Part shown: in pieces, positions 1-64,000 of the stretch | How positions within the stretch are numbered: position 1 is the stretch's first letter | How the letters are laid out: every line of letters begins with the position of its first letter | Assembly (NCBI GenBank): GCA_000146045.2 | Contig: BK006944.2 | Coordinates: 416,001 to 480,000 of the forward strand | Length of the DNA stretch: 64,000 nucleotides | Source: TPA_inf: Saccharomyces | Lineage: Eukaryota | Reading direction: 5' to 3' | The notes under the pieces: generated by a model | Told to the model about the DNA's origin: nothing | Seen by the model: the letters and a program-made list of their open reading frames with translations, nothing else | The model's database searches: none | Position numbers and translations under genes: made by a program

Positions 1-913
1 TATCAGGAAATGCTACGCTAAAGTCACGGGAAGCTCCAAAAGTTAAGAAAAACTCATTTGCCTTCTTAACCAAATTCTTGTTTGATGAATAATAAAAGTG
101 ATGAATCTTTGAAGCCGCTAGTTCATTTAAAATTTTGGTTTTAGTAGTTCTCTTGAAGGATTTCTCCTTTAAAATGTCGTTTATGAATACCGATAGTATG
201 TGCTCAGATAACTTGTCAGAATCAGCCTTATTCATGAATTTAAATAGGTTGCTCATAATCTTAAAGTTTTCTGTCAAAAGTTCTTTTCTCACGAATGGGG
301 AAGCATTTGAGATCAATGTCAACCAAAACTTGATAAATGTAAATCTTAATGAGTCATGTTTGGATGAATCAGCAGATGAATTCCCATTGGCTAACTCAGA
401 CTTGCTTGGTACCAACAGTCTTGGTAAAATAGGTAATGAAAAATCGAAATATGAAACTAATTCCTCTATATGTTGCCCATTGTTGAAATTGACTATTTGT
501 TTGAGTAGACGAAGAATTGGATTAGTTAATTGCGCACGCATATTGTTCAACCCTCTATAGAGAACTTTTGTGTAATCGGTCAATATCAATCTAATTAGAC
601 CGCTCCCAATAGTCACTGTACTAGTATCAGATGACAAAACTCGTAAGGTTTTAGTCAGTAATGAGGTAGTTTTCGAGAATTTCCCATGGTTATTTACTTG
701 AGCATAATATGACCAAGTCTGTACCAATTGAGCACCAAATCCTCTTTGGAAGAACACTATTAGAGGTTGGTAATCTTTGGAGAGAGTTTCATCTTCGACT
801 GCACTGATTATACTTTCTAGTGTTTCTAATGTACCGTCTTCGAACTCTTTCCCTTGGGTGTACTTCTCCCTTCTCTGGTCGCGAGATCCATAGGCTTCGC
901 TATGATTACTCAT
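1..913 (-). CDS. URB1: 5' portion (about 304 codons) of a long ORF that runs off the left edge of the window. N-terminus MSNHSEAYGSRDQRREKYTQGKEFEDG... matches the ribosome-biogenesis protein Urb1/Npa1. 3' end not in window.
   Basis: Minus-strand ATG at 913..911 followed by an uninterrupted reading frame to position 1. It is absent from the ORF track because it is open-ended, and no competing long ORF occurs on either strand in this stretch. The gene order (next gene ARC19) fits YKL014C. The identity rests on my recollection of the protein sequence, not a database hit. Confidence 0.75.
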   Translation of the reverse strand, partial: MSNHSEAYGSRDQRREKYTQGKEFEDGTLETLESIISAVEDETLSKDYQPLIVFFQRGFGAQLVQTWSYYAQVNNHGKFSKTTSLLTKTLRVLSSDTSTVTIGSGLIRLILTDYTKVLYRGLNNMRAQLTNPILRLLKQIVNFNNGQHIEELVSYFDFSLPILPRLLVPSKSELANGNSSADSSKHDSLRFTFIKFWLTLISNASPFVRKELLTENFKIMSNLFKFMNKADSDKLSEHILSVFINDILKEKSFKRTTKTKILNELAASKIHHFYYSSNKNLVKKANEFFLTFGASRDFSVAFPD

Positions 914-1006
914 TATGTAAGTGCTCCTCTAGTTCTGTTAGATGAAGTAGTACCGCATAGATTAGAGAAATAATATCCAATCAAGAATATAACCGAACTA
1001 TTCTTT

Positions 1007-1035
1007 GCGATGAGCTTTATTGCTGAAATTTTTCA
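1007..1035. promoter_or_regulatory. PAC (GCGATGAGC, about 1007..1015) and RRPE-like (TGAAATTTTTCA, about 1024..1035) ribosome-biogenesis promoter motifs about 100-120 bp upstream of the URB1 ATG
   Basis: Exact PAC consensus and an A/T-rich RRPE core, both read directly from the sequence. Co-occurrence of PAC and RRPE is typical of RiBi-regulon promoters, and URB1 is a RiBi gene. Confidence 0.55.
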
Positions 1036-1507
1036 TATTTCGTCTACAGTGATATAATATTGAAATCCTCATGCAAGTCGTGCATAGGTAAAAGCTGTTT
1101 ACTATATGTTGGTGCACTATTATCATATAATTTTAGTTTGGTCGTATACTAGTGCGGCAGTAATAATAAATGCTTTAGAATCTTCAATCTTCATTTGTTT
1201 ACGTAAAATGAAAACGTTTTGTGTTAGAATTGACAGATTGAAGTTTAATTTTAGGTGTCGGGAGAAACATTTTAATCCCTTTTTATGAATATAATTTAAG
1301 TACTAAAAAAATCACCATAATTATACAAAGTAACTGCAATTTAAAAGTACGTTTATAATTAATTCACATACACATGTTATTGTATCTAACTAAATAGTCT
1401 CGAAATAGTTCAATTGAGTACGCAAACTAACACAGTCAGTACAGATCGTAAAGTTTTCCGTCAATAGGGCCCTGACGGAGAAAGATTCCCTTTCCTATAT
1501 TAGGAAT

Positions 1508-2023
1508 CTAATAGACAAATTCATCAAGATATGCTTCCGCAACAAATCTTGCTCTGGCATTCAAAAACAGTTTAATTTCACTGATTTCCTTATCCACGTC
1601 CTCCATGAATTCAATAATAAAATCAACCAATTTCCCAGTTTTCATTGATTCAGTATGCTTATTAGTTATTAGAAAAGAAATACTGTAGCCAGGTATTGGT
1701 ACACGTCTCAGAATGTAGAATGCTTCAGCACGCTGTTCCAAAAATCTAGTAAACTTGTGAACTAAAATCTGCTCAATTTCATCTGCCTGTTTCACCATTA
1801 AACTCATACGCACCGAGTTTACACTGGGCTCAATCAATACTTGTTCATTTTCATTACGAGATATATGCATCGGTTGGAGCAACAATTCGGCGCTAGTGTT
1901 AGGGACTTCAACTTCCGGTCTGTTGTGCCTCTCCACTTCCTGCGAAGAGAAATTGCTCAAAGTCAACGCAGCTTCCAGGGAATAACGAACAGCCGTTAGA
2001 TACGGACGTAATGATTGTGACAT
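1508..2023 (-). CDS. ARC19: Arp2/3 complex subunit, 171 aa
   Basis: Complete 171-aa ORF with a true ATG ([20 protein letters not shown]...). Length and sequence match ARC19 (YKL013C). I found no GTATGT/TACTAAC intron signals upstream. Confidence 0.9.
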
Positions 2024-2309
2024 TTCCTACTATCAGTTGCTTCCTCTTTTATCTTTTGTCAAAGTGACACCGAGTTGTTCCGAAAGCCTCTATTTGCTTG
2101 GCTTTACAGGCTTTTTTTGTTCTATAATTGTATTTTGCTATACAAAAGGGGCGACGTGGTAAACGATATGAAATTATCGACAATAATAATGTACTTGGAA
2201 ATCTGGCAGTTGATGACATCGCAATAGCGTGCCTACCTATCAGGATAACAAGGTCTGAAGCCAGATCGACCACTAGACAAGCATTGCCGGAGGTGGGAGA
2301 CGTGAAACT

Positions 2310-4061
2310 ATGTCTATTTGGAAGGAAGCTAAAGATGCAAGTGGAAGGATATATTATTACAATACTTTGACAAAGAAATCTACGTGGGAGAAGCCCAAGG
2401 AACTAATTTCTCAGGAGGAGCTACTTCTTCGAGAAAATGGCTGGAAGGCGGCCAAGACGGCAGACGGCAAAGTATACTATTATAATCCAACAACAAGAGA
2501 AACCAGCTGGACTATTCCGGCCTTCGAGAAGAAAGTAGAACCCATCGCAGAACAAAAACATGATACAGTATCCCATGCACAGGTTAATGGAAATAGAATA
2601 GCCCTTACGGCTGGAGAAAAACAAGAGCCGGGACGAACTATAAACGAGGAGGAAAGCCAATATGCTAATAACTCTAAACTGCTTAATGTCAGGAGAAGGA
2701 CTAAAGAAGAAGCAGAGAAGGAATTTATTACCATGCTGAAGGAAAATCAAGTAGACTCTACTTGGTCATTCAGTAGAATTATTTCAGAACTGGGGACCAG
2801 AGATCCAAGGTATTGGATGGTCGATGATGACCCCTTATGGAAGAAAGAAATGTTTGAGAAATATCTTTCCAATAGATCAGCCGATCAACTTCTTAAGGAA
2901 CACAATGAAACAAGCAAATTCAAAGAAGCCTTTCAGAAAATGTTGCAAAACAATTCTCATATAAAATATTACACCCGTTGGCCTACCGCAAAGAGACTAA
3001 TTGCCGACGAACCAATATACAAACACTCCGTGGTCAATGAAAAGACAAAGAGACAGACCTTTCAAGATTATATAGATACCCTCATCGACACTCAGAAAGA
3101 ATCAAAAAAAAAATTGAAAACACAGGCCCTAAAAGAACTAAGAGAGTATTTAAACGGTATTATAACAACATCATCCTCTGAAACTTTCATAACCTGGCAG
3201 CAGCTTTTAAATCACTATGTTTTTGATAAGAGTAAGAGATATATGGCGAACCGGCACTTCAAAGTCTTAACCCACGAAGATGTTTTAAACGAGTATCTGA
3301 AAATAGTAAATACGATTGAAAACGATCTTCAAAACAAACTAAATGAGCTCCGACTGCGCAATTATACCAGAGACCGTATTGCTAGAGATAACTTTAAAAG
3401 CTTATTAAGAGAAGTGCCAATCAAAATCAAAGCAAATACTAGATGGTCAGATATTTATCCTCATATAAAGTCTGATCCGCGCTTTTTACATATGCTTGGA
3501 AGGAATGGCTCGTCCTGCCTTGATTTATTTTTAGATTTTGTTGATGAACAAAGGATGTACATCTTTGCACAAAGATCAATAGCCCAACAGACGTTGATAG
3601 ATCAAAATTTTGAATGGAATGATGCCGATAGCGACGAGATCACCAAGCAAAACATAGAAAAAGTTCTGGAAAATGACCGGAAATTTGACAAGGTGGATAA
3701 AGAAGACATCAGTTTGATTGTTGATGGTTTGATAAAGCAAAGAAACGAAAAGATACAACAGAAACTCCAAAATGAGCGTAGGATATTGGAGCAAAAGAAG
3801 CACTATTTTTGGTTACTTTTGCAAAGGACATATACAAAAACCGGTAAGCCCAAGCCTAGTACGTGGGATTTAGCTTCCAAAGAGCTTGGCGAATCTCTTG
3901 AATACAAGGCACTAGGCGATGAAGATAACATAAGAAGACAAATTTTCGAGGATTTTAAGCCTGAAAGCTCTGCACCGACTGCCGAAAGCGCTACTGCAAA
4001 CTTAACGTTGACCGCGTCAAAAAAGAGGCATTTAACTCCGGCTGTGGAATTGGACTATTGA
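2310..4061 (+). CDS. PRP40: U1 snRNP splicing factor with two N-terminal WW domains followed by FF domains, 583 aa
   Basis: 583-aa ORF. Two WW motifs (W..YYYN...W..P) are visible at the N-terminus, and the length matches PRP40 (YKL012W). Confidence 0.92.
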   Translation: MSIWKEAKDASGRIYYYNTLTKKSTWEKPKELISQEELLLRENGWKAAKTADGKVYYYNPTTRETSWTIPAFEKKVEPIAEQKHDTVSHAQVNGNRIALTAGEKQEPGRTINEEESQYANNSKLLNVRRRTKEEAEKEFITMLKENQVDSTWSFSRIISELGTRDPRYWMVDDDPLWKKEMFEKYLSNRSADQLLKEHNETSKFKEAFQKMLQNNSHIKYYTRWPTAKRLIADEPIYKHSVVNEKTKRQTFQDYIDTLIDTQKESKKKLKTQALKELREYLNGIITTSSSETFITWQQLLNHYVFDKSKRYMANRHFKVLTHEDVLNEYLKIVNTIENDLQNKLNELRLRNYTRDRIARDNFKSLLREVPIKIKANTRWSDIYPHIKSDPRFLHMLGRNGSSCLDLFLDFVDEQRMYIFAQRSIAQQTLIDQNFEWNDADSDEITKQNIEKVLENDRKFDKVDKEDISLIVDGLIKQRNEKIQQKLQNERRILEQKKHYFWLLLQRTYTKTGKPKPSTWDLASKELGESLEYKALGDEDNIRRQIFEDFKPESSAPTAESATANLTLTASKKRHLTPAVELDY

Positions 4062-4154
4062 TTCTGACGTGTCGACCTCTATCTTGTTAATCATTATATA
4101 AATTATACATAGAGATTACATGTTATTTCAAGTTTGCGATCACCGCACAATTTC

Positions 4155-5216
4155 TTAGTCATTGTTGTAAGTGTTCTGCAAAAATTTCAGCTTTTGTACC
4201 TTATTTTCACAAAATTCAAACACCTGTCCGAACTGTGTTTTAACCAGTGTTTTTGAATTCAAGAGTTCAGTAATACTTTCATAATTTTTTAACCACTCCA
4301 TCCAAGACAAACAATGGAGGAATGAATCTGCCAAATCGTCATCTTTTCTCACCCCCGAATTATCTTGGATCTCTAGTATATCACATAGCTTGAAACTTTT
4401 TTTTTTGGTAAGGGCATTTCTTATCCTATTATTCCAAACTCCTATGAACTCGACCAGTTTTGTAGAACTAGTTGAATTACCTTCTAGTATTGAGGTTGAA
4501 AGTATTTTTTTCACTAGCTTTATTCGAGAATCTTTGCTATGTTTGTTAGATTTTAACTTTTTTGAACTGGTCGGTGTCTCTTCTCTTGGAATGCACCAAT
4601 ATGAAGTCATCCGATGTGGATCGGACGAACATACCATATACCTCAACTTGGACGTATTCGGTATTTTATTCGTATACTTCATTTTATTTTCCAAGTTAGA
4701 GAAAAGAATCTGTTCGAGAATATTCACTTTTAAAATTGGGTCTAAAATATGCCTCGAAGACATAGTTCTGGTACGTTGCCTTTCAATTGTAAACATATCT
4801 GGTATCGGCATAGATTCAAATAAATACTCCGTAAGGTTAAATACAAGCTCAGAAGTTTCAGCAGGATTCAAGCTTAACTTTTTGAGGTTTTGAAAAAATT
4901 TCTCCTCTAGATTTATCTTTTGCCAGTCTAGTACTTTAGGGAGCGGATCATTATTGAGCAATTGCATCTTAGAGAAAGCAAAGTTAGAAACACCAGCATC
5001 CATAGACAATATGTTAATTCTTCCCTCTCTTATCTTTTGTTGTCGTAACTTCTCCAAAAATTCACACTGTTCTTGAATGTAGGTTCTTTTAGCTTCTTTC
5101 GTCGTGCCATTTACTGCTCCAATAACAAATGATAAAGATTTCAGTTGTGTGCTTTTTGCATTTTGGCAGCAGGAATCGATGAGTTGCAATATCTTAGCTT
5201 TCTGTGCTGTCGACAT
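4155..5216 (-). CDS. CCE1: Mitochondrial cruciform-cutting endonuclease (Holliday-junction resolvase), 353 aa
   Basis: The track ORF (383 aa) begins at a TTG. The first ATG gives MSTAQKAKILQLIDSC..., 353 aa, matching CCE1 (YKL011C). Confidence 0.88.
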   Translation of the reverse strand: MSTAQKAKILQLIDSCCQNAKSTQLKSLSFVIGAVNGTTKEAKRTYIQEQCEFLEKLRQQKIREGRINILSMDAGVSNFAFSKMQLLNNDPLPKVLDWQKINLEEKFFQNLKKLSLNPAETSELVFNLTEYLFESMPIPDMFTIERQRTRTMSSRHILDPILKVNILEQILFSNLENKMKYTNKIPNTSKLRYMVCSSDPHRMTSYWCIPREETPTSSKKLKSNKHSKDSRIKLVKKILSTSILEGNSTSSTKLVEFIGVWNNRIRNALTKKKSFKLCDILEIQDNSGVRKDDDLADSFLHCLSWMEWLKNYESITELLNSKTLVKTQFGQVFEFCENKVQKLKFLQNTYNND

Positions 5217-5423
5217 ATTACTATCTTTTTTAGCTTTAGACTGTATAACCGTAAGCCTTCGTTGTATGCAATGGATAAACAAATATGGAATCGCCAGTTG
5301 AAACAAAAAAATGAGAAAAGTACGGATAATCCGAAGAAATTTAGTCTGATTCCATCCATTTTTTGTATCTTAAGAAATAATTTTGAAGTCATATAAAACT
5401 TAAATAGAAAAAGTAACTAAAAT

Positions 5424-8400
5424 TTAGGAAAGTAGAAAAGCTCCTGCACCCTCTTCAATGGCTTGACAAAGACGAGACCGCATAATATCTTTGCTAGTAT
5501 ACTTCGGCAATTTCAAATAATTAGCACATGTCATTACACTTGGTAGATATTCGTCTGCTGTTAGGCCATCTTCAGCATGCTTTAACACAACTGTAAACTT
5601 TGGGTTCAAACTTTTAAATCCCCCAATTGGAAGCTTGGGAGATCCCGTTAAAAATTGCAAAAATAATCTTCTTTCATGCTTACCAAACGCGGATATTATT
5701 GATATAAAATCATGAATGATTGAAGAATCCATTGTATAGCCATGTTCAGCGTTCAAGTTTGTGTATAAAGTTGCCATAGACCAGTCTTCCTCAACTCGTC
5801 CGAAAATATCCACTAATTCATCCGGAAAAAGTATTAGCATCCTCTCATAGGAAAACACCTTTGAAAAACCTTCAATAAATGCTTTTAACTGTTTTTCAAT
5901 GCCCTTACCTAATATTTGGTCGATAACGCCATGGATATATTCTTCAACATTAGAAGAGTTCAAGGATTTATTACAACCCCCCGGAATCAACTCAATGTCA
6001 TCATTTCCAGGAACGGTAAATGTCAAGGACAACGATTCTAGGGTCATATTGTCATCCTTATTCGCTACTATGTATTTAAGGGATTTTGCGAGTAACGGAT
6101 CTACCAATTCGATCATTAACAGACAGGTTTCAACGTCGCTCGGCACTGTCGTCACATTGGGCGTAGACATTCTGTGCAATAACTCAAAAAAGACTTTGCT
6201 AAATCTAAAGTCAAGAATTCTATTATCAAGCAACGATCTGGCAACAAATGTCCCCAAATATCCAAAAAGTTCAATAACTTTTTCATTATTGGAAAACGGG
6301 TTGAGGGGCTCTGGGAACAATAAAGTGGTAATATAATCGTCAGTAGTATCAACATCCATTTCGCTTCTGTAACTATAAGAGTTACAACGCCACATATTTA
6401 ACGACTTTCTTGCAAAATACTTGGAAACTACGGAGTAAAATTCCAAAGTCGGTCCTAAACCTGTTCCTGCTTCTTCTTGATATTCAATTTCCAGTACGTC
6501 AGGGCTACTTCCGTACTTGGATAAAATCTTGAGACCGGTAGCGAATATTGTTTTTCTTGAAATCCGCAGCTTACGCCTAGTAATTCTCCCAAGTTGTTGT
6601 AAAGCTTCGTCATTCCTTAAATCTTTCGAGCCTTTACTCTTATTCTTCCAAAGTTGAATCAATCTTCCGTAACCAAATGAAGTACATTGTAGGAAAAGCA
6701 TCCTGGTATCAAACGGAAACAAAAATGGGAATCTCCTGGTCAAAAATAGTGACCAATCCGGCAAAGCTCCACTTGCTACTACCAATGGTTCATCTAGTTG
6801 TCTAGCGAGCTTAGCGCTTAGTTTTGAGTTGATAAAACTGTCGCTTTTAACACCGCAGCTATGTAGAAAATCCAGCAATGTCAGAATATCCGCTGAAGAT
6901 CCAGTATCAACCTGTGCGAATTCTCTTTTTTTATAAAAATCTCTTAACTTTTTCCCCTCATTAGCTTCCTCGGCTGCCTCACTCTCTCTATTGTTACCTT
7001 CTAAACTTTTGCAAAATTTGATTGTATGTGTATCATCCCATAAAGTTTTTAAGTCACGATTTCGCCTGACGAATGTATTAAATATCACACCAAATACTGT
7101 AGACTCCATGTCAACTTTTTCATTATCATAAAAAAAGTCAAAGTTCTTTTTTCTCATATGATCCAAGCAATTTTCTTCTTCTTCCCTATCAGCTTCGGTA
7201 CTGGAAGATGTAAGGTTTGGGATTAATGAATTCAAAAAACGCATTCTTACCATTCTGTGTCTCAAAAACTCATTAAGTGAGGTAAAAGAAGCTATGCAAT
7301 GGACCGAAACGATAGTAGATGATAAATCAGTACCAATATTATCTTTGCTTGCATCGCCATCATAAACCAACTTAATTTTTATCTCTTTAGCCAGTGAAGA
7401 TACACCACCACCATCGTGTAAACCGCAATCAACTATAGAGAAATTCTCCAGCCTTGTGAGAGCAGATTGTAGGATTTCTAAAAATCTGTCAATACAATCC
7501 TCAAATACCTCTAAAAATGATTTAGCAAGAATGAAATGGGATACCGTTGAGGATGTAATTCTTTTAGTTATGGAGGAAGCTAGCCCTGTAGAAGTAAATT
7601 CGAAACCTGACACGTCGAAATCTTCATGGAAAATACATTTTTTTAAAACAGACCAAATTCCCTTCCAATCCTCTTCAGTTTTGTCCGGAGTGGAAGGATT
7701 TTCTAAAATAGAAACAACGCCTTCGATTTGATGGAGCTCCTCTGTTATTGCTTCTTGCTCAACGTTCATCTGAGAAAGTACTCTATTAACTAGGTTCACA
7801 CCCTTGTTTTTAATATAAGCTAGAGATAGAGTTCTGAAAATGTGTATTGAAATTTTCTTTGGTTTTACTGAATCAGGAATTTCCATATCAGTAAATTCGT
7901 AATCATATTCTTCATCACCCTCATCACATTCCTCAATACTGCTATGCAAATCCCCTTCTTCGTCAGAAAGTGAAATATTTTCATTCCCGTCTTCCTTTAA
8001 ATCAATGTTATTGAAATCCACAGACAAATCCTTAACCAAATCAAAAATGCCCTCTCTTTTGATGGAAGGAAAGAACAGTTCGGAAAACTTTTTACAAATT
8101 AAGTCAAGCAACGAGAGACCACCAACCAACAGTGTACCAGCTTCTGATGAGTAAGTACCATTAGCGTTAGACGCTGTTTCTTTTTGGGCCAGGATAGATC
8201 CGATTAACTTAATAAGTTGATCATTGATTGCCTTTGCTGTGGAATTATTTATGCATGATACAACCCTCAGTAAAGCAATAAGTACGTATCTTCTTACGTC
8301 AAAGTCAGCAGCATTTGTATAAATTTCAACGAGAATTGGAATTAGACATTGAACTAGGGAATCAAACTTTTCCTGGTTAGAAATTACGCCACGGTCGCTA

Positions 8401-9875
8401 TTTCCGGTATATTTATCCGCTGACAGTATTCTTTCATCCTCGGGAGGAAACAATACAACTATAAATCTAGAAATGCTAATCAATAAACTGTTTGGGACAT
8501 AAATCAGTGTTTCATGTAACCCTGCGTTAGGACTTTTACTATAATGCTGGAATGATCGTGTTGCCATGTCGACAATGTCAGTTTTCTCTCTCAGTTCTCT
8601 TGAAAGTACATCACTACTCATCGCTAATACGGTTAAAATATCCAAACATTTCAGTTTATTCTCCAAGGGGGTATCCTGAATAGAAACTAGCTGAACTATT
8701 CTTTCGATTAAATCCAACGAAAACAAAGTCTCAAATTTGTCAACCCCATGCAACGCCCCGCAAATACCGTACATGGCATTTACAAGCCTGGTTAATATTG
8801 GTTGGTCTGTCGCATTCGAGAAAATTGGCTTCAGCGTTGGAAGTACTTCAACAATGGTCTTAAAGTCATCCGTTCGGATACTGCTACAGGCGTTCGAAAC
8901 AATTGCGATAGCCTTCCTCTGCGCATGTATAGTTAAAAAATCGAAGAATTGGACGTAGATTGATAATTGGCCCGTTTTTAAAATGTCTCTCCCATGTACT
9001 CTAGAAATATATTCCACCGTTTCTAAAACTTGTTCTGCGAGGTCAATGTAACTGATCTCTACCAATTTTCCTTGTAAAATTGGTATAACGTGTTCATCAA
9101 CAGCTATTGAAATAGATTCAGGGCAGACCTCAAAAAGATTATACATGCATCTACAAGCTTGCATTTGTAATTCTAATTCTTCCCGTAAAATTTTATCAGA
9201 GAGTATGGCAGCTATATTACCTATTAAGGTTTCCATCGGTATAATTCTATCGACAACCATTTGATTCATCATTAATATGTTTTCAGAAAGTTCTTTTAAA
9301 CTCTCCATTGCAATATAAGGATCCTCGGAGGCATTCCCAGTATTCTCTATCAATTTAGAAATCCGCTCATTCCTTGCCGAACTCTCTGCGCTCCTCTCCA
9401 TCCTTCCTCCAATCATCGATAAAATCTCGGGTAGTGTTCTTCCAACCGGGTGTTGCCCAAGTCCTTCACTTGTTTGTCTTCTTTGTTCTAGTCTTTGTGC
9501 GAATGTTTCCAAAATGTCAGGTAAATGTAGGGGGTTGCTGCCAAATTCATTATTATCGTGAGAACGTTCAAGTCCATCTTCTTCTTCATTTCTGTCTTCG
9601 TCACTGCCATTCTGAGTTCTATGATATCCATATAAAAGTCCAGAATCATCTTCATGATGGTAATCGTTATCGTCATCTTCACCATCATCTGCCTCAAAAC
9701 TTCCGACGCTAGAAAGCATATGTTCATCTTCATCTTCATCAGGATAATAAGAGTACTCACCCTGTACATGGCCATCCTCATCATAGTCATCTTCTACCTG
9801 CGTATCCATCATATAATCACTGTTTTCGCTATGGGACTCATGTTCATCAAGGTTGTGCGAATTATTTTCAGACAT
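5424..9875 (-). CDS. UFD4: HECT-domain E3 ubiquitin ligase of the UFD pathway, 1483 aa
   Basis: 1483-aa ORF with a true ATG. It has an acidic/His-rich N-terminus, Armadillo-like repeats and a C-terminal HECT domain with the catalytic Cys near the end. The length matches UFD4 (YKL010C). Confidence 0.92.
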   Translation of the reverse strand: MSENNSHNLDEHESHSENSDYMMDTQVEDDYDEDGHVQGEYSYYPDEDEDEHMLSSVGSFEADDGEDDDNDYHHEDDSGLLYGYHRTQNGSDEDRNEEEDGLERSHDNNEFGSNPLHLPDILETFAQRLEQRRQTSEGLGQHPVGRTLPEILSMIGGRMERSAESSARNERISKLIENTGNASEDPYIAMESLKELSENILMMNQMVVDRIIPMETLIGNIAAILSDKILREELELQMQACRCMYNLFEVCPESISIAVDEHVIPILQGKLVEISYIDLAEQVLETVEYISRVHGRDILKTGQLSIYVQFFDFLTIHAQRKAIAIVSNACSSIRTDDFKTIVEVLPTLKPIFSNATDQPILTRLVNAMYGICGALHGVDKFETLFSLDLIERIVQLVSIQDTPLENKLKCLDILTVLAMSSDVLSRELREKTDIVDMATRSFQHYSKSPNAGLHETLIYVPNSLLISISRFIVVLFPPEDERILSADKYTGNSDRGVISNQEKFDSLVQCLIPILVEIYTNAADFDVRRYVLIALLRVVSCINNSTAKAINDQLIKLIGSILAQKETASNANGTYSSEAGTLLVGGLSLLDLICKKFSELFFPSIKREGIFDLVKDLSVDFNNIDLKEDGNENISLSDEEGDLHSSIEECDEGDEEYDYEFTDMEIPDSVKPKKISIHIFRTLSLAYIKNKGVNLVNRVLSQMNVEQEAITEELHQIEGVVSILENPSTPDKTEEDWKGIWSVLKKCIFHEDFDVSGFEFTSTGLASSITKRITSSTVSHFILAKSFLEVFEDCIDRFLEILQSALTRLENFSIVDCGLHDGGGVSSLAKEIKIKLVYDGDASKDNIGTDLSSTIVSVHCIASFTSLNEFLRHRMVRMRFLNSLIPNLTSSSTEADREEEENCLDHMRKKNFDFFYDNEKVDMESTVFGVIFNTFVRRNRDLKTLWDDTHTIKFCKSLEGNNRESEAAEEANEGKKLRDFYKKREFAQVDTGSSADILTLLDFLHSCGVKSDSFINSKLSAKLARQLDEPLVVASGALPDWSLFLTRRFPFLFPFDTRMLFLQCTSFGYGRLIQLWKNKSKGSKDLRNDEALQQLGRITRRKLRISRKTIFATGLKILSKYGSSPDVLEIEYQEEAGTGLGPTLEFYSVVSKYFARKSLNMWRCNSYSYRSEMDVDTTDDYITTLLFPEPLNPFSNNEKVIELFGYLGTFVARSLLDNRILDFRFSKVFFELLHRMSTPNVTTVPSDVETCLLMIELVDPLLAKSLKYIVANKDDNMTLESLSLTFTVPGNDDIELIPGGCNKSLNSSNVEEYIHGVIDQILGKGIEKQLKAFIEGFSKVFSYERMLILFPDELVDIFGRVEEDWSMATLYTNLNAEHGYTMDSSIIHDFISIISAFGKHERRLFLQFLTGSPKLPIGGFKSLNPKFTVVLKHAEDGLTADEYLPSVMTCANYLKLPKYTSKDIMRSRLCQAIEEGAGAFLLS

Positions 9876-10100
9876 GCTTGGCTACTCTTCTATTTTAAAT
9901 GTTTATCCAAAATTTTCACACCTGAGATATATTGTTGTTAATAAAGCACACAGAAAGGAAAGTATCGATCCCAGAAAGTGGTCTTTCCCTGGGTATGATC
10001 AAAGCTATTCCCCTTTCCAACTACTGTTGGCTATGATCCCACAATTTGATTTCAGTTCAGAAAACCCAACCATTAGGACTTTACCCGGCGAAGGTGAAAG

Positions 10101-10132
10101 AAAAAATTTTTTTCCAGAAAAATGCGATGAGC
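10101..10132. promoter_or_regulatory. RRPE (AAAAAATTTTTTT, about 10101..10113) plus PAC (GCGATGAGC, about 10124..10132), about 110-140 bp upstream of MRT4
   Basis: Consensus motifs read directly from the sequence. MRT4 is a ribosome-biogenesis factor, so a PAC/RRPE pair is expected. Confidence 0.6.
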
Positions 10133-10241
10133 TTTTGAAAAGTTGCAAATATTTGTAGTACTTTGGCTAAGCAGAGCTGATTCCTTTTGCTATACGTACA
10201 TCACTGTCTATCGTCCATAAAAGATTTATTATAGTTGAATC

Positions 10242-10952
10242 ATGCCAAGATCAAAACGTTCCAAGCTAGTCACTTTAGCACAAACCGATAAAAAGGGCAG
10301 AGAAAATAAAGAAAGAATTTTCGATGAAGTGAGGGAAGCCTTAGATACTTATAGATACGTCTGGGTCCTACATCTTGACGACGTAAGAACTCCAGTTTTA
10401 CAAGAAATCAGAACATCTTGGGCAGGCTCTAAGTTAATTATGGGTAAGAGGAAAGTTTTACAAAAAGCATTGGGAGAAAAGAGGGAAGAAGAATACAAAG
10501 AAAATCTGTATCAATTGAGTAAGCTTTGTAGCGGTGTCACTGGTTTATTGTTCACTGATGAGGATGTCAACACTGTCAAGGAATACTTTAAGTCATACGT
10601 TCGTTCAGACTATTCAAGACCGAACACGAAAGCACCACTAACATTTACAATTCCTGAGGGCATTGTCTACTCACGTGGTGGTCAAATTCCAGCTGAGGAA
10701 GATGTTCCAATGATTCATTCTTTAGAGCCAACTATGAGAAACAAATTTGAAATTCCAACTAAAATCAAAGCTGGTAAGATCACCATTGACAGTCCATATT
10801 TAGTTTGCACTGAAGGAGAAAAATTAGATGTTCGTCAAGCTTTAATACTGAAACAATTCGGTATCGCTGCTTCTGAATTCAAAGTCAAGGTGTCGGCCTA
10901 CTATGACAACGATAGCTCCACTGTTGAAAGCACTAACATCAACATGGAATAA
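10242..10952 (+). CDS. MRT4: Pre-60S ribosome assembly factor (paralog of ribosomal P0 protein), 236 aa
   Basis: 236-aa ORF MPRSKRSKLVTLAQTDKKGRENKE... matches MRT4 (YKL009W) in sequence and length. Confidence 0.92.
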   Translation: MPRSKRSKLVTLAQTDKKGRENKERIFDEVREALDTYRYVWVLHLDDVRTPVLQEIRTSWAGSKLIMGKRKVLQKALGEKREEEYKENLYQLSKLCSGVTGLLFTDEDVNTVKEYFKSYVRSDYSRPNTKAPLTFTIPEGIVYSRGGQIPAEEDVPMIHSLEPTMRNKFEIPTKIKAGKITIDSPYLVCTEGEKLDVRQALILKQFGIAASEFKVKVSAYYDNDSSTVESTNINME

Positions 10953-11294
10953 GCTGAACTATTATTTGGAAGCCTTTTTTAATAGACCATTGTATAAAAA
11001 TTTCTTTTTTTTGTATAGATATACTAAAGCAACGCTCATAAATGTAACATAGCTTCTTTTCAACTGAGAATTTATATTCATGCTAACTAAGCGTAAATCA
11101 CTTTTGATCTTCACAGCTCTTTAGCGGCACGAAAGCAAGAAAAAAAGATAACACTGTATGTCTGGAAAAGAATACTATAAAAATACCTGTTTACATAAAC
11201 CAATAAGGAAGAACGTGAGAGCAGGACCGTAAAAGAATTAATGTGTAAAGAATTAATGTGTAATGGTTATACTACTTAAAAACACCGTTTTCCT

Positions 11295-12551
11295 TCAAAT
11301 ATCCTTTTTCGTTGGAGTACTGTCAGTTGGAGTAGTGGAACTTTCATCACTTTCTTCGTCTGATTCACTATCACTTCTGTCATCCTTGAGAATACCTCTC
11401 CATAGAATCCTGTAAAGAACTCTAAAAATAAGGAACAGCCAATAAAGATTCACTAATTGCAAAGCGCCTATCAATACAAAGACAATTGGTAAGGAAATCC
11501 AACATTTATATTGCTGAGTGGCAAAATTCAAGACATAGTTACCTTCCGTGCGAAATTGCGTTAAAACGGACCATAGGATCTTTAAATTTATGTAATGACG
11601 CAAATAAATCCACGCAACAACAAAGATAGCAAAAGAAAAAAAAGCCAATCCAGAGTCCAAATAATTTAGAGTTTTGGAGAATGACAAAAGAAAATCAGAA
11701 ACATCCATTGTGATATAGATTGGCAGTCCCATTTTAGTGAAATGAAATACGTAGGAAGACCAAATCAATAGTAAAGTAACAATATGATGGAAAGTCAACT
11801 CGTTATGATCTTTTCTTGGCTTTTCTAGTTGCAATACAAGAATGCAGGCTTGTTGAGCCCAAAATGCAGCTTGACCCAAATAGAATACCTTGAATAAGAA
11901 GGGATTAGTGAAATCTGGATATGTTCTGTACATTGCCTTTGTGTTGAAAAACCATAAATCCGAATGGTACATACAATATATCCCGAAAGGACCGGAAACA
12001 CCGGTGTAGAAAATAGCGTACATTTGTTCCATGATTCTTTTTATTCTGTGCTTAGAAGTGACGTGTAACCTAATAGCGAACGGTCTAATGACAACATCCA
12101 TTAGGAATTCACGTAAGAATGTGAAAAAAATCATATAGTAAAATACAAAGCACAAATCGTTAATACCTTTACCATATGCGTTGGTATCACCTATTTGGTA
12201 TGACACAGCGACAAATCTATGTAACACATTTGTCTTTGTAGTGTTACCAGAAGTGAAATAGGCACTATATACCGCGATTAAAATCATCAAGGGAGCTATC
12301 CAGGCATGACGGTAACTTATCTCTCGGAATGAAAACCAGATTTTCTTGACCAGGTCGCTATCATTTTTGGTGGCTTCAGATAATCTCTGCATACGCCTTT
12401 TAGCAGCCGTTTTAGATTCTTTTGTCTCGAACATAGTACCTAAACTAGGTACAGTGTCCCCGAGGTCGATCTTACCTATGGAAGACTTGCGTCTTGGTCT
12501 TGACCTCACTTTCAAATTGTTGTTTGAAGGGCTTGGCTTTATTGTCGACAT
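11295..12551 (-). CDS. LAC1: Ceramide synthase catalytic subunit (TLC/Lag1 domain), multi-pass membrane protein, 418 aa
   Basis: 418-aa ORF with a true ATG, multiple hydrophobic segments, and a C-terminal acidic tail with the DxRSDxE-type motif. The length matches LAC1 (YKL008C). Confidence 0.9.
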
Positions 12552-13117
12552 AGCTCTTGTTTATTGATACTGTGTCTATCTAAATGTTTACCGGAGGTAT
12601 GAATAATAAAAACAATAGCGATCAACCGACAAAAATATCTGTATGGAACAGAAAAACGGTAACGAACAAGAAACTGTAGTTTTAACTTAAATCAGGTCCG
12701 GATTATAAAGCCGATGTAGCAGAAAAACGGGTTCACGGAATACAATAGCCAAATAACAATAAATAAATAAATAAATAAATAAGAAAAAAAAAAAGCAAGT
12801 AAATAAAACAAAACGGGATGCAACAAGCCAAGGAGGGAAACAATAGAAAAATAACTTAAAAATCTTTGTCTAGATTCCAATACTTTCTCCCTCCTCCCAC
12901 GTTATTTGTCTAGCATGATCAGGTACAATGCCCACCGATATGAGAAAAAAGAGTGAAAAAAAAAAAATGACGAAAATGGTTCCGCGGATCTAGCAACTTT
13001 GTTGGAATGACCGGAAAAGACAGTTGTTTCCTTTCCAACTATTTTTCATTCCTGGTCTTTTTCCTGTTGAAGCCCAGCATTTTTTTTTTCGCGTCGCGTT
13101 TTTTCACAACAGTTCGG

Positions 13118-13141
13118 ATCACGTGATAATCACTGCACGTG
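13118..13141. promoter_or_regulatory. Two CACGTG E-boxes (perfect palindrome ATCACGTGAT at about 13118..13127; second CACGTG at about 13136..13141), followed by a CATGTG at about 13147..13152 and preceded by a CGCGT-CGCGT doublet at about 13090..13099. Lies in the LAC1/CAP1 divergent promoter.
   Basis: Motifs read from the sequence. RTCACRTG is the Cbf1-type (and Pho4-type) bHLH binding consensus, and CGCGT is the MCB core. Which factor binds here is unknown. Confidence 0.4.
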
Positions 13142-13301
13142 ACTATCATGTGATACGATAGCCGGGTTATGATCCCCTTTTTCTTCCTATTGGAATACTG
13201 ATTTTACAGTGGCTAGTACTGGATTTGAGTATAGGAAGGTGTTAGCAACTGTAAGGTACTATTCAGACCGTTAATCCAACGGATCATAAGAGCGACAGAA
13301 A

Positions 13302-14108
13302 ATGTCTAGTAGTAAATTCGAAGAGGTCATCAACAAGATCATCAATGACAGCCCTCCAGGAGAATTAAGGGAAGTATACGACGATCTAATCAAGATCACA
13401 AGTGAAAACTCCAAAAATACTATTTTGGATGCTATTGAGAATTACAACGTGCAGAATTGCATCCCTATAGAAGTCAACGGGAACTCTGTAATTATTTCCA
13501 AATACAACAAGGAAGGAGCAAAGTTTTTTGATCCCGTAAATTCCGTAATATTTTCAGTTAACCATTTAGAGCGCAAGGGCCTTGACATTGAACCATATGA
13601 GTTCACGCATGCAAAGATAGAGAAAGGGCAATTGAAAGAACTGCACGATAAATTGCACGAATATCTTCTTCAGAGCTTTCCAGGTGATGTCAGTTTTGCT
13701 GTTTACCCAGTCCCTGAGGAAATAAGTAAAATTTCTATTATTATTGTTAGCACCAAATATAATCCAAACAATTTCTGGAACGGCCATTGGAGATCAAGCT
13801 ACATCTACGATTTGGAGACCAGGGAGTTATCCGGTCAAATCTCTACGCAAGTCCACTATTACGAAGACGGTAACGTTAGTTTCCAATCTGGGAAGGATAT
13901 CAATCAATCTAACGTTGATGACGTTGTTTGCACAATAAGGGATATTGAGACGAATTTCGAAAATGATCTAGATCTTTCATTTTTCGACTTGAACGAAAAA
14001 CAGTTTAAGGCCTTAAGAAGAAGATTACCAGTCACGAGATCCAAAATTAACTGGGGTAGTGCGATTGGCAGTTATAGATTGGGTAAGAATGCGGCAGAAG
14101 GCAAATGA
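13302..14108 (+). CDS. CAP1: F-actin capping protein alpha subunit, 268 aa
   Basis: 268-aa ORF with a true ATG. Matches CAP1 (YKL007W) in length and gene order. Confidence 0.9.
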   Translation: MSSSKFEEVINKIINDSPPGELREVYDDLIKITSENSKNTILDAIENYNVQNCIPIEVNGNSVIISKYNKEGAKFFDPVNSVIFSVNHLERKGLDIEPYEFTHAKIEKGQLKELHDKLHEYLLQSFPGDVSFAVYPVPEEISKISIIIVSTKYNPNNFWNGHWRSSYIYDLETRELSGQISTQVHYYEDGNVSFQSGKDINQSNVDDVVCTIRDIETNFENDLDLSFFDLNEKQFKALRRRLPVTRSKINWGSAIGSYRLGKNAAEGK

Positions 14109-14197
14109 AATTTCATGCCTGCCTTATTCCATTCTCTTCCTATTTCTTAAATTGAATACATCTATGTACATTATTTATTTTTGGCTTGATTGGCTCA

Positions 14198-14632
14198 CTA
14201 AAATAACTTAAACAGGGTATATAGAATGAAGAATATTAATAACGCCAAACCCACCATTCTCCATATGCTATTACCAGCCTTTAATGATCGGGTTAACCTT
14301 GAGGACGAATTTTTGATATCGGTAAACATCGATCCCAATGAATCTGTCATTTGGTTTATGACAGAACTGTCAGAGACCGCTCGGTCTCCAATCTCTTGGT
14401 TTATGTTTCTGAATGTAGCTAATTTATTGGCTAACCCCTCTAGTTTCCTATCATTCTGTTTAAAGTACATGTACATGAAGGGATGATACATCTGCTCATC
14501 CGGTGTACAGAAGCAATAGTTAGTAGCTTATAACATCCATATAGCAAGCTAGGTCCCATTCTAAACACCTATGCGTGTTGCCGGTGATTTACATACGTTT
14601 GATTCGGTCTGAGAATACCTAGAATTTGACAT
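14198..14632 (-). CDS. SFT1: Intra-Golgi v-SNARE, 97 aa. Two exons: 14632..14597 (MSNSRYSQTESN) and 14455..14198. Intron 14596..14456 (141 nt).
   Basis: Minus-strand GTATGT immediately after a 12-codon exon 1, and a TACTAAC branch point at about 14525..14519. The CAG acceptor before AATGATAGG sits 7 codons into the 97-codon track ORF 14198..14491; the 12-codon exon 1 plus the 85 codons from the acceptor give 97 aa (MSNSRYSQTESN-NDRKLEGL...). The C-terminal TM segment is typical of a tail-anchored SNARE. Confidence 0.85.
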
Positions 14633-15493
14633 CGCTATGATGATTATATATTACCTTTCTACCGTTCTCTCCTTGTTGAGTTCTTCCAGTATCCTTCTTA
14701 ATGATATACCTTATATTATTTCCTCTTTTTTTTTCTGCATGTAGCAATGCGCGGCTTCTTGCAATAACAAGAAAACTAGAGTAGCTAATTTACTGCATGA
14801 ACCGTACATTCAGCAACAAGAAACATAAGATACTTACCGCACAATATTCATTGGTCAGTTACCGTACACACGAAGATCCTTTCTGAGTAGCGTAGTTTAA
14901 GGGAGCACACATTTTTAAATTCTAAACATTGCCTCAAGATGTTCTCCCATATACAAGGAAGGAATATTGAGCAACATGGTTAATCTGCCAGTTGCAACAA
15001 CGCAAGTGTTATTAGAAATATTGTTCAAGGAAAATATCAGATAAAAAATTTTTCGCACTTCGCTAATCACCCATATAGAACATGGCGGTGTTCCAAGTGA
15101 TTAGCCCTAGATCGCAAATTATATCATCATTCAGTTACCTTTCTCATTGAATCTTCTTGATAAGAACTACTGGTACCTCAAATAGGAACGAAATATGATA
15201 CCACTGTATCATACTATCATTCTCAACACATTTGTTATATATTTTATGTTTCTACTGAACCTTTTGTCAGTCATCTCACTAGCAGCTGCGATTAACAGTC
15301 ATCGGATATTTAAAATTGAAGCTTTTAAAATTGAAGCTTTTAAAATCAAACATGAATACACATTGGAGTTCACTGAAGAAATTAGGTTTAAATAAAAAAA
15401 TCCAGCATTAGTTGTGAAGTAAAAAAAGACAAAACCAGCAAATTCTTGCCAGAATGTAACTATACTCTGAGTAAAATAATTGACAGCGCAAAT

Positions 15494-15506
15494 ACACCCA
15501 TACACT
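15494..15506. promoter_or_regulatory. Rap1 binding site (ACACCCATACACT) about 400 bp upstream of RPL14A. A weaker Rap1-like site (TCACCCATATAG) lies at about 15067..15078.
   Basis: Matches the ACACCCRYACAYM consensus typical of ribosomal-protein gene promoters, and the position relative to the ATG is typical. Confidence 0.6.
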
Positions 15507-15902
15507 ATTTTTACATCTTGACATCACATACATAATATGTGTGAAATATCAAATTTTGAGTGTCCGTTATCAATTTTTTTTCGATTTTGCATTTTATGAA
15601 GCTTCAAACAGGTGTCGGCCTAACTTTCCGCCCGGAAAAGAGCGGTTTACGAGAGATTGCTGCTTGCAGCTGCGTGCATTTTTCCATAATCGGGTTTCCC
15701 TTCAGCGCGCAGTGTTTCCATTCTCAGCCCAATTGGCAACGGAGAGAGCGTAGAGCTTTCAGTGGACTGCCCTTCGTACTCGTCGAGTACTATTGAACTG
15801 AAAAAAAAGTAATCTAAGGTTAAGTTGATCAGGTCTGCCGATTGTATAACAAATTTAATTGTTTGTCTTAGTGAACAAAGAGAGTCGTGAAAAATAAAAT
15901 AA

Positions 15903-16720
<818 letters not shown>

Positions 16721-17092
16721 AATATGTACATGATCTTTAATTCTGATATATTTCGTATGTAATTTTATCTTTAACTGGTGATTCTTTTAATAAATAAACT
16801 ACAATATTATAACTATTGAAAGCCTCTGTTATTCACACATCTTTGGAAAAAAAAAAATACAAATACCCAGTGAGTACTAAGTAAATTTGGAGTACCTAAG
16901 GGCTTGTATCGGTGGGGTTCCTGACCTAGCTTTATGTTTTACAAACGCATGCATATAAAATTTACAAAACTACAAAAACCATGAACACAATGAAAAGAAG
17001 GAAAAAGAGTAGGTTTGTCGTGAAAGTACACGCCTCTGAAGTTTTGTTATCATATTACTATAATATTGTTACAACTCTTAGGAATCTTATAT

Positions 17093-18877
17093 TTAATGGA
17101 TAAATTCCTGTTTCACGACAACAAATGCGAATAATGTTCTTTCATCTGATTTCATTCGCGAAAATCTCTCAGATCTTTCATCATTGTGACTGCCTAAAAT
17201 ATCTTTCAAAATTTCAGGAATTTCACCGCCCTTCGATGGAACGATATAAAAATCCTTCTCGTATCTAGTTTTTGGCTTTATACCTGCAATGCGACCTTTG
17301 TTTTCCAGGGAGTCTACAACGTCGGCAAAAGTTGTCTTACTTTCACTATCATTCGAAGGAAATAATTGGTATACTAATATAGCTCTAGAGCAAGAAATTT
17401 CCTTAAGATATGGTGCAGCAGTGGTTGTAGGTAAGCGCCCTTCTACATACAGTTTTCCGTCACCAATGGCTTCCTTGAAAATATCCCGTCTTAACTTTTG
17501 TGAAGCCCCAATGTAGTTTAGGTAACCTGTAAACTCAAGTCCTAAGCCGGGATACAAAAATGCGCAGTTTAAAGATTCTTCGTTGATTATTGTACTTGGG
17601 CTGGGTTCTTTCGAAATGGCATGAGTCTGTTCTATTTTACTCTTATCGCTGTCGATACTGTCAATGTTGTGTAATCTTATGCTGTCTTTTGAGTACAAAA
17701 TATCCTCTTGAGGTTCAGCGATATCTTCGATCAGCTCATCACCCTTGTGGGTCTTAACGTACATGGGTTTGTCAGGTACCTCCACGATAAAATTTTCTAA
17801 GATAATCTTATCCCTTTTCTCTTTAAATTCTTGTAAGTCAGGATTTGCGAGTTCAGATGCGTTCATGTTCACCAGTTTATTTAAAGGCAATTTGCCCTCG
17901 ACAACGTGTGCCTTCAGTTCCAAATTTTTTTTATCCTTTAAATTAGAGTATAACGACCTCACTTTCTCTGTGTATATCTTGTCCAAAGTACCAAACTCGA
18001 CGTTAAGGCAAGCTTTGTAAAGTTCTTCTTCCAGATTGTGCGCAAACTCTTGCGATATCGATATAACGTCTTTCCCATCAGGAAGCTCATAAAGTTTTGC
18101 CTCAATTGTTTCGGGAACGATGAATTTGCTAAATAAGGTAGAGAACATTTTTTCTGCATTATACCTCAGTTTGTGTTCTTTTTCGCTTTCAAAATCTTTC
18201 CTAGTAGGCATTTCGTTTTCGGCAGTATCAGACTTGGCGGCATCAATGCTTTTATTCCTTTTTTTTGACCCATTGGATTTCTTCACCTGTTTGGATTTGA
18301 TATGAATTCCTTTGGCACTATCGGGGCTCCTTTTTCGTTTCCTAGGGCTTTCCTCATCAAGAAAGACATCTGCATCATTGTCATCATGGTCATTTACGGG
18401 CTTGTAAACATCATCATGGTAATCTTCATCCTCTGAAACCTCTGCCTCCTTTGACGTTTCCAAATGTGCATACAATGATGGGTCGCACAATTCACAGTAG
18501 TACTTAGAATCTTCACTCATTAGCCCATCTATGGTGTCTTTACCATCAGTCATACATTTAATATGCTGCCAAGTGTCACAGCCATCGCACTGTACCATGT
18601 CGCCATGCGAATATTCTGCAGCATCGTAGTTTTCATTGTTCGCCCCACACAGACATCTAACATAGCCCTCATCCGCTTCGTCTACTTCGTCTGTTCTTAC
18701 ATTTTCAGTATCTTTCCTTGGCTCCTGAGAAGAATCAGACTTCTTATTCTTCTCTATGGCTGAATCAACTTTCTTTTTAGTTCTTTTTTTCTTTGGTGCT
18801 TCAGTCTCCTCCTGTAACAAATACTCAATATATTTATTCTGACCCTTATTAGATCTTGAAGAAGTACGGACAGACAT
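17093..18877 (-). CDS. BYE1: Negative regulator of transcription elongation with PHD finger, TFIIS-central and SPOC-like regions, 594 aa
   Basis: 594-aa ORF with a true ATG and a Cys/His PHD-type cluster near the N-terminus (CLCG...C..C..WQHIKC). The length matches BYE1 (YKL005C). Confidence 0.88.
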
Positions 18878-19579
18878 AATAAATTTAAACTAAATAAAAG
18901 CTAAAAGTAAAAGAGAACCTAGGATAATCGATAGCTCCCTGTGTATAGAACAAGTCAAAATACTAAGATCTCGTCAACCTATCCTCTTTCATTGCAAGCC
19001 TTTTGGCCAAACTGCAGTCTGGGCATCCCTTTGCATGTCTTGTGAAATAGTATCCATCTCTCCCCAGCTCCCAGAAATGATATGAAAAGTTATTCGTGAA
19101 GAGTGATCCTAAAACTGAAAAAAGGAAAAAACAAAAATGAGCTAAAAAAACCACAACAAAAGAATATCAACTTCATTGCTTGGCGGGTCATCGCTTTTTT
19201 ATTTCTTTCTGTCAAAGAATAATAAAGTGCCCATCAGTGTTCATATTTGTTACAAAGTGGTTTTCTGATTTGGTACTACTGCAGAGGCGTATTTTTTGCT
19301 TCAGTTACCATAGCGTAAGAACACTAGCGACTTTTGTTCGTGAACCAACAGAGTAGGATTTCTACTGCTACATCTCTTAGGTAGTTGGTTAGTCCGATCG
19401 CTCACTTTTGGTTGTTGTTAAGTACTTCATAAGTTTATCCTTTTCCTTTTTCACACTGAGCTACTTTGGGTATAGCTTTTGGCCCAAGGATCTTTGAATT
19501 TTCTCCAAAAGTACTTTATTTTATATCCTACAGGTTGCGGTTTTCATATTTTAAAAAGCTTTTAATCATTCCTTTGCGT

Positions 19580-20785
19580 ATGGCAAACCCTTTTTCGAGA
19601 TGGTTTCTATCAGAGAGACCTCCAAACTGCCATGTAGCCGATTTAGAAACAAGTTTAGATCCCCATCAAACGTTGTTGAAGGTGCAAAAATACAAACCCG
19701 CTTTAAGCGACTGGGTGCATTACATCTTCTTGGGATCCATCATGCTGTTTGTGTTCATTACTAATCCCGCACCTTGGATCTTCAAGATCCTTTTTTATTG
19801 TTTCTTGGGCACTTTATTCATCATTCCAGCTACGTCACAGTTTTTCTTCAATGCCTTGCCCATCCTAACATGGGTGGCGCTGTATTTCACTTCATCGTAC
19901 TTTCCAGATGACCGCAGGCCTCCTATTACTGTCAAAGTGTTACCAGCGGTGGAAACAATTTTATACGGCGACAATTTAAGTGATATTCTTGCAACATCGA
20001 CGAATTCCTTTTTGGACATTTTAGCATGGTTACCGTACGGACTATTTCATTTTGGGGCCCCATTTGTCGTTGCTGCCATCTTATTCGTATTTGGTCCACC
20101 AACTGTTTTGCAAGGTTATGCTTTTGCATTTGGTTATATGAACCTGTTTGGTGTTATCATGCAAAATGTCTTTCCAGCCGCTCCCCCATGGTATAAAATT
20201 CTCTATGGATTGCAATCAGCCAACTATGATATGCATGGCTCGCCTGGTGGATTAGCTAGAATTGATAAGCTACTCGGTATTAATATGTATACTACAGCTT
20301 TTTCAAATTCCTCCGTCATTTTCGGTGCTTTTCCTTCACTGCATTCCGGGTGTGCTACTATGGAAGCCCTGTTTTTCTGTTATTGTTTTCCAAAATTGAA
20401 GCCCTTGTTTATTGCTTATGTTTGCTGGTTATGGTGGTCAACTATGTATCTGACACACCATTATTTTGTAGACCTTATGGCAGGTTCTGTGCTGTCATAC
20501 GTTATTTTCCAGTACACAAAGTACACACATTTACCAATTGTAGATACATCTCTTTTTTGCAGATGGTCATACACTTCAATTGAGAAATACGATATATCAA
20601 AGAGTGATCCATTGGCTGCAGATTCAAACGATATCGAAAGTGTCCCTTTGTCCAACTTGGAACTTGACTTTGATCTTAATATGACTGATGAACCCAGTGT
20701 AAGCCCTTCGTTATTTGATGGATCTACTTCTGTTTCTCGTTCGTCCGCCACGTCTATAACGTCACTAGGTGTAAAGAGGGCTTAA
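19580..20785 (+). CDS. AUR1: Inositol phosphorylceramide synthase catalytic subunit (aureobasidin A target), multi-pass membrane protein, 401 aa
   Basis: The track ORF starts at a TTG. The first ATG gives MANPFSRWFLSERPPNCHVADLETSLDP..., 401 aa, matching AUR1 (YKL004W). It contains a PAP2-like phosphatase motif region. Confidence 0.9.
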   Translation: MANPFSRWFLSERPPNCHVADLETSLDPHQTLLKVQKYKPALSDWVHYIFLGSIMLFVFITNPAPWIFKILFYCFLGTLFIIPATSQFFFNALPILTWVALYFTSSYFPDDRRPPITVKVLPAVETILYGDNLSDILATSTNSFLDILAWLPYGLFHFGAPFVVAAILFVFGPPTVLQGYAFAFGYMNLFGVIMQNVFPAAPPWYKILYGLQSANYDMHGSPGGLARIDKLLGINMYTTAFSNSSVIFGAFPSLHSGCATMEALFFCYCFPKLKPLFIAYVCWLWWSTMYLTHHYFVDLMAGSVLSYVIFQYTKYTHLPIVDTSLFCRWSYTSIEKYDISKSDPLAADSNDIESVPLSNLELDFDLNMTDEPSVSPSLFDGSTSVSRSSATSITSLGVKRA

Positions 20786-21096
20786 TGAGTATTTTATCTG
20801 CAATTACGGATACGGTTGGTCTTATGTAGATACATATAAATATATATCTTTTTCTTTCTTTTTCTTAGTCAGGATTGTCGTTTAGCATAATATACATGTA
20901 GTTTATTTAATCACATACCACTGATTATCTTTAGAATTTTATAAATTTTTGAAATAAATGGGTGGCTTTTAATGGTGTCTATGTTAAGTGAGGCTTTTAG
21001 AATGCTCTTCCTGCTTTGTTTATTATATGTGTATGAAAGATATGTATGTATTTACATGTGTTTGTAGCGTCCCCAGTCAAAACCTGTGCGCTATAC

Positions 21097-21516
<420 letters not shown>

Positions 21517-21777
21517 TTATTCTTTCCTCTGTTGAAGCTTTTCTATTTTGTTTAAGCTGAACTAGTGGGAGTTTCCATTAAAAGGCTAAAGTCTTGTTGA
21601 AACTTTTCCGGGTTAGATGATAACTGCGAAAAGATAGATAAAATCAGCATTAAAGGGACTTCGTCTCCTCCTAATCAGAAATCATCCTTTCGAATTATGC
21701 GTATTCAGTTGAAGCGTATTTGTGACCAGTGTACTTCAAGGCTGATTGTTTCACCCTTGGACACAGAACGTTAAACA

Positions 21778-22544
21778 ATGAGTTTGTTTGAGTGGGTATT
21801 TGGAAAGAATGTCACTCCGCAAGAGAGGTTAAAAAAAGTATGTTGTTCTGTATTTGGATCAGTTATTTTAGTGAACATACTAACGTTAATTATTTGAGTT
21901 TTTAGAATCAAAGGGCTTTAGAAAGGACTCAGAGGGAGCTTGAAAGAGAAAAGAGAAAATTGGAACTACAAGATAAAAAACTTGTATCAGAAATTAAAAA
22001 ATCGGCAAAGAATGGGCAAGTTGCAGCTGCGAAAGTTCAAGCAAAAGATTTAGTAAGAACCCGGAATTACATCCAAAAATTTGACAACATGAAAGCTCAA
22101 CTTCAGGCGATATCATTGAGAATACAGGCCGTTCGAAGTAGTGACCAAATGACACGTTCTATGAGCGAGGCCACTGGTCTTTTGGCTGGAATGAACAGAA
22201 CAATGAATCTACCTCAGTTGCAAAGGATATCGATGGAGTTTGAAAAGCAGAGTGATTTGATGGGTCAACGACAGGAATTCATGGACGAAGCTATTGATAA
22301 CGTCATGGGTGATGAGGTGGATGAAGACGAAGAAGCTGACGAAATTGTAAATAAAGTTCTTGATGAGATTGGAGTGGATTTGAATTCACAGTTGCAAAGC
22401 ACGCCTCAAAATCTGGTTTCTAATGCGCCGATCGCAGAAACAGCGATGGGGATTCCTGAACCTATTGGCGCCGGATCAGAATTTCACGGTAATCCTGACG
22501 ATGACTTGCAAGCTCGGTTGAACACTTTGAAGAAGCAGACTTGA
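21778..22544 (+). CDS. DID4: ESCRT-III subunit (Snf7 family), 232 aa. Exons 21778..21837 and 21906..22544; intron 21838..21905 (68 nt).
   Basis: Exon 1 (MSLFEWVFGKNVTPQERLKK) is followed by GTATGT. TACTAAC at about 21878..21884 and a TTTAG acceptor at 21904/21905. Exon 2 (NQRALERTQRELEREKRKLELQDKK...) is in frame with the track ORF 21960..22544. Matches DID4/VPS2 (YKL002W). Confidence 0.88.
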
Positions 22545-22776
22545 GCGCTCTGAGTATATTTAATGAATAATAGGTCTATACTATAATACATCAACTACTG
22601 ATATCAAAGTAGGCACTTAGAATCAAAAGGCTTCCGAAAATTTGTTCAGTTTTTCACTTTACTCAATCTCGTCACTAAAGTTTTCTTTTTTTTTCGAATG
22701 AATCCTCGAATAAATATGTTCTATATTATATATATACATCTTTTATATATCATTAAATGTACAGTAATCGGTCAAA

Positions 22777-23385
22777 TTACAAATGCTTACGGATGATTTT
22801 TTCACTGATTAAGTACTCATAAATAATGGTAGCACATTCTTCAACCGTCTTCTGGTCGGTTCTCAAATGTAGCTCTGGAGCTTTTGGCGCTTCATATGGG
22901 GCAGAAATACCTGTAAACTCCTTGATTACACCCTCCCTAGCTTTCTTGTATAAACCCTTAGGGTCCCTTTGCTCAGCGACTTCTAATGGAACATCAACAA
23001 ATATTTCAATGAACTTCAAACCAGCCTCCTTATGTAGTTCACGAGCTCTATCTCTGTCAACTCTGTATGGAGAGATAAATGAGGTGATTGAAATAGCACA
23101 TGAATCAGCAAATAGCTTAGAAACTTCGCTAATTCTACGAATGTTTTCATTTCTGTCCTTTTCTGAGAAACCCAAATCCTTGTTCAATCCAAAACGAATG
23201 TTGTCACCATCCAATCTATATGCAGACAAGTTTTTTTGGAGCAGTAACTGTTCTAGCGCACAGGCGATTGTACTTTTACCTGACGCACTTAGACCTGTTA
23301 ACCAAATAGTACAACCGTCCTGTTTTCTCAATGCCTTGCGTTCGTCGTAAGTAAGATTTGGATGCCAAGTAATATTAGTAGCCAT
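22777..23385 (-). CDS. MET14: Adenylylsulfate (APS) kinase of the sulfate assimilation pathway, 202 aa
   Basis: The track ORF begins at a TTG. The first ATG gives [22 protein letters not shown]..., 202 aa, with a P-loop GLSASGKST. Matches MET14 (YKL001C). Confidence 0.9.
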
Positions 23386-23605
23386 TGGTGTACAGTGTGC
23401 TTGGAGAAATAATTCCAACTTTTCTTGATGTCAAGTTCGAACAAAGAGAGAAAATGAACGACATTAACGGATACGCAACTGATGTTGTATAGAAATTTTG
23501 CATCTTATATAGATATTTTGACAAATTCATGAAGTTGAAGTCATATTGAGTCGTTCATCCTCTTCTCCATTGCCACATTTTTTGAGGTGGCTTGTAAATA
23601 TATTG

Positions 23606-23613
23606 ATCACGTG
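23606..23613. promoter_or_regulatory. TCACGTGA Cbf1-type E-box about 225 bp upstream of the MET14 ATG
   Basis: Exact RTCACRTG consensus in the promoter of a sulfur-metabolism gene. MET genes are known Cbf1/Met4/Met28 targets. It is not part of the centromere, because no CDEII/CDEIII follow it. Confidence 0.6.
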
Positions 23614-24127
23614 AAATTAGTGGCACGGTCTTTTATTCCTGGAAAAGCGTGCAGCTATTTTTCGAGAATAATGTAAGGTACCGTGGGTGCCGTACCATCA
23701 CGCCGAAATGAAAGCAACTGTATTCTTTAATGTTACGCATTCTTGGTTGTTGGCTTATTTACATTTCTCGCGAGCTGGTGATGAGCCAAATGTCGTAGTG
23801 GAATGATTCTAGAAGTGCAGAGTTATCTGCTACATTGCCAAGGCGTCGTAACCGGGAGGGCTCACAAAGGCGCTTGCTCTAAACATGCATAGGGAAATTT
23901 GAAAATGATTGTTATGAGTAAACCTGTTAATGCTCCTTTAAACGTAATCTTATTTCACCAATTTTAAAAAAAGAAATTGGTAATTAACCTCACCTAACTT
24001 CTGTAATCACTTGTCAACGCTATTTACAATTTTGCTTTGATTTATACAGAGGAAGCAGTTTACTCTCCTTTCTATGTGTATTTGATTATTTTAATTACCA
24101 AGAAAACAAATTCTCGTAACATTCTTA

Positions 24128-24246
24128 TTTTATACGTTCGGAAATCATGAACATTTATTTTTATGATTATGTAATTAAAAAAATATAATAAATTTATTTT
24201 GAAAATTAATTTTTTTAAAATTTTAAATATGTTTTTATCATGTGAC
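24128..24246. other. CEN11: Point centromere (CEN11-like). CDEIII 24128..24153 (TGTTCATGATTTCCGAACGTATAAAA on the minus strand), CDEII 24154..24238 (85 bp, about 95% A+T), CDEI 24239..24246 (GTCACATG on the minus strand).
   Basis: The tripartite structure was read directly: a conserved CDEIII with its central CCG, a CDEII of canonical length and A/T content, and an 8-bp CDEI RTCACRTG. The flanking genes (MET14 and VPS1, i.e. YKL001C and YKR001C) straddle the L/R arm boundary of chromosome XI. Confidence 0.9.
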
Positions 24247-24607
24247 TTATGAAAATGATATTTACGGTTCAAGAGAAAGATAAATGCAGAATCAATCAAT
24301 ACAATGAATAGTACCTTATTTAGTATTGGACCATTGAGGTATTAGGTATTAGTAGAAATATCCTAAACACTAGTATTGACAAAAGAATAATATTATATGC
24401 TATCAATTATCATTCCCATCCTCATGTTGACCTTCTTCATATTGGACAAAAGATACTAGGATCGTAATGCGAGATAGGAAATTCTTCAAAAGCATAATTT
24501 ATAGACTAGCTTCCACGTATACAAGAACAATATATAAGATTTGCAGTAAATATTAGGGAGAAATACTCAAAACCAAGCTTGAGTCGACCGGTATAGATGA
24601 GGAAAAC

Positions 24608-26722
24608 CTAAACAGAGGAGACGATTTGACTAGCGTTTCTCAATATCTCGACCATCTTCTTACATTCTTTTCTTCTTTGAATGGTTATGTCGTTTTCTTT
24701 CGTTAATTCTTCAATATCTTGCTTTCCGTAAAGTTTTTCGAGTAAAACTTTCTGAATATCAGTTTTACTTTTCACAATCAATTTAAGCATCAAAGCCTTT
24801 GGTATAATATCGGCAATGGTTCTTTTGACAATAGAGAAATAACTACTAATCAACAACTTGATTACTTCTGTTTCCATTGTTTCCCTCTCTGTCATTTGGC
24901 CAGTAGCTTTTAAAACAGGAGGTGGGGATTCCAAAGCTGCCAATTTCTTCTTGTTTTTAGTGGAGAAGAACCCACCAAAAAATCCTGATTTCTCTTCCAT
25001 AACTGGCGCCTTACTAGACGATGGTTGGGTTGGTAATGGTTTACCCGTCTTTGGGTCAACAGCGACTTGGCGAGGATGTAATTTTTCTTCCACCATAACC
25101 ATTGCTTGAGAACCCTTCAAAAGGTCGGGATGGGCTGTATTGATGTAAGTTTGTTCAGCTTTGATGATATCGACAACAAACTCATTCGTAGGAATAGTAG
25201 CATCCTTTAAGAACTGAATGAACTGATTAGAAATCGCTTCTCTTAGAGCAGGATACCTTGAGTACTTTGGTTGTGAAATAATCTGTTTTAGCATACGAAC
25301 AAGTTCATCAAACACCAGAGTAACTAAACGTAGAGATGGTTCTTCAAATCTTCTAATTTGCTGTTTAACTAAAACTTCAAAAGCTTCGGTACCGACAAAC
25401 AAAGATGGGGCAGAACCTGAACTATTGTACATAATGGTTCTGATATCAGAATCTTTGATCTGGTCGAATGGATCCAAAGAGTCTACACCATTTTTGAAAG
25501 TTTCATGGAATACGTAAGAAATTCTAGCACCACCAGAAAGTTCCTGACTGGAAAGCTCCTTCGCCTCACCGTCCAAGATACCGGCATATTCATTGGAAAA
25601 ATCAGTAATCATGCTCAAAACAACCGAACTAGCTGAATCCATAGTTTCTGGGCCCAAGTTTATAAGTTCGTTTTGATATTTTTTCAATGTGGCTTCGATT
25701 TTCGCTTTGATTTCTGGCAGAGTTTGCCTAATGTGGTGTAATAAGATTGAGTTTAACTTTTTAGCCAAATATGGTGTACCACAGTAATGAGCTTTAGAAC
25801 TGTAAGAGGGATGGTTCTCAAAAAATTTTCTTTCGTTTTCAAGGGCTTCTCTGATTGTTTTTTTGTGTTCAATATCCTTTTGACCTCTATTGATAACTGG
25901 GATATAACCATATCTCAAAGGAATGACTCTTCCAGCCAAAATATCTATGACATCTGTACCTTGATCCATCAAATCGACTTTTGTCAAGACACCAATAGTT
26001 CTCGTTCCTTCTGGATCGACCTCTCTAGCCAGCTTCAAACCATCGCTGTTGGCTAAATCGGTGTTAGCGGCATTAACAGATAATATGATAGCGTTTGGTT
26101 TCGAAATATACTTTAACAACATGTCCTTAATTTGTCTTTCAATATCAGGAGGTTGGTCACCTACGGGAACCTTCGTCAACCCAGGCAAATCCACTAACGT
26201 CAAAGTAAGAACATGCGGAGAATAAATTCTCAAGTTAATGGGCACAGAAGAAATACCTGAATTGGCACCTGTCACTTTGTCAGTTTCTTTGACGATTTCC
26301 TTTCTAATTTCGTCAAAATTATAAAACTTCTTACCAGGTAAATGCAAAAATTCACCCCATTCCTCTTTATTGTCTTCAGATTGTCCCTCGTTCTGGTGCT
26401 TTCCTGATTCATCCTTTTTCTTGTCATCATCGTTGATGTTCAAGTCAATCAATTCATTAGCAGTTTGGTTTACTTTAGCATGTTCTGACTTTTTTGGTCT
26501 CCTATTAATCAATTGTAACACTAAAGGTCTCCTGGTGACAATACCAGTACCTCTTGGCAAGAAATCCCTACCAACAATGTTCTCCAAAACGGACGACTTT
26601 CCTGACGACTGGGAACCGACAACAGTGATCTGTGGTAAATCAATAGGAGATTGAGATCCTCCTCCTAAGGGCGCCAAAGCGTCCTGAAGCTTGTTAATAG
26701 TAGAAATTAAATGCTCATCCAT
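24608..26722 (-). CDS. VPS1: Dynamin-like GTPase for vacuolar protein sorting, endocytosis and peroxisome fission, 704 aa
   Basis: 704-aa ORF with a true ATG and dynamin GTPase motifs ([20 protein letters not shown]). Matches VPS1 (YKR001C). Confidence 0.93.
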
Positions 26723-27213
26723 GATATCTGATAATATAAAATGTGCAGTTTTCGTACGGTCCTTATTTTGGTGCTATAAAAGGCCTCTCTAATTCTTTTT
26801 TAGGAGTAAATAGATGAATTATCTCGGTCTGTCTTGGAAGATATGTTGTTCTCTTGATGGCAAAGCGACGCGAATCAACGGCGCCCAAGTCTTTGGGTGA
26901 CCCGGCCACTTAATAATGTTTGGGGAAGAAATCAATCCATTAGAACATTGGTTTTGGAAACTAGGCCAGTCCAAGCGCACAAGTGGTTTACCCTCGAGCA
27001 TTTTTCGACTATTAGAGGATTCAAGTATCTATCGAATTCTCTGAAGCTATCATACTATCCTCTGGACGATATTAGAACGATTTTTCAAGTGAAACGTTTT
27101 AGCAAAAGTTTAAAGACACTAAACTAGCTAAATAATTTCACTGTGAGCAAGTCTTTAAACGGTCTTTTTTGAATCAAAAGAGGCCTAGAATTAGCAAAAT
27201 ATTTAACGCATAA

Positions 27214-28938
<1,725 letters not shown>

Positions 28939-29380
28939 GACATTCCTATTTATAGTTGAATAGTTTATTAATATAGGTTAATCAGTCATAAACAAATTTG
29001 TACCCTTTTTTTTGAATCAAAGTACTTTTTTTACGAAGCAGTAAAACGTTTACGAGATTCTCTCTACATATGCTCTTTCGCGTGTAGCGACATTTTACCA
29101 TTAGGTGAGAATTTTGTGTTACAAGCTGGATGTCAGGATGATACCTTTGAAGGCATAGTTAAATTGGCTGGGAAAGGAACGGAACCTTTTCCTTTCCGAG
29201 TTTCGGCCAGATATTTAGGCTTTTTTTTTTCTGACGGAATAGGGGACCCAGGATTGACAAATATAACAAAACAAGCTTCAACGAGACGTTTATCTCGAGA
29301 ATTACGTCTGACAGTTACATGAAGTGTGAGTTCATGCAATCTGTACCTTTATTGACACAGATATACTAAAAGAAGTTACA

Positions 29381-30727
29381 ATGGGCTCCAAAAAACTGAC
29401 CGTAGGATCTGATTCGCACCGGTTGAGCAAATCCAGTTTTTCAAGTAATAAGTCGTCACATTCAGCAACAAAAGATCAGCCAATTGATACCGACGATATT
29501 GATGAAGACGATGAATCTGGTCATAATATTATCTTGAACATCATCTCACAATTGAGACCAGGCTGCGATTTGACCAGGATCACCTTGCCTACTTTTATTT
29601 TAGAAAAAAAATCGATGCTTGAACGTGTCACAAATCAGTTACAATTCCCTGAGTTTTTGTTACAGGCGCATTCAGAAAAGGACCCCTTGAAAAGATTTTT
29701 GTACGTAATGAAATGGTATTTGGCAGGCTGGCATATTGCTCCAAAGGCTGTAAAAAAACCATTGAACCCAGTCCTTGGTGAATATTTTACAGCTTATTGG
29801 GATCTACCAAACAAGCAGCAGGCATATTATATATCTGAACAGACAAGTCACCATCCTCCAGAATGTGCATATTTTTACATGATTCCTGAATCTTCGATTA
29901 GAGTGGATGGGGTCGTTATTCCTAAATCTAGATTTTTAGGTAATTCAAGTGCGGCCATGATGGATGGATCAACAGTCTTGCAATTTCTGGACATAAAGGA
30001 TGGAAACGGAAAGCCCGAAAAGTATGTTCTTACACAACCAAATGTATATGTAAGAGGAATTCTTTTTGGAAAAATGAGAATCGAACTTGGAGATCATATG
30101 ATAATTAAATCTCCTAACTTCCAAGCTGATATAGAGTTCAAGACAAAGGGATATGTTTTTGGAACTTACGATGCAATCGAAGGGACTGTAAAGGATTATG
30201 ATGGCAATGCGTATTACGAAATATCTGGTAAATGGAATGACGTTATGTATTTAAAGGACTTAAAGCAACCTCGTTCTTCACCAAAAGTTTTCCTTGATAC
30301 TCATAAAGAGTCACCATTGAGACCAAAAGTTCGGCCATTGAGCGAGCAAGGTGAATATGAATCCAGAAAACTGTGGAAAAAGGTTACAGATGCGTTGGCC
30401 GTTCGCAATCATCCTGTTGCGACAGAAGAAAAATTTCAGATTGAAGATCACCAAAGACAGTTAGCCAAAAAACGCATTGAAGATGGCGTAGAATTTCATC
30501 CAAAGTTGTTTAGAAGATCAAAGCCTGGCGAAGATCTTGACTATTGTATTTATAAAAATATCCCTGTCGACGAGGACCCTGAGAAGCAAATACGAAGCAT
30601 ATTGCAAATAGCACCTATTTTACCTGGTCAACAATTTACCGACAAATTTTTCATCCCCGCATTTGAGAAAATAAAATCACAAAAGAAGATGATTGAAAAC
30701 GAAAAGCAGAACCCAGCAAAACAATAG
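29381..30727 (+). CDS. OSH6: Oxysterol-binding-protein-related lipid transfer protein (PS/PI4P exchanger), 448 aa
   Basis: 448-aa ORF containing the OSBP fingerprint EQTSHHPP. Matches OSH6 (YKR003W). Confidence 0.9.
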   Translation: MGSKKLTVGSDSHRLSKSSFSSNKSSHSATKDQPIDTDDIDEDDESGHNIILNIISQLRPGCDLTRITLPTFILEKKSMLERVTNQLQFPEFLLQAHSEKDPLKRFLYVMKWYLAGWHIAPKAVKKPLNPVLGEYFTAYWDLPNKQQAYYISEQTSHHPPECAYFYMIPESSIRVDGVVIPKSRFLGNSSAAMMDGSTVLQFLDIKDGNGKPEKYVLTQPNVYVRGILFGKMRIELGDHMIIKSPNFQADIEFKTKGYVFGTYDAIEGTVKDYDGNAYYEISGKWNDVMYLKDLKQPRSSPKVFLDTHKESPLRPKVRPLSEQGEYESRKLWKKVTDALAVRNHPVATEEKFQIEDHQRQLAKKRIEDGVEFHPKLFRRSKPGEDLDYCIYKNIPVDEDPEKQIRSILQIAPILPGQQFTDKFFIPAFEKIKSQKKMIENEKQNPAKQ

Positions 30728-30798
30728 TGTATATGTTGGATATGATATTTGTTGTAAATTATAGATTAGTTTTTTTATATGTTTTTCTTTTTTTTGTT

Positions 30799-32036
30799 CT
30801 AACTATCTGATTGTTCTTTCTTATTTTTATCCAAAAACTTATTTAAGAAAAGCTTTTTATAGCCAAAATGTGCAAAATTCACAGAAGTTAGAAGATCGTT
30901 TGAAAATTTCTCAGGTACTATTGGAGTATTATTTATCATTTTGATATGACCACTGTTCTCTTCAAAATTCAGAATTTCATTTCTCCAAGTCAATAAGACA
31001 GAGTCCATTTCAATTCTAAGGGTGATATTAAATTTCGTAATTTGCAGAAGACACAGATATGGAGGCCAATCTGCAGCATACGTTCGATCAATCCATTTTA
31101 CTAATTCCTGAGTAAATGCATCCGCAGGCTGTACTTGAAAATTCAAATCCACTTTATTTATCTTGAACGGAACATTAAAAGAGCTTGTTAGTCTTTGAAA
31201 ATCACGTATATTATCGGTTTTTTTTTCCTCCTGCTGGCATACCATATATGCTAATGCGCTCCATGAGGAACAATCCTTAACATTTTGAAAGCAAAATCTC
31301 TTAGTCAAATTGAAGAGCTCAATTCTTTTATTGTAAGGTAAATTATCGTAGAACCACCTAGCAGTATTCCAACAGTAGTAATTAGAGAAATGTTGGGATC
31401 CAGAAGAATGAAATACAAATAAAATATCTGGAAGAACCAGTGTATTAGCATCAAGAGATAAAACGAATAGTTTTCGGTATAATATCCAAAGAGATGACGA
31501 CTTGTTGATACGATTGTTTGATGAACAAAGAAGCCGTTGAATCAGTCTTACTTCTTTGACCAATAAATCCGGTATTACTAAAACACTGTTGTCCTGGAAG
31601 TATCTCTTGAGTAAATCTTCGTGTACATTATATACCGTTTTGTTTTCAGGTGTTGTAAGTAGAAATCCAACAGTCATGTAATAAATATTCTCATTAGAAA
31701 TGCCGCCTAATTTACATCAATATGTAGAATTGTTAGTAGCCGTAACAATGAATCCAAAATGCGTATTGTAAAATAGCAATAGTTTTTTGTATTTTACCGT
31801 TGAGACATACTTTGATCAGAGAAAGTTTTGTTAAAATATGTATGTGCTTCTTGGAAAAGAGATAAAAATGTTGTTTTGAAGATAATTAGTTCTATGGAAT
31901 GGGCTTTTTCGTCTACGTAGTAAGGGAGAGTAATTGAAGGCTGATTGGCAGTAATGGTTAACCTGAAATCATGATAATCTAAATATGCAGTTATTTTTTC
32001 AAAAAATTCTCTGCAAAGGGGAAGAGAAGATTGCAT
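30799..32036 (-). CDS. ECM9: Protein of unknown function (ECM9), 377 aa. Exons 32036..31811 and 31706..30799; intron 31810..31707 (104 nt).
   Basis: Two track ORFs (80 aa and 292 aa) on the minus strand are joined by a canonical intron: GTATGT at 31810..31805, TACTAAC at about 31738..31732, and the first downstream AG at 31708/31707. Exon 1 ends in phase 1 and exon 2 restores the frame (..FSDQ|SGISNENIYYMTVGF..). Total 1134 nt, 377 aa, which matches my recollection of ECM9 (YKR004C). Confidence 0.75.
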
Positions 32037-32520
32037 AACTTCAACAATTGTTTTGAGCGTTTCCTTTTAGCATTTTTTTGTTTGGCTTTTGTTTGTTCTT
32101 TTGTGTACTTTTCATGTATTTGATCTTCCATGTGCAAAAATAAGTGAAAAAGAGCTGAACTAAATGTAGTATTAAAATCAAGAACAAAACATAAAAAGGA
32201 AAGGAGAAAATGGAACAATTGCTTAGTCAAATAATGTGAAGTTATAAAACTGCCGGAAGCCTATAAAAAATATTTTCTTTACTGAGACCGTGATCAGGAG
32301 AACGAATGTGTATTAATAGCTGTATATATCTTATAAAGACGAAGCCTATTTACTATCAACGCTATGTAAGTTTGTACTATTATCCTTGTGAAACAAATAA
32401 TTGGAGGACAGTCAATAGCATCATCTAACATCGTGAAACGAATCAGTGATTGAAAGGAATTAAATGAGCAACGTGCATAAATAATATCGGTAAAGAAAAA
32501 AGAGCGCAATGGTTTCATGA

Positions 32521-33957
32521 CTATTCTACACCAAGTTGTTGCGCCATTTTATCTAAGCTGATCCCCTTTTCTGGTATGCTTACAGGAAGAGAATAGAAAT
32601 ACTCTTCGTCAAATTCAACTTCGTCATCTGACCAATCGTTATCATCATCTGAGTCATCGATACTATGATCTCTAAAAGATACCCGCGACCGGTAAGAAAA
32701 CCCCAACATCATCAATGTAGTAATTGATACTGTGATGGCAGTGAATATGAAAATCCTTTTGTCTAATTGAGATGCCGCCGATATGAATTCACCAGAATCT
32801 AGTTCTGGTAAGTGCGGCACTTGCGAAAAGGTTGTAGAGAACAGTGTGGCCTGCTCATTAGCAGCGCCTGGATCAGAAATCTTATCTCTTCTTACTACTG
32901 TTGGTGTACCTCCTTCATCTGGTGAAGCGAGCTCACCATTAGCGCTAAAGAGACCAAAATTTATTCCCGCTTTTTTATTCAATCCATCCGGATTAAGTAC
33001 TGCTACTAACGACTTCGTTGCGATAGCATTTGTTGTCGTAGTAGTCGTGATACTCAAAAACGTCGAAGTTGCGGTACTTGTTACGATTTTAGTTCTTGGA
33101 AACCATCTTCTTTTGGCTTTTGTCGACGTGATTAAAGTCGTCCCTGTTTCAGTATCAGTCTTGGTCCTGTAAAACCTGTTCACTGTGGTTATTATTTTAG
33201 GACTTTGGTATTCATTCACTAAGTAACGAGTAAAAATTTTCTTTGGCCTCCAAGAACTCCACCTTGTCATATGAATTTCGGTGGCAGTGTGAAATAATGG
33301 GGCCTTCGTATTTCGTTCTTTTTTACTGCCACTTTTATCATCGGTATCCTTACTACAGTTTTCAGAACTAACTTTCTTGTTCTCATGGTATTCGATTTTA
33401 CCTTCCCACTTCTTATCTTTCACACTACAGTCACCGTCGTTTTCTTCTTCATAACCAGTAGCTGGAGACAGAGTTTTACCACTTATCGTTCTTTCGCGCA
33501 AATATTGAACTTCATTATTAGCGTCAACCACTTCGAACATGTCAACTGATGATATAGTCTTTTGATTATTGGTTAAAGAGGTTAATAGTGCAGAAATTAA
33601 TTGGTTTTTTTCGAACTGCAAAGGGTTCCTAAAAAGAGTATTGTTTTGACCAACGAAATAAGACAATTTTCTACTAGAAAATTTGTTGCCTCTAGGTTTC
33701 AAAATCTCTCCGTCATCTAAAACTCCATTTGTCAATTGAAATTGTTCAACAACGATCTGCAACTTGTCATACTCATCTTTGGAGGTACAGTAATCGTGAA
33801 AGCAGCTATTATTAAGGGAACTCAAGGCACACTGTAAACATTTGCAGTTATCCAAGTCCTCCATTGTTTCATTATTCACAGTAACGCATGACCGACAAAA
33901 TGCATATTGTTCATCAAAATAACGGGACACGCATTCACTTAAATTTCGTTTCTTCAC
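32521..33957 (-). CDS. Ser/Thr-rich protein of unknown function with one predicted TM segment near the C-terminus (YKR005C). The 5' end is uncertain: either the first ATG at 33864 (447 aa), or a 49-nt mini-exon 34069..34021 spliced to 33980 (502 aa).
   Basis: The long ORF (track: 478 aa) starts at GTG, and its first ATG is codon 32. Upstream, an ATG-initiated 49-nt segment ends exactly at a GTATGT (34020..34015), with a TACTAAT branch-like motif and an in-frame CTAG acceptor (33982/33981). The implied intron would be only 40 nt. Gene order matches YKR005C. Confidence 0.6.
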
Positions 33958-34422
33958 ATGGATCTTGTCAGTAATAAAATCTAGAGAATATTAGTACCTC
34001 GGTAAATTTGTTGTACATACGCAACTGGAGAGGAAGGGGGAAATCAGTTGTGAATTGTAACCTGGACATAAGTTAGGATCTGCCACAGTTTTGCTTTGAA
34101 CCGCTGCGAGAACGCTCCCACCACCACCGGCAAAGAGAACCAGCAGAGCGCTTAGACATTCCAACATTATCAGTATATCTCGTGTGTTCCTGCCTCTTGA
34201 TGATTTTAGCTAGCTGTAATGTGTAACGAATTATTCCCTTACTGCTTCTTGAGTTAGCCGCCAAAGAGGAAATATAGCCACAAAAAGAACTTACAGAAAA
34301 GATAAGGTAAAAAAAAAAAGTGATCTATAATGGGAAAGAAAAATCCAAACTTCTTCAAAGAGTATATATATGTACAGGATATTAAAATGTAATGATAGTA
34401 GTAATAATAGTATTAACATAAG

Positions 34423-35217
34423 CTAAGCGGATCTTGCTGTTTCCAAAGCTTTTCTTGTTGCATCATCCTCTAACTTTTGAATTTCTTTCATAATAGTATC
34501 ATATTTACTTTTTTGCTCTTTAGAAGTAACATCGTTAACAACATATATGTTTGGTGACGCGTAATTATCAGAAAATGGGTGGATAGCATTTGGCTCAGCT
34601 TCTTTATAAGCGAGTTTAGGATCGTTGGCAGATGGCAAAATTTTTTCCTTAATATACCTTTTAAACTGCAAGGGTGTGCTTAAAGTGGTCAGTTCATAAT
34701 CAGGAATTAGATAGCCAGATTTAGATTGCAAAAATTTGGTGAACTGAAATTTAGCTACCAAATCAGAGAATTGGACGTCCTGGTCTACTTTGCCCAATGT
34801 TTTTTCCGTTGCCTGCAATATCATATCATCTAACTGATTATCAGACGTAATCTTATCCCTGGATAACCACTGATTGAATGGCGCAGAGGAGACCGCAAGC
34901 TTCAACTCCTTCTGTCTCTTACACCGTCTAGACCCTTCGCCAATAAAATTTTCTGGTATTAGCTCCAATCTGTTTTTGTTATTGGAAGAGGATTGAGAGG
35001 AAGCCTCGTTAGTGCCTTCTTCAATATCCTTTATCAACTGTTTGGTGTCCTTGACAGGCTCTTGGTGCTCTTCTTGCTTCTTCCTCTTGAACCATGACAT
35101 AAAGTCCCCGTTTGCAGCGGAACTGTGAATACATCTGGCTTTCTGCTTGTAGCCAGAGAGCCAGACCGACCTTTGCGGCAATGGTCTAATACAATGTAAT
35201 TTAAGCAGTGACGACAT
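34423..35217 (-). CDS. MRPL13: Mitochondrial large-subunit ribosomal protein, 264 aa from the ATG at 35217. In-frame upstream ATGs at 35223 and 35250 would give 266 or 275 aa.
   Basis: The ORF is open back to the ATG at 35250 ([24 protein letters not shown]...). My recollection of MRPL13 (YKR006C) is 264 aa starting MSSLLKL, and the rest of the sequence matches. Confidence 0.8.
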
Positions 35218-35433
35218 CCTCATACTATGTCCGCCTTTCCGTCTACCCATTATTCACTTCAGGACTGATGATCAGGCATGCAGTTAATTTGACAGAAGTC
35301 GTTGTTTCACTATAAATTTGTCAGCTACCCGCCTCACCAGCAGCGATAAAGAACGAAGAATAAAAGAGAGCATTCACAGAGTACGAATCCAGTATAGCGG
35401 TAGTGGATACAACGACAGATTTAAGTCGTAAAA

Positions 35434-35988
35434 ATGGGAGCCGTACTCAGCTGTTGTAGAAACCATTCCGGCGAAGAGAATGAAGCTTTGCTGAGGGAAC
35501 AGCAGGCAGGCTATGGAAGTCAAGGAAACGCAAATGACGAATACGATGCCGAACAAATGCGGTTGAAGGAACACGAACACGAACAGAAACTGCTGGCCAG
35601 GGAACAAGAGTTAAGAGACATTGTTGCAAACACCAACGATAAACTAATAGACATATCGATGATAAACAATAGTGGCATTGTAATTCAAGGGACAGACCTG
35701 CAAGAAGCTCTTGATAAAAGACAACAGGAAGAAGGTGGAGATTCCCGGGAAGACGAAAGGAGTGCAGGTGATGACAACCTCAGTGGGCACTCAGTGCCTT
35801 CAAGCGGATCCGCACAGGCAACTACTCACCAAACTGCACCAAGGACTAATACGTTTACTCTGCTTACATCACCGGATTCAGCGAAAATATCAAAGGAACA
35901 GTTAAAGAAGTTGCACTCTAATATACTAAATGAAATTTTCAGCCAGTCCCAGGTAAACAAACCAGGCCCCTTGACGGTTCCCTTTTAA
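35434..35988 (+). CDS. MEH1: EGO/GSE complex (yeast Ragulator) membrane anchor, 184 aa. N-terminal MGAVLSCC carries a Gly2 myristoylation and Cys palmitoylation motif.
   Basis: 184-aa ORF with a true ATG. Matches MEH1/EGO1 (YKR007W). Confidence 0.9.
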   Translation: MGAVLSCCRNHSGEENEALLREQQAGYGSQGNANDEYDAEQMRLKEHEHEQKLLAREQELRDIVANTNDKLIDISMINNSGIVIQGTDLQEALDKRQQEEGGDSREDERSAGDDNLSGHSVPSSGSAQATTHQTAPRTNTFTLLTSPDSAKISKEQLKKLHSNILNEIFSQSQVNKPGPLTVPF

Positions 35989-36200
35989 TGAACTTTTTGT
36001 ATAACATCATTGGTATACAAGCTTTATAAATAAATGTTAAATAGTTAATGAAATAAAAAATCACATTTGACGAATTCGGAAGACAAGTAGCCCAAGAAAA
36101 AAAACAACAAAAGCATGCTAGAGGATGATGTTTAAAACGACCCTCAGCCTGTTATTACAATAGAGAGCAAACCAAAGAATAATAGATAAAGTACACAGAT

Positions 36201-38078
36201 ATGGTAGTTAAGAAGCGTAAGTTGGCAACTGAGGCCGGTGGCAGTGATGAAAGGCCTAAATACTTGCCGGGAAAACATCCTAAAAACCAAGAGAAAACTC
36301 CGCATGTGGATTATAACGCCCCATTAAACCCTAAATCTGAACTTTTTCTAGATGACTGGCATATACCTAAATTTAATCGATTTATTAGTTTCACTTTGGA
36401 TGTTCTTATCGACAAATACAAAGATATTTTCAAAGATTTCATCAAACTACCAAGTAGGAAGTTTCATCCACAGTATTATTACAAGATCCAGCAGCCAATG
36501 TCTATTAATGAAATCAAGTCAAGAGATTATGAATACGAAGATGGTCCAAGTAATTTTCTTTTGGATGTTGAGCTACTGACAAAGAATTGTCAAGCTTACA
36601 ATGAATATGACAGTTTGATTGTAAAAAACTCCATGCAAGTAGTAATGTTGATTGAATTTGAAGTATTGAAGGCAAAAAATTTGAAAAGAAATTACTTAAT
36701 TAACAGCGAGGTCAAAGCCAAATTACTGCACTATCTTAATAAGCTAGTTGACGCCACGGAAAAGAAAATCAACCAGGCTCTGCTGGGTGCGTCATCTCCT
36801 AAAAACTTAGACGACAAAGTCAAGCTAAGTGAACCGTTTATGGAATTAGTCGATAAAGATGAACTTCCTGAATATTATGAAATAGTGCATAGCCCCATGG
36901 CTTTATCGATCGTAAAGCAGAACCTCGAAATTGGTCAGTATTCCAAGATATATGATTTCATCATTGATATGCTTTTAGTTTTTCAGAATGCTCATATATT
37001 CAATGATCCAAGCGCTTTGATTTACAAAGACGCAACAACTTTAACAAATTATTTTAACTACTTAATACAAAAGGAATTCTTCCCAGAGTTACAGGATTTA
37101 AATGAACGTGGCGAAATTAATTTAGAATTTGACAAATTCGAATTCGAAAACTACTTAGCTATTGGTGGTGGTGGTCCAGCCGCAGCAGGTGCGTTAGCTA
37201 TATCTGCTCTTGATAATGATATTGAGCCAGAATCTAACCGTGAAGATCTTATTGATCAAGCAGATTATGATTTCAATCATTTCGAAGGTCTCGGCAATGG
37301 TTATAATCGTTCTCTCCTAACTGAAGATTATTTACTGAACCCAAACAACTTCAAAAAGTTAATAGCCAAACCGGAAACAGTGCAATCCGAAGTCAAAAAT
37401 GAAAGATCAACGACATCTGATATTGAGAAGACAAACTCCTTAGAGAGCGAACATTTAAAAATCCCCAAATACAATGTTATAAAATCCATGCAAAAAGAAA
37501 TGCAATCACTCTCAGAGCAACACACCATGGAGTATAAGCCCTATAAATTAATACAACAAATTTACATTTTTTCTTCTAAAAATTTGTATTCGCAGGCAAC
37601 TAAGCCTTTACTGGGTTCAAGGCCATCATGCAATCAAAATTGGGTAGAGTATATTTTCAATGGTAATGAATTGAGTCAAAATGAAAACGCTTTCTCCTTC
37701 ATGTTACAACCCATGCAAACTTTTTTAACATTACAGTCTCATTTGACCTCATCATTAAAGGATACAGAGACTTTATTAACCATTAATAAAGAGCCAGTGA
37801 AGTCTAGAACTTCAAATGTAAACAGTAACCTTTCCCAACCTCAGCAACAAGAAAATGATGTTATTGGAAACGATACGAAGCAAGATATAGAAAATTTGAC
37901 AATCGGCGGCGGCAACAATAACGATATTGTTGGTAACGATAATGATAAACGTAATAATATAACCGAAATCTTTGATATTCGCTTATCAGAAGGTTTAAAT
38001 CATTTGATGTTTAGGTGTGAGGACAAAATATCTCATGAAACGGAATTCATGAATTTCTGGATAAATGTCTTACCATGA
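36201..38078 (+). CDS. RSC4: RSC chromatin-remodeling complex subunit with tandem bromodomains, 625 aa
   Basis: 625-aa ORF with two bromodomain-like regions in the N-terminal half. Matches RSC4 (YKR008W). Confidence 0.9.
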   Translation: MVVKKRKLATEAGGSDERPKYLPGKHPKNQEKTPHVDYNAPLNPKSELFLDDWHIPKFNRFISFTLDVLIDKYKDIFKDFIKLPSRKFHPQYYYKIQQPMSINEIKSRDYEYEDGPSNFLLDVELLTKNCQAYNEYDSLIVKNSMQVVMLIEFEVLKAKNLKRNYLINSEVKAKLLHYLNKLVDATEKKINQALLGASSPKNLDDKVKLSEPFMELVDKDELPEYYEIVHSPMALSIVKQNLEIGQYSKIYDFIIDMLLVFQNAHIFNDPSALIYKDATTLTNYFNYLIQKEFFPELQDLNERGEINLEFDKFEFENYLAIGGGGPAAAGALAISALDNDIEPESNREDLIDQADYDFNHFEGLGNGYNRSLLTEDYLLNPNNFKKLIAKPETVQSEVKNERSTTSDIEKTNSLESEHLKIPKYNVIKSMQKEMQSLSEQHTMEYKPYKLIQQIYIFSSKNLYSQATKPLLGSRPSCNQNWVEYIFNGNELSQNENAFSFMLQPMQTFLTLQSHLTSSLKDTETLLTINKEPVKSRTSNVNSNLSQPQQQENDVIGNDTKQDIENLTIGGGNNNDIVGNDNDKRNNITEIFDIRLSEGLNHLMFRCEDKISHETEFMNFWINVLP

Positions 38079-38351
38079 TGACTATCTCTCTCTTCATAGT
38101 CTTCCCATCATATGCATGTATCTATATACAACCTATATACACTTTGTAATATTATCCATCCTCTTCCTCTATATAGATTAAAACTGTTAATATTACACAT
38201 GACAAAAAAGTTGCGTCCGTAAAGAAAAAGTACTTAAAATGGGTAGGTTAGTTATGTAGGGAAAGATGTATGTAAGGATATGGCTTAACAAAGCTGTTAA
38301 ATGAAAAGAATATAATCGCTATTTTTTATATTATTCAAATCTTTTTTTGTA

Positions 38352-41054
38352 TTATAGTTTAGATTTTGCCTGCGATAGTTTTACAGCGGCGTTATCCAAT
38401 ACAATGACGTTTCTGGTCGTATCAATTGTTTGAAAAACGACAACCGAGCCTTGCTTCCAAGCTTTAACCTTTAGAGTATCACCTGGGAAAACAACATTGG
38501 TAAATCTCACTTTCAACTCCTCATATGGACCATAATGTTCAAACAATGCTTTCGCACTAATACCTAATGTACAAAGCCCATGCAGAATTGGCGTAGGAAA
38601 TTTAACTGCTTTGGCTAGCGTGGGATCGATATGTAAAGGATTGAAATCGCCAGATAACCTGTACAATGCGGCTTGATCTTTATTCGTAGAAATCTCCGCC
38701 TCAAAATCTGGTACCTTTCCATGTGGCACTTCAAAATTTTGGACAGCAAACTTGGCTCTTTTCCCATCCCTCACTTCCTTTTCTGGAGGTACATGTGCGC
38801 CCCTGATGAAGAACGATCCTTCGTTATAAGCTATGAGTTTCTTAGTTTTAATGTCATAAGTTTCGAAGCCACCAACAACTAAAGCGGCTTTACCATTCTT
38901 GTCAAGTACTTGTAAAGGTTTAGCAAGTGTCTTTAGAGTTCCATTACTTGGCATTGTCGGCGTGCAGAGCTTAAAATATTGTTCTCCATGCAGTAACATT
39001 GCATAATTGAAGTTATCGACTAAATTGTCCATAGCTAGTGTGGCAGTAGCTTGCATAAATGGAATGACGGCGAACGTGGGCAAAACTTGGAAGTCTGGAT
39101 CATTCTCGTAGGTGTACTTAAGCTCTTTGCTTGTGCATCCAAGTCCTAAATTGTACAAGATACAATCCTTGGTAGTGTACTTGAATAATCCATCATCCAA
39201 CTCCTTTGAAGAGTGCGCTTTTTGCACGGCTTGCAAGGTTGCCATAGAAGACTCCTCTGTGGAGCTCGGGTTGATAGTGTTGCGACTGAAATCAGTGATG
39301 TGGTTCCAATTTTCTTTAATTTCTTCCGGTTCAATAGTCTCTTTAATAGAAACATAACCGGAACTTCTTTGCCATCTGGTTTGCCCACACCAACCACCGC
39401 CAACTTCGAATAATTGGCCAATAACCCTTCTTCCAGAATACTTTTGTAGTTCTTCAGATGCCAACAAAACAACAAGTGGGGAGACTTGAGATGCATCAAA
39501 GTGGTTTGATAATTCCTTCTCCGAGAATATAGTCTTTGTCATAGCCGTTTCTGCATGAGGAGCGATAACATTAACAATAATTCCTCTCTTGGCACCTTCC
39601 AGTGCAATAGTTTTACTGAATCCTAAAATGGCGGCTTTTGCAGCGGCATAATTGGCCTGTCCAAAATTACCATAAATTCCTGAGGTAGAAGTAGTATTGA
39701 TAATAAATCCAGACTTTTGTTTGGTAAATATTGGCCATACTGCTTTTGACAATGAAAATGTGGAAAAAAGGTGGACTTTCAGGACAGCAAACCATTCCTC
39801 ATCTTTCATTTTTAAAAAAGATTTGTCACGCAAAATACCAGCGTTATTGACCAAGATGTCTACTCTCTGAAACTTACTTATTGCAGTTTGGATAATGAGA
39901 GGAGCTTCGGTGACCACATCATGGGAATCTGGAATGGCTGTGCCTTCACCATATAGTTTATTTATTTCTTCAACAACTGAAAAAGGATCCTTGATGTCAT
40001 TTACAACTACCTTCGCACCGTACCGTGCAAACCAGATTGCATGAGACTTCCCAAGACCACCTCCTGCACCCGTAACTACTACGACTTTGTTGCAAAGCGA
40101 CTTGATTTTCACTGAGCCTTGTTCATTGGGAGGTAATTTTTTTGCTTTGGTGATTAAATCATTATAATCCGAGAGTTGATATGGATGCTGAGTTTTGTTA
40201 AATGGCTTGTCCCTATAGTCTGTGATTTCCTTCCACTTATTTAAAATTGCTTCAGGAGTATATGTCTTGGGGTCTGGATTGAAAATTTGTCCAGAAGACC
40301 TCTCCCATCTGAGCTGTCCAAAGAATCCAGCAGCGAGTTCAAAAATGGAGTTTGACACTTTCGTACTTTCGTGTGTCAAATAGAGTACTAAGGGAACAAT
40401 TTTTTCCGGTCCTAACTGTTTCAAGATATGTGGTGGTAACACGTTTTCTGTCATACGTGATCTAGCCAATGGCGCAATTGAATTAACATTAATGTTGTAT
40501 TTGGCACCCTCCTTCGCGAGGGTTTCCGCCAAACCAACTAAGCCCATTTTAGCTGCTGAATAATTAGCTTGACCAAAATTTCCAAATAGACCGGCAGGGG
40601 AAGCGGTGTTAATGATTCTACCAAATTTCTGAGAGCGCATATAAGGCCAAGCAGCACGCGATAGCTTATAGCCACCTGTCAAATGAACATCTACCACAGA
40701 TGCAAACTCACGTTCTGTCATCTTTGCAAATGAAACATCCCTTAATATTCCAGCGTTGTTAATTAGTACATCAACCCTGCCGAATTCTTTTATAGCCGTT
40801 TCAATTATTTTCTCTCCATTTTCATTAACAGAGTCGTAATTTGCCACAGCTATACCTCCGGCTTTTTTTATCTCATCCACCACTAAGTCTGCAGCTTTGG
40901 AGTTATGTCCTGAACCACCCAAAGTGCCACCTAGATCATTGACGACCACTTTTGCACCTCTGCTTGCGTAAGCTAGTGCATACACCTTACCTAAGCCCCC
41001 TCCAGCGCCCGTGATTACAACAACTCTATCTTTGAAGGATAAATTTCCAGGCAT
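38352..41054 (-). CDS. FOX2: Peroxisomal multifunctional beta-oxidation enzyme (two SDR dehydrogenase domains plus a hydratase-2 domain), 900 aa, C-terminal -SKL PTS1
   Basis: 900-aa ORF with a true ATG, two Rossmann GxxxGxG motifs (TGAGGGLG twice), and a C-terminal SKL. Matches FOX2 (YKR009C). Confidence 0.93.
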   Translation of the reverse strand: MPGNLSFKDRVVVITGAGGGLGKVYALAYASRGAKVVVNDLGGTLGGSGHNSKAADLVVDEIKKAGGIAVANYDSVNENGEKIIETAIKEFGRVDVLINNAGILRDVSFAKMTEREFASVVDVHLTGGYKLSRAAWPYMRSQKFGRIINTASPAGLFGNFGQANYSAAKMGLVGLAETLAKEGAKYNINVNSIAPLARSRMTENVLPPHILKQLGPEKIVPLVLYLTHESTKVSNSIFELAAGFFGQLRWERSSGQIFNPDPKTYTPEAILNKWKEITDYRDKPFNKTQHPYQLSDYNDLITKAKKLPPNEQGSVKIKSLCNKVVVVTGAGGGLGKSHAIWFARYGAKVVVNDIKDPFSVVEEINKLYGEGTAIPDSHDVVTEAPLIIQTAISKFQRVDILVNNAGILRDKSFLKMKDEEWFAVLKVHLFSTFSLSKAVWPIFTKQKSGFIINTTSTSGIYGNFGQANYAAAKAAILGFSKTIALEGAKRGIIVNVIAPHAETAMTKTIFSEKELSNHFDASQVSPLVVLLASEELQKYSGRRVIGQLFEVGGGWCGQTRWQRSSGYVSIKETIEPEEIKENWNHITDFSRNTINPSSTEESSMATLQAVQKAHSSKELDDGLFKYTTKDCILYNLGLGCTSKELKYTYENDPDFQVLPTFAVIPFMQATATLAMDNLVDNFNYAMLLHGEQYFKLCTPTMPSNGTLKTLAKPLQVLDKNGKAALVVGGFETYDIKTKKLIAYNEGSFFIRGAHVPPEKEVRDGKRAKFAVQNFEVPHGKVPDFEAEISTNKDQAALYRLSGDFNPLHIDPTLAKAVKFPTPILHGLCTLGISAKALFEHYGPYEELKVRFTNVVFPGDTLKVKAWKQGSVVVFQTIDTTRNVIVLDNAAVKLSQAKSKL

Positions 41055-41304
41055 GGCTTACTCAAATAAGAAATAAATCGAATGTTTGTTTAGCTTCGTA
41101 TATGTGTACCTTGCTTAATAAATTAGCTGATAAGTCCTTCTACCTTTCAACACTGGGAGTAAAGCAGCCAGAAACGACTTCTTATATAATTTCTTTACTT
41201 GTCTTCCTTGTTTTTTTACCCCATCCTCCTTTGCTTTCTTGCTGATGTTGATCCCCGTTGGAGTAAAAATTGGCAAATAACCGCCGAGAGTTCTAGTACG
41301 GATA

Positions 41305-41358
41305 CGGCGTTAACAAATTTCCCCGTCGATCACTTTCGGACTTAAAACTAGGCTTCCG
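41305..41358. promoter_or_regulatory. Two oleate response elements, both CGG-N3-TNA-N9-10-CCG. ORE1 is about 41305..41325 (CGGcgtTaAcaaatttccCCG) and ORE2 is about 41337..41358 (CGGactTaAaactaggcttCCG). They sit 250-300 bp upstream of the FOX2 ATG.
   Basis: Both match the Oaf1/Pip2 ORE consensus exactly, in the promoter of a beta-oxidation gene. FOX2 is a known oleate-induced gene. Confidence 0.7.
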
Positions 41359-41817
41359 GAACCACACAAGATTAAGAAATTAAGGCTTACAACAAGACTT
41401 GAGAGAAGTGATCGAATATTAGGATACTCTTTTTGTTTATGTAAACAATTACCGTAACAGACTCGGGAGAATCAGAAGGGAAGCTGCCTCTAGATATCAA
41501 AATGAACGAAGTAAAAATATCGAAGCATAAACAAAACGATAAAAACTTTAGAAACTATTGATTCTCTTCCAGCCTTGCCTTAGCTCAAGTTCCTGAATAT
41601 TCTTGTTTTTTATCGCTACGTACTCAATTTTTAATGCACCATAACTACTCAACATAACGGGTTAGTGAAATCTACTGTGCTGCTAGAATAGTATCACGTA
41701 CAGTAGTTTAATTGATAGCGTAAATTGAAAAATCAGCTAAATAAATTGTCATCAATTTTACAATAGCAGAAATGTAGCGATTAATAATTCAATAGGAAAT
41801 GAAAGGGACTTTAAATT

Positions 41818-41907
41818 CAGAAATAGGTGAATTTATGATGATTGTTGGGATTTCTTACTAGTAATTTGAATAGTAGTCACATGATCGTTGATTATTATTC
41901 CAATACA
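41818..41907 (-). mobile_element. Degenerate, internally deleted Ty1/Ty2-type delta LTR remnant, about 90 bp
   Basis: GAAATAGGTGAATTTATGATGATTGTTGGGATT... and ...TAGTAGTCACATGATCGTTGATTATTATTCCAATACA resemble the two ends of the neighbouring full delta (GAGAAATGGGTGAATGTTGAGATAATTGTTGGGATT and ...GTTGATAGACGATAGTGGATTTTTATTCCAACA). Most of the interior is missing. Confidence 0.4.
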
Positions 41908-42139
41908 AATTTTGTGTAAAGTCACTCTTTCCCCTTCTGAATGGTGCATTCGTGAAAGAATTTTCGATATTGTTGTATTGTAAACTAGGAATCAAAGGTA
42001 TCGTTCTATAATGAGAGAAGTATTAAAGGCACGCACTGATCGATTGTATCAGATATGACTATAGCTTTAGTGTTTAGAGTCATCTCTTCATACATATAAA
42101 TGTTGCAATAAAAATCAACTAATATCTATGTTGTCATAT

Positions 42140-42471
42140 TGAGAAATGGGTGAATGTTGAGATAATTGTTGGGATTCCATTGTTGATAAAGGCTATAATA
42201 TTAGGTATACAGAATATACTAGAAGTTCTCCTCTCCGGTCTAGGAATCCCCAAAATGGAATCTATATTTCTACATACTAATATTACGATTATTCCTCATT
42301 CCGTTTTATATGTTTCATTATCCTATTACATTATCAATCCTTGCACTTCAGCTTCCTCTAACTTCGATGACAGCTTCTCATAACTTATGTCATCATCTTA
42401 ACACCGTATATGATAATATATTGATAATATAACTATTAGTTGATAGACGATAGTGGATTTTTATTCCAACA
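42140..42471 (-). mobile_element. Solo delta LTR (Ty1/Ty2 family), 332 bp, on the minus strand, flanked by a 5-bp target-site duplication CATAT (42135..42139 and 42472..42476). Its right end lies about 85 bp upstream of tRNA-Leu.
   Basis: The plus strand reads TGAGAAATGGGTGAATGTTGAGATAATTGTTGGGATTCCATTGTTGATAAAGGCTATAATATTAGGTATACAGAATATACTAGAAGTTCTCC ... TTTTTATTCCAACA, which is the reverse complement of a delta (TGTTGG...TCTCA). It has terminal TG...CA, and perfect 5-bp direct repeats flank it. Its position upstream of a Pol III gene is typical. Confidence 0.85.
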
Positions 42472-42556
42472 CATATAAAGTTTAGAAAGATGACATAAAG
42501 ATTAACTTAATACATGACTGGGTATACTTGAATTCTAAAATTTTCAACAAATAAGT

Positions 42557-42670
42557 GGTTGTTTGGCCGAGCGGTCTAAGGCGCCTGATTCAAGAAATAT
42601 CTTGACCGCAGTTAACTGTGGGAATACTCAGGTATCGTAAGATGCAAGAGTTCGAATCTCTTAGCAACCA
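42557..42670 (+). tRNA. tL(CAA): tRNA-Leu, anticodon CAA (42591..42593), with a 32-nt intron (42595..42626). Mature length 82 nt.
   Basis: GGTTGTTTGGCCGAGCGGTCTAAGGCGCCTGATTCAAG[intron]CTCAGGTATCGTAAGATGCAAGAGTTCGAATCTCTTAGCAACCA. The A-box TGGCCGAGCGG and B-box AGTTCGAATCT are present. A long variable arm is typical of Leu. The 7-bp acceptor stem pairs with AGCAACC and is followed by a discriminator A. Downstream T-rich terminator (TATTTTATATTTTTTT). Confidence 0.9.
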
Positions 42671-42923
42671 TATTTTATATTTTTTTATATTGTGTTCAAC
42701 AATGAACAATAATGACGAATAATCCAGAATGATATAAACGTCCATGAATAAAAGTCCGTTATAATCATATATAATTGATGCATACCGTACGCTATTAGTT
42801 CTCTTTTGTTGGTTGCTTTTGAAGATTTAATTATGATATCATTAACCAGTCTAAAAAATTACTACAATTCGCCAAGAATATTTAAGATATGGTTGAGAGA
42901 TCCCAACATAATTACTGACAGAC

Positions 42924-45239
42924 TTACTGGTCGTCTTCATCACTTTCAACATATTTAGGTGTTTGGTACTTCTTTGTATTTATTTCATTGTCATCCACAT
43001 CCAGCATTGGTTTTCCATTAGAATTTCCAGCTGGTCCATGACTTGTTTTGAAATTAATTTTTTTAACTTGCACGTTCCTCGAATCAGAATCATCATCCGA
43101 ATCATCTGAGGAAGAGCTATCCAATGAAGATTCAAGTGACATGGAAGAAGAAGAAGAAGGTGAAGAATGCGACCTGGTAACCTTGACTTTCTTGAGCTGC
43201 GGTGTTCTTTCTAAACTGGACGGTATCGCTTGGCCATTTTTTCTTTTTCCAGGAGTTGAATTCATAACTGGCAACTTGGGTGAGACTTGTTCTTGTTCCT
43301 GAGCCGTACTATTAGAAGTTGCCTCCACTTTGTCTTTACTATTATCAACAGGATCTCTCATTAATTTGACTACTTTTATGGTCGAAGCTGCATTTGGCGG
43401 TTTCCCAGCATTGGCAAAAATATCTTTTAGGGATCTATTCCCCATATTTCTTTTTCTTTTAAACTCTATAACTTTCGATCCAACATCATCAGTTTTTCGT
43501 TTCACTTTTATTTTACCAAATTTTGCGAATTTCTCACCGGAAATAATGGTATTGGGATCATCAAAGTGCTTTGTTTCCAGACTTACCCCTTTTGAAGTTA
43601 TGGATTTGGGTTTATCTTTCTTCATTATTCCAAATTTTCCGTAATATGGTTCCGTAATACTATTCCTTTTTTGGACCTTAGTTTCCCCAGTTGGCTTGAA
43701 CCTATTTAGTTTCCGAATAGTTTCTTGTATTTTTACGTCTTTTGCATGCGAAGTAGATGACGCAGCACCCAATGATTTATCAGGAAACTCCTTCTCAACA
43801 AGTCGAAATAGGGCTTCCTTACCTTGACTTTGATGTAACCGATTATTCAATTCTTTTTCAGGAAAAAAGGGAGGAGAAACAACATTTTTGGTACTTTGAG
43901 TACTTTGTACTGCATTTTCAATATCACTGTTGAATGAAACGCTATCCAAGTCGGAATTGATATCCCGAAATCCCATCGATGCCTTCTTAGAATTGTTGAT
44001 AAACGAATCCGCACGATCATTATCGGTTTCATTAAAATCCTCTTCATCTGAAAATGCTTCTATCCTTCTACAATTCTCACCTATATCTTTGTCGTTCAAT
44101 GGCAGATCATCACCTTTTTTGTTTTGAACTTTAATTTCTAAGGAACTCTTCCTGGGACTATGAGCACCACTAGAGGGGTTAGAATATTGTATATGCATAT
44201 CAGAATTAGTATGAGAAGTAGTGCTCAATTGGAAGTCGGTATCAATCGAATCAAACGAAATTTGAGGGGAGTTTTCATCTGCGGGTTCATAATCAGCATC
44301 TTCTGACGAATTGCGTAAAAGATCTAAATCCTTTGATTCGGCCCTTTTAGCGCCATCATTTTTCTGTTGTTGAGTGGATGAAGGTATATTTTCTTTATTG
44401 TTATCACTCCCTTGCGTTACAACTCCCTCTTTAGCACGAGCGTGATCTTTTACGTCTTTGTGTACATTTGATGCCACTACTGTGGAAGTAAGTGGCATGG
44501 GACACTTTTCTTTATTCAGTGCATCATACTTGCTTGCAAGCGGTAGAATTTCGTTCATTAGCGGCGTTGATACTCTTGATTTATTAATGAAGTTATTCTT
44601 GAGCGAGCTTTTAGCTATTAGATGCATTGTATCTTTATTTGATATAGAAGATAAGTCTTCCTTAGAGATCTTTTTTCTCTTTTCAGTAACGATGGATTTT
44701 GTGGATGGCTTGTTGTCCTGCCGTCTCCGCTGTCTTGCCAATTGTAAAAGTGAAATATGTTGATTTCTACTCCAGTCTAATTCATCTTTTAAAATTACCA
44801 AAACCACACCATCATTTTCAAATACGTCTTTTATTATAAATTCAGAGTCCAAATCACAACCATGCCTATCTTGTAGAGATACGATTTCAATGGATTCTTT
44901 GAAATTTGGATAAAGTCTATCAAATTTAGTTAAAATTTCATTAGATAGTTGTAAAAGGGTATTGTCACCGTCCGTAAAATGTAAAAACTTTTTACAATTC
45001 GGGAGGTAGTTAATGAAATCACTACTACGATTCGACTGAATAGAATTTTGCGAAGACGGGCTCGTAGGAGAGGGGTCGCTACAGTTATTGATACTGTTGT
45101 TGTGCGTAATTATATCTTCATTATACTGGACCATAGGAGACACTGATTGTGGAGTATTCAAGCGTGCTTCGAGAAATGTGATAATATCTTGAGCACTTGG
45201 CGGCACCAGTACAATCTGTAACCTCCACATTTTTATCAT
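42924..45239 (-). CDS. TOF2: Nucleolar rDNA-silencing/condensin-recruitment factor, paralog of Net1, 771 aa
   Basis: 771-aa ORF with a true ATG, Ser-rich, and a Net1-like N-terminal domain (MIKMWRLQIVLVPPSAQDIITFLEARL...). Matches TOF2 (YKR010C). Confidence 0.88.
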   Translation of the reverse strand: MIKMWRLQIVLVPPSAQDIITFLEARLNTPQSVSPMVQYNEDIITHNNSINNCSDPSPTSPSSQNSIQSNRSSDFINYLPNCKKFLHFTDGDNTLLQLSNEILTKFDRLYPNFKESIEIVSLQDRHGCDLDSEFIIKDVFENDGVVLVILKDELDWSRNQHISLLQLARQRRRQDNKPSTKSIVTEKRKKISKEDLSSISNKDTMHLIAKSSLKNNFINKSRVSTPLMNEILPLASKYDALNKEKCPMPLTSTVVASNVHKDVKDHARAKEGVVTQGSDNNKENIPSSTQQQKNDGAKRAESKDLDLLRNSSEDADYEPADENSPQISFDSIDTDFQLSTTSHTNSDMHIQYSNPSSGAHSPRKSSLEIKVQNKKGDDLPLNDKDIGENCRRIEAFSDEEDFNETDNDRADSFINNSKKASMGFRDINSDLDSVSFNSDIENAVQSTQSTKNVVSPPFFPEKELNNRLHQSQGKEALFRLVEKEFPDKSLGAASSTSHAKDVKIQETIRKLNRFKPTGETKVQKRNSITEPYYGKFGIMKKDKPKSITSKGVSLETKHFDDPNTIISGEKFAKFGKIKVKRKTDDVGSKVIEFKRKRNMGNRSLKDIFANAGKPPNAASTIKVVKLMRDPVDNSKDKVEATSNSTAQEQEQVSPKLPVMNSTPGKRKNGQAIPSSLERTPQLKKVKVTRSHSSPSSSSSMSLESSLDSSSSDDSDDDSDSRNVQVKKINFKTSHGPAGNSNGKPMLDVDDNEINTKKYQTPKYVESDEDDQ

Positions 45240-45634
45240 TTACTTATTTGAACCAAACACCAAGGAGGGCAAAGGATATTATAAGAAATGTGGCAAAAGA
45301 TTGGCGTATTTATTGAATGCTTGTATAATTGGGTAGCTAACCAAAAATGACTTGTTTTCCTTCTTCAGCGAAACTAATAAATAAACAAACAAACAAATTA
45401 GGACCATCTTGCATTTGAGATCTGAAGAATATGAAAAAAATTATATAACAGTATCGTATAATGCGACTTTTTTTCGTGATGCCTATGTAACAATAGTAGA
45501 GAAAAAACAGGTCACATTTCTATAAATGATTGAATAATTGGTTCTATATACGTACATACTTTTGGAGTTTTACTTTTATTCTCTTGATTTAATGGATGTA
45601 GATGCTATAAAAAGACATGTTTTCCCGGAAATAG

Positions 45635-46696
45635 TTAAAATGATATTTTGCCATTTTTATGCGGATGATGGCTATTAGGAGGGTTTTTAGTGATTTTTTT
45701 TTTTTCCACAAGCTGAAATTTTCGAGGTCTTTGTCTCGACCAGGCTCTCAAGTCAAAAGTTTCATAGTCTTCGGCCATCAATTTAAAATAGCTTTCAAAA
45801 TTTGACTTGATCAGATCGTTTGTAGCACTTGAATGCATGAAATTCACGTTTGGTTTAGACTCAGGACCTTTATAGATGTAGTCTGTCGAGACAGCCTCAT
45901 CATCGGTACTCAAAGATGAAGGAGACAGCGAATTTACCGGAGAAAAATGTCTTGATTCGCTTTCCAGAGATGCGGAAGGCTCATTGTTTGAGCACGATGC
46001 CAAACTATTTTCCTTAAGATTTTGTTCCTGGATGTTATACTTTTTCTTCATCGAGTTATGATAATTTTTTAAAGTTGTTGTCAAAAGTCGCTTATTCGAT
46101 AAAACTTTGGTCTTTATGATAGCAATAGAAACAATATTTTTGAAGTTATCGAAAACCTCCATGTTGAACTGTTCCTGTTTTTTCTTTTGTTTGGCAATGC
46201 TTTGACATATTTTATCATATTGAGACCAAAATTGTTCAACGTTTAGTTTTGAGAGATCTCTATTCATTTTTTCTAGACAATTTTGTAACCAGGCCCGTTT
46301 ATCATAATTTTTAAATCGTTGATCATTCTGGAAAACCTCCTTCCAGGAAGTGTTCTTAACCACGTTAGCGTCGTTATCCACGTACAACAAGGCAGACAAC
46401 TTATTTAATTGCCAACGACCATCAGATTTCCAAATGAAAAAGGTGTCACTTATTTCTTCATATTCGAGAATGTAGAAATGGGGAATACAATTCGGCTTCA
46501 AATATGCGGGTGCACAATCTATCTTCAAATTTTCTGTTATGGTCTCAGAAGTTTGCAACTCAATCCCGTACAATTCTTGAATAGAATGCACGAACTTGAT
46601 AACCTGAGTTAAAGTGAGACCTTCCTTAATACAGGTCAATTTAACACGTGGTTGTTCTTCACCAGCGTATAAGTAAACGGTTTCTAACTTGGACAT
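45635..46696 (-). CDS. Protein of unknown function, 353 aa
   Basis: 353-aa ORF with a true ATG. Position and length match YKR011C. No recognisable domains by eye. Confidence 0.8.
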   Translation of the reverse strand: MSKLETVYLYAGEEQPRVKLTCIKEGLTLTQVIKFVHSIQELYGIELQTSETITENLKIDCAPAYLKPNCIPHFYILEYEEISDTFFIWKSDGRWQLNKLSALLYVDNDANVVKNTSWKEVFQNDQRFKNYDKRAWLQNCLEKMNRDLSKLNVEQFWSQYDKICQSIAKQKKKQEQFNMEVFDNFKNIVSIAIIKTKVLSNKRLLTTTLKNYHNSMKKKYNIQEQNLKENSLASCSNNEPSASLESESRHFSPVNSLSPSSLSTDDEAVSTDYIYKGPESKPNVNFMHSSATNDLIKSNFESYFKLMAEDYETFDLRAWSRQRPRKFQLVEKKKITKNPPNSHHPHKNGKISF

Positions 46697-47261
46697 GGTT
46701 TCCTTTCTTTGTACTTGGTATTTCTTCTTCTTTTTCTAGCTGTCTGTATGAGTACTTAACTGTAACAGAATAGTAATGGGTTCAGGCTAAATCTCTTTAA
46801 TTATGGCACCTTTATGCTGATATAAATCCCTATACATTTCTTAGGGGTGTGTTTTGGTTTTTGGTCTCATAGTTTTGACAGCACGTTGGAACGCCACTCA
46901 TGCCTTAAAAGGCCGGGTAATGATTTATAGTCCAATTATATCACAGCACTACAAGACGTCAAAAATTCACGGCGGCAAAAGGTCTGTAACTACCTAAACA
47001 TTAAAAGCCTTTGAGCTATAAATCATTATGTACACTGAGAATGCCACATGCTAAAACAAGGAAGTTTTCAGCGAAGTAGCACATTAACTGACCACTCAAT
47101 AGAAAGAAAACAGAAAGTGGAATGGATGGCCACTTTCATGTTATCAGTGGTGATTACTTGATGACAAAATAACGCTATTCGAGAGCGAGCTATAATTCTT
47201 GACCAACTGGCTCGACCTTCTTCGTCATACTGTAGATCAAAATTCTACCATTACTGGATTC

Positions 47262-47283
47262 TTTTTTTTTTTTTTTTTTTTTT
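47262..47283. repeat. Homopolymeric T22 tract (poly dA:dT) in the YKR011C/PRY2 intergenic region
   Basis: Counted directly. Long poly(dA:dT) tracts in yeast promoters usually mark nucleosome-depleted regions. Confidence 0.9.
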
Positions 47284-47958
47284 GGGCTAGCTATGAACGT
47301 TTCCTAGTCCCGCTCACGCATTCTAGTTCTGCATTGGGTAAAAGAAAGCATATCATTAAGCGGCAGTTTCGGGTCGTTCTAGCCTCGAGCAAAACGAAGC
47401 TCAGCTCGCCTCTTTCACTATCATCCTGTGCTCACGTCCATGCGCATTCTTGGCAATTCTGCAGAGATCTCTCATCTGGGTCTTAGCGGTTCTCCGCACC
47501 CTGGCGATGTGCTTCGAGAACGTCTTTGTTCATCACATAGACTGCACTGCACTGCGCCATCATCTCGATCGATCGCGAGACTTTCGCGGCGACATTCGCG
47601 AAATGCCAAATGAAATCGAGCCGGCCTCGTGAAAAGGTGTAAAAAAAGAAAACGCATCACTGAAATGGACCCCGTTATGAAACGAATGAGAGATCTGCCC
47701 ATAGATCATCTTTCCTATAGCGGGAATAAACATGTGTGCTATTTACAGTACATTTCGTGTATCTCACGCACTTCTCTATATGTAATGTTTTTGAAACATA
47801 GACGTCGTTCAAAGGCAATGCTTTTGATCTTTGTATATATATATGCTTGTCGCAGAGTGTTACATATTGCTGTGATGGATCTGTTGGCTCTTGGTATCAT
47901 CGTTCCTCGAAACAGCCCATCATAAAACAATACCATTCCTTTAATAAAACTTACAAAG

Positions 47959-48948
47959 ATGAAATTTTCTAAAGTCTCACTACTGGCCGCATCTGCATCT
48001 GTCGCTTTATCTGCCCCAGTTGCTGTGACTGTCACGCAACATGTCCACCAAGCTGCCACTGTAGTGGTACAAGGTATAGTTCGTGTAGAAAATGGCCAGA
48101 CTCTAACGACGTTCATTACCAAGGGCACTCAAACGGCTTCTGCTAGTCCCGTTGCCACAACATCAGCTCCTATTGTGGTTGCTAATGCTCAAGTGGACAG
48201 CATAGCTACTTCCGTTATCCAAGAAAGCGCTGTCGTGGCTGAATCTGCAACATTTGAAGAATCCTCTACAGAAACATCTGAAGCATTTTCTACAGCAACT
48301 GCAACCATACAAGCGGTGCAAACCTCCGCAAGTGCCACACAGGATGATGTAACCACAACTTTAACATCTTCAACACAACCTACCAGCACAACTACTCCAA
48401 CAACCACTACCACTAGCCCAACCACTACCACTAGCCCAACTACTACCGCTAGTCCAACTACTACTGCTAGCCCAACCACCGCTACCACCACTCAATCTAC
48501 CGCCTCAAGCACTCAATCCTCAAGCTCCGATTTCTCAACGTCAATGGTTAACGAACACAACACTAAAAGGGCGTTGCACAAGGATACCGGTTCTTTGACA
48601 TGGTCTGACACACTAGCAACATATGCACAAAACTACGCTGACTCCTACGATTGTTCAGGCAACCTAGTCCACTCCGGCGGTCCATACGGTGAAAACTTGG
48701 CACTTGGTTACGGTACGACCGGCTCTGTTGATGCCTGGTATAACGAAATTACCAGCTACGACTATTCCAACCCTGGTTTTAGTGAAAGCGCAGGTCACTT
48801 CACCCAAGTCGTATGGAAGGGAACTTCTGAAGTTGGTTGCGGTTTGAAATCTTGCGGTGGCGAATGGGGCGATTACATCATTTGTTCCTACAAAGCCGCT
48901 GGTAATGTCATTGGTGAGTTTGCTGACAACGTTATGCCATTAGCTTAA
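47959..48948 (+). CDS. PRY2: Secreted CAP/SCP/PR-1 superfamily sterol-binding protein with a signal peptide, a Thr/Ser-rich linker and a C-terminal CAP domain, 329 aa
   Basis: 329-aa ORF with an N-terminal signal peptide (MKFSKVSLLAASASVALSA), a T/S-rich low-complexity middle, and a CAP domain (HNTKRALH...GHFTQVVWKGTSEVGC). Matches PRY2 (YKR013W). Confidence 0.9.
   Translation: MKFSKVSLLAASASVALSAPVAVTVTQHVHQAATVVVQGIVRVENGQTLTTFITKGTQTASASPVATTSAPIVVANAQVDSIATSVIQESAVVAESATFEESSTETSEAFSTATATIQAVQTSASATQDDVTTTLTSSTQPTSTTTPTTTTTSPTTTTSPTTTASPTTTASPTTATTTQSTASSTQSSSSDFSTSMVNEHNTKRALHKDTGSLTWSDTLATYAQNYADSYDCSGNLVHSGGPYGENLALGYGTTGSVDAWYNEITSYDYSNPGFSESAGHFTQVVWKGTSEVGCGLKSCGGEWGDYIICSYKAAGNVIGEFADNVMPLA
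48397..48489 (+). repeat. In-frame tandem repeat inside PRY2, about five copies of an 18-nt unit (CCAACCACTACCACTAGC and variants) encoding PTTTTS/PTTTAS
   Basis: Read directly. Consecutive 18-nt units with 2-4 substitutions each, encoding the T/S/P linker. Confidence 0.8.
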
Positions 48949-49172
48949 TCACTGAATTTAGCGAATACATGGGTATGGACATGAACAGCAATGGGCACTG
49001 TTCCTTCTCTTACATTTCTCTTTTATAGTTTCAATTTTTATTATACACTAAGGATTCTTCTTTTCTAGGGTACGCAAATTAAATGCAAGCAAGATCATAT
49101 AACATTGTCATAGTCTCATGCATGGTAAATAGGGTGAACGAAAAAAATTGGGAGATCTTGCCGACGGCTACG

Positions 49173-49209
49173 TATATATATATATATATATAAATATATA
49201 TATATATAT
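49173..49209. repeat. (TA)n dinucleotide microsatellite, about 37 bp with one AA interruption, in the PRY2/YPT52 convergent 3' intergenic region
   Basis: Read directly. Confidence 0.85.
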
Positions 49210-49366
49210 TCATGTATACTGTATATGTACAATCATATATAAAGTTACTCTTCCCTTTTCTTTTTTTTTTTACATTATTACGTATATACTGCTTTATTAT
49301 CGGAAAGTAGCAGTTTAATTAAAGCAACTTCTGTTGTTTTTCCTCTAAAACACAAATCATAGGATA

Positions 49367-50071
49367 TCAACTGCAACAAGATGTTGGATCATTTGTGGAT
49401 GGCCTTTGCAAATTAATGTCTACTTGTCCGTTATTGCCTCCACCGATTTGTCTATTTTGCTTAGAGAGAATTTCGTCTTTCTTTAAATCGTATAATTTTT
49501 CACCAATATCTTGAAAAATTTCCTTAACCCCTTCACCTGTCTTAGCACTAACTTCTCGGAACAGCAACCCTTGTTCTTGTGCGTACTGTTTCGCTTCTTC
49601 AGTGCTAATTGCTCTTACTTTTTGTTCTTCATCTCCACCTTCGTTTGAATCTGGGCTTGTCTCAGTGCTAGGCGTTTCTTGACATAAATCCACTTTGTTT
49701 CCCAGTAAATAAATAACCAAGTCGTCGTCGCCTACCTTATTTTTCAGCTCATCAACCCAGTTCCTTGCCTTTTGTAGTGAATCTTCCTGCGTAATGTCAT
49801 AAACAACTAATGCTGCATTAGCGTTTCTATAATACATTGGTGCCAATGACTTGTATCTTTCTTGACCAGCAGTATCCCAGATTTCAAATTTTATAACGAC
49901 ATCCTTTGTTTCATTACCATCGTTTGGGTGAATAGTGATTGATTGAGATAAAAAAGCAGCACCAATCGTACTTTCACGTAGTTCATCGAATGTATCCTTA
50001 ACAAAACGATGAACAATGGAAGATTTACCCACGGATGAGTCACCCAATAAAACTAGTTTAAATTGCAACAT
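49367..50071 (-). CDS. YPT52: Rab5-family endosomal GTPase, 234 aa, C-terminal CCS prenylation motif
   Basis: 234-aa ORF with a true ATG, GTPase motifs ([21 protein letters not shown]) and a C-terminal ..CCS. Matches YPT52 (YKR014C). Confidence 0.9.
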
Positions 50072-50960
50072 CTGTTAATAATATATACGTTTACTCCAAA
50101 TAAGTTAAACCTTCTTCCTACCCTCGCACTATAAAAAAAAATTTAGATATGTCCAGAGCTCGATATCGAAGCGACTTAACAAATAATTAATACTGACAGT
50201 TGGTAAACGGGCCTGTTCCCTTCACTCCCGTATGTTAACATTGTAACTTCATATCGCAGGGGCAGAGCTTTATAAACCTGAATTGTCCGGCCAGAATAGT
50301 AGTCGCTGTCCACGAAAGCAAGACACTATGAAGTTGCCGTTTGGTCTCAATGATACACATAGTGTTAAGAACATTGAGTAATTTGGAGTCAGATTGATTT
50401 CATTCCTTTACAATCGTGATGTGCCTATTTAATTCAAGGTCATGTGGATTTCAAAATTTAACATAATGATTTTACCTACCTTTCACACATTTGAACATGG
50501 GAACGCTTAAATATTAATTACTGTGCTTCACTACAATTACAAGAGAGTACGTATTGACGTTATTACCAGTTTACTTTCCATCATACTTATCGCAGAAAAC
50601 AAAATATCTAAAAAAAGTATAGTAAACGGTTGATGTCATCAAGAAGCATACCTTACTCCTTATATAGAAAGCTAAGAGACACCTAGAAACATTGATTTGC
50701 CAAAAATCCACATTCCTCGAAATGGGGCCTAAAATGTGCGCTAATGCGCTAATAAAGGTGATATAAAGTTCAAATCTTGAGTATACATATGACATACAAC
50801 CATAAGGCCTGATTATTGTCTATTTACTGCAATTTTCATCTTCAGTTCCAATCCACGGTATAATGAAATGTAATGCATCCTATCTTATTTTTGAATGTAT
50901 TATGTTAATCGTCACGTTTTGGTAATGATTTCTAGATGCGACTATAGCATTTTTGGCAAA

Positions 50961-52667
50961 TCAAGCGTTTATTTTGACTTTTCTAAATTTGGCTTTAAAA
51001 TCCCTAAATTTCACAGTTACGACATCCTTAAAGTGGATATCTGTTAAAATAGTTGACCCAAGTACTTCACTCTCCCCAGGCATTTTGTTGATGTTGTTAC
51101 TGCTCGCATTGTATTTCATTATACATTTTCTCTTGTCCTTTGTTCGCTGATTCCTTTCTCCATGAGGTGATATGTTGAGTTTAATCTTAAGGTATTCTCT
51201 CACTAGACCGTGCGCTTCCTCTTTATGGCAATTTTTGCATGATTTACTATTTTTATTATTACTATTATCATTTTTACTGGCGGAAGATGCTATTTTGGTC
51301 CTAGGTCTAACTACCTGATTTTTTGTATGTCTCTCCGAGTGCTTACCAGGTTCTTCGACCTGATTTTCGTCCATAACCATCTGATCTTTACAATATTTTT
51401 TCTCAAATGTCTGAGCCTTCTCCAATCCTAGCATTTGTTGCTCCTTTCTCCAAACTCTAGCACATCTTTCACTCATGTAAATTGGATCAATATCTTTCAT
51501 AGTGGTATTCCAAGATATGTTGTTTTGGTCATTATCTTGGGGTTCAGGTTGAAAGTACGCGTTTTCCATCGGTGTTCCTGCATTATCTTCACTTTCGCTT
51601 CTAGACTTTTGAGCTATTCCGTCGTTCGCAATTTTAGGTCTGTCGTTATTTTTCTCTTCATTGTCATCCTTTACTTTATCCACTTCTGTTACATAGCCTA
51701 TTACCACAGCAGCGCAGTTATTAAAAGTATTGACAACCCTATTAGCGAGAGGTGTTTTTATGATATTTTTCAATCCTGATGACGCTTCAACTTCAATACT
51801 ATCCATTTTTTTTCTCTCTATCATAATGTTCTCCTGTTCCTCACCTTGCATCCTCACCTTGGCTTCTTCTTCTCTCCGTTTTTTCCTTTCCTCGTGTTCC
51901 TTGTAAGGTCTCATGTCAACATAGAATTTTTCTGGTTCTAAAGTCCAAATAAGATTAGGAAGGTCTTTATCTTTAAGCTCTTTGATACTCAAGTTTTTTT
52001 TGTTCAAGTTCTGCGGATCACACGCTGCTGTAGCGTTGAATCTGTAAACTCTGACGTTGGAAATTTTGGTAAGTTGGGAAAAATTTGAGATAGTAGTGAT
52101 TTTATTGCTTTTCATTAATGGTTGTGGAATGTAAATATCACCGAGGTATTTCTTCTTTTTATATCGTCTTTCGACAAAACCTTCTGAATAAACAACCTTG
52201 TGAAGGATGCTCCAATCATCTTCCTTTACCGGGGCCATATCAAGAATCACCTTTTTTACCTTTTCAACTATATAATATTGATGATAATAGGTCCATTGTT
52301 TATGAATAAATATAAAGGCCCTGTTCAATGGATGCAACGGATCCAGTTCATCTAGGCAATCCTCTACCGGACAATCGAATTCCACAACTAAAACAGCAGG
52401 GCTACGCCTGACTAAGGGCCCAATTTCCATAATCTGTCTTAAAGAAATAACCATAGTATAAAATCTGTGAATCATATTTTTAGATTCTCTGAAATCTTCC
52501 ACATTCAAGTTCTCGAATATCATAAATTCCCTCCCCAGATCCTTAAGCATTTGAAGCCGATCTTTCAAACTTCGACAGCCTTCAAATTGTTGCAATAGAA
52601 GAACATACTTTCCAAAGGAAGAGTTGATTTCAGTAAGAGCCTCATATCCAGAATAGTCCAGAAACAT
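50961..52667 (-). CDS. Protein of unknown function, 568 aa
   Basis: 568-aa ORF with a true ATG. Position and length match YKR015C. The C-terminal half is low-complexity and basic. Confidence 0.8.
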   Translation of the reverse strand: MFLDYSGYEALTEINSSFGKYVLLLQQFEGCRSLKDRLQMLKDLGREFMIFENLNVEDFRESKNMIHRFYTMVISLRQIMEIGPLVRRSPAVLVVEFDCPVEDCLDELDPLHPLNRAFIFIHKQWTYYHQYYIVEKVKKVILDMAPVKEDDWSILHKVVYSEGFVERRYKKKKYLGDIYIPQPLMKSNKITTISNFSQLTKISNVRVYRFNATAACDPQNLNKKNLSIKELKDKDLPNLIWTLEPEKFYVDMRPYKEHEERKKRREEEAKVRMQGEEQENIMIERKKMDSIEVEASSGLKNIIKTPLANRVVNTFNNCAAVVIGYVTEVDKVKDDNEEKNNDRPKIANDGIAQKSRSESEDNAGTPMENAYFQPEPQDNDQNNISWNTTMKDIDPIYMSERCARVWRKEQQMLGLEKAQTFEKKYCKDQMVMDENQVEEPGKHSERHTKNQVVRPRTKIASSASKNDNSNNKNSKSCKNCHKEEAHGLVREYLKIKLNISPHGERNQRTKDKRKCIMKYNASSNNINKMPGESEVLGSTILTDIHFKDVVTVKFRDFKAKFRKVKINA

Positions 52668-53716
52668 AGCTAAAAAAAAATCTCGTCAATTTTTTTTTTA
52701 ACTATTCGAGACCTTACCGAGTAATCACTTTAAAACAAAAAATAAATAAATTTATGGACTATTTTCAGTGACTGATATGCCAAATTCCTTTGCCCTGTAT
52801 GGCCATATTTTCTTACCATTTCTGTGGTGACAAAGGTGATGCAATTACTGACACAACAAGGTAAAAAAGAGAGGCGGGTAACAAATTACACACGTCCATC
52901 ATCCGCTAAGCGCTTTAAGCTTATAGAGAGGCAAGTAACGTCATTGATCCTGGATGACAAACGTCTTTTACTCTTTTTTTGGGTCCTTCTCATGGTTTCA
53001 GTGTCTGACGAAAACAAAGAAATATCATACATTTCAATAGAGATCGAAATACATATCCGCACAGCATCCAATATAACCAATACATTTCTTTTTATCAACT
53101 ACTTGATATGATTCCGTTTACTATAAGGCCAGGCAAATCAAAATACGCTCAAGATCTCTTATCAGTTTCCGGAGGTAATTTTCTTGCATTTCCATCTTCA
53201 CGCAATCGTCCGGGCACATAATACAATATATGCTATACATCAAACACGGAGCGTGGAACATGTTCCAGCTCAAAAACAGTTAGCAAGTCTATTTTCGTAC
53301 GTTCCGTAACCATTCTTATGACAATAGCATACAACAAAGTTTTCATAATATTTTGTAAGATTCATATACTTCTTACAGAAAAAAGAGAAATAAATATTGC
53401 AAAAAACTAACAACAGAAGAAACTACTTGCAAAATAGTGATTCATCAAATGGCTTCTTATAGTACGTAGTCGGCAAAGAACCAATGCATCATAGCAGTGG
53501 ACAAGCAGAATTGAATCACTTTAGACGTGTAGCAGACTCATTGAACCAATAAAATTCTAAGACGGATTTCTGTGCGGAATCGGAATTAAGGGTTGTCAAA
53601 AAAGTGAAAAATAATCTGAAATTAAAAACTGTTCTTATTCTCGAGGAAGCTATTCACAGTAAAGGAACACAAAAGGCATAAGAACGCATTGAAAAGTCTA
53701 AAAAACTAATATTCGT

Positions 53717-55339
53717 ATGATGCTAAGAACTACTGCCTCACGAAAAATTGTGCTAAGGAGGGGTCTAGCCAGCATAAACACAGGGACTACCGTTGCATCA
53801 AAAAAGGCTTCGCACAAATTTCGCAATACCCTTTGGACTATTGCTTTGTCAGCGACAGCTTTCTACGCTGGAGGTATCATATATTCGCAAAAAAATGACA
53901 AATTTGGTGACTTTTTCTCTAATAACGTTCCTTTTGCCGAGGATTTACTAGAAACATATGAACACTATCACGATAGGCCAACATTGTTTTTAGAAGATTC
54001 TTGGGACGGCTTGAAGGCAAAGAGCAATGATTTATTATCTGGATTAACTGGTAGTTCACAAACGCGCAGATCTAATAGGGAAAATATTGAAGTAAAAAAA
54101 ATCTTATCATTAGAACCACTAAATATTGAAACAGAAAATTCTGATCCGCAACTGAAAGAAATCATTGGCTCTTTGAATGATCTCATCAACAGTCTAAATG
54201 ACTCAAACCTCTCCATCCCCGAATCAGAATTCAATTCAATCAAAAAATCTAACCAGAATATGCTTACGAATCTATCCCAATTAAATGAAACGTTAAAAGA
54301 GGCTTTATCCAATTACATGATACAAAGAACATCAGAAGTAATCACGGAATTGAACACACAATATGAAAACTCGAAAAGGGAGTTTGAAAAGAATCTTCAA
54401 AAAAACCTATTACAAGAAGTAGACGAATTCAAAGAAAACTTGACCAAGCAAAAGGACAAAGAACTAGAAGAAAAATTAAAGGCGAACGAAGAATTGTTAC
54501 AAGCCAAACATGCAAATGAAGTGGGCTTACTATCCATCACTCAAGTCAAAGAATTTAATAAAATTATCAAAGACAAAATTGAGAAGGAAAGAAATGGCAG
54601 ATTAGCCCATTTAGAGGAAATAAATTCTGAAGTTAACGACCTCAGCAAATCCATCGACAGATCGAGCAAAATCTTAAGTAAAAACGAGGCTCTAGTGCAA
54701 TTAACTTTCCAAGTAGATGAGATCAAATCTAGGATTAACAACAATAACTTACCCGATGTGAATATCGACAAGGAACTATCCAGATTGAAACTTCTTTCCA
54801 ATCTTCTCTCTACCTTCAACAAAAAATCTTGTTGCGACGATGGCGACTGCTGCTCCTGCAAAAAGGGTAATAAGAATGAAGGCAAGGAAGGGAAGATATC
54901 ATGCAAATGCAAACCAAAGACAAACCCTCCATCGCTATTAAGCGTAGCTTTAGATGAATTAGAATCCACATGTAGCGGTAAAAAAATCTTATCGAATGAG
55001 CAGATCTATAACAGGTGGAACTTACTGGCAGATGACTTTAAGACAGCCTCTTTATTGCCACCAAATTCCGGTATTTTGGGGCAATTAACCGCCAAAGTTT
55101 TTTCCCTTTTCTTATTCACAAAGACAGGTAATCCTTCAAATGCCACGGATTTCGATTCTGTTTATGCAAGAGTCGGCGATAACTTGAGGGTATCCAACCT
55201 CAACGATGCTGTAGAAGAGGTTGTCTCCCTAAAGGGTTGGCCTCATAAAGTTTGCGAAAGCTGGATCGAAGATGCTAGAAGAAAATTAGAAGTCCAGCGC
55301 CTGGTAGAGATTCTTGACTGTGAAATAAGGACGTTGTGA
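53717..55339 (+). CDS. MIC60: MICOS complex core subunit (mitofilin), 540 aa
   Basis: 540-aa ORF with an N-terminal presequence and TM anchor, a coiled-coil middle and a C-terminal mitofilin domain. Matches MIC60/FCJ1 (YKR016W). Confidence 0.9.
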
Positions 55340-55693
55340 AAGAATAATACAAAGAGAAAAGAGATGTACGTCATTACACCTCAATTTCCACTTTGTTTAG
55401 GAGGCTTTAATAAAGAAGAACTAAATACCTAAAATGTAAGTTAGCTGTTACTCGTCATTTCCGATTCAAAGAATTTTGAAATCTTTTTAAAACAATATAA
55501 CTTTGTAGGAATTGGAACAACAATGTGTATATAAATAGTATTTCAACGACAAATACAGGTTCAAATAAATAAAAAAATACGAAAATATACAAAAATGCAA
55601 CAACGTTTAAACTCCAAAATAACCAAACATCCCGCAGTACAAAAAACATGAATAAAACAACAGAATAACCAAAACAATACTAAAACAAAACAT

Positions 55694-57349
55694 TCATTCT
55701 GCAGCTTTGCAAATTCCCTTACATAGCAGTTCTCTACCGCATTCCATTAATGCAGTGGTTCTATTTTCCACATATCCGGCCTTATTATAAAACTCTGGTC
55801 TTCGTTTCATGATCACTTCGGGGGTTTTTATTTGCAATAGCTCCGATAGCGATTCCACTGCGTTGGCTAAGAGCATTTGGTTATCAACGAAAATCTTCGT
55901 CAAATTATGAGATGCATCCGAGTAATATGCCACGGCAAATGACCATTTTAATACGGTTCGTCCCTCATTCAACACTTTTAAACTTTCTGATAGGAACTGT
56001 CCATCAATCCATGAGATACCTATTCTTTCTTGTAGTGCATGAACTTTCGTGCCCAAAGTTTGCCCCAGGTTCCAATCAAGCTTGGCTGAAACTTCATGTT
56101 CGTTAAACAATCTATAGTAGAAAGTGTATTTCTTCAAGGTTTTATTAGCGTCTTGAGGGTTCTTACTTTTATTATCCTCATTATTCTTATACATTGTACA
56201 TTGAAAAAAGTTCTTACCGTGGGGCGCCCAGGGGCCCTCACAAATCCAACAGAATTCGTATTTACAACTTGAGCAAACCATGTGGTTGCAGCCACCATTT
56301 TTTTCAATATTAACAGAACATTTTGGACATTCTTTAGTGTGGGACAAGACCCAATTCAAAATTTCTGATTCTTTTCTGGCTTTTTTAACCCAAGCAGTGG
56401 TTATTTTACAATCTGCTGGGGAATGAACTTCGAATCCGCAATTGAAACAGAATCTATGAAATGAATTACACTTAACGAAAGGTGAATAATGCAAACGGGT
56501 ATATTCTGGTAATGATGACGTATCTCGCAAGTGCACGATGGATTTACAGTCAGCAAACGGGCACCATTTATAGTTACGATTATGTTTTTGAACAAAACTT
56601 TTGATTGAAGAATCCATCAACTTACTACTCGAAGGATGTCCCATCACTTTATCTATATCTTCATTTTTCAATGCCAGGGAACAGTCCATGCATGTAATGA
56701 TGTTCCCCTCATGCAACTTATCCTTGATGTAATGACGGTAGCAATTGATACAATATTCATGGCCACATTCCAACGCAAATGTTTCCGTATCCTTTTTATC
56801 ACAACAAATAATACATGTAAAGTCATTTTTGAATTCAACTTCTCTGAAATGTGAATTATAATCATTATCTTTCTTGATATTTGCTGTGGTACTTAAGCCA
56901 AGCTCCACAAGCAATTCGTCCATTTTTTCGGTCCAAACTTCTAGCAAACGTTCCTCGTTCCAATCATAATGCTGTAGTAATATCAATATATCCGCAGATG
57001 GAATTGCAAAAATAGGTTGTAAATGGTCAACCCTTTGAAGCATTCTTTCAAATATACCCTTGGTGGTTAAGCATTCATAACTGAGATTCGGTACACTCCC
57101 TTCACACAGTATTCTTTTGTTGTTTTTCGTAAGAGGAGCATCTAGCATCCCCTCATATATGGTATCGACTCCATCTTCATCTTCATTGATGTCAAATTCT
57201 GAATCTTGGCTTGTTACACTAATTAACTTCGGGAAAACTAGTCCATGTATAGTAAATTCAGATGTATTGTGAGATTCATAAAGTTCAATAGAGCTGGAAT
57301 CACTTTCATCAAAACTATAAAATTGATCATTTTCGGTACCACTACTCAT
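55694..57349 (-). CDS. HEL1: RING-in-between-RING (RBR, Ariadne-type) E3 ubiquitin ligase, 551 aa
   Basis: 551-aa ORF with a true ATG and three Cys/His clusters (RING1, IBR, RING2) in the middle. Matches HEL1 (YKR017C). Confidence 0.88.
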   Translation of the reverse strand: MSSGTENDQFYSFDESDSSSIELYESHNTSEFTIHGLVFPKLISVTSQDSEFDINEDEDGVDTIYEGMLDAPLTKNNKRILCEGSVPNLSYECLTTKGIFERMLQRVDHLQPIFAIPSADILILLQHYDWNEERLLEVWTEKMDELLVELGLSTTANIKKDNDYNSHFREVEFKNDFTCIICCDKKDTETFALECGHEYCINCYRHYIKDKLHEGNIITCMDCSLALKNEDIDKVMGHPSSSKLMDSSIKSFVQKHNRNYKWCPFADCKSIVHLRDTSSLPEYTRLHYSPFVKCNSFHRFCFNCGFEVHSPADCKITTAWVKKARKESEILNWVLSHTKECPKCSVNIEKNGGCNHMVCSSCKYEFCWICEGPWAPHGKNFFQCTMYKNNEDNKSKNPQDANKTLKKYTFYYRLFNEHEVSAKLDWNLGQTLGTKVHALQERIGISWIDGQFLSESLKVLNEGRTVLKWSFAVAYYSDASHNLTKIFVDNQMLLANAVESLSELLQIKTPEVIMKRRPEFYNKAGYVENRTTALMECGRELLCKGICKAAE

Positions 57350-57722
57350 TGTTAAAAGCCTCTAACAAGTACACCCAAATTCGCTAAAGACAAATTAAAT
57401 ATACTTAAAGAATGGCTATAATTCCTGTATAGTAGCTGGGATAGTAACAAATCAATACAAATGTAGCTACCTTAAAACTAAGGCAGTACTCACAGCATTC
57501 TTCACCTTCCTCTCCTCTTTTCTAAAGCGGGTTCCTATTTTTTGCGCAAGGAGGAAGGACGATGGCACTGAGAAAGCATCAAATCGTATGTAATTAAACT
57601 ACGCAAGGTATGTACGGTCAATAAGTATAGCTTAGCGCTTTAAAATTAGGTGGGACATTAGGAAAACTAATAGGGGAAAATATTTCTTAAAAAAAAGGGC
57701 ATGAGGGCTGATCAAAACTTGA

Positions 57723-59900
57723 TTACAATGAATGGTCAACGCGGTCAATGGCAGCCTTAATTTTCATACCTACTCTCGTACTCAATTCATAATCATCTGC
57801 GTAGCCCTGAGCCCTCAGTAACCATTCTTTACTCTCTGGAAGGCCATCCATGCCCTCCAACTTCCATGTAAATAGAGCACGTTCATAAAGTGCAGTCGGA
57901 TAGGCCCATGGATCTTCAGTTTTCTTTATATATTTGACCTTGCCATTTTGAATGGAGAAAAACTTAGGTAGAACCTTTTCATCCAATATATCACAACCTT
58001 CTTGGATATGACCTAATCTTCTTAATGTCAAAGAGACCAAGAGATCTTTGATTAACTCCTGATCTGAGTCTAAAGCTTCAATGGCGGGATTTCTATACTC
58101 AGTTAGCATTTTCTTTGTTAGCTCCAAATGCTCTTCAGACATTCTATTATAACCATTGTAGAAGTACGCAATTTCGTGTACTGGTGAAGTAGCGATACCA
58201 TCCAGAGGATTTTCCACCCCAAGTTCCTCCTTTTTCGCTTTAAATTGCTCAACTTTTCTCAGAATAAACCTATCTAATGGCAGGTTCTTCGATTTGAAGG
58301 TTTTCTTACCTAGCAAATTCACAGAGGTGAAGATAAGTTCTTCGGCCTTCTTTTGGTATTCATCCTTTTTGTCTGACTTCATTAATCCCATTTCGCACAT
58401 TCTCCAATTTTCTAAATAACAGCAGCCAGCAAAATATGTGTAAAAAGCGTGTGACCAATCACTGATGTCTAATAGCGATAAAATATCTTCTGCAGCTCTA
58501 TCGTATTGATGCAAATGGATCAATGTTATAGCACGGTCAAAAATCATCAAGGATTTGACCTGTCTCATCCGTATCTTGCTAACATCAATCGAATCCATCA
58601 ATGCGACTGCTTCCTCTAAACGCCCTTTACCAGATAGCATCCTTGCCTCATTCAATAACCATAGCGCACTATTGGGAAATAGCGCTCTTGATTGCAGCAA
58701 CGCATCTTCCAGTATTTTCCCAGGATGCAACAACGTAGGGCCATCCATCTCTTCATCTTCAGAATCTTCACTGTTACTGGAATCCTTAACTGCTGCAGGA
58801 ATATCAAAATCATCGTCAGTGAATTGGAAAGGTCCATCATAGTAAAACATCAGGGCTAACAAACCAATACAACCATGCACGTTTCTTTGCTTTGTGGCTT
58901 TCCAAACAAGTCTCAAACCTTCTTCTCTGGAACCCCTGAATCCAACCACAGATAGGACCGCGCCAATAGCGGGTGGTAATAGTGATATCACAACCTGTAA
59001 AATACCAAAGCATAAATTGACACCAGAATGGACAAACTCATCAATTGTTGCTTGACTTAAATCTATATCATCCGAAAGAACTTTATGATCTGTTATTTCC
59101 TCTTCTGGCAAGTCTTCCATTGCTTGTAGTCCTAGCTCACCTCTCAACCTGTTAATTGCAGGAGAGTTGCCAATGTGGGCGCCAGATAATCTTTCAGTCC
59201 TCATGCTATGAATTTGTTCAGCAAATTGTAAAAGATCCTTATCCTTTTGTTCTTCAGGAGTCAGTTCATAAGGTATATCAACGGAATTGAACGCATCGCC
59301 ACCAGTTATGAAAGTCGCTGGGGTGGACTCCTTATCTTCACTGCCTGACGTAATTTTCAATTTCTTGGCTTTGTTAGCAGCTTTAATAGTTTCCAAGATT
59401 TCTTGTAACATATAGTACGACTTTCTGAGCTTTAAAATGGCCTTGGCCGCCTCCATCATACTTTCACTGAAAATCATCAATAGGGCATGTAGAAGGCATG
59501 ATTCTGTATAAGTCACGGCATAAACTGTTCCTGGAGGATATAAAGAACTGCTCTTCAATCCAATTTTTTGAGCCCTCTCTCTACTTTTCAAAGATAAAGC
59601 TTCTGCCTTGGCCAAAGTCGCAGAAGCTTTTTTCATCTCTTCAGCTTCAAAACCTAAAGTGGCCTCCAAAAATTCAATGACACCACGAGCTAACGCATTT
59701 ATAGTTTGGTCGGAAGCTTCTTTAGCATCACTCTCATCCAGCAAAGCCAAACCCTCGTCAGCATTATCATCTAAGACATAGTCCATCGCACGCAGTGCCT
59801 GTTCGAAATCATGAGCTTGTTTTAGAATGGCTTTAGTTTTTTCTTCCTGTGAAAGCTCAGGAATCTCTTCCTTCGCACCAAAACCAAACACTTTAAACAT
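57723..59900 (-). CDS. Protein of unknown function, paralog of Iml2, 725 aa
   Basis: The track ORF (732 aa) starts at GTG. The first ATG gives [45 protein letters not shown]..., 725 aa, matching YKR018C. It is clearly similar to Iml2 (conserved [22 protein letters not shown]...[10 protein letters not shown]). Confidence 0.85.
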
Positions 59901-60215
59901 TTTGGTTGTTCTGTGATCCACTAGTCACAATTAGCCTGTGGATCGTCTCAGTGGTGGCATCCGAATAAACGATGCCTCTTTTTTAGTTGATCGAATTTGC
60001 CCCCTTCCTTGGAAAAAAGGAAAGAAAGCAAAAAGCCGGGAATAATAATAACAGAGAAGACTAATAGACATTTTTTTAGTAAGATTGGCCTTATCTCGAA
60101 CAAGATTTCTGAGATGACAATTCGATTAGCTTAACAGTAACAAGTGGGGGAATTACGCATTATATATATATACTTCTGTATATGTCTACCTACGAAGTGG
60201 TGCGAGTCACACTCG

Positions 60216-62063
60216 TCACGACGAGCTATTGTGGTCTACAAGAACTACACGGTTTTCCTTCTTGATATTCTTGATTTCTTCTTTCATCTGTTTTCTCTTT
60301 TGTTTGGCCATCGCCTTTAGCGTACTCACTGGCACAACCGTGGTGGAAGCATATCTATCTACGCTATCCCAAACGCATTGCTCGACAACATTGGGAAGTT
60401 TTCTGCCATACAGGCACTGATCGACCAGCCACATACCCACAATAAAAGATTTCCTATCTAAAGTACCATCTTTTCTTGTGTCTACCTTCGTGTAAATTTC
60501 TGCCAATAGACTATTGGGCAAGTTAGACCGCTTCCAGATATCACGGACTATGATACCCAATATCAATCCATCTTCGGGTAAAGTATTAATTGCTCCGGAA
60601 TCACCCGTTATAGAGGGCCACCAGCTCAACAGGTTCAAATGACGGTGTCTGTTGCTTACCCACATGCTTTCGTAACGCTTCCTTTCGTTGTCTGTTACGA
60701 AAGTTATATCTGTATGTGATTTCCAGGGTTTATCCTCATTGAATTTCCGATCTCTCGTGCGGTGGATAGGCCTATGATGTGCAGTTTTATTGGCAGAATT
60801 CCTGATCTTTCTCTTAATTCTATCTCTTTTGCGTGGCTTGGTCAAGGCGTCCTGGTTCTGATCAGATTCAGAATCAGAATCAGTATCGTCATACACATCA
60901 TACGTGTCGTTGGACGGATTGTACTTATACCTCAGATTTCCCTCATGTAGAGAGGATGCATGATCATTTTCTGCGTTTGTACTTACAGAGGTTTTACGTA
61001 ATGTTGTTTTAAATCTCATACTCGGTTGTTGTTCATGTTGTCCCAGTTCTTCGCTGCTTGCATCCATTTCATATTGTGAAGATAAGTGCTTGGGCTTACT
61101 ACCAAATACTTTCCTTTTGAACTTGTTAACAAGCTTCTTCTTCCTCATATCGGATGAATAGTTCGGAACCAAGTTGGGCAAACCACTTCCCTGGTTGCTC
61201 GTTGTAGTAGTAGTGTTTGAGCTTGCAATAGATGGCTCTGATTCACATAACGAGAGTTGATTAATTGTTTGAGATAGACTTGTTTGTGACCTATTAGAAA
61301 TAACGTCTGAAGTGTCCGGATTGAGACTATGTCTGGAATCGATGCTAATTGATGATAGGTTTTCATTTTCATGAAGCTGACCACTGCCGACAAGTGATGA
61401 TTGCAAGGGAGGAGACGGCCTGCGTTTGGGCAGAGCTTTGTTGCTGTCTTTATTAGTTGCAGGCTCCATAGAGCTCGAGGATAGCCTTCTACCGCTACTA
61501 AAGGAAGTAAGTAAATTCTCTTGAGATCTATTGTCGGGAGTTCTTTGGCCAGGCGTCAGTGATTCATTGGAGCCGTTTCTTGAGCTTGAGCGTGAATGAA
61601 TGCCCAGCAAGCCATTCAAGTTCGGAGTTTCTAGAACTTTTAGTGTATCCAATGCCGAAGAATGGGAGGAGTTATTGTCAGAACTAAGTTTCGATTGTGA
61701 ATGCGCTAAAGCAGCTGCCATTTGAGCAGTACTACTAACATTATCTTTACCTGCAGGGCTTGACCTGTGTTTCTTAGACAACTCAACATCATTAGGCGCC
61801 GTTGTTTTAATCTTAGGTACCTGTTTTGTTCGTATGCGTGCCTTCTTTTGTTCTTGTTTCCGCCCTGACTTTTGTAGCGATGGCTCTGATAACCTAGTTT
61901 GAGGATTCCTGCTCACCGTTACTGGAGGGCATGGACTGCTGACCTCATTGGAATGGTTCTGGAAGATAGCTTGCGCAGCGCGAAGGGAATCTGAAGCTCC
62001 TTGTTCAGTCAAAGTTACTGTTGTACCGCCATGATAACGCTGTTTACCAAACGAAAGTCTCAT
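60216..62063 (-). CDS. IRS4: EH-domain protein involved in PI(4,5)P2 regulation and autophagy, 615 aa
   Basis: 615-aa ORF with a true ATG, a Ser-rich N-terminal two-thirds and a C-terminal EH domain. Matches IRS4 (YKR019C). Confidence 0.88.
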   Translation of the reverse strand: MRLSFGKQRYHGGTTVTLTEQGASDSLRAAQAIFQNHSNEVSSPCPPVTVSRNPQTRLSEPSLQKSGRKQEQKKARIRTKQVPKIKTTAPNDVELSKKHRSSPAGKDNVSSTAQMAAALAHSQSKLSSDNNSSHSSALDTLKVLETPNLNGLLGIHSRSSSRNGSNESLTPGQRTPDNRSQENLLTSFSSGRRLSSSSMEPATNKDSNKALPKRRPSPPLQSSLVGSGQLHENENLSSISIDSRHSLNPDTSDVISNRSQTSLSQTINQLSLCESEPSIASSNTTTTTSNQGSGLPNLVPNYSSDMRKKKLVNKFKRKVFGSKPKHLSSQYEMDASSEELGQHEQQPSMRFKTTLRKTSVSTNAENDHASSLHEGNLRYKYNPSNDTYDVYDDTDSDSESDQNQDALTKPRKRDRIKRKIRNSANKTAHHRPIHRTRDRKFNEDKPWKSHTDITFVTDNERKRYESMWVSNRHRHLNLLSWWPSITGDSGAINTLPEDGLILGIIVRDIWKRSNLPNSLLAEIYTKVDTRKDGTLDRKSFIVGMWLVDQCLYGRKLPNVVEQCVWDSVDRYASTTVVPVSTLKAMAKQKRKQMKEEIKNIKKENRVVLVDHNSSS

Positions 62064-62337
62064 ACTCCTCTGCTAATCTTTTCCTATGTCAAAAAAATGA
62101 ATCTACCCAGGCCTTAAAAGTATGTTCTACCTGTGCAACGAGAGTGTTGTTGTGGCAAGGGTCCATTACACAATGGGCCTTTTTGTGATGATTCAACTTC
62201 GATATGCTTTATACGAGAAATCATCGAATTTTCGCTGCGTGGAAACAAGAGGCAGTAAGTTGTACGTATAGGTGAGGCTCTGCATAGAAGAGGCGTATTT
62301 GCGGTGAGACGGAATCTGACGAGGATATTAAGTACAG

Positions 62338-62832
62338 ATGGCAGAACAAATTAGTCACAAAAAGTCCCTGAGGGTGAGCAGTCTGAACAAAGATAGAAGA
62401 TTGCTCTTAAGAGAATTCTACAACTTGGAAAATGAACCGAATAAAGGTCGTCAAGAAGCACGTATAGGGGAAAAAGCCAGCGAGGCTCATTCTGGGGAGG
62501 AGCAAGTCACAGATGTGAATATAGATACCGAAGCAAACACTGAGAAACCAGTGAAAGATGACGAATTGAGTGCAACTGAAGAGGATCTCAAGGAGGGGTC
62601 AGAAGATGCAGAAGAAGAGATAAAGAACCTGCCCTTTAAGAGGCTAGTACAAATTCACAATAAGCTCTTGGGCAAAGAAACCGAGACTAACAATTCTATC
62701 AAGAATACCATTTACGAAAACTATTATGACCTAATAAAAGTCAACGACCTTCTCAAAGAAATTACAAACGCCAATGAAGACCAAATTAACAAGTTGAAGC
62801 AAACAGTAGAATCTTTAATCAAGGAACTGTAA
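62338..62832 (+). CDS. VPS51: GARP complex subunit, 164 aa
   Basis: 164-aa [34 protein letters not shown]... matches VPS51 (YKR020W). Confidence 0.88.
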
Positions 62833-63233
62833 TTTCCAGCGGCATATCGTGGCTTTCACCGAACACTTCCTTCGAGAGAGTGCATTTTACTATGTGAACC
62901 AATTTTTCCTCTTTTTCGGTTTGCAAGTTCACCTGAAAAACTGCTTAACACTACTAGCAATTGCCCTATTGTCGTACGAGGACTTTGCCAAATGTATTCC
63001 CGGCTGTTTGTAGTATATATACGCAGATATATAATAGCGCCGTCTTTTTACCTCTTTGAGCGAATTGCCAAATATTGACTCTTTTGTCTTATTTCGCTAT
63101 CCCCATCTTATCAAAAATGGGAACAACTCGTTGAAATAAGAGACAAGCAACAAGAAAGACAACCAACAGAAAGTTCCATTCCGCACAAATACGCTGGAAT
63201 CCCATAGAATATTGCTTGTTCCTCTATGACTAC

Positions 63234-64000
63234 ATGCTCCAATTCAATACAGAAAATGATACTGTAGCTCCAGTGTTTCCCATGGAGCAAGATATAAATG
63301 CAGCACCTGATGCCGTCCCACTGGTGCAGACAACAACACTACAAGTCTTTGTAAAGCTTGCCGAACCCATAGTGTTTTTAAAAGGATTTGAAACTAACGG
63401 ACTGTCTGAAATAGCCCCCAGTATCTTACGAGGATCTCTTATCGTCAGGGTGTTGAAACCGAATAAATTAAAAAGTATATCGATAACCTTCAAAGGAATA
63501 TCCAGAACAGAGTGGCCGGAAGGTATACCACCGAAGAGAGAAGAATTTTCAGATGTTGAAACTGTTGTCAATCACACATGGCCATTTTATCAGGCGGATG
63601 ACGGCATGAATTCTTTCACCTTAGAACATCACAGCTCAAATAATTCGTCCAATCGCCCATCTATGAGCGATGAAGATTATCTACTTGAAAAAAGCGGTGC
63701 TTCAGTATATATCCCACCAACCGCTGAACCCCCTAAAGATAATAGCAATCTAAGTCTGGATGCCTATGAGCGCAACTCATTGTCATCCGATAATTTGAGT
63801 AACAAGCCAGTATCAAGTGATGTTTCCCATGACGACAGTAAACTGTTGGCTATTCAAAAGACACCATTACCATCATCTAGTCGAAGAGGATCGGTACCGG
63901 CAAATTTTCACGGTAACTCTTTGTCACCTCATACCTTCATATCTGATTTGTTTACAAAAACATTCAGTAATAGTGGCGCTACTCCAAGTCCTGAGCAAGA
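63234..64000 (+). CDS. ALY1: 5' portion (about 255 codons) of an alpha-arrestin family endocytic adaptor. The ORF runs off the right edge of the window.
   Basis: ATG at about 63234 ([25 protein letters not shown]...), open to the end of the window. It is not in the ORF track because it is open-ended. Gene order fits YKR021W. Confidence 0.75.

Follow-up and report, generated by a model that had tools for sequence, protein, structure and literature searches.

A complete point centromere of the tripartite CDEI-CDEII-CDEIII type was identified on the minus strand of the window, the whole 64,000-nucleotide stretch of DNA analyzed here, between the genes VPS1 and MET14. The element at positions 24129–24246 is almost certainly CEN11, which is already known as the point centromere of chromosome XI in Saccharomyces cerevisiae, and nothing in our data speaks against this identity. 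CEN11 was among the first yeast centromeres to be cloned and sequenced and entered the textbooks in the early 1980s, its functional cloning having reportedly been published originally in 1982. To our knowledge, every S. cerevisiae reference carries it as an annotated feature. The value of the element is positional and not that of a discovery: it fixes the window, which we take to be about 416–480 kb of chromosome XI in reference coordinates, as the pericentromere of that chromosome. An annotated CEN11 at 440129–440246 of chromosome XI would correspond to a window of 416001–480000. The element is also a non-coding functional element of the kind that gene finders ignore. The coordinates of the centromere, its parts, and the other features discussed are collected in Table 1.

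Table 1. Features located in the window (positions count from its first nucleotide).
Feature	Position	Strand	Description
Whole point centromere (assigned to CEN11), CDEI-CDEII-CDEIII	24129–24246	minus	118 bp, read directly from sequence
CDEI, GTCACATG	24239–24246	minus	8 bp; matches RTCACRTG; predicted Cbf1 bHLH-zip dimer site
CDEII	24154–24238	minus	85 bp; 95.3% A+T; predicted wrap of a single Cse4 (CENP-A) nucleosome
CDEIII, TGTTCATGATTTCCGAACGTATAAA	24129–24153	minus	25 bp; predicted CBF3 (Cep3, Ctf13-Skp1, Ndc10) site
CDEIII contact bases	24151–24153; 24146; 24139–24141	minus	TGT half-site; central G; essential CCG
Cbf1-type E-box, ATCACGTG	23606–23613	plus	CACGTG at 23608–23613; MET14 promoter, not centromere
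MET14 (adenylyl-sulfate kinase)	22777–23385	minus	Pfam APS_kinase; exact match to KAPS_YEAST, S. cerevisiae S288C
VPS1 (dynamin-like GTPase)	24608–26722	minus	Pfam Dynamin_N/M/GED; exact match to NP_012926.1, S. cerevisiae S288C
C/D box snoRNA snR87	15030–15138	minus	144 bits vs. gathering score of 37
Intron-containing tRNA gene	42557–42670	plus	114 nt; Rfam, 46 bits

The three parts of the element follow one another in the order I-II-III, all on the minus strand, with CDEI facing VPS1. Within CDEII, 81 of the 85 bases are A or T; its minus strand holds four C and no G, and A/T runs of at least four bases occur eight times. The CDEIII triad TGT-N4-G-N4-CCG is intact and comes with TTCCGAA. From CDEI to the TGNTTTCCGAA core the distance is 91 bp, consisting of the 85 bp of CDEII and 6 bp of CDEIII. 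Published S. cerevisiae centromeres are 111–120 bp long, with a CDEI of the form RTCACRTG, a CDEII of 78–87 bp and 76–98% A+T, and a CDEIII of ~25 bp in which WWCCGAA is invariant (PMC10810202). Since CDEI, CDEII, CDEIII, and the total size all lie inside these ranges, the tripartite element conforms to the definition of a Saccharomyces point centromere (PMC10810202). An earlier sequence-only reading had described a canonical 119-bp centromere at 24128–24246, and our analysis supports its tripartite anatomy. The length, however, is 118 bp (8 + 85 + 25), and the interval carried one surplus base at the CDEIII end, at 24128. The same reading had given CDEII as 85 bp with 95% A+T, which agrees with our count (95.3%), and had noted a CCG core in CDEIII, which we located. 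Compared with the CEN consensus, all three elements fit and the CCG triplet is free of mismatches. The strand is to be added to that description.

The identity of the locus was established from the flanking proteins, which were identified by exact-sequence look-up and proved to be those of strain S288C on both sides (Table 1). The VPS1 stop at 24608 lies 361 bp from CDEI, and CDEIII lies 743 bp from the MET14 ATG at 23385; the ~360 bp and ~740 bp estimated beforehand were thus accurate. Further along the window, a 594-aa ORF at 17093–18877 shares 99% identity with Bye1p of S. cerevisiae. An exact Vps1 is encoded at ~435–452 kb on NCBI contigs of 657–683 kb, which are the position and size expected for chromosome XI. 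The centromere itself sits at ~440 kb, the same place in all seven S. cerevisiae assemblies, on contigs of chromosome XI size. Its sequence is identical in six of these seven chromosome XI assemblies and differs in the remaining one (GCA_000975795.2; locus L002, 5535) by a single SNP, a T-to-G change inside CDEII; CDEI and CDEIII are unchanged in all of them. An 8.1-kb stretch of the window differed by one base from assembly GCA_016858175.1. The exact S288C flanks and the ~440-kb position place the element on chromosome XI, between MET14 (YKL001C) and VPS1 (YKR001C). This agrees with the literature, in which the ancestral centromere Anc_CEN2 is located between MET14 and VPS1 (PMC5433688) and in which strain constructions give a distance of 0.5 kb between CEN11 and the met14 locus (PMC3824013). 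The name CEN11 is given because of the exact S288C proteins, the sizes and positions of the contigs, and this literature, and not through alignment to the annotated chromosome XI. Anatomy, flanks, synteny, and literature therefore all agree with the earlier proposal of a point centromere between VPS1 and MET14.

Orthologous loci of other Saccharomyces species were obtained via relatives of Bye1 and Met14. They came from S. paradoxus (L010), S. kudriavzevii (L011), S. eubayanus (L012), S. uvarum (L008), and S. arboricola (L018), along with a contig that carries an exact S. mikatae Met14, referred to as S. mikatae-type (L017). One further contig, from Logan (L009), whose Bye1 clusters with that of S. 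paradoxus, begins inside CDEIII (GTGTCCGAACAT...) and so contains only part of the centromere; it was excluded from the alignments. With 10-kb flanks, the gene order PAP1-VPS1-MET14-DID4-MRP17-AUR1-BYE1 was common to the S. uvarum, S. paradoxus, S. kudriavzevii, and S. eubayanus loci, and the shorter S. mikatae-type and S. arboricola loci showed VPS1-MET14-...-MRP17-AUR1. In the S. mikatae-type locus, a second match to the centromere pattern was rejected as a false positive, as it made use of the MET14 promoter E-box and had a spacer of 65% A+T.

Each of the six other Saccharomyces species carries an element of the same design in the VPS1-MET14 slot and in unchanged orientation, with (A/G)TCACATG, a spacer of 83–87 bp at 86–92% A+T, and a CDEIII containing TCCGAA. 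The distance from the VPS1 stop to the start of the element was 330–436 bp in the four loci in which it was measured. In the alignment of seven species, the only invariant blocks were TCACATGA (CDEI plus one base), TG, the central G, and TCCGAA; S. arboricola has TGG where the others have the TGT half-site. These invariant bases are those assigned to Cep3 and Ctf13 contacts by structural and crosslinking work (PMC6077249). Over the seven species, S. cerevisiae included, CDEII spans 83–87 bp and 86–95% A+T, and its identity to the S. cerevisiae sequence is 0.58–0.62, compared with 0.60–0.62 ± 0.03 in shuffled controls. In the same comparisons, third codon positions of MET14 were 62–78% identical and the flanking spacer 56–71%. 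Because CDEII identity stands at the shuffled level and size and A+T content are kept, the length and composition of CDEII are constrained and its primary sequence is free. CDEI and CDEIII are thus retained in synteny, and the CDEII between them keeps its length and composition without conservation of its sequence. Such a pattern is a known signature of Saccharomyces centromeres and of their rapid evolution (PMC3155921). The comparative data repeat a known paradox, namely that the central 85 bp of an essential element evolve faster than synonymous sites.

Beyond the genus, VPS1 and MET14 are also adjacent in Kluyveromyces lactis, L. thermotolerans, Z. rouxii, and N. glabratus. The K. lactis spacer (L014, 4105–4303) contains a centromere-like arrangement of ATCACGTG, an AT-rich spacer, and then TTTCCGAAAATTAAAAT. 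A centromere-like element was also observed in L. thermotolerans (L016, ~4250–4400), where its orientation with respect to VPS1 and MET14 is reversed; it comprises the CDEI variant GTCACCTG, an AT-rich spacer of ~105 bp, and TTTTCCGAAACATTAAAT, with ATT in place of the Saccharomyces TGT half-site. No CDEI-CDEII-CDEIII arrangement was found in the syntenic VPS1-MET14 spacer of Z. rouxii (L015, 4168–5000) or N. glabratus (L013, 4358–5000), and these two species served solely as controls for the E-box of the MET14 promoter. The Z. rouxii result agrees with the published loss of Anc_CEN2 in that species, which took place by deletion of CDEIII (PMC5433688).

The absence of a centromere from this very locus, observed in our comparison for Z. 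rouxii and N. glabratus and published as a loss for the former (PMC5433688), gives some substance to the possibility that the element descends from a centromere but is now inactive, the working centromere lying elsewhere on the chromosome. We consider this very improbable. In the Z. rouxii relic CDEIII is deleted (PMC5433688), whereas TGT, G, and CCG are all intact in the window. The essential bases are, moreover, invariant in seven species while the adjoining DNA diverges to the level of shuffled sequence, and contact bases that stay fixed amid diverging neighbors require ongoing selection. The 64-kb window contains no second composite of CDEI and CDEIII. In addition, a Cse4 ChIP-seq study describes a sharp peak, with strong and tight binding, at CEN11 (PMC2656530).

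The E-box upstream of MET14 bears on a different kind of alternative, in which the element serves as some other cis-acting sequence. The MET14 ATG lies 228 bp downstream of this E-box, and the centromere is 515 bp away from it, close to the ~520 bp estimated earlier. Beside its CACGTG (23608–23613) there is neither an AT-rich spacer nor a CDEIII. Nine other loci that were compared have a CACGTG upstream of MET14, at −151 to −245; among them is Z. rouxii, whose locus is without a centromere. In N. glabratus, where the locus also lacks one, CACGTG sites are found at greater distance, at −403 and −465. The presence of the MET14 E-box is therefore independent of that of the centromere. A CACGTG that lacks a spacer and CDEIII and is conserved near MET14, even where there is no centromere, supports the view taken in the sequence-only reading that the motif, placed there at 23606, belongs to a promoter and is no CDEI. 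Two observations on the motif itself can be added: Saccharomyces MET14 promoters share the E-box together with its flanks (CTAATTTCACGTGAT ... CAAGCCACC) at −208 to −228, and the −151 to −245 interval also holds the CACGTG of K. lactis, Z. rouxii, and L. thermotolerans.

The element could in principle be an autonomously replicating sequence (ARS), or a distal Cbf1-dependent UAS or terminator for MET14 or VPS1. It is AT-rich, as an ARS is; it is located in the 3' flank of VPS1 and upstream of MET14; and MET14 is a gene of the Cbf1-regulated type with a CACGTG of its own. That same E-box, conserved at −228 and retained in species without the centromere, nevertheless argues against a regulatory role for the centromere-like element. 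Exact matches to the 11-bp ARS consensus WTTTAYRTTTW occur in the window only at 334, 32186, 37560, 42673, and 44976, the nearest being that at 32186. As none falls within 8 kb of the element, its reading as a replication origin was rejected. An origin or promoter would also leave the invariant TGT-G-CCG, at a fixed 83–87 bp from CDEI, without explanation. Taken together, the probability left to this alternative is close to nil. A structured RNA in the spacer was likewise considered and rejected, the sole match being a sub-threshold mir-290 hit (E = 0.24) attributable to chance.

The composition of the window allowed the element to be compared with chance expectation. Single short motifs are not rare and occur about as often as chance predicts: RTCACRTG alone was found 7 times in the 64-kb window (6.2 expected), and the CDEIII core with one mismatch allowed 8 times (7.1 expected). 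The composite TCACRTG-N(70–95)-TGNTTTCCGAA, in contrast, occurred once in the 64-kb window, and 100 shuffles that preserved dinucleotides gave no hit. Point centromeres of this class are single-copy on each chromosome; the uniqueness observed here applies to the 64-kb window. Even with no demand on A+T content, a base-frequency model predicts ~1e-4 composites per 64 kb, a figure to be read as an order of magnitude only. CDEII is also the most AT-rich 85-mer of the window; away from the locus no 85-mer goes above 84.7%, and the window's 99.9th percentile for this measure is 85.9%. The local G+C profile falls to 9% at 24150–24249, and the centromere accounts for this A+T extreme at 24.15–24.24 kb. 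A fortuitous E-box and CCGAA flanking AT-rich 3' UTR or intergenic DNA without centromere function, which the expected frequencies of the single motifs and the generally AT-rich nature of yeast intergenic DNA might make conceivable, would have to produce the composite, a spacer richer in A+T than any other 85-mer of the window, and an architecture that six other species have in the corresponding position, where precisely the bases contacted by proteins are invariant and all others vary, so that this explanation is effectively refuted by the comparative data and retains next to no probability.

Several other features of the window were noted in the course of the analysis. Three E-boxes, ATCACGTGAT, GCACGTGAC, and ATCATGTGAT, lie within 37 bp of one another at 13118–13154, in a 750-bp divergent spacer between a LAC1-like TRAM_LAG1_CLN8 ORF (11295–12551, minus strand) and an F-actin-capping alpha ORF (13302–14108, plus strand). 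This cluster contributes 4 of the 7 RTCACRTG matches of the window, and two to three of its copies are retained in S. paradoxus, S. kudriavzevii, S. uvarum, and S. eubayanus. The region looks like a conserved promoter with multiple predicted Cbf1 sites. With respect to RNA genes, ARAGORN reported zero tRNAs in the window and missed the tRNA gene found with Rfam (Table 1); its tRNA counts are consequently unreliable for this eukaryotic sequence. A Snf7-family ORF at 21960–22544 (plus strand) appears in the mechanical ORF list as 194 aa with a TTG start, and its product is 232 aa over a longer span in other assemblies (e.g., L001, 7179–7945). The difference between the 232-aa annotation and the 194-aa ORF points to an intron preceded by a 5' exon, both invisible to ORF listing.

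The anatomy, uniqueness, locus identity, and comparative pattern of the element were observed directly in this work, and a probable function can be assigned to it from published studies of protein binding and chromosome segregation. On that basis, the Cep3 dimer within CBF3 would use its Zn2Cys6 domains to read the TGT/CCG pseudo-palindrome of CDEIII, and Ctf13-Skp1 would touch the conserved central G. These contact roles of TGT, G, and CCG, and the recognition of CDEIII by CBF3 through Cep3 and Ctf13, are described in structural work, as is the status of the CCG triplet as the sole part of the centromere intolerant of substitution (PMC6077249). CBF3, acting with Scm3, would direct one Cse4 (CENP-A) nucleosome onto the AT-rich CDEII, consistent with the published CBF3-dependent wrapping of CDEII by one such nucleosome (PMC13017519). 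A Cbf1 dimer at CDEI would position one CCAN protomer, and CBF3 would link both CCAN protomers; Cbf1 on CDEI, CCAN positioning, and bridging by CBF3 are all elements of the described inner kinetochore architecture (PMC10381965, PMC13017519). The Cse4 nucleosome would in turn recruit the kinetochore, leading to the capture of one spindle microtubule and to the segregation of chromosome XI. For yeast centromeres in general, published accounts describe stabilization of an ARS plasmid in mitosis and meiosis and abolition of function by CCG mutations (PMC10810202, PMC6077249).

A weak additional signal was observed on the MET14 side of the element. At 35–55 bp from CCG (window ~24087–24106, minus strand), a T-run followed by G(A/G)TA recurs at the same offset in five Saccharomyces species, namely those of the window and of the S. 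uvarum, S. paradoxus, S. kudriavzevii, and S. eubayanus loci. This block might represent a conserved extension of the kinetochore footprint past CDEIII, for example, a zone contacted by Ndc10, whose published contact zone includes thymines to the right of CDEIII (PMC6077249). We regard such an extension as doubtful and rather improbable, and a chance alignment of T-rich intergenic DNA is just as likely an explanation.

Compared with known systems, the element agrees with S. cerevisiae CEN11 in everything tested, and no substantive difference was found. Among yeast point centromeres, CEN3 is the structural and genetic model. The other S. cerevisiae centromeres, CEN3 among them, share with CEN11 the CDEI/CDEII/CDEIII plan, WWCCGAA, and RTCACRTG (PMC10810202), and they share its binding proteins (PMC6077249, PMC10381965). 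CEN3 and CEN11 are nevertheless only 66% identical, with uninterrupted homology of at most 11 bp (PMC10810202), and the CDEII of CEN11, at 95% A+T, is close to the top of the published range of 76–98%. The centromeres of other Saccharomyces species resemble CEN11 in their syntenic slot, orientation, (R)TCACATG CDEI, 83–87 bp CDEII, and TCCGAA, but differ in a CDEII that cannot be aligned, in a lower A+T content (86–92%), and in a CDEIII that varies outside the contact bases. In K. lactis, the candidate point centromere occupies the same VPS1-MET14 locus but has a CDEII of ~165 bp, about twice as long as that of CEN11, with 91% A+T. The proto-point centromeres of Hanseniaspora and Saccharomycodes and the epigenetic regional centromeres have in common with CEN11 a single CENP-A nucleosome and an AT-rich core (PMC13017519); their flanking elements are relaxed and variable or their contexts rich in repeats, whereas CEN11 has a strict, canonical CDEI and CDEIII.

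Follow-up and report, generated by a model that had tools for sequence, protein, structure and literature searches.

YKR005C of Saccharomyces cerevisiae as a two-exon gene: an upstream start codon and an already annotated 69-nt intron

Results

The window analysed here is a stretch of 64,000 nucleotides of Saccharomyces cerevisiae chromosome XI (contig BK006944.2), and a position in it equals the chromosome XI position minus 416000. YKR005C is encoded on the minus strand, between two genes of the same orientation. The next gene downstream, ECM9/YKR004C (30799-32036, minus strand), is also split: exon 1 runs from 32036 to 31811, a 104-nt intron (GTATGT...TACTAAC at 31738-31732...TAG) from 31810 to 31707, and exon 2 continues to 30799. 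The ECM9 product of 377 aa matches the 377-aa gene that has been called at this place in S. kudriavzevii and in further assemblies of S. cerevisiae. In ORF lists the gene is split into two ORFs of 80 and 292 aa. The upstream neighbour (34423-35250, minus strand) is an ORF of 275 aa; its orthologues contain the Pfam family Ribosomal_L50, and it is presumably MRPL13/YKR006C. The promoter of YKR005C is very compact, because the stop codon of this neighbour and the YKR005C start codon are only 255 nt apart.

The main ORF of YKR005C extends from a GTG at 33957 to the stop codon at 32521 (478 codons). We checked this ORF and found, as a preliminary description of the sequence had stated, that its first ATG is codon 32 (33864). 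To account for the missing start, that description placed upstream of the ORF a 49-nt mini-exon opened by an ATG at 34069-34067, followed by a 40-nt micro-intron with a GTATGT donor (34020-34015), a TACTAAT motif (33996-33990) and a CTAG acceptor (33984-33981), after which the coding sequence would resume at 33980. All of these motifs are present on the minus strand at the positions given. The arithmetic of the proposal is also right, since the 49-nt segment and the deletion of 40 nt leave an open frame of 502 aa in S. cerevisiae, but the same model is supported by none of the relatives described below. Failing such an intron, the protein was supposed to start at the internal ATG 33864, and the GTATGT was taken to be coincidental.

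Another ATG, at 34167 on the minus strand, 98 bases upstream of ATG 34069, had been missed. It shares the frame of the main ORF, with one TAA (33993-33991) between the two. In a six-frame view this ATG opens an ORF of 58 codons, and its first 49 whole codons stop exactly at the GTATGT at 34020. Two further AGs are in frame for ATG 34167. Splicing to the AG at 33965-64 removes 57 nt and gives a protein of 529 aa; splicing to the AG at 33953-52 removes 69 nt and gives a protein of 525 aa. The 69-nt excision, which ends with the AAG at 33954-33952, also takes out the sole in-frame TAA.

YKR005C is almost certainly a two-exon gene with ATG 34167 and the 69-nt intron, as it stands in the current S288C reference annotation. 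On the minus strand, the coding part of exon 1 occupies 34021-34167 (49 codons, 147 nt) and encodes the signal peptide and the start of the mature protein. The intron (GTATGT...AAG) occupies 33952-34020, corresponding to chromosome XI 449952-450020, with the 5' splice site at 34015-34020 and the 3' splice site AAG at 33952-33954. The coding part of exon 2 occupies 32521-33951 (476 codons and the stop codon) and includes a C-terminal hydrophobic segment at residues ~449-467. The proposed mini-exon is replaced by this exon of 147 nt, and the acceptor is the AAG at 33954-52 and not the CTAG at 33982/81.

Four candidate products were submitted to an exact-sequence look-up against about 15 billion database proteins. 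The 525-aa product of ATG 34167 and the 69-nt intron is identical, letter for letter, to the "uncharacterized protein YKR005C [S. cerevisiae S288C]", the reference protein. A slightly different member of its cluster is flagged "Precursor" in UniProt. The 447-aa product that starts at ATG 33864 with no intron removed was found as well; it is deposited as an older or automatic annotation (e.g. CAA46247.1 and AAS56641.1) and represents the original gene model of the 1990s. Neither the 502-aa product of the 40-nt intron nor the 529-aa product of ATG 34167 and the 57-nt intron is present among the ~15 billion proteins.

That the 5' end of YKR005C contains a spliceosomal intron, as the preliminary description had suspected, is shown by published junction reads and by conservation. 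S1 Table of Talkish et al. 2019 lists among the "standard introns" a 69-nt intron at chrXI 449951-450020, minus strand, under the name "Ares intron" (PMC6726248). The entry gives GTATGT, TACTGACA and AAG as the 5' splice site, branch point and 3' splice site. According to the tables of this study, the 69-nt intron is represented by 6, 10, 20 and 14 junction reads in four S. cerevisiae libraries, and the orthologous 71-nt intron of S. mikatae is spliced in RNA-seq with 1 junction read (S6 Table, PMC6726248). Within the portions of these tables that the analysis covered, the 69-nt junction is the only one given for YKR005C, and an excision of 40 nt does not appear. The same intron with the same coordinates is contained in a 2025 survey of intron structures (PMC12350175), and the synXI design paper treats YKR005C as intron-containing (PMC10667340).

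Kawashima et al. 2014 list YKR005C (GTATGT, AAG) without alternative junctions in the wild-type and in the upf1, upf2 and upf3 deletion strains (PMC3983031, Table S4). The power of this negative result is limited, because the gene was expressed at only 4.3-8.1 RPKM. In the same study the YKR005C mRNA was 1.5-1.9 fold up in upf mutants. The read support for the 69-nt intron itself is small, with counts of 6-20 (PMC6726248), and expression is low, at 4-8 RPKM (PMC3983031). The Prp18 paper on 3' splice site fidelity has no YKR005C entry in its supplements.

We compared the window with the DNA of six relatives, namely L001, L003, S. kudriavzevii, S. arboricola, S. eubayanus and S. uvarum. L001 has 82% nucleotide identity to the window and is presumably S. 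paradoxus. The intron of L003 is identical to the S. mikatae intron given in S6 Table of PMC6726248, and we refer to this sequence as S. mikatae below. Exon 1 is 147 nt long without gaps in seven of seven sequences, and its amino acid identity in the six relatives is 63-90%. For five of the six relatives, exon 1 and exon 2 do not share a frame and can be joined only if an intron is removed. The introns of the seven sequences measure 69, 71, 71, 71, 75, 73 and 73 nt. In every one of them a single acceptor, an AAG or TAG orthologous to 33954-52 and located 3' of the branch site, reopens the frame. Protein-level conservation in all species also includes the 31 codons that precede ATG 33864. Eight other S. 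cerevisiae assemblies do not differ from the window in exon 1 or in the intron and therefore give no information on the choice of branch point.

The GTATGT at 34020 had been proposed as a 5' splice site, and this assignment is correct; the hexamer is conserved in all the relatives except S. uvarum, which has GTACGT. By frequency the hexamer is unexceptional, with 31 copies observed in the window and 24.6 +/- 5.0 expected, an enrichment that is not significant. We take the copy at 34020 as real because of its context and conservation and not because of the hexamer frequency. With a GUAUGU 5' splice site, a frame-restoring AG 3' splice site and a length of 69 nt, above the known minimum of 52 nt, the YKR005C intron is an ordinary canonical U2-type GT-AG spliceosomal intron.

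The model with a 49-nt mini-exon and a 40-nt intron is extremely improbable. Its acceptor has a good 3' splice site sequence (UAG) and is the first AG after TACTAAT. However, ATG 34069 is only the third AUG, after those at 34167 and 34159, and the N-terminus that it would encode has no conserved signal peptide. This ATG (34067-34069, minus strand) is not a start codon but an out-of-frame triplet that spans the Leu-Cys codons TTA TGT of exon 1. The position reads ATG with a TTA or CTA codon for Leu (S. cerevisiae, L001 and S. mikatae) and GTG with a TTG codon, as in the other four species, so that it varies like a synonymous third position of the real frame. The comparison with sister species that had been suggested as a check on this ATG thus went against it in four of six relatives. 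Over the final 49 nt of exon 1, substitutions at the three codon positions number 7/4/11 in the frame of ATG 34167 versus 11/7/4 in the frame of ATG 34069.

The acceptor of the 40-nt intron fares no better. The CTAG (33981-33984, minus strand) is an intronic AG with no sign of use; it is missing from L001 and S. arboricola, and the other four relatives have it 5' of their conserved TACTAAC. Used together with ATG 34167, it causes a frameshift and a stop after 57 aa. The distance from the 5' splice site to the branch point in the 40-nt intron is 30 nt, below the minimum of roughly 40 nt that Thompson-Jaeger and Domdey reportedly found in 1987. An intron of 40 nt would also be shorter than the shortest known yeast intron, that of MATa1 with 52 nt (PMC4712674), whereas the actual intron of 69 nt is inside the normal yeast range and sets no record. 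The absence of the 502-aa product from the databases, of alternative junctions from Table S4 of PMC3983031 and of any but the 69-nt junction from the covered portions of the PMC6726248 tables likewise speaks against this model. The in-frame pairing of ATG 34069 with the CTAG is coincidental.

The opposite reading, in which there is no intron and translation starts at ATG 33864, has hardly any probability left. Its 447-aa product has been deposited, as noted above. Against it stand the junction reads published in the tables of PMC6726248, the protein-level conservation of exon 1 and of the 31 codons before ATG 33864, and the conservation of the 5' splice site, the branch point and the frame-restoring acceptor. 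The GTATGT is therefore no coincidence, and the preliminary description was right to doubt the internal ATG.

A third possibility is that a minor fraction of the transcripts uses another 3' splice site, either the CAAG at 33965-64 (57-nt intron, 529 aa) or the CTAG at 33982-81, whose 57-aa frameshifted product would make the mRNA an NMD substrate. Both AGs are intronic, the 57-nt version is in frame, and the increased mRNA level in upf mutants would fit an NMD substrate, although unspliced pre-mRNA could equally explain this increase (PMC3983031). Nevertheless, we consider such use very unlikely. The respective junctions were not detected in the four strains of that study, and the databases do not contain the 529-aa product. 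The CAAG lies 4 nt from the likely branch A, and the AG that matches it in the other species is out of frame or runs into a stop. As a model of the gene, the 57-nt intron was rejected; it is in frame in S. cerevisiae only.

Two motifs within the 69-nt intron, each one base off the UACUAAC consensus, come into consideration as its branch point, and one of them must serve. TACTGAC (33967-33973, minus strand; branch A at 33968) is separated from the 5' splice site by 53 nt and from the 3' splice site by 16 nt. For TACTAAT (33990-33996, minus strand), these distances are 30 nt and 39 nt, respectively. Published sources are at odds over the two. [quoted passage not shown] The main texts of Qin 2016 (PMC4712674) and Gould 2016 (PMC5029451) mention neither motif.

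The alignment of the seven introns suggests that TACTGAC, with the A at 33968, is probably the branch point. Five species (S. mikatae, S. kudriavzevii, S. arboricola, S. eubayanus and S. uvarum) have a perfect TACTAAC at the aligned position, 15-17 nt upstream of the conserved acceptor. TACTGAC is accordingly at the ancestral TACTAAC position, and TACTAAT occurs only in S. cerevisiae and L001. From this pattern, the lineage of S. cerevisiae and L001 appears to have lost the consensus branch point through an A to G change; it also has the upstream near-consensus motif. With TACTGAC as the branch point, the AAG at 33952 would be the first usable AG. The CTAG would be ignored because it lies upstream of TACTGAC, and the AG at 33965-64 would stay unused because, 4 nt after the branch A, it is too close.

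With the same exons and the same intron, branching could also occur at the A of the upstream TACTAAT (33991). The spliceosome would then have to skip a UAG at +10 and an AAG at +27 and use the AAG at +39. This reading is possible but rather unlikely. In addition to the listing of YKR005C among introns with U at position 7, it can draw on the fact that UACUAAU retains the ACUAA core and that the C7U variant is bound by Msl5 (PMC4338336), as well as on the presence of the motif in both S. cerevisiae and L001. However, only 30 nt separate the motif from the 5' splice site, and its conservation ends with these two closest species, whereas the position of TACTGAC is occupied by a perfect TACTAAC in five; moreover, it is TACTGACA and not TACTAAT that S1 Table of PMC6726248 assigns. 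Use of TACTAAT also requires that the two skipped AGs be hidden, and the region has no stable structure.

We rejected RNA structure as a means of masking the skipped AGs. The fold of 34030-33940 has an MFE of -7.2 kcal/mol and is weaker than that of shuffled sequence (z = +1.58); an equally good or better fold was obtained for 193 of 200 shuffles.

Upstream of the gene, a URS1-like (Ume6-type) element with the core GGCGGCTAA is present at 34254-34262 on the minus strand, 95 nt upstream of ATG 34167. Conservation of the sequence CTTTGGCGGCTAA extends to seven of seven Saccharomyces sequences, where it lies 95-99 nt before the exon-1 ATG, and in S. cerevisiae ATG 34167 is the first ATG downstream of the element. 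YKR005C has been reported as a Ume6 target that is induced late in meiosis (bioRxiv 10.1101/2023.04.09.536185). The conserved element fits this reported regulation by Ume6 and in meiosis, and it may well be functional at YKR005C.

The N-terminus encoded by exon 1 is hydrophobic. Mean hydropathy of the first 22 residues is 1.77 from ATG 34167 versus -0.08 for the N-terminus that begins at ATG 34069. The two most hydrophobic 19-residue windows of the 525-aa protein start at residues 5 and 449. A SignalP-6.0 likelihood of 0.9993 for a signal sequence in YKR005C has been published (PMC11583750). Hydropathy, SignalP, the URS1-like element and the Ume6 report together lead us to infer that transcription starts upstream of 34167 and that ATG 34167 is used. 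A cleavable, conserved signal peptide would have been lost with the 49-nt mini-exon.

Discussion

The steps by which the YKR005C protein would be produced can be outlined as follows. Transcription would start upstream of ATG 34167, behind the conserved URS1-like element. The 147 nt of exon 1 (34167-34021) encode a signal peptide of the cleavable kind, followed by the beginning of a cysteine-rich ectodomain. The spliceosome removes the 69 nt from 34020 to 33952 and, with them, the only in-frame stop, the TAA at 33993-91. Exon 2 (33951-32521) completes the protein of 525 aa, which has a hydrophobic segment near its C-terminus in addition to the signal peptide. Expression is low in vegetative cells and reportedly induced in meiosis.

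The feature in the window does not differ from the annotated YKR005C intron of S288C ("Ares intron", chrXI 449952-450020). The preliminary description expected that either of its outcomes would refine the gene model. Neither does, because the reference annotation is already correct; the intron is known, it is included in every standard list of yeast introns as well as in the reference annotation, and its recognition here adds nothing to the gene model. What the case illustrates is that a sequence-only reading can take the wrong ATG and the wrong AG around a genuine splice donor. The error was resolved by checking for an in-frame upstream ATG and by comparison with sister species.

The intron resembles other short, 5'-proximal introns in meiotic and non-ribosomal-protein genes of S. 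cerevisiae, such as that of ECM9/YKR004C and those of MATa1, which are 52-54 nt long. These likewise begin with GTATGT, and in such genes a small, single intron lies near the start codon. Short S. cerevisiae introns have a branch point of the UACUAAC type 10-40 nt from the 3' splice site, and YKR005C probably does too. Unlike the short canonical introns, YKR005C has a branch point that is one base off (UACUGAC or UACUAAU) and a 3' splice site that is AAG and not YAG. Both deviations have precedents in yeast introns, as one-base branch-point variants (PMC4338336) and several AAG 3' splice sites (PMC3983031, Table S4) are already on record. The other introns annotated with UACUAAU are those of SCS22, HRB1 and GMC2, and YKR005C, which has the motif at 33996-33990, is listed alongside them (PMC4338336). 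It may differ from these three, as the comparative data point to the downstream TACTGAC as a possible functional branch point in place of UACUAAU.

The disagreement between UACUAAU and UACUGAC is the only point of specialist interest that remains at this locus, and the comparative data favour the ancestral position. It is conceivable, but quite doubtful, that the lineage of S. cerevisiae and S. paradoxus is undergoing a turnover of branch points, in which UACUAAC has changed to UACUGAC and a new UACUAAU has arisen 23 nt upstream. If both were used, the upstream branch point together with the proximal UAG would yield a frameshifted, non-productive mRNA, and the choice between the two branch points could tune the output of this meiosis-induced gene.

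The YKR005C protein is fast-evolving, with 46-72% identity among Saccharomyces species. A Pfam scan of the 525-aa protein gave no significant family (UBA_4, with E = 0.066, misses the cut-off), and a protein sequence search of 5.8 billion proteins detected no relatives outside Saccharomyces. The syntenic gene AEL289W-A of Ashbya gossypii is annotated as a YKR005C homologue (PMC3737163). The protein has 11 Cys in its first 110 residues, a Thr/Ser-rich middle part and, behind the hydrophobic segment, an acidic tail.
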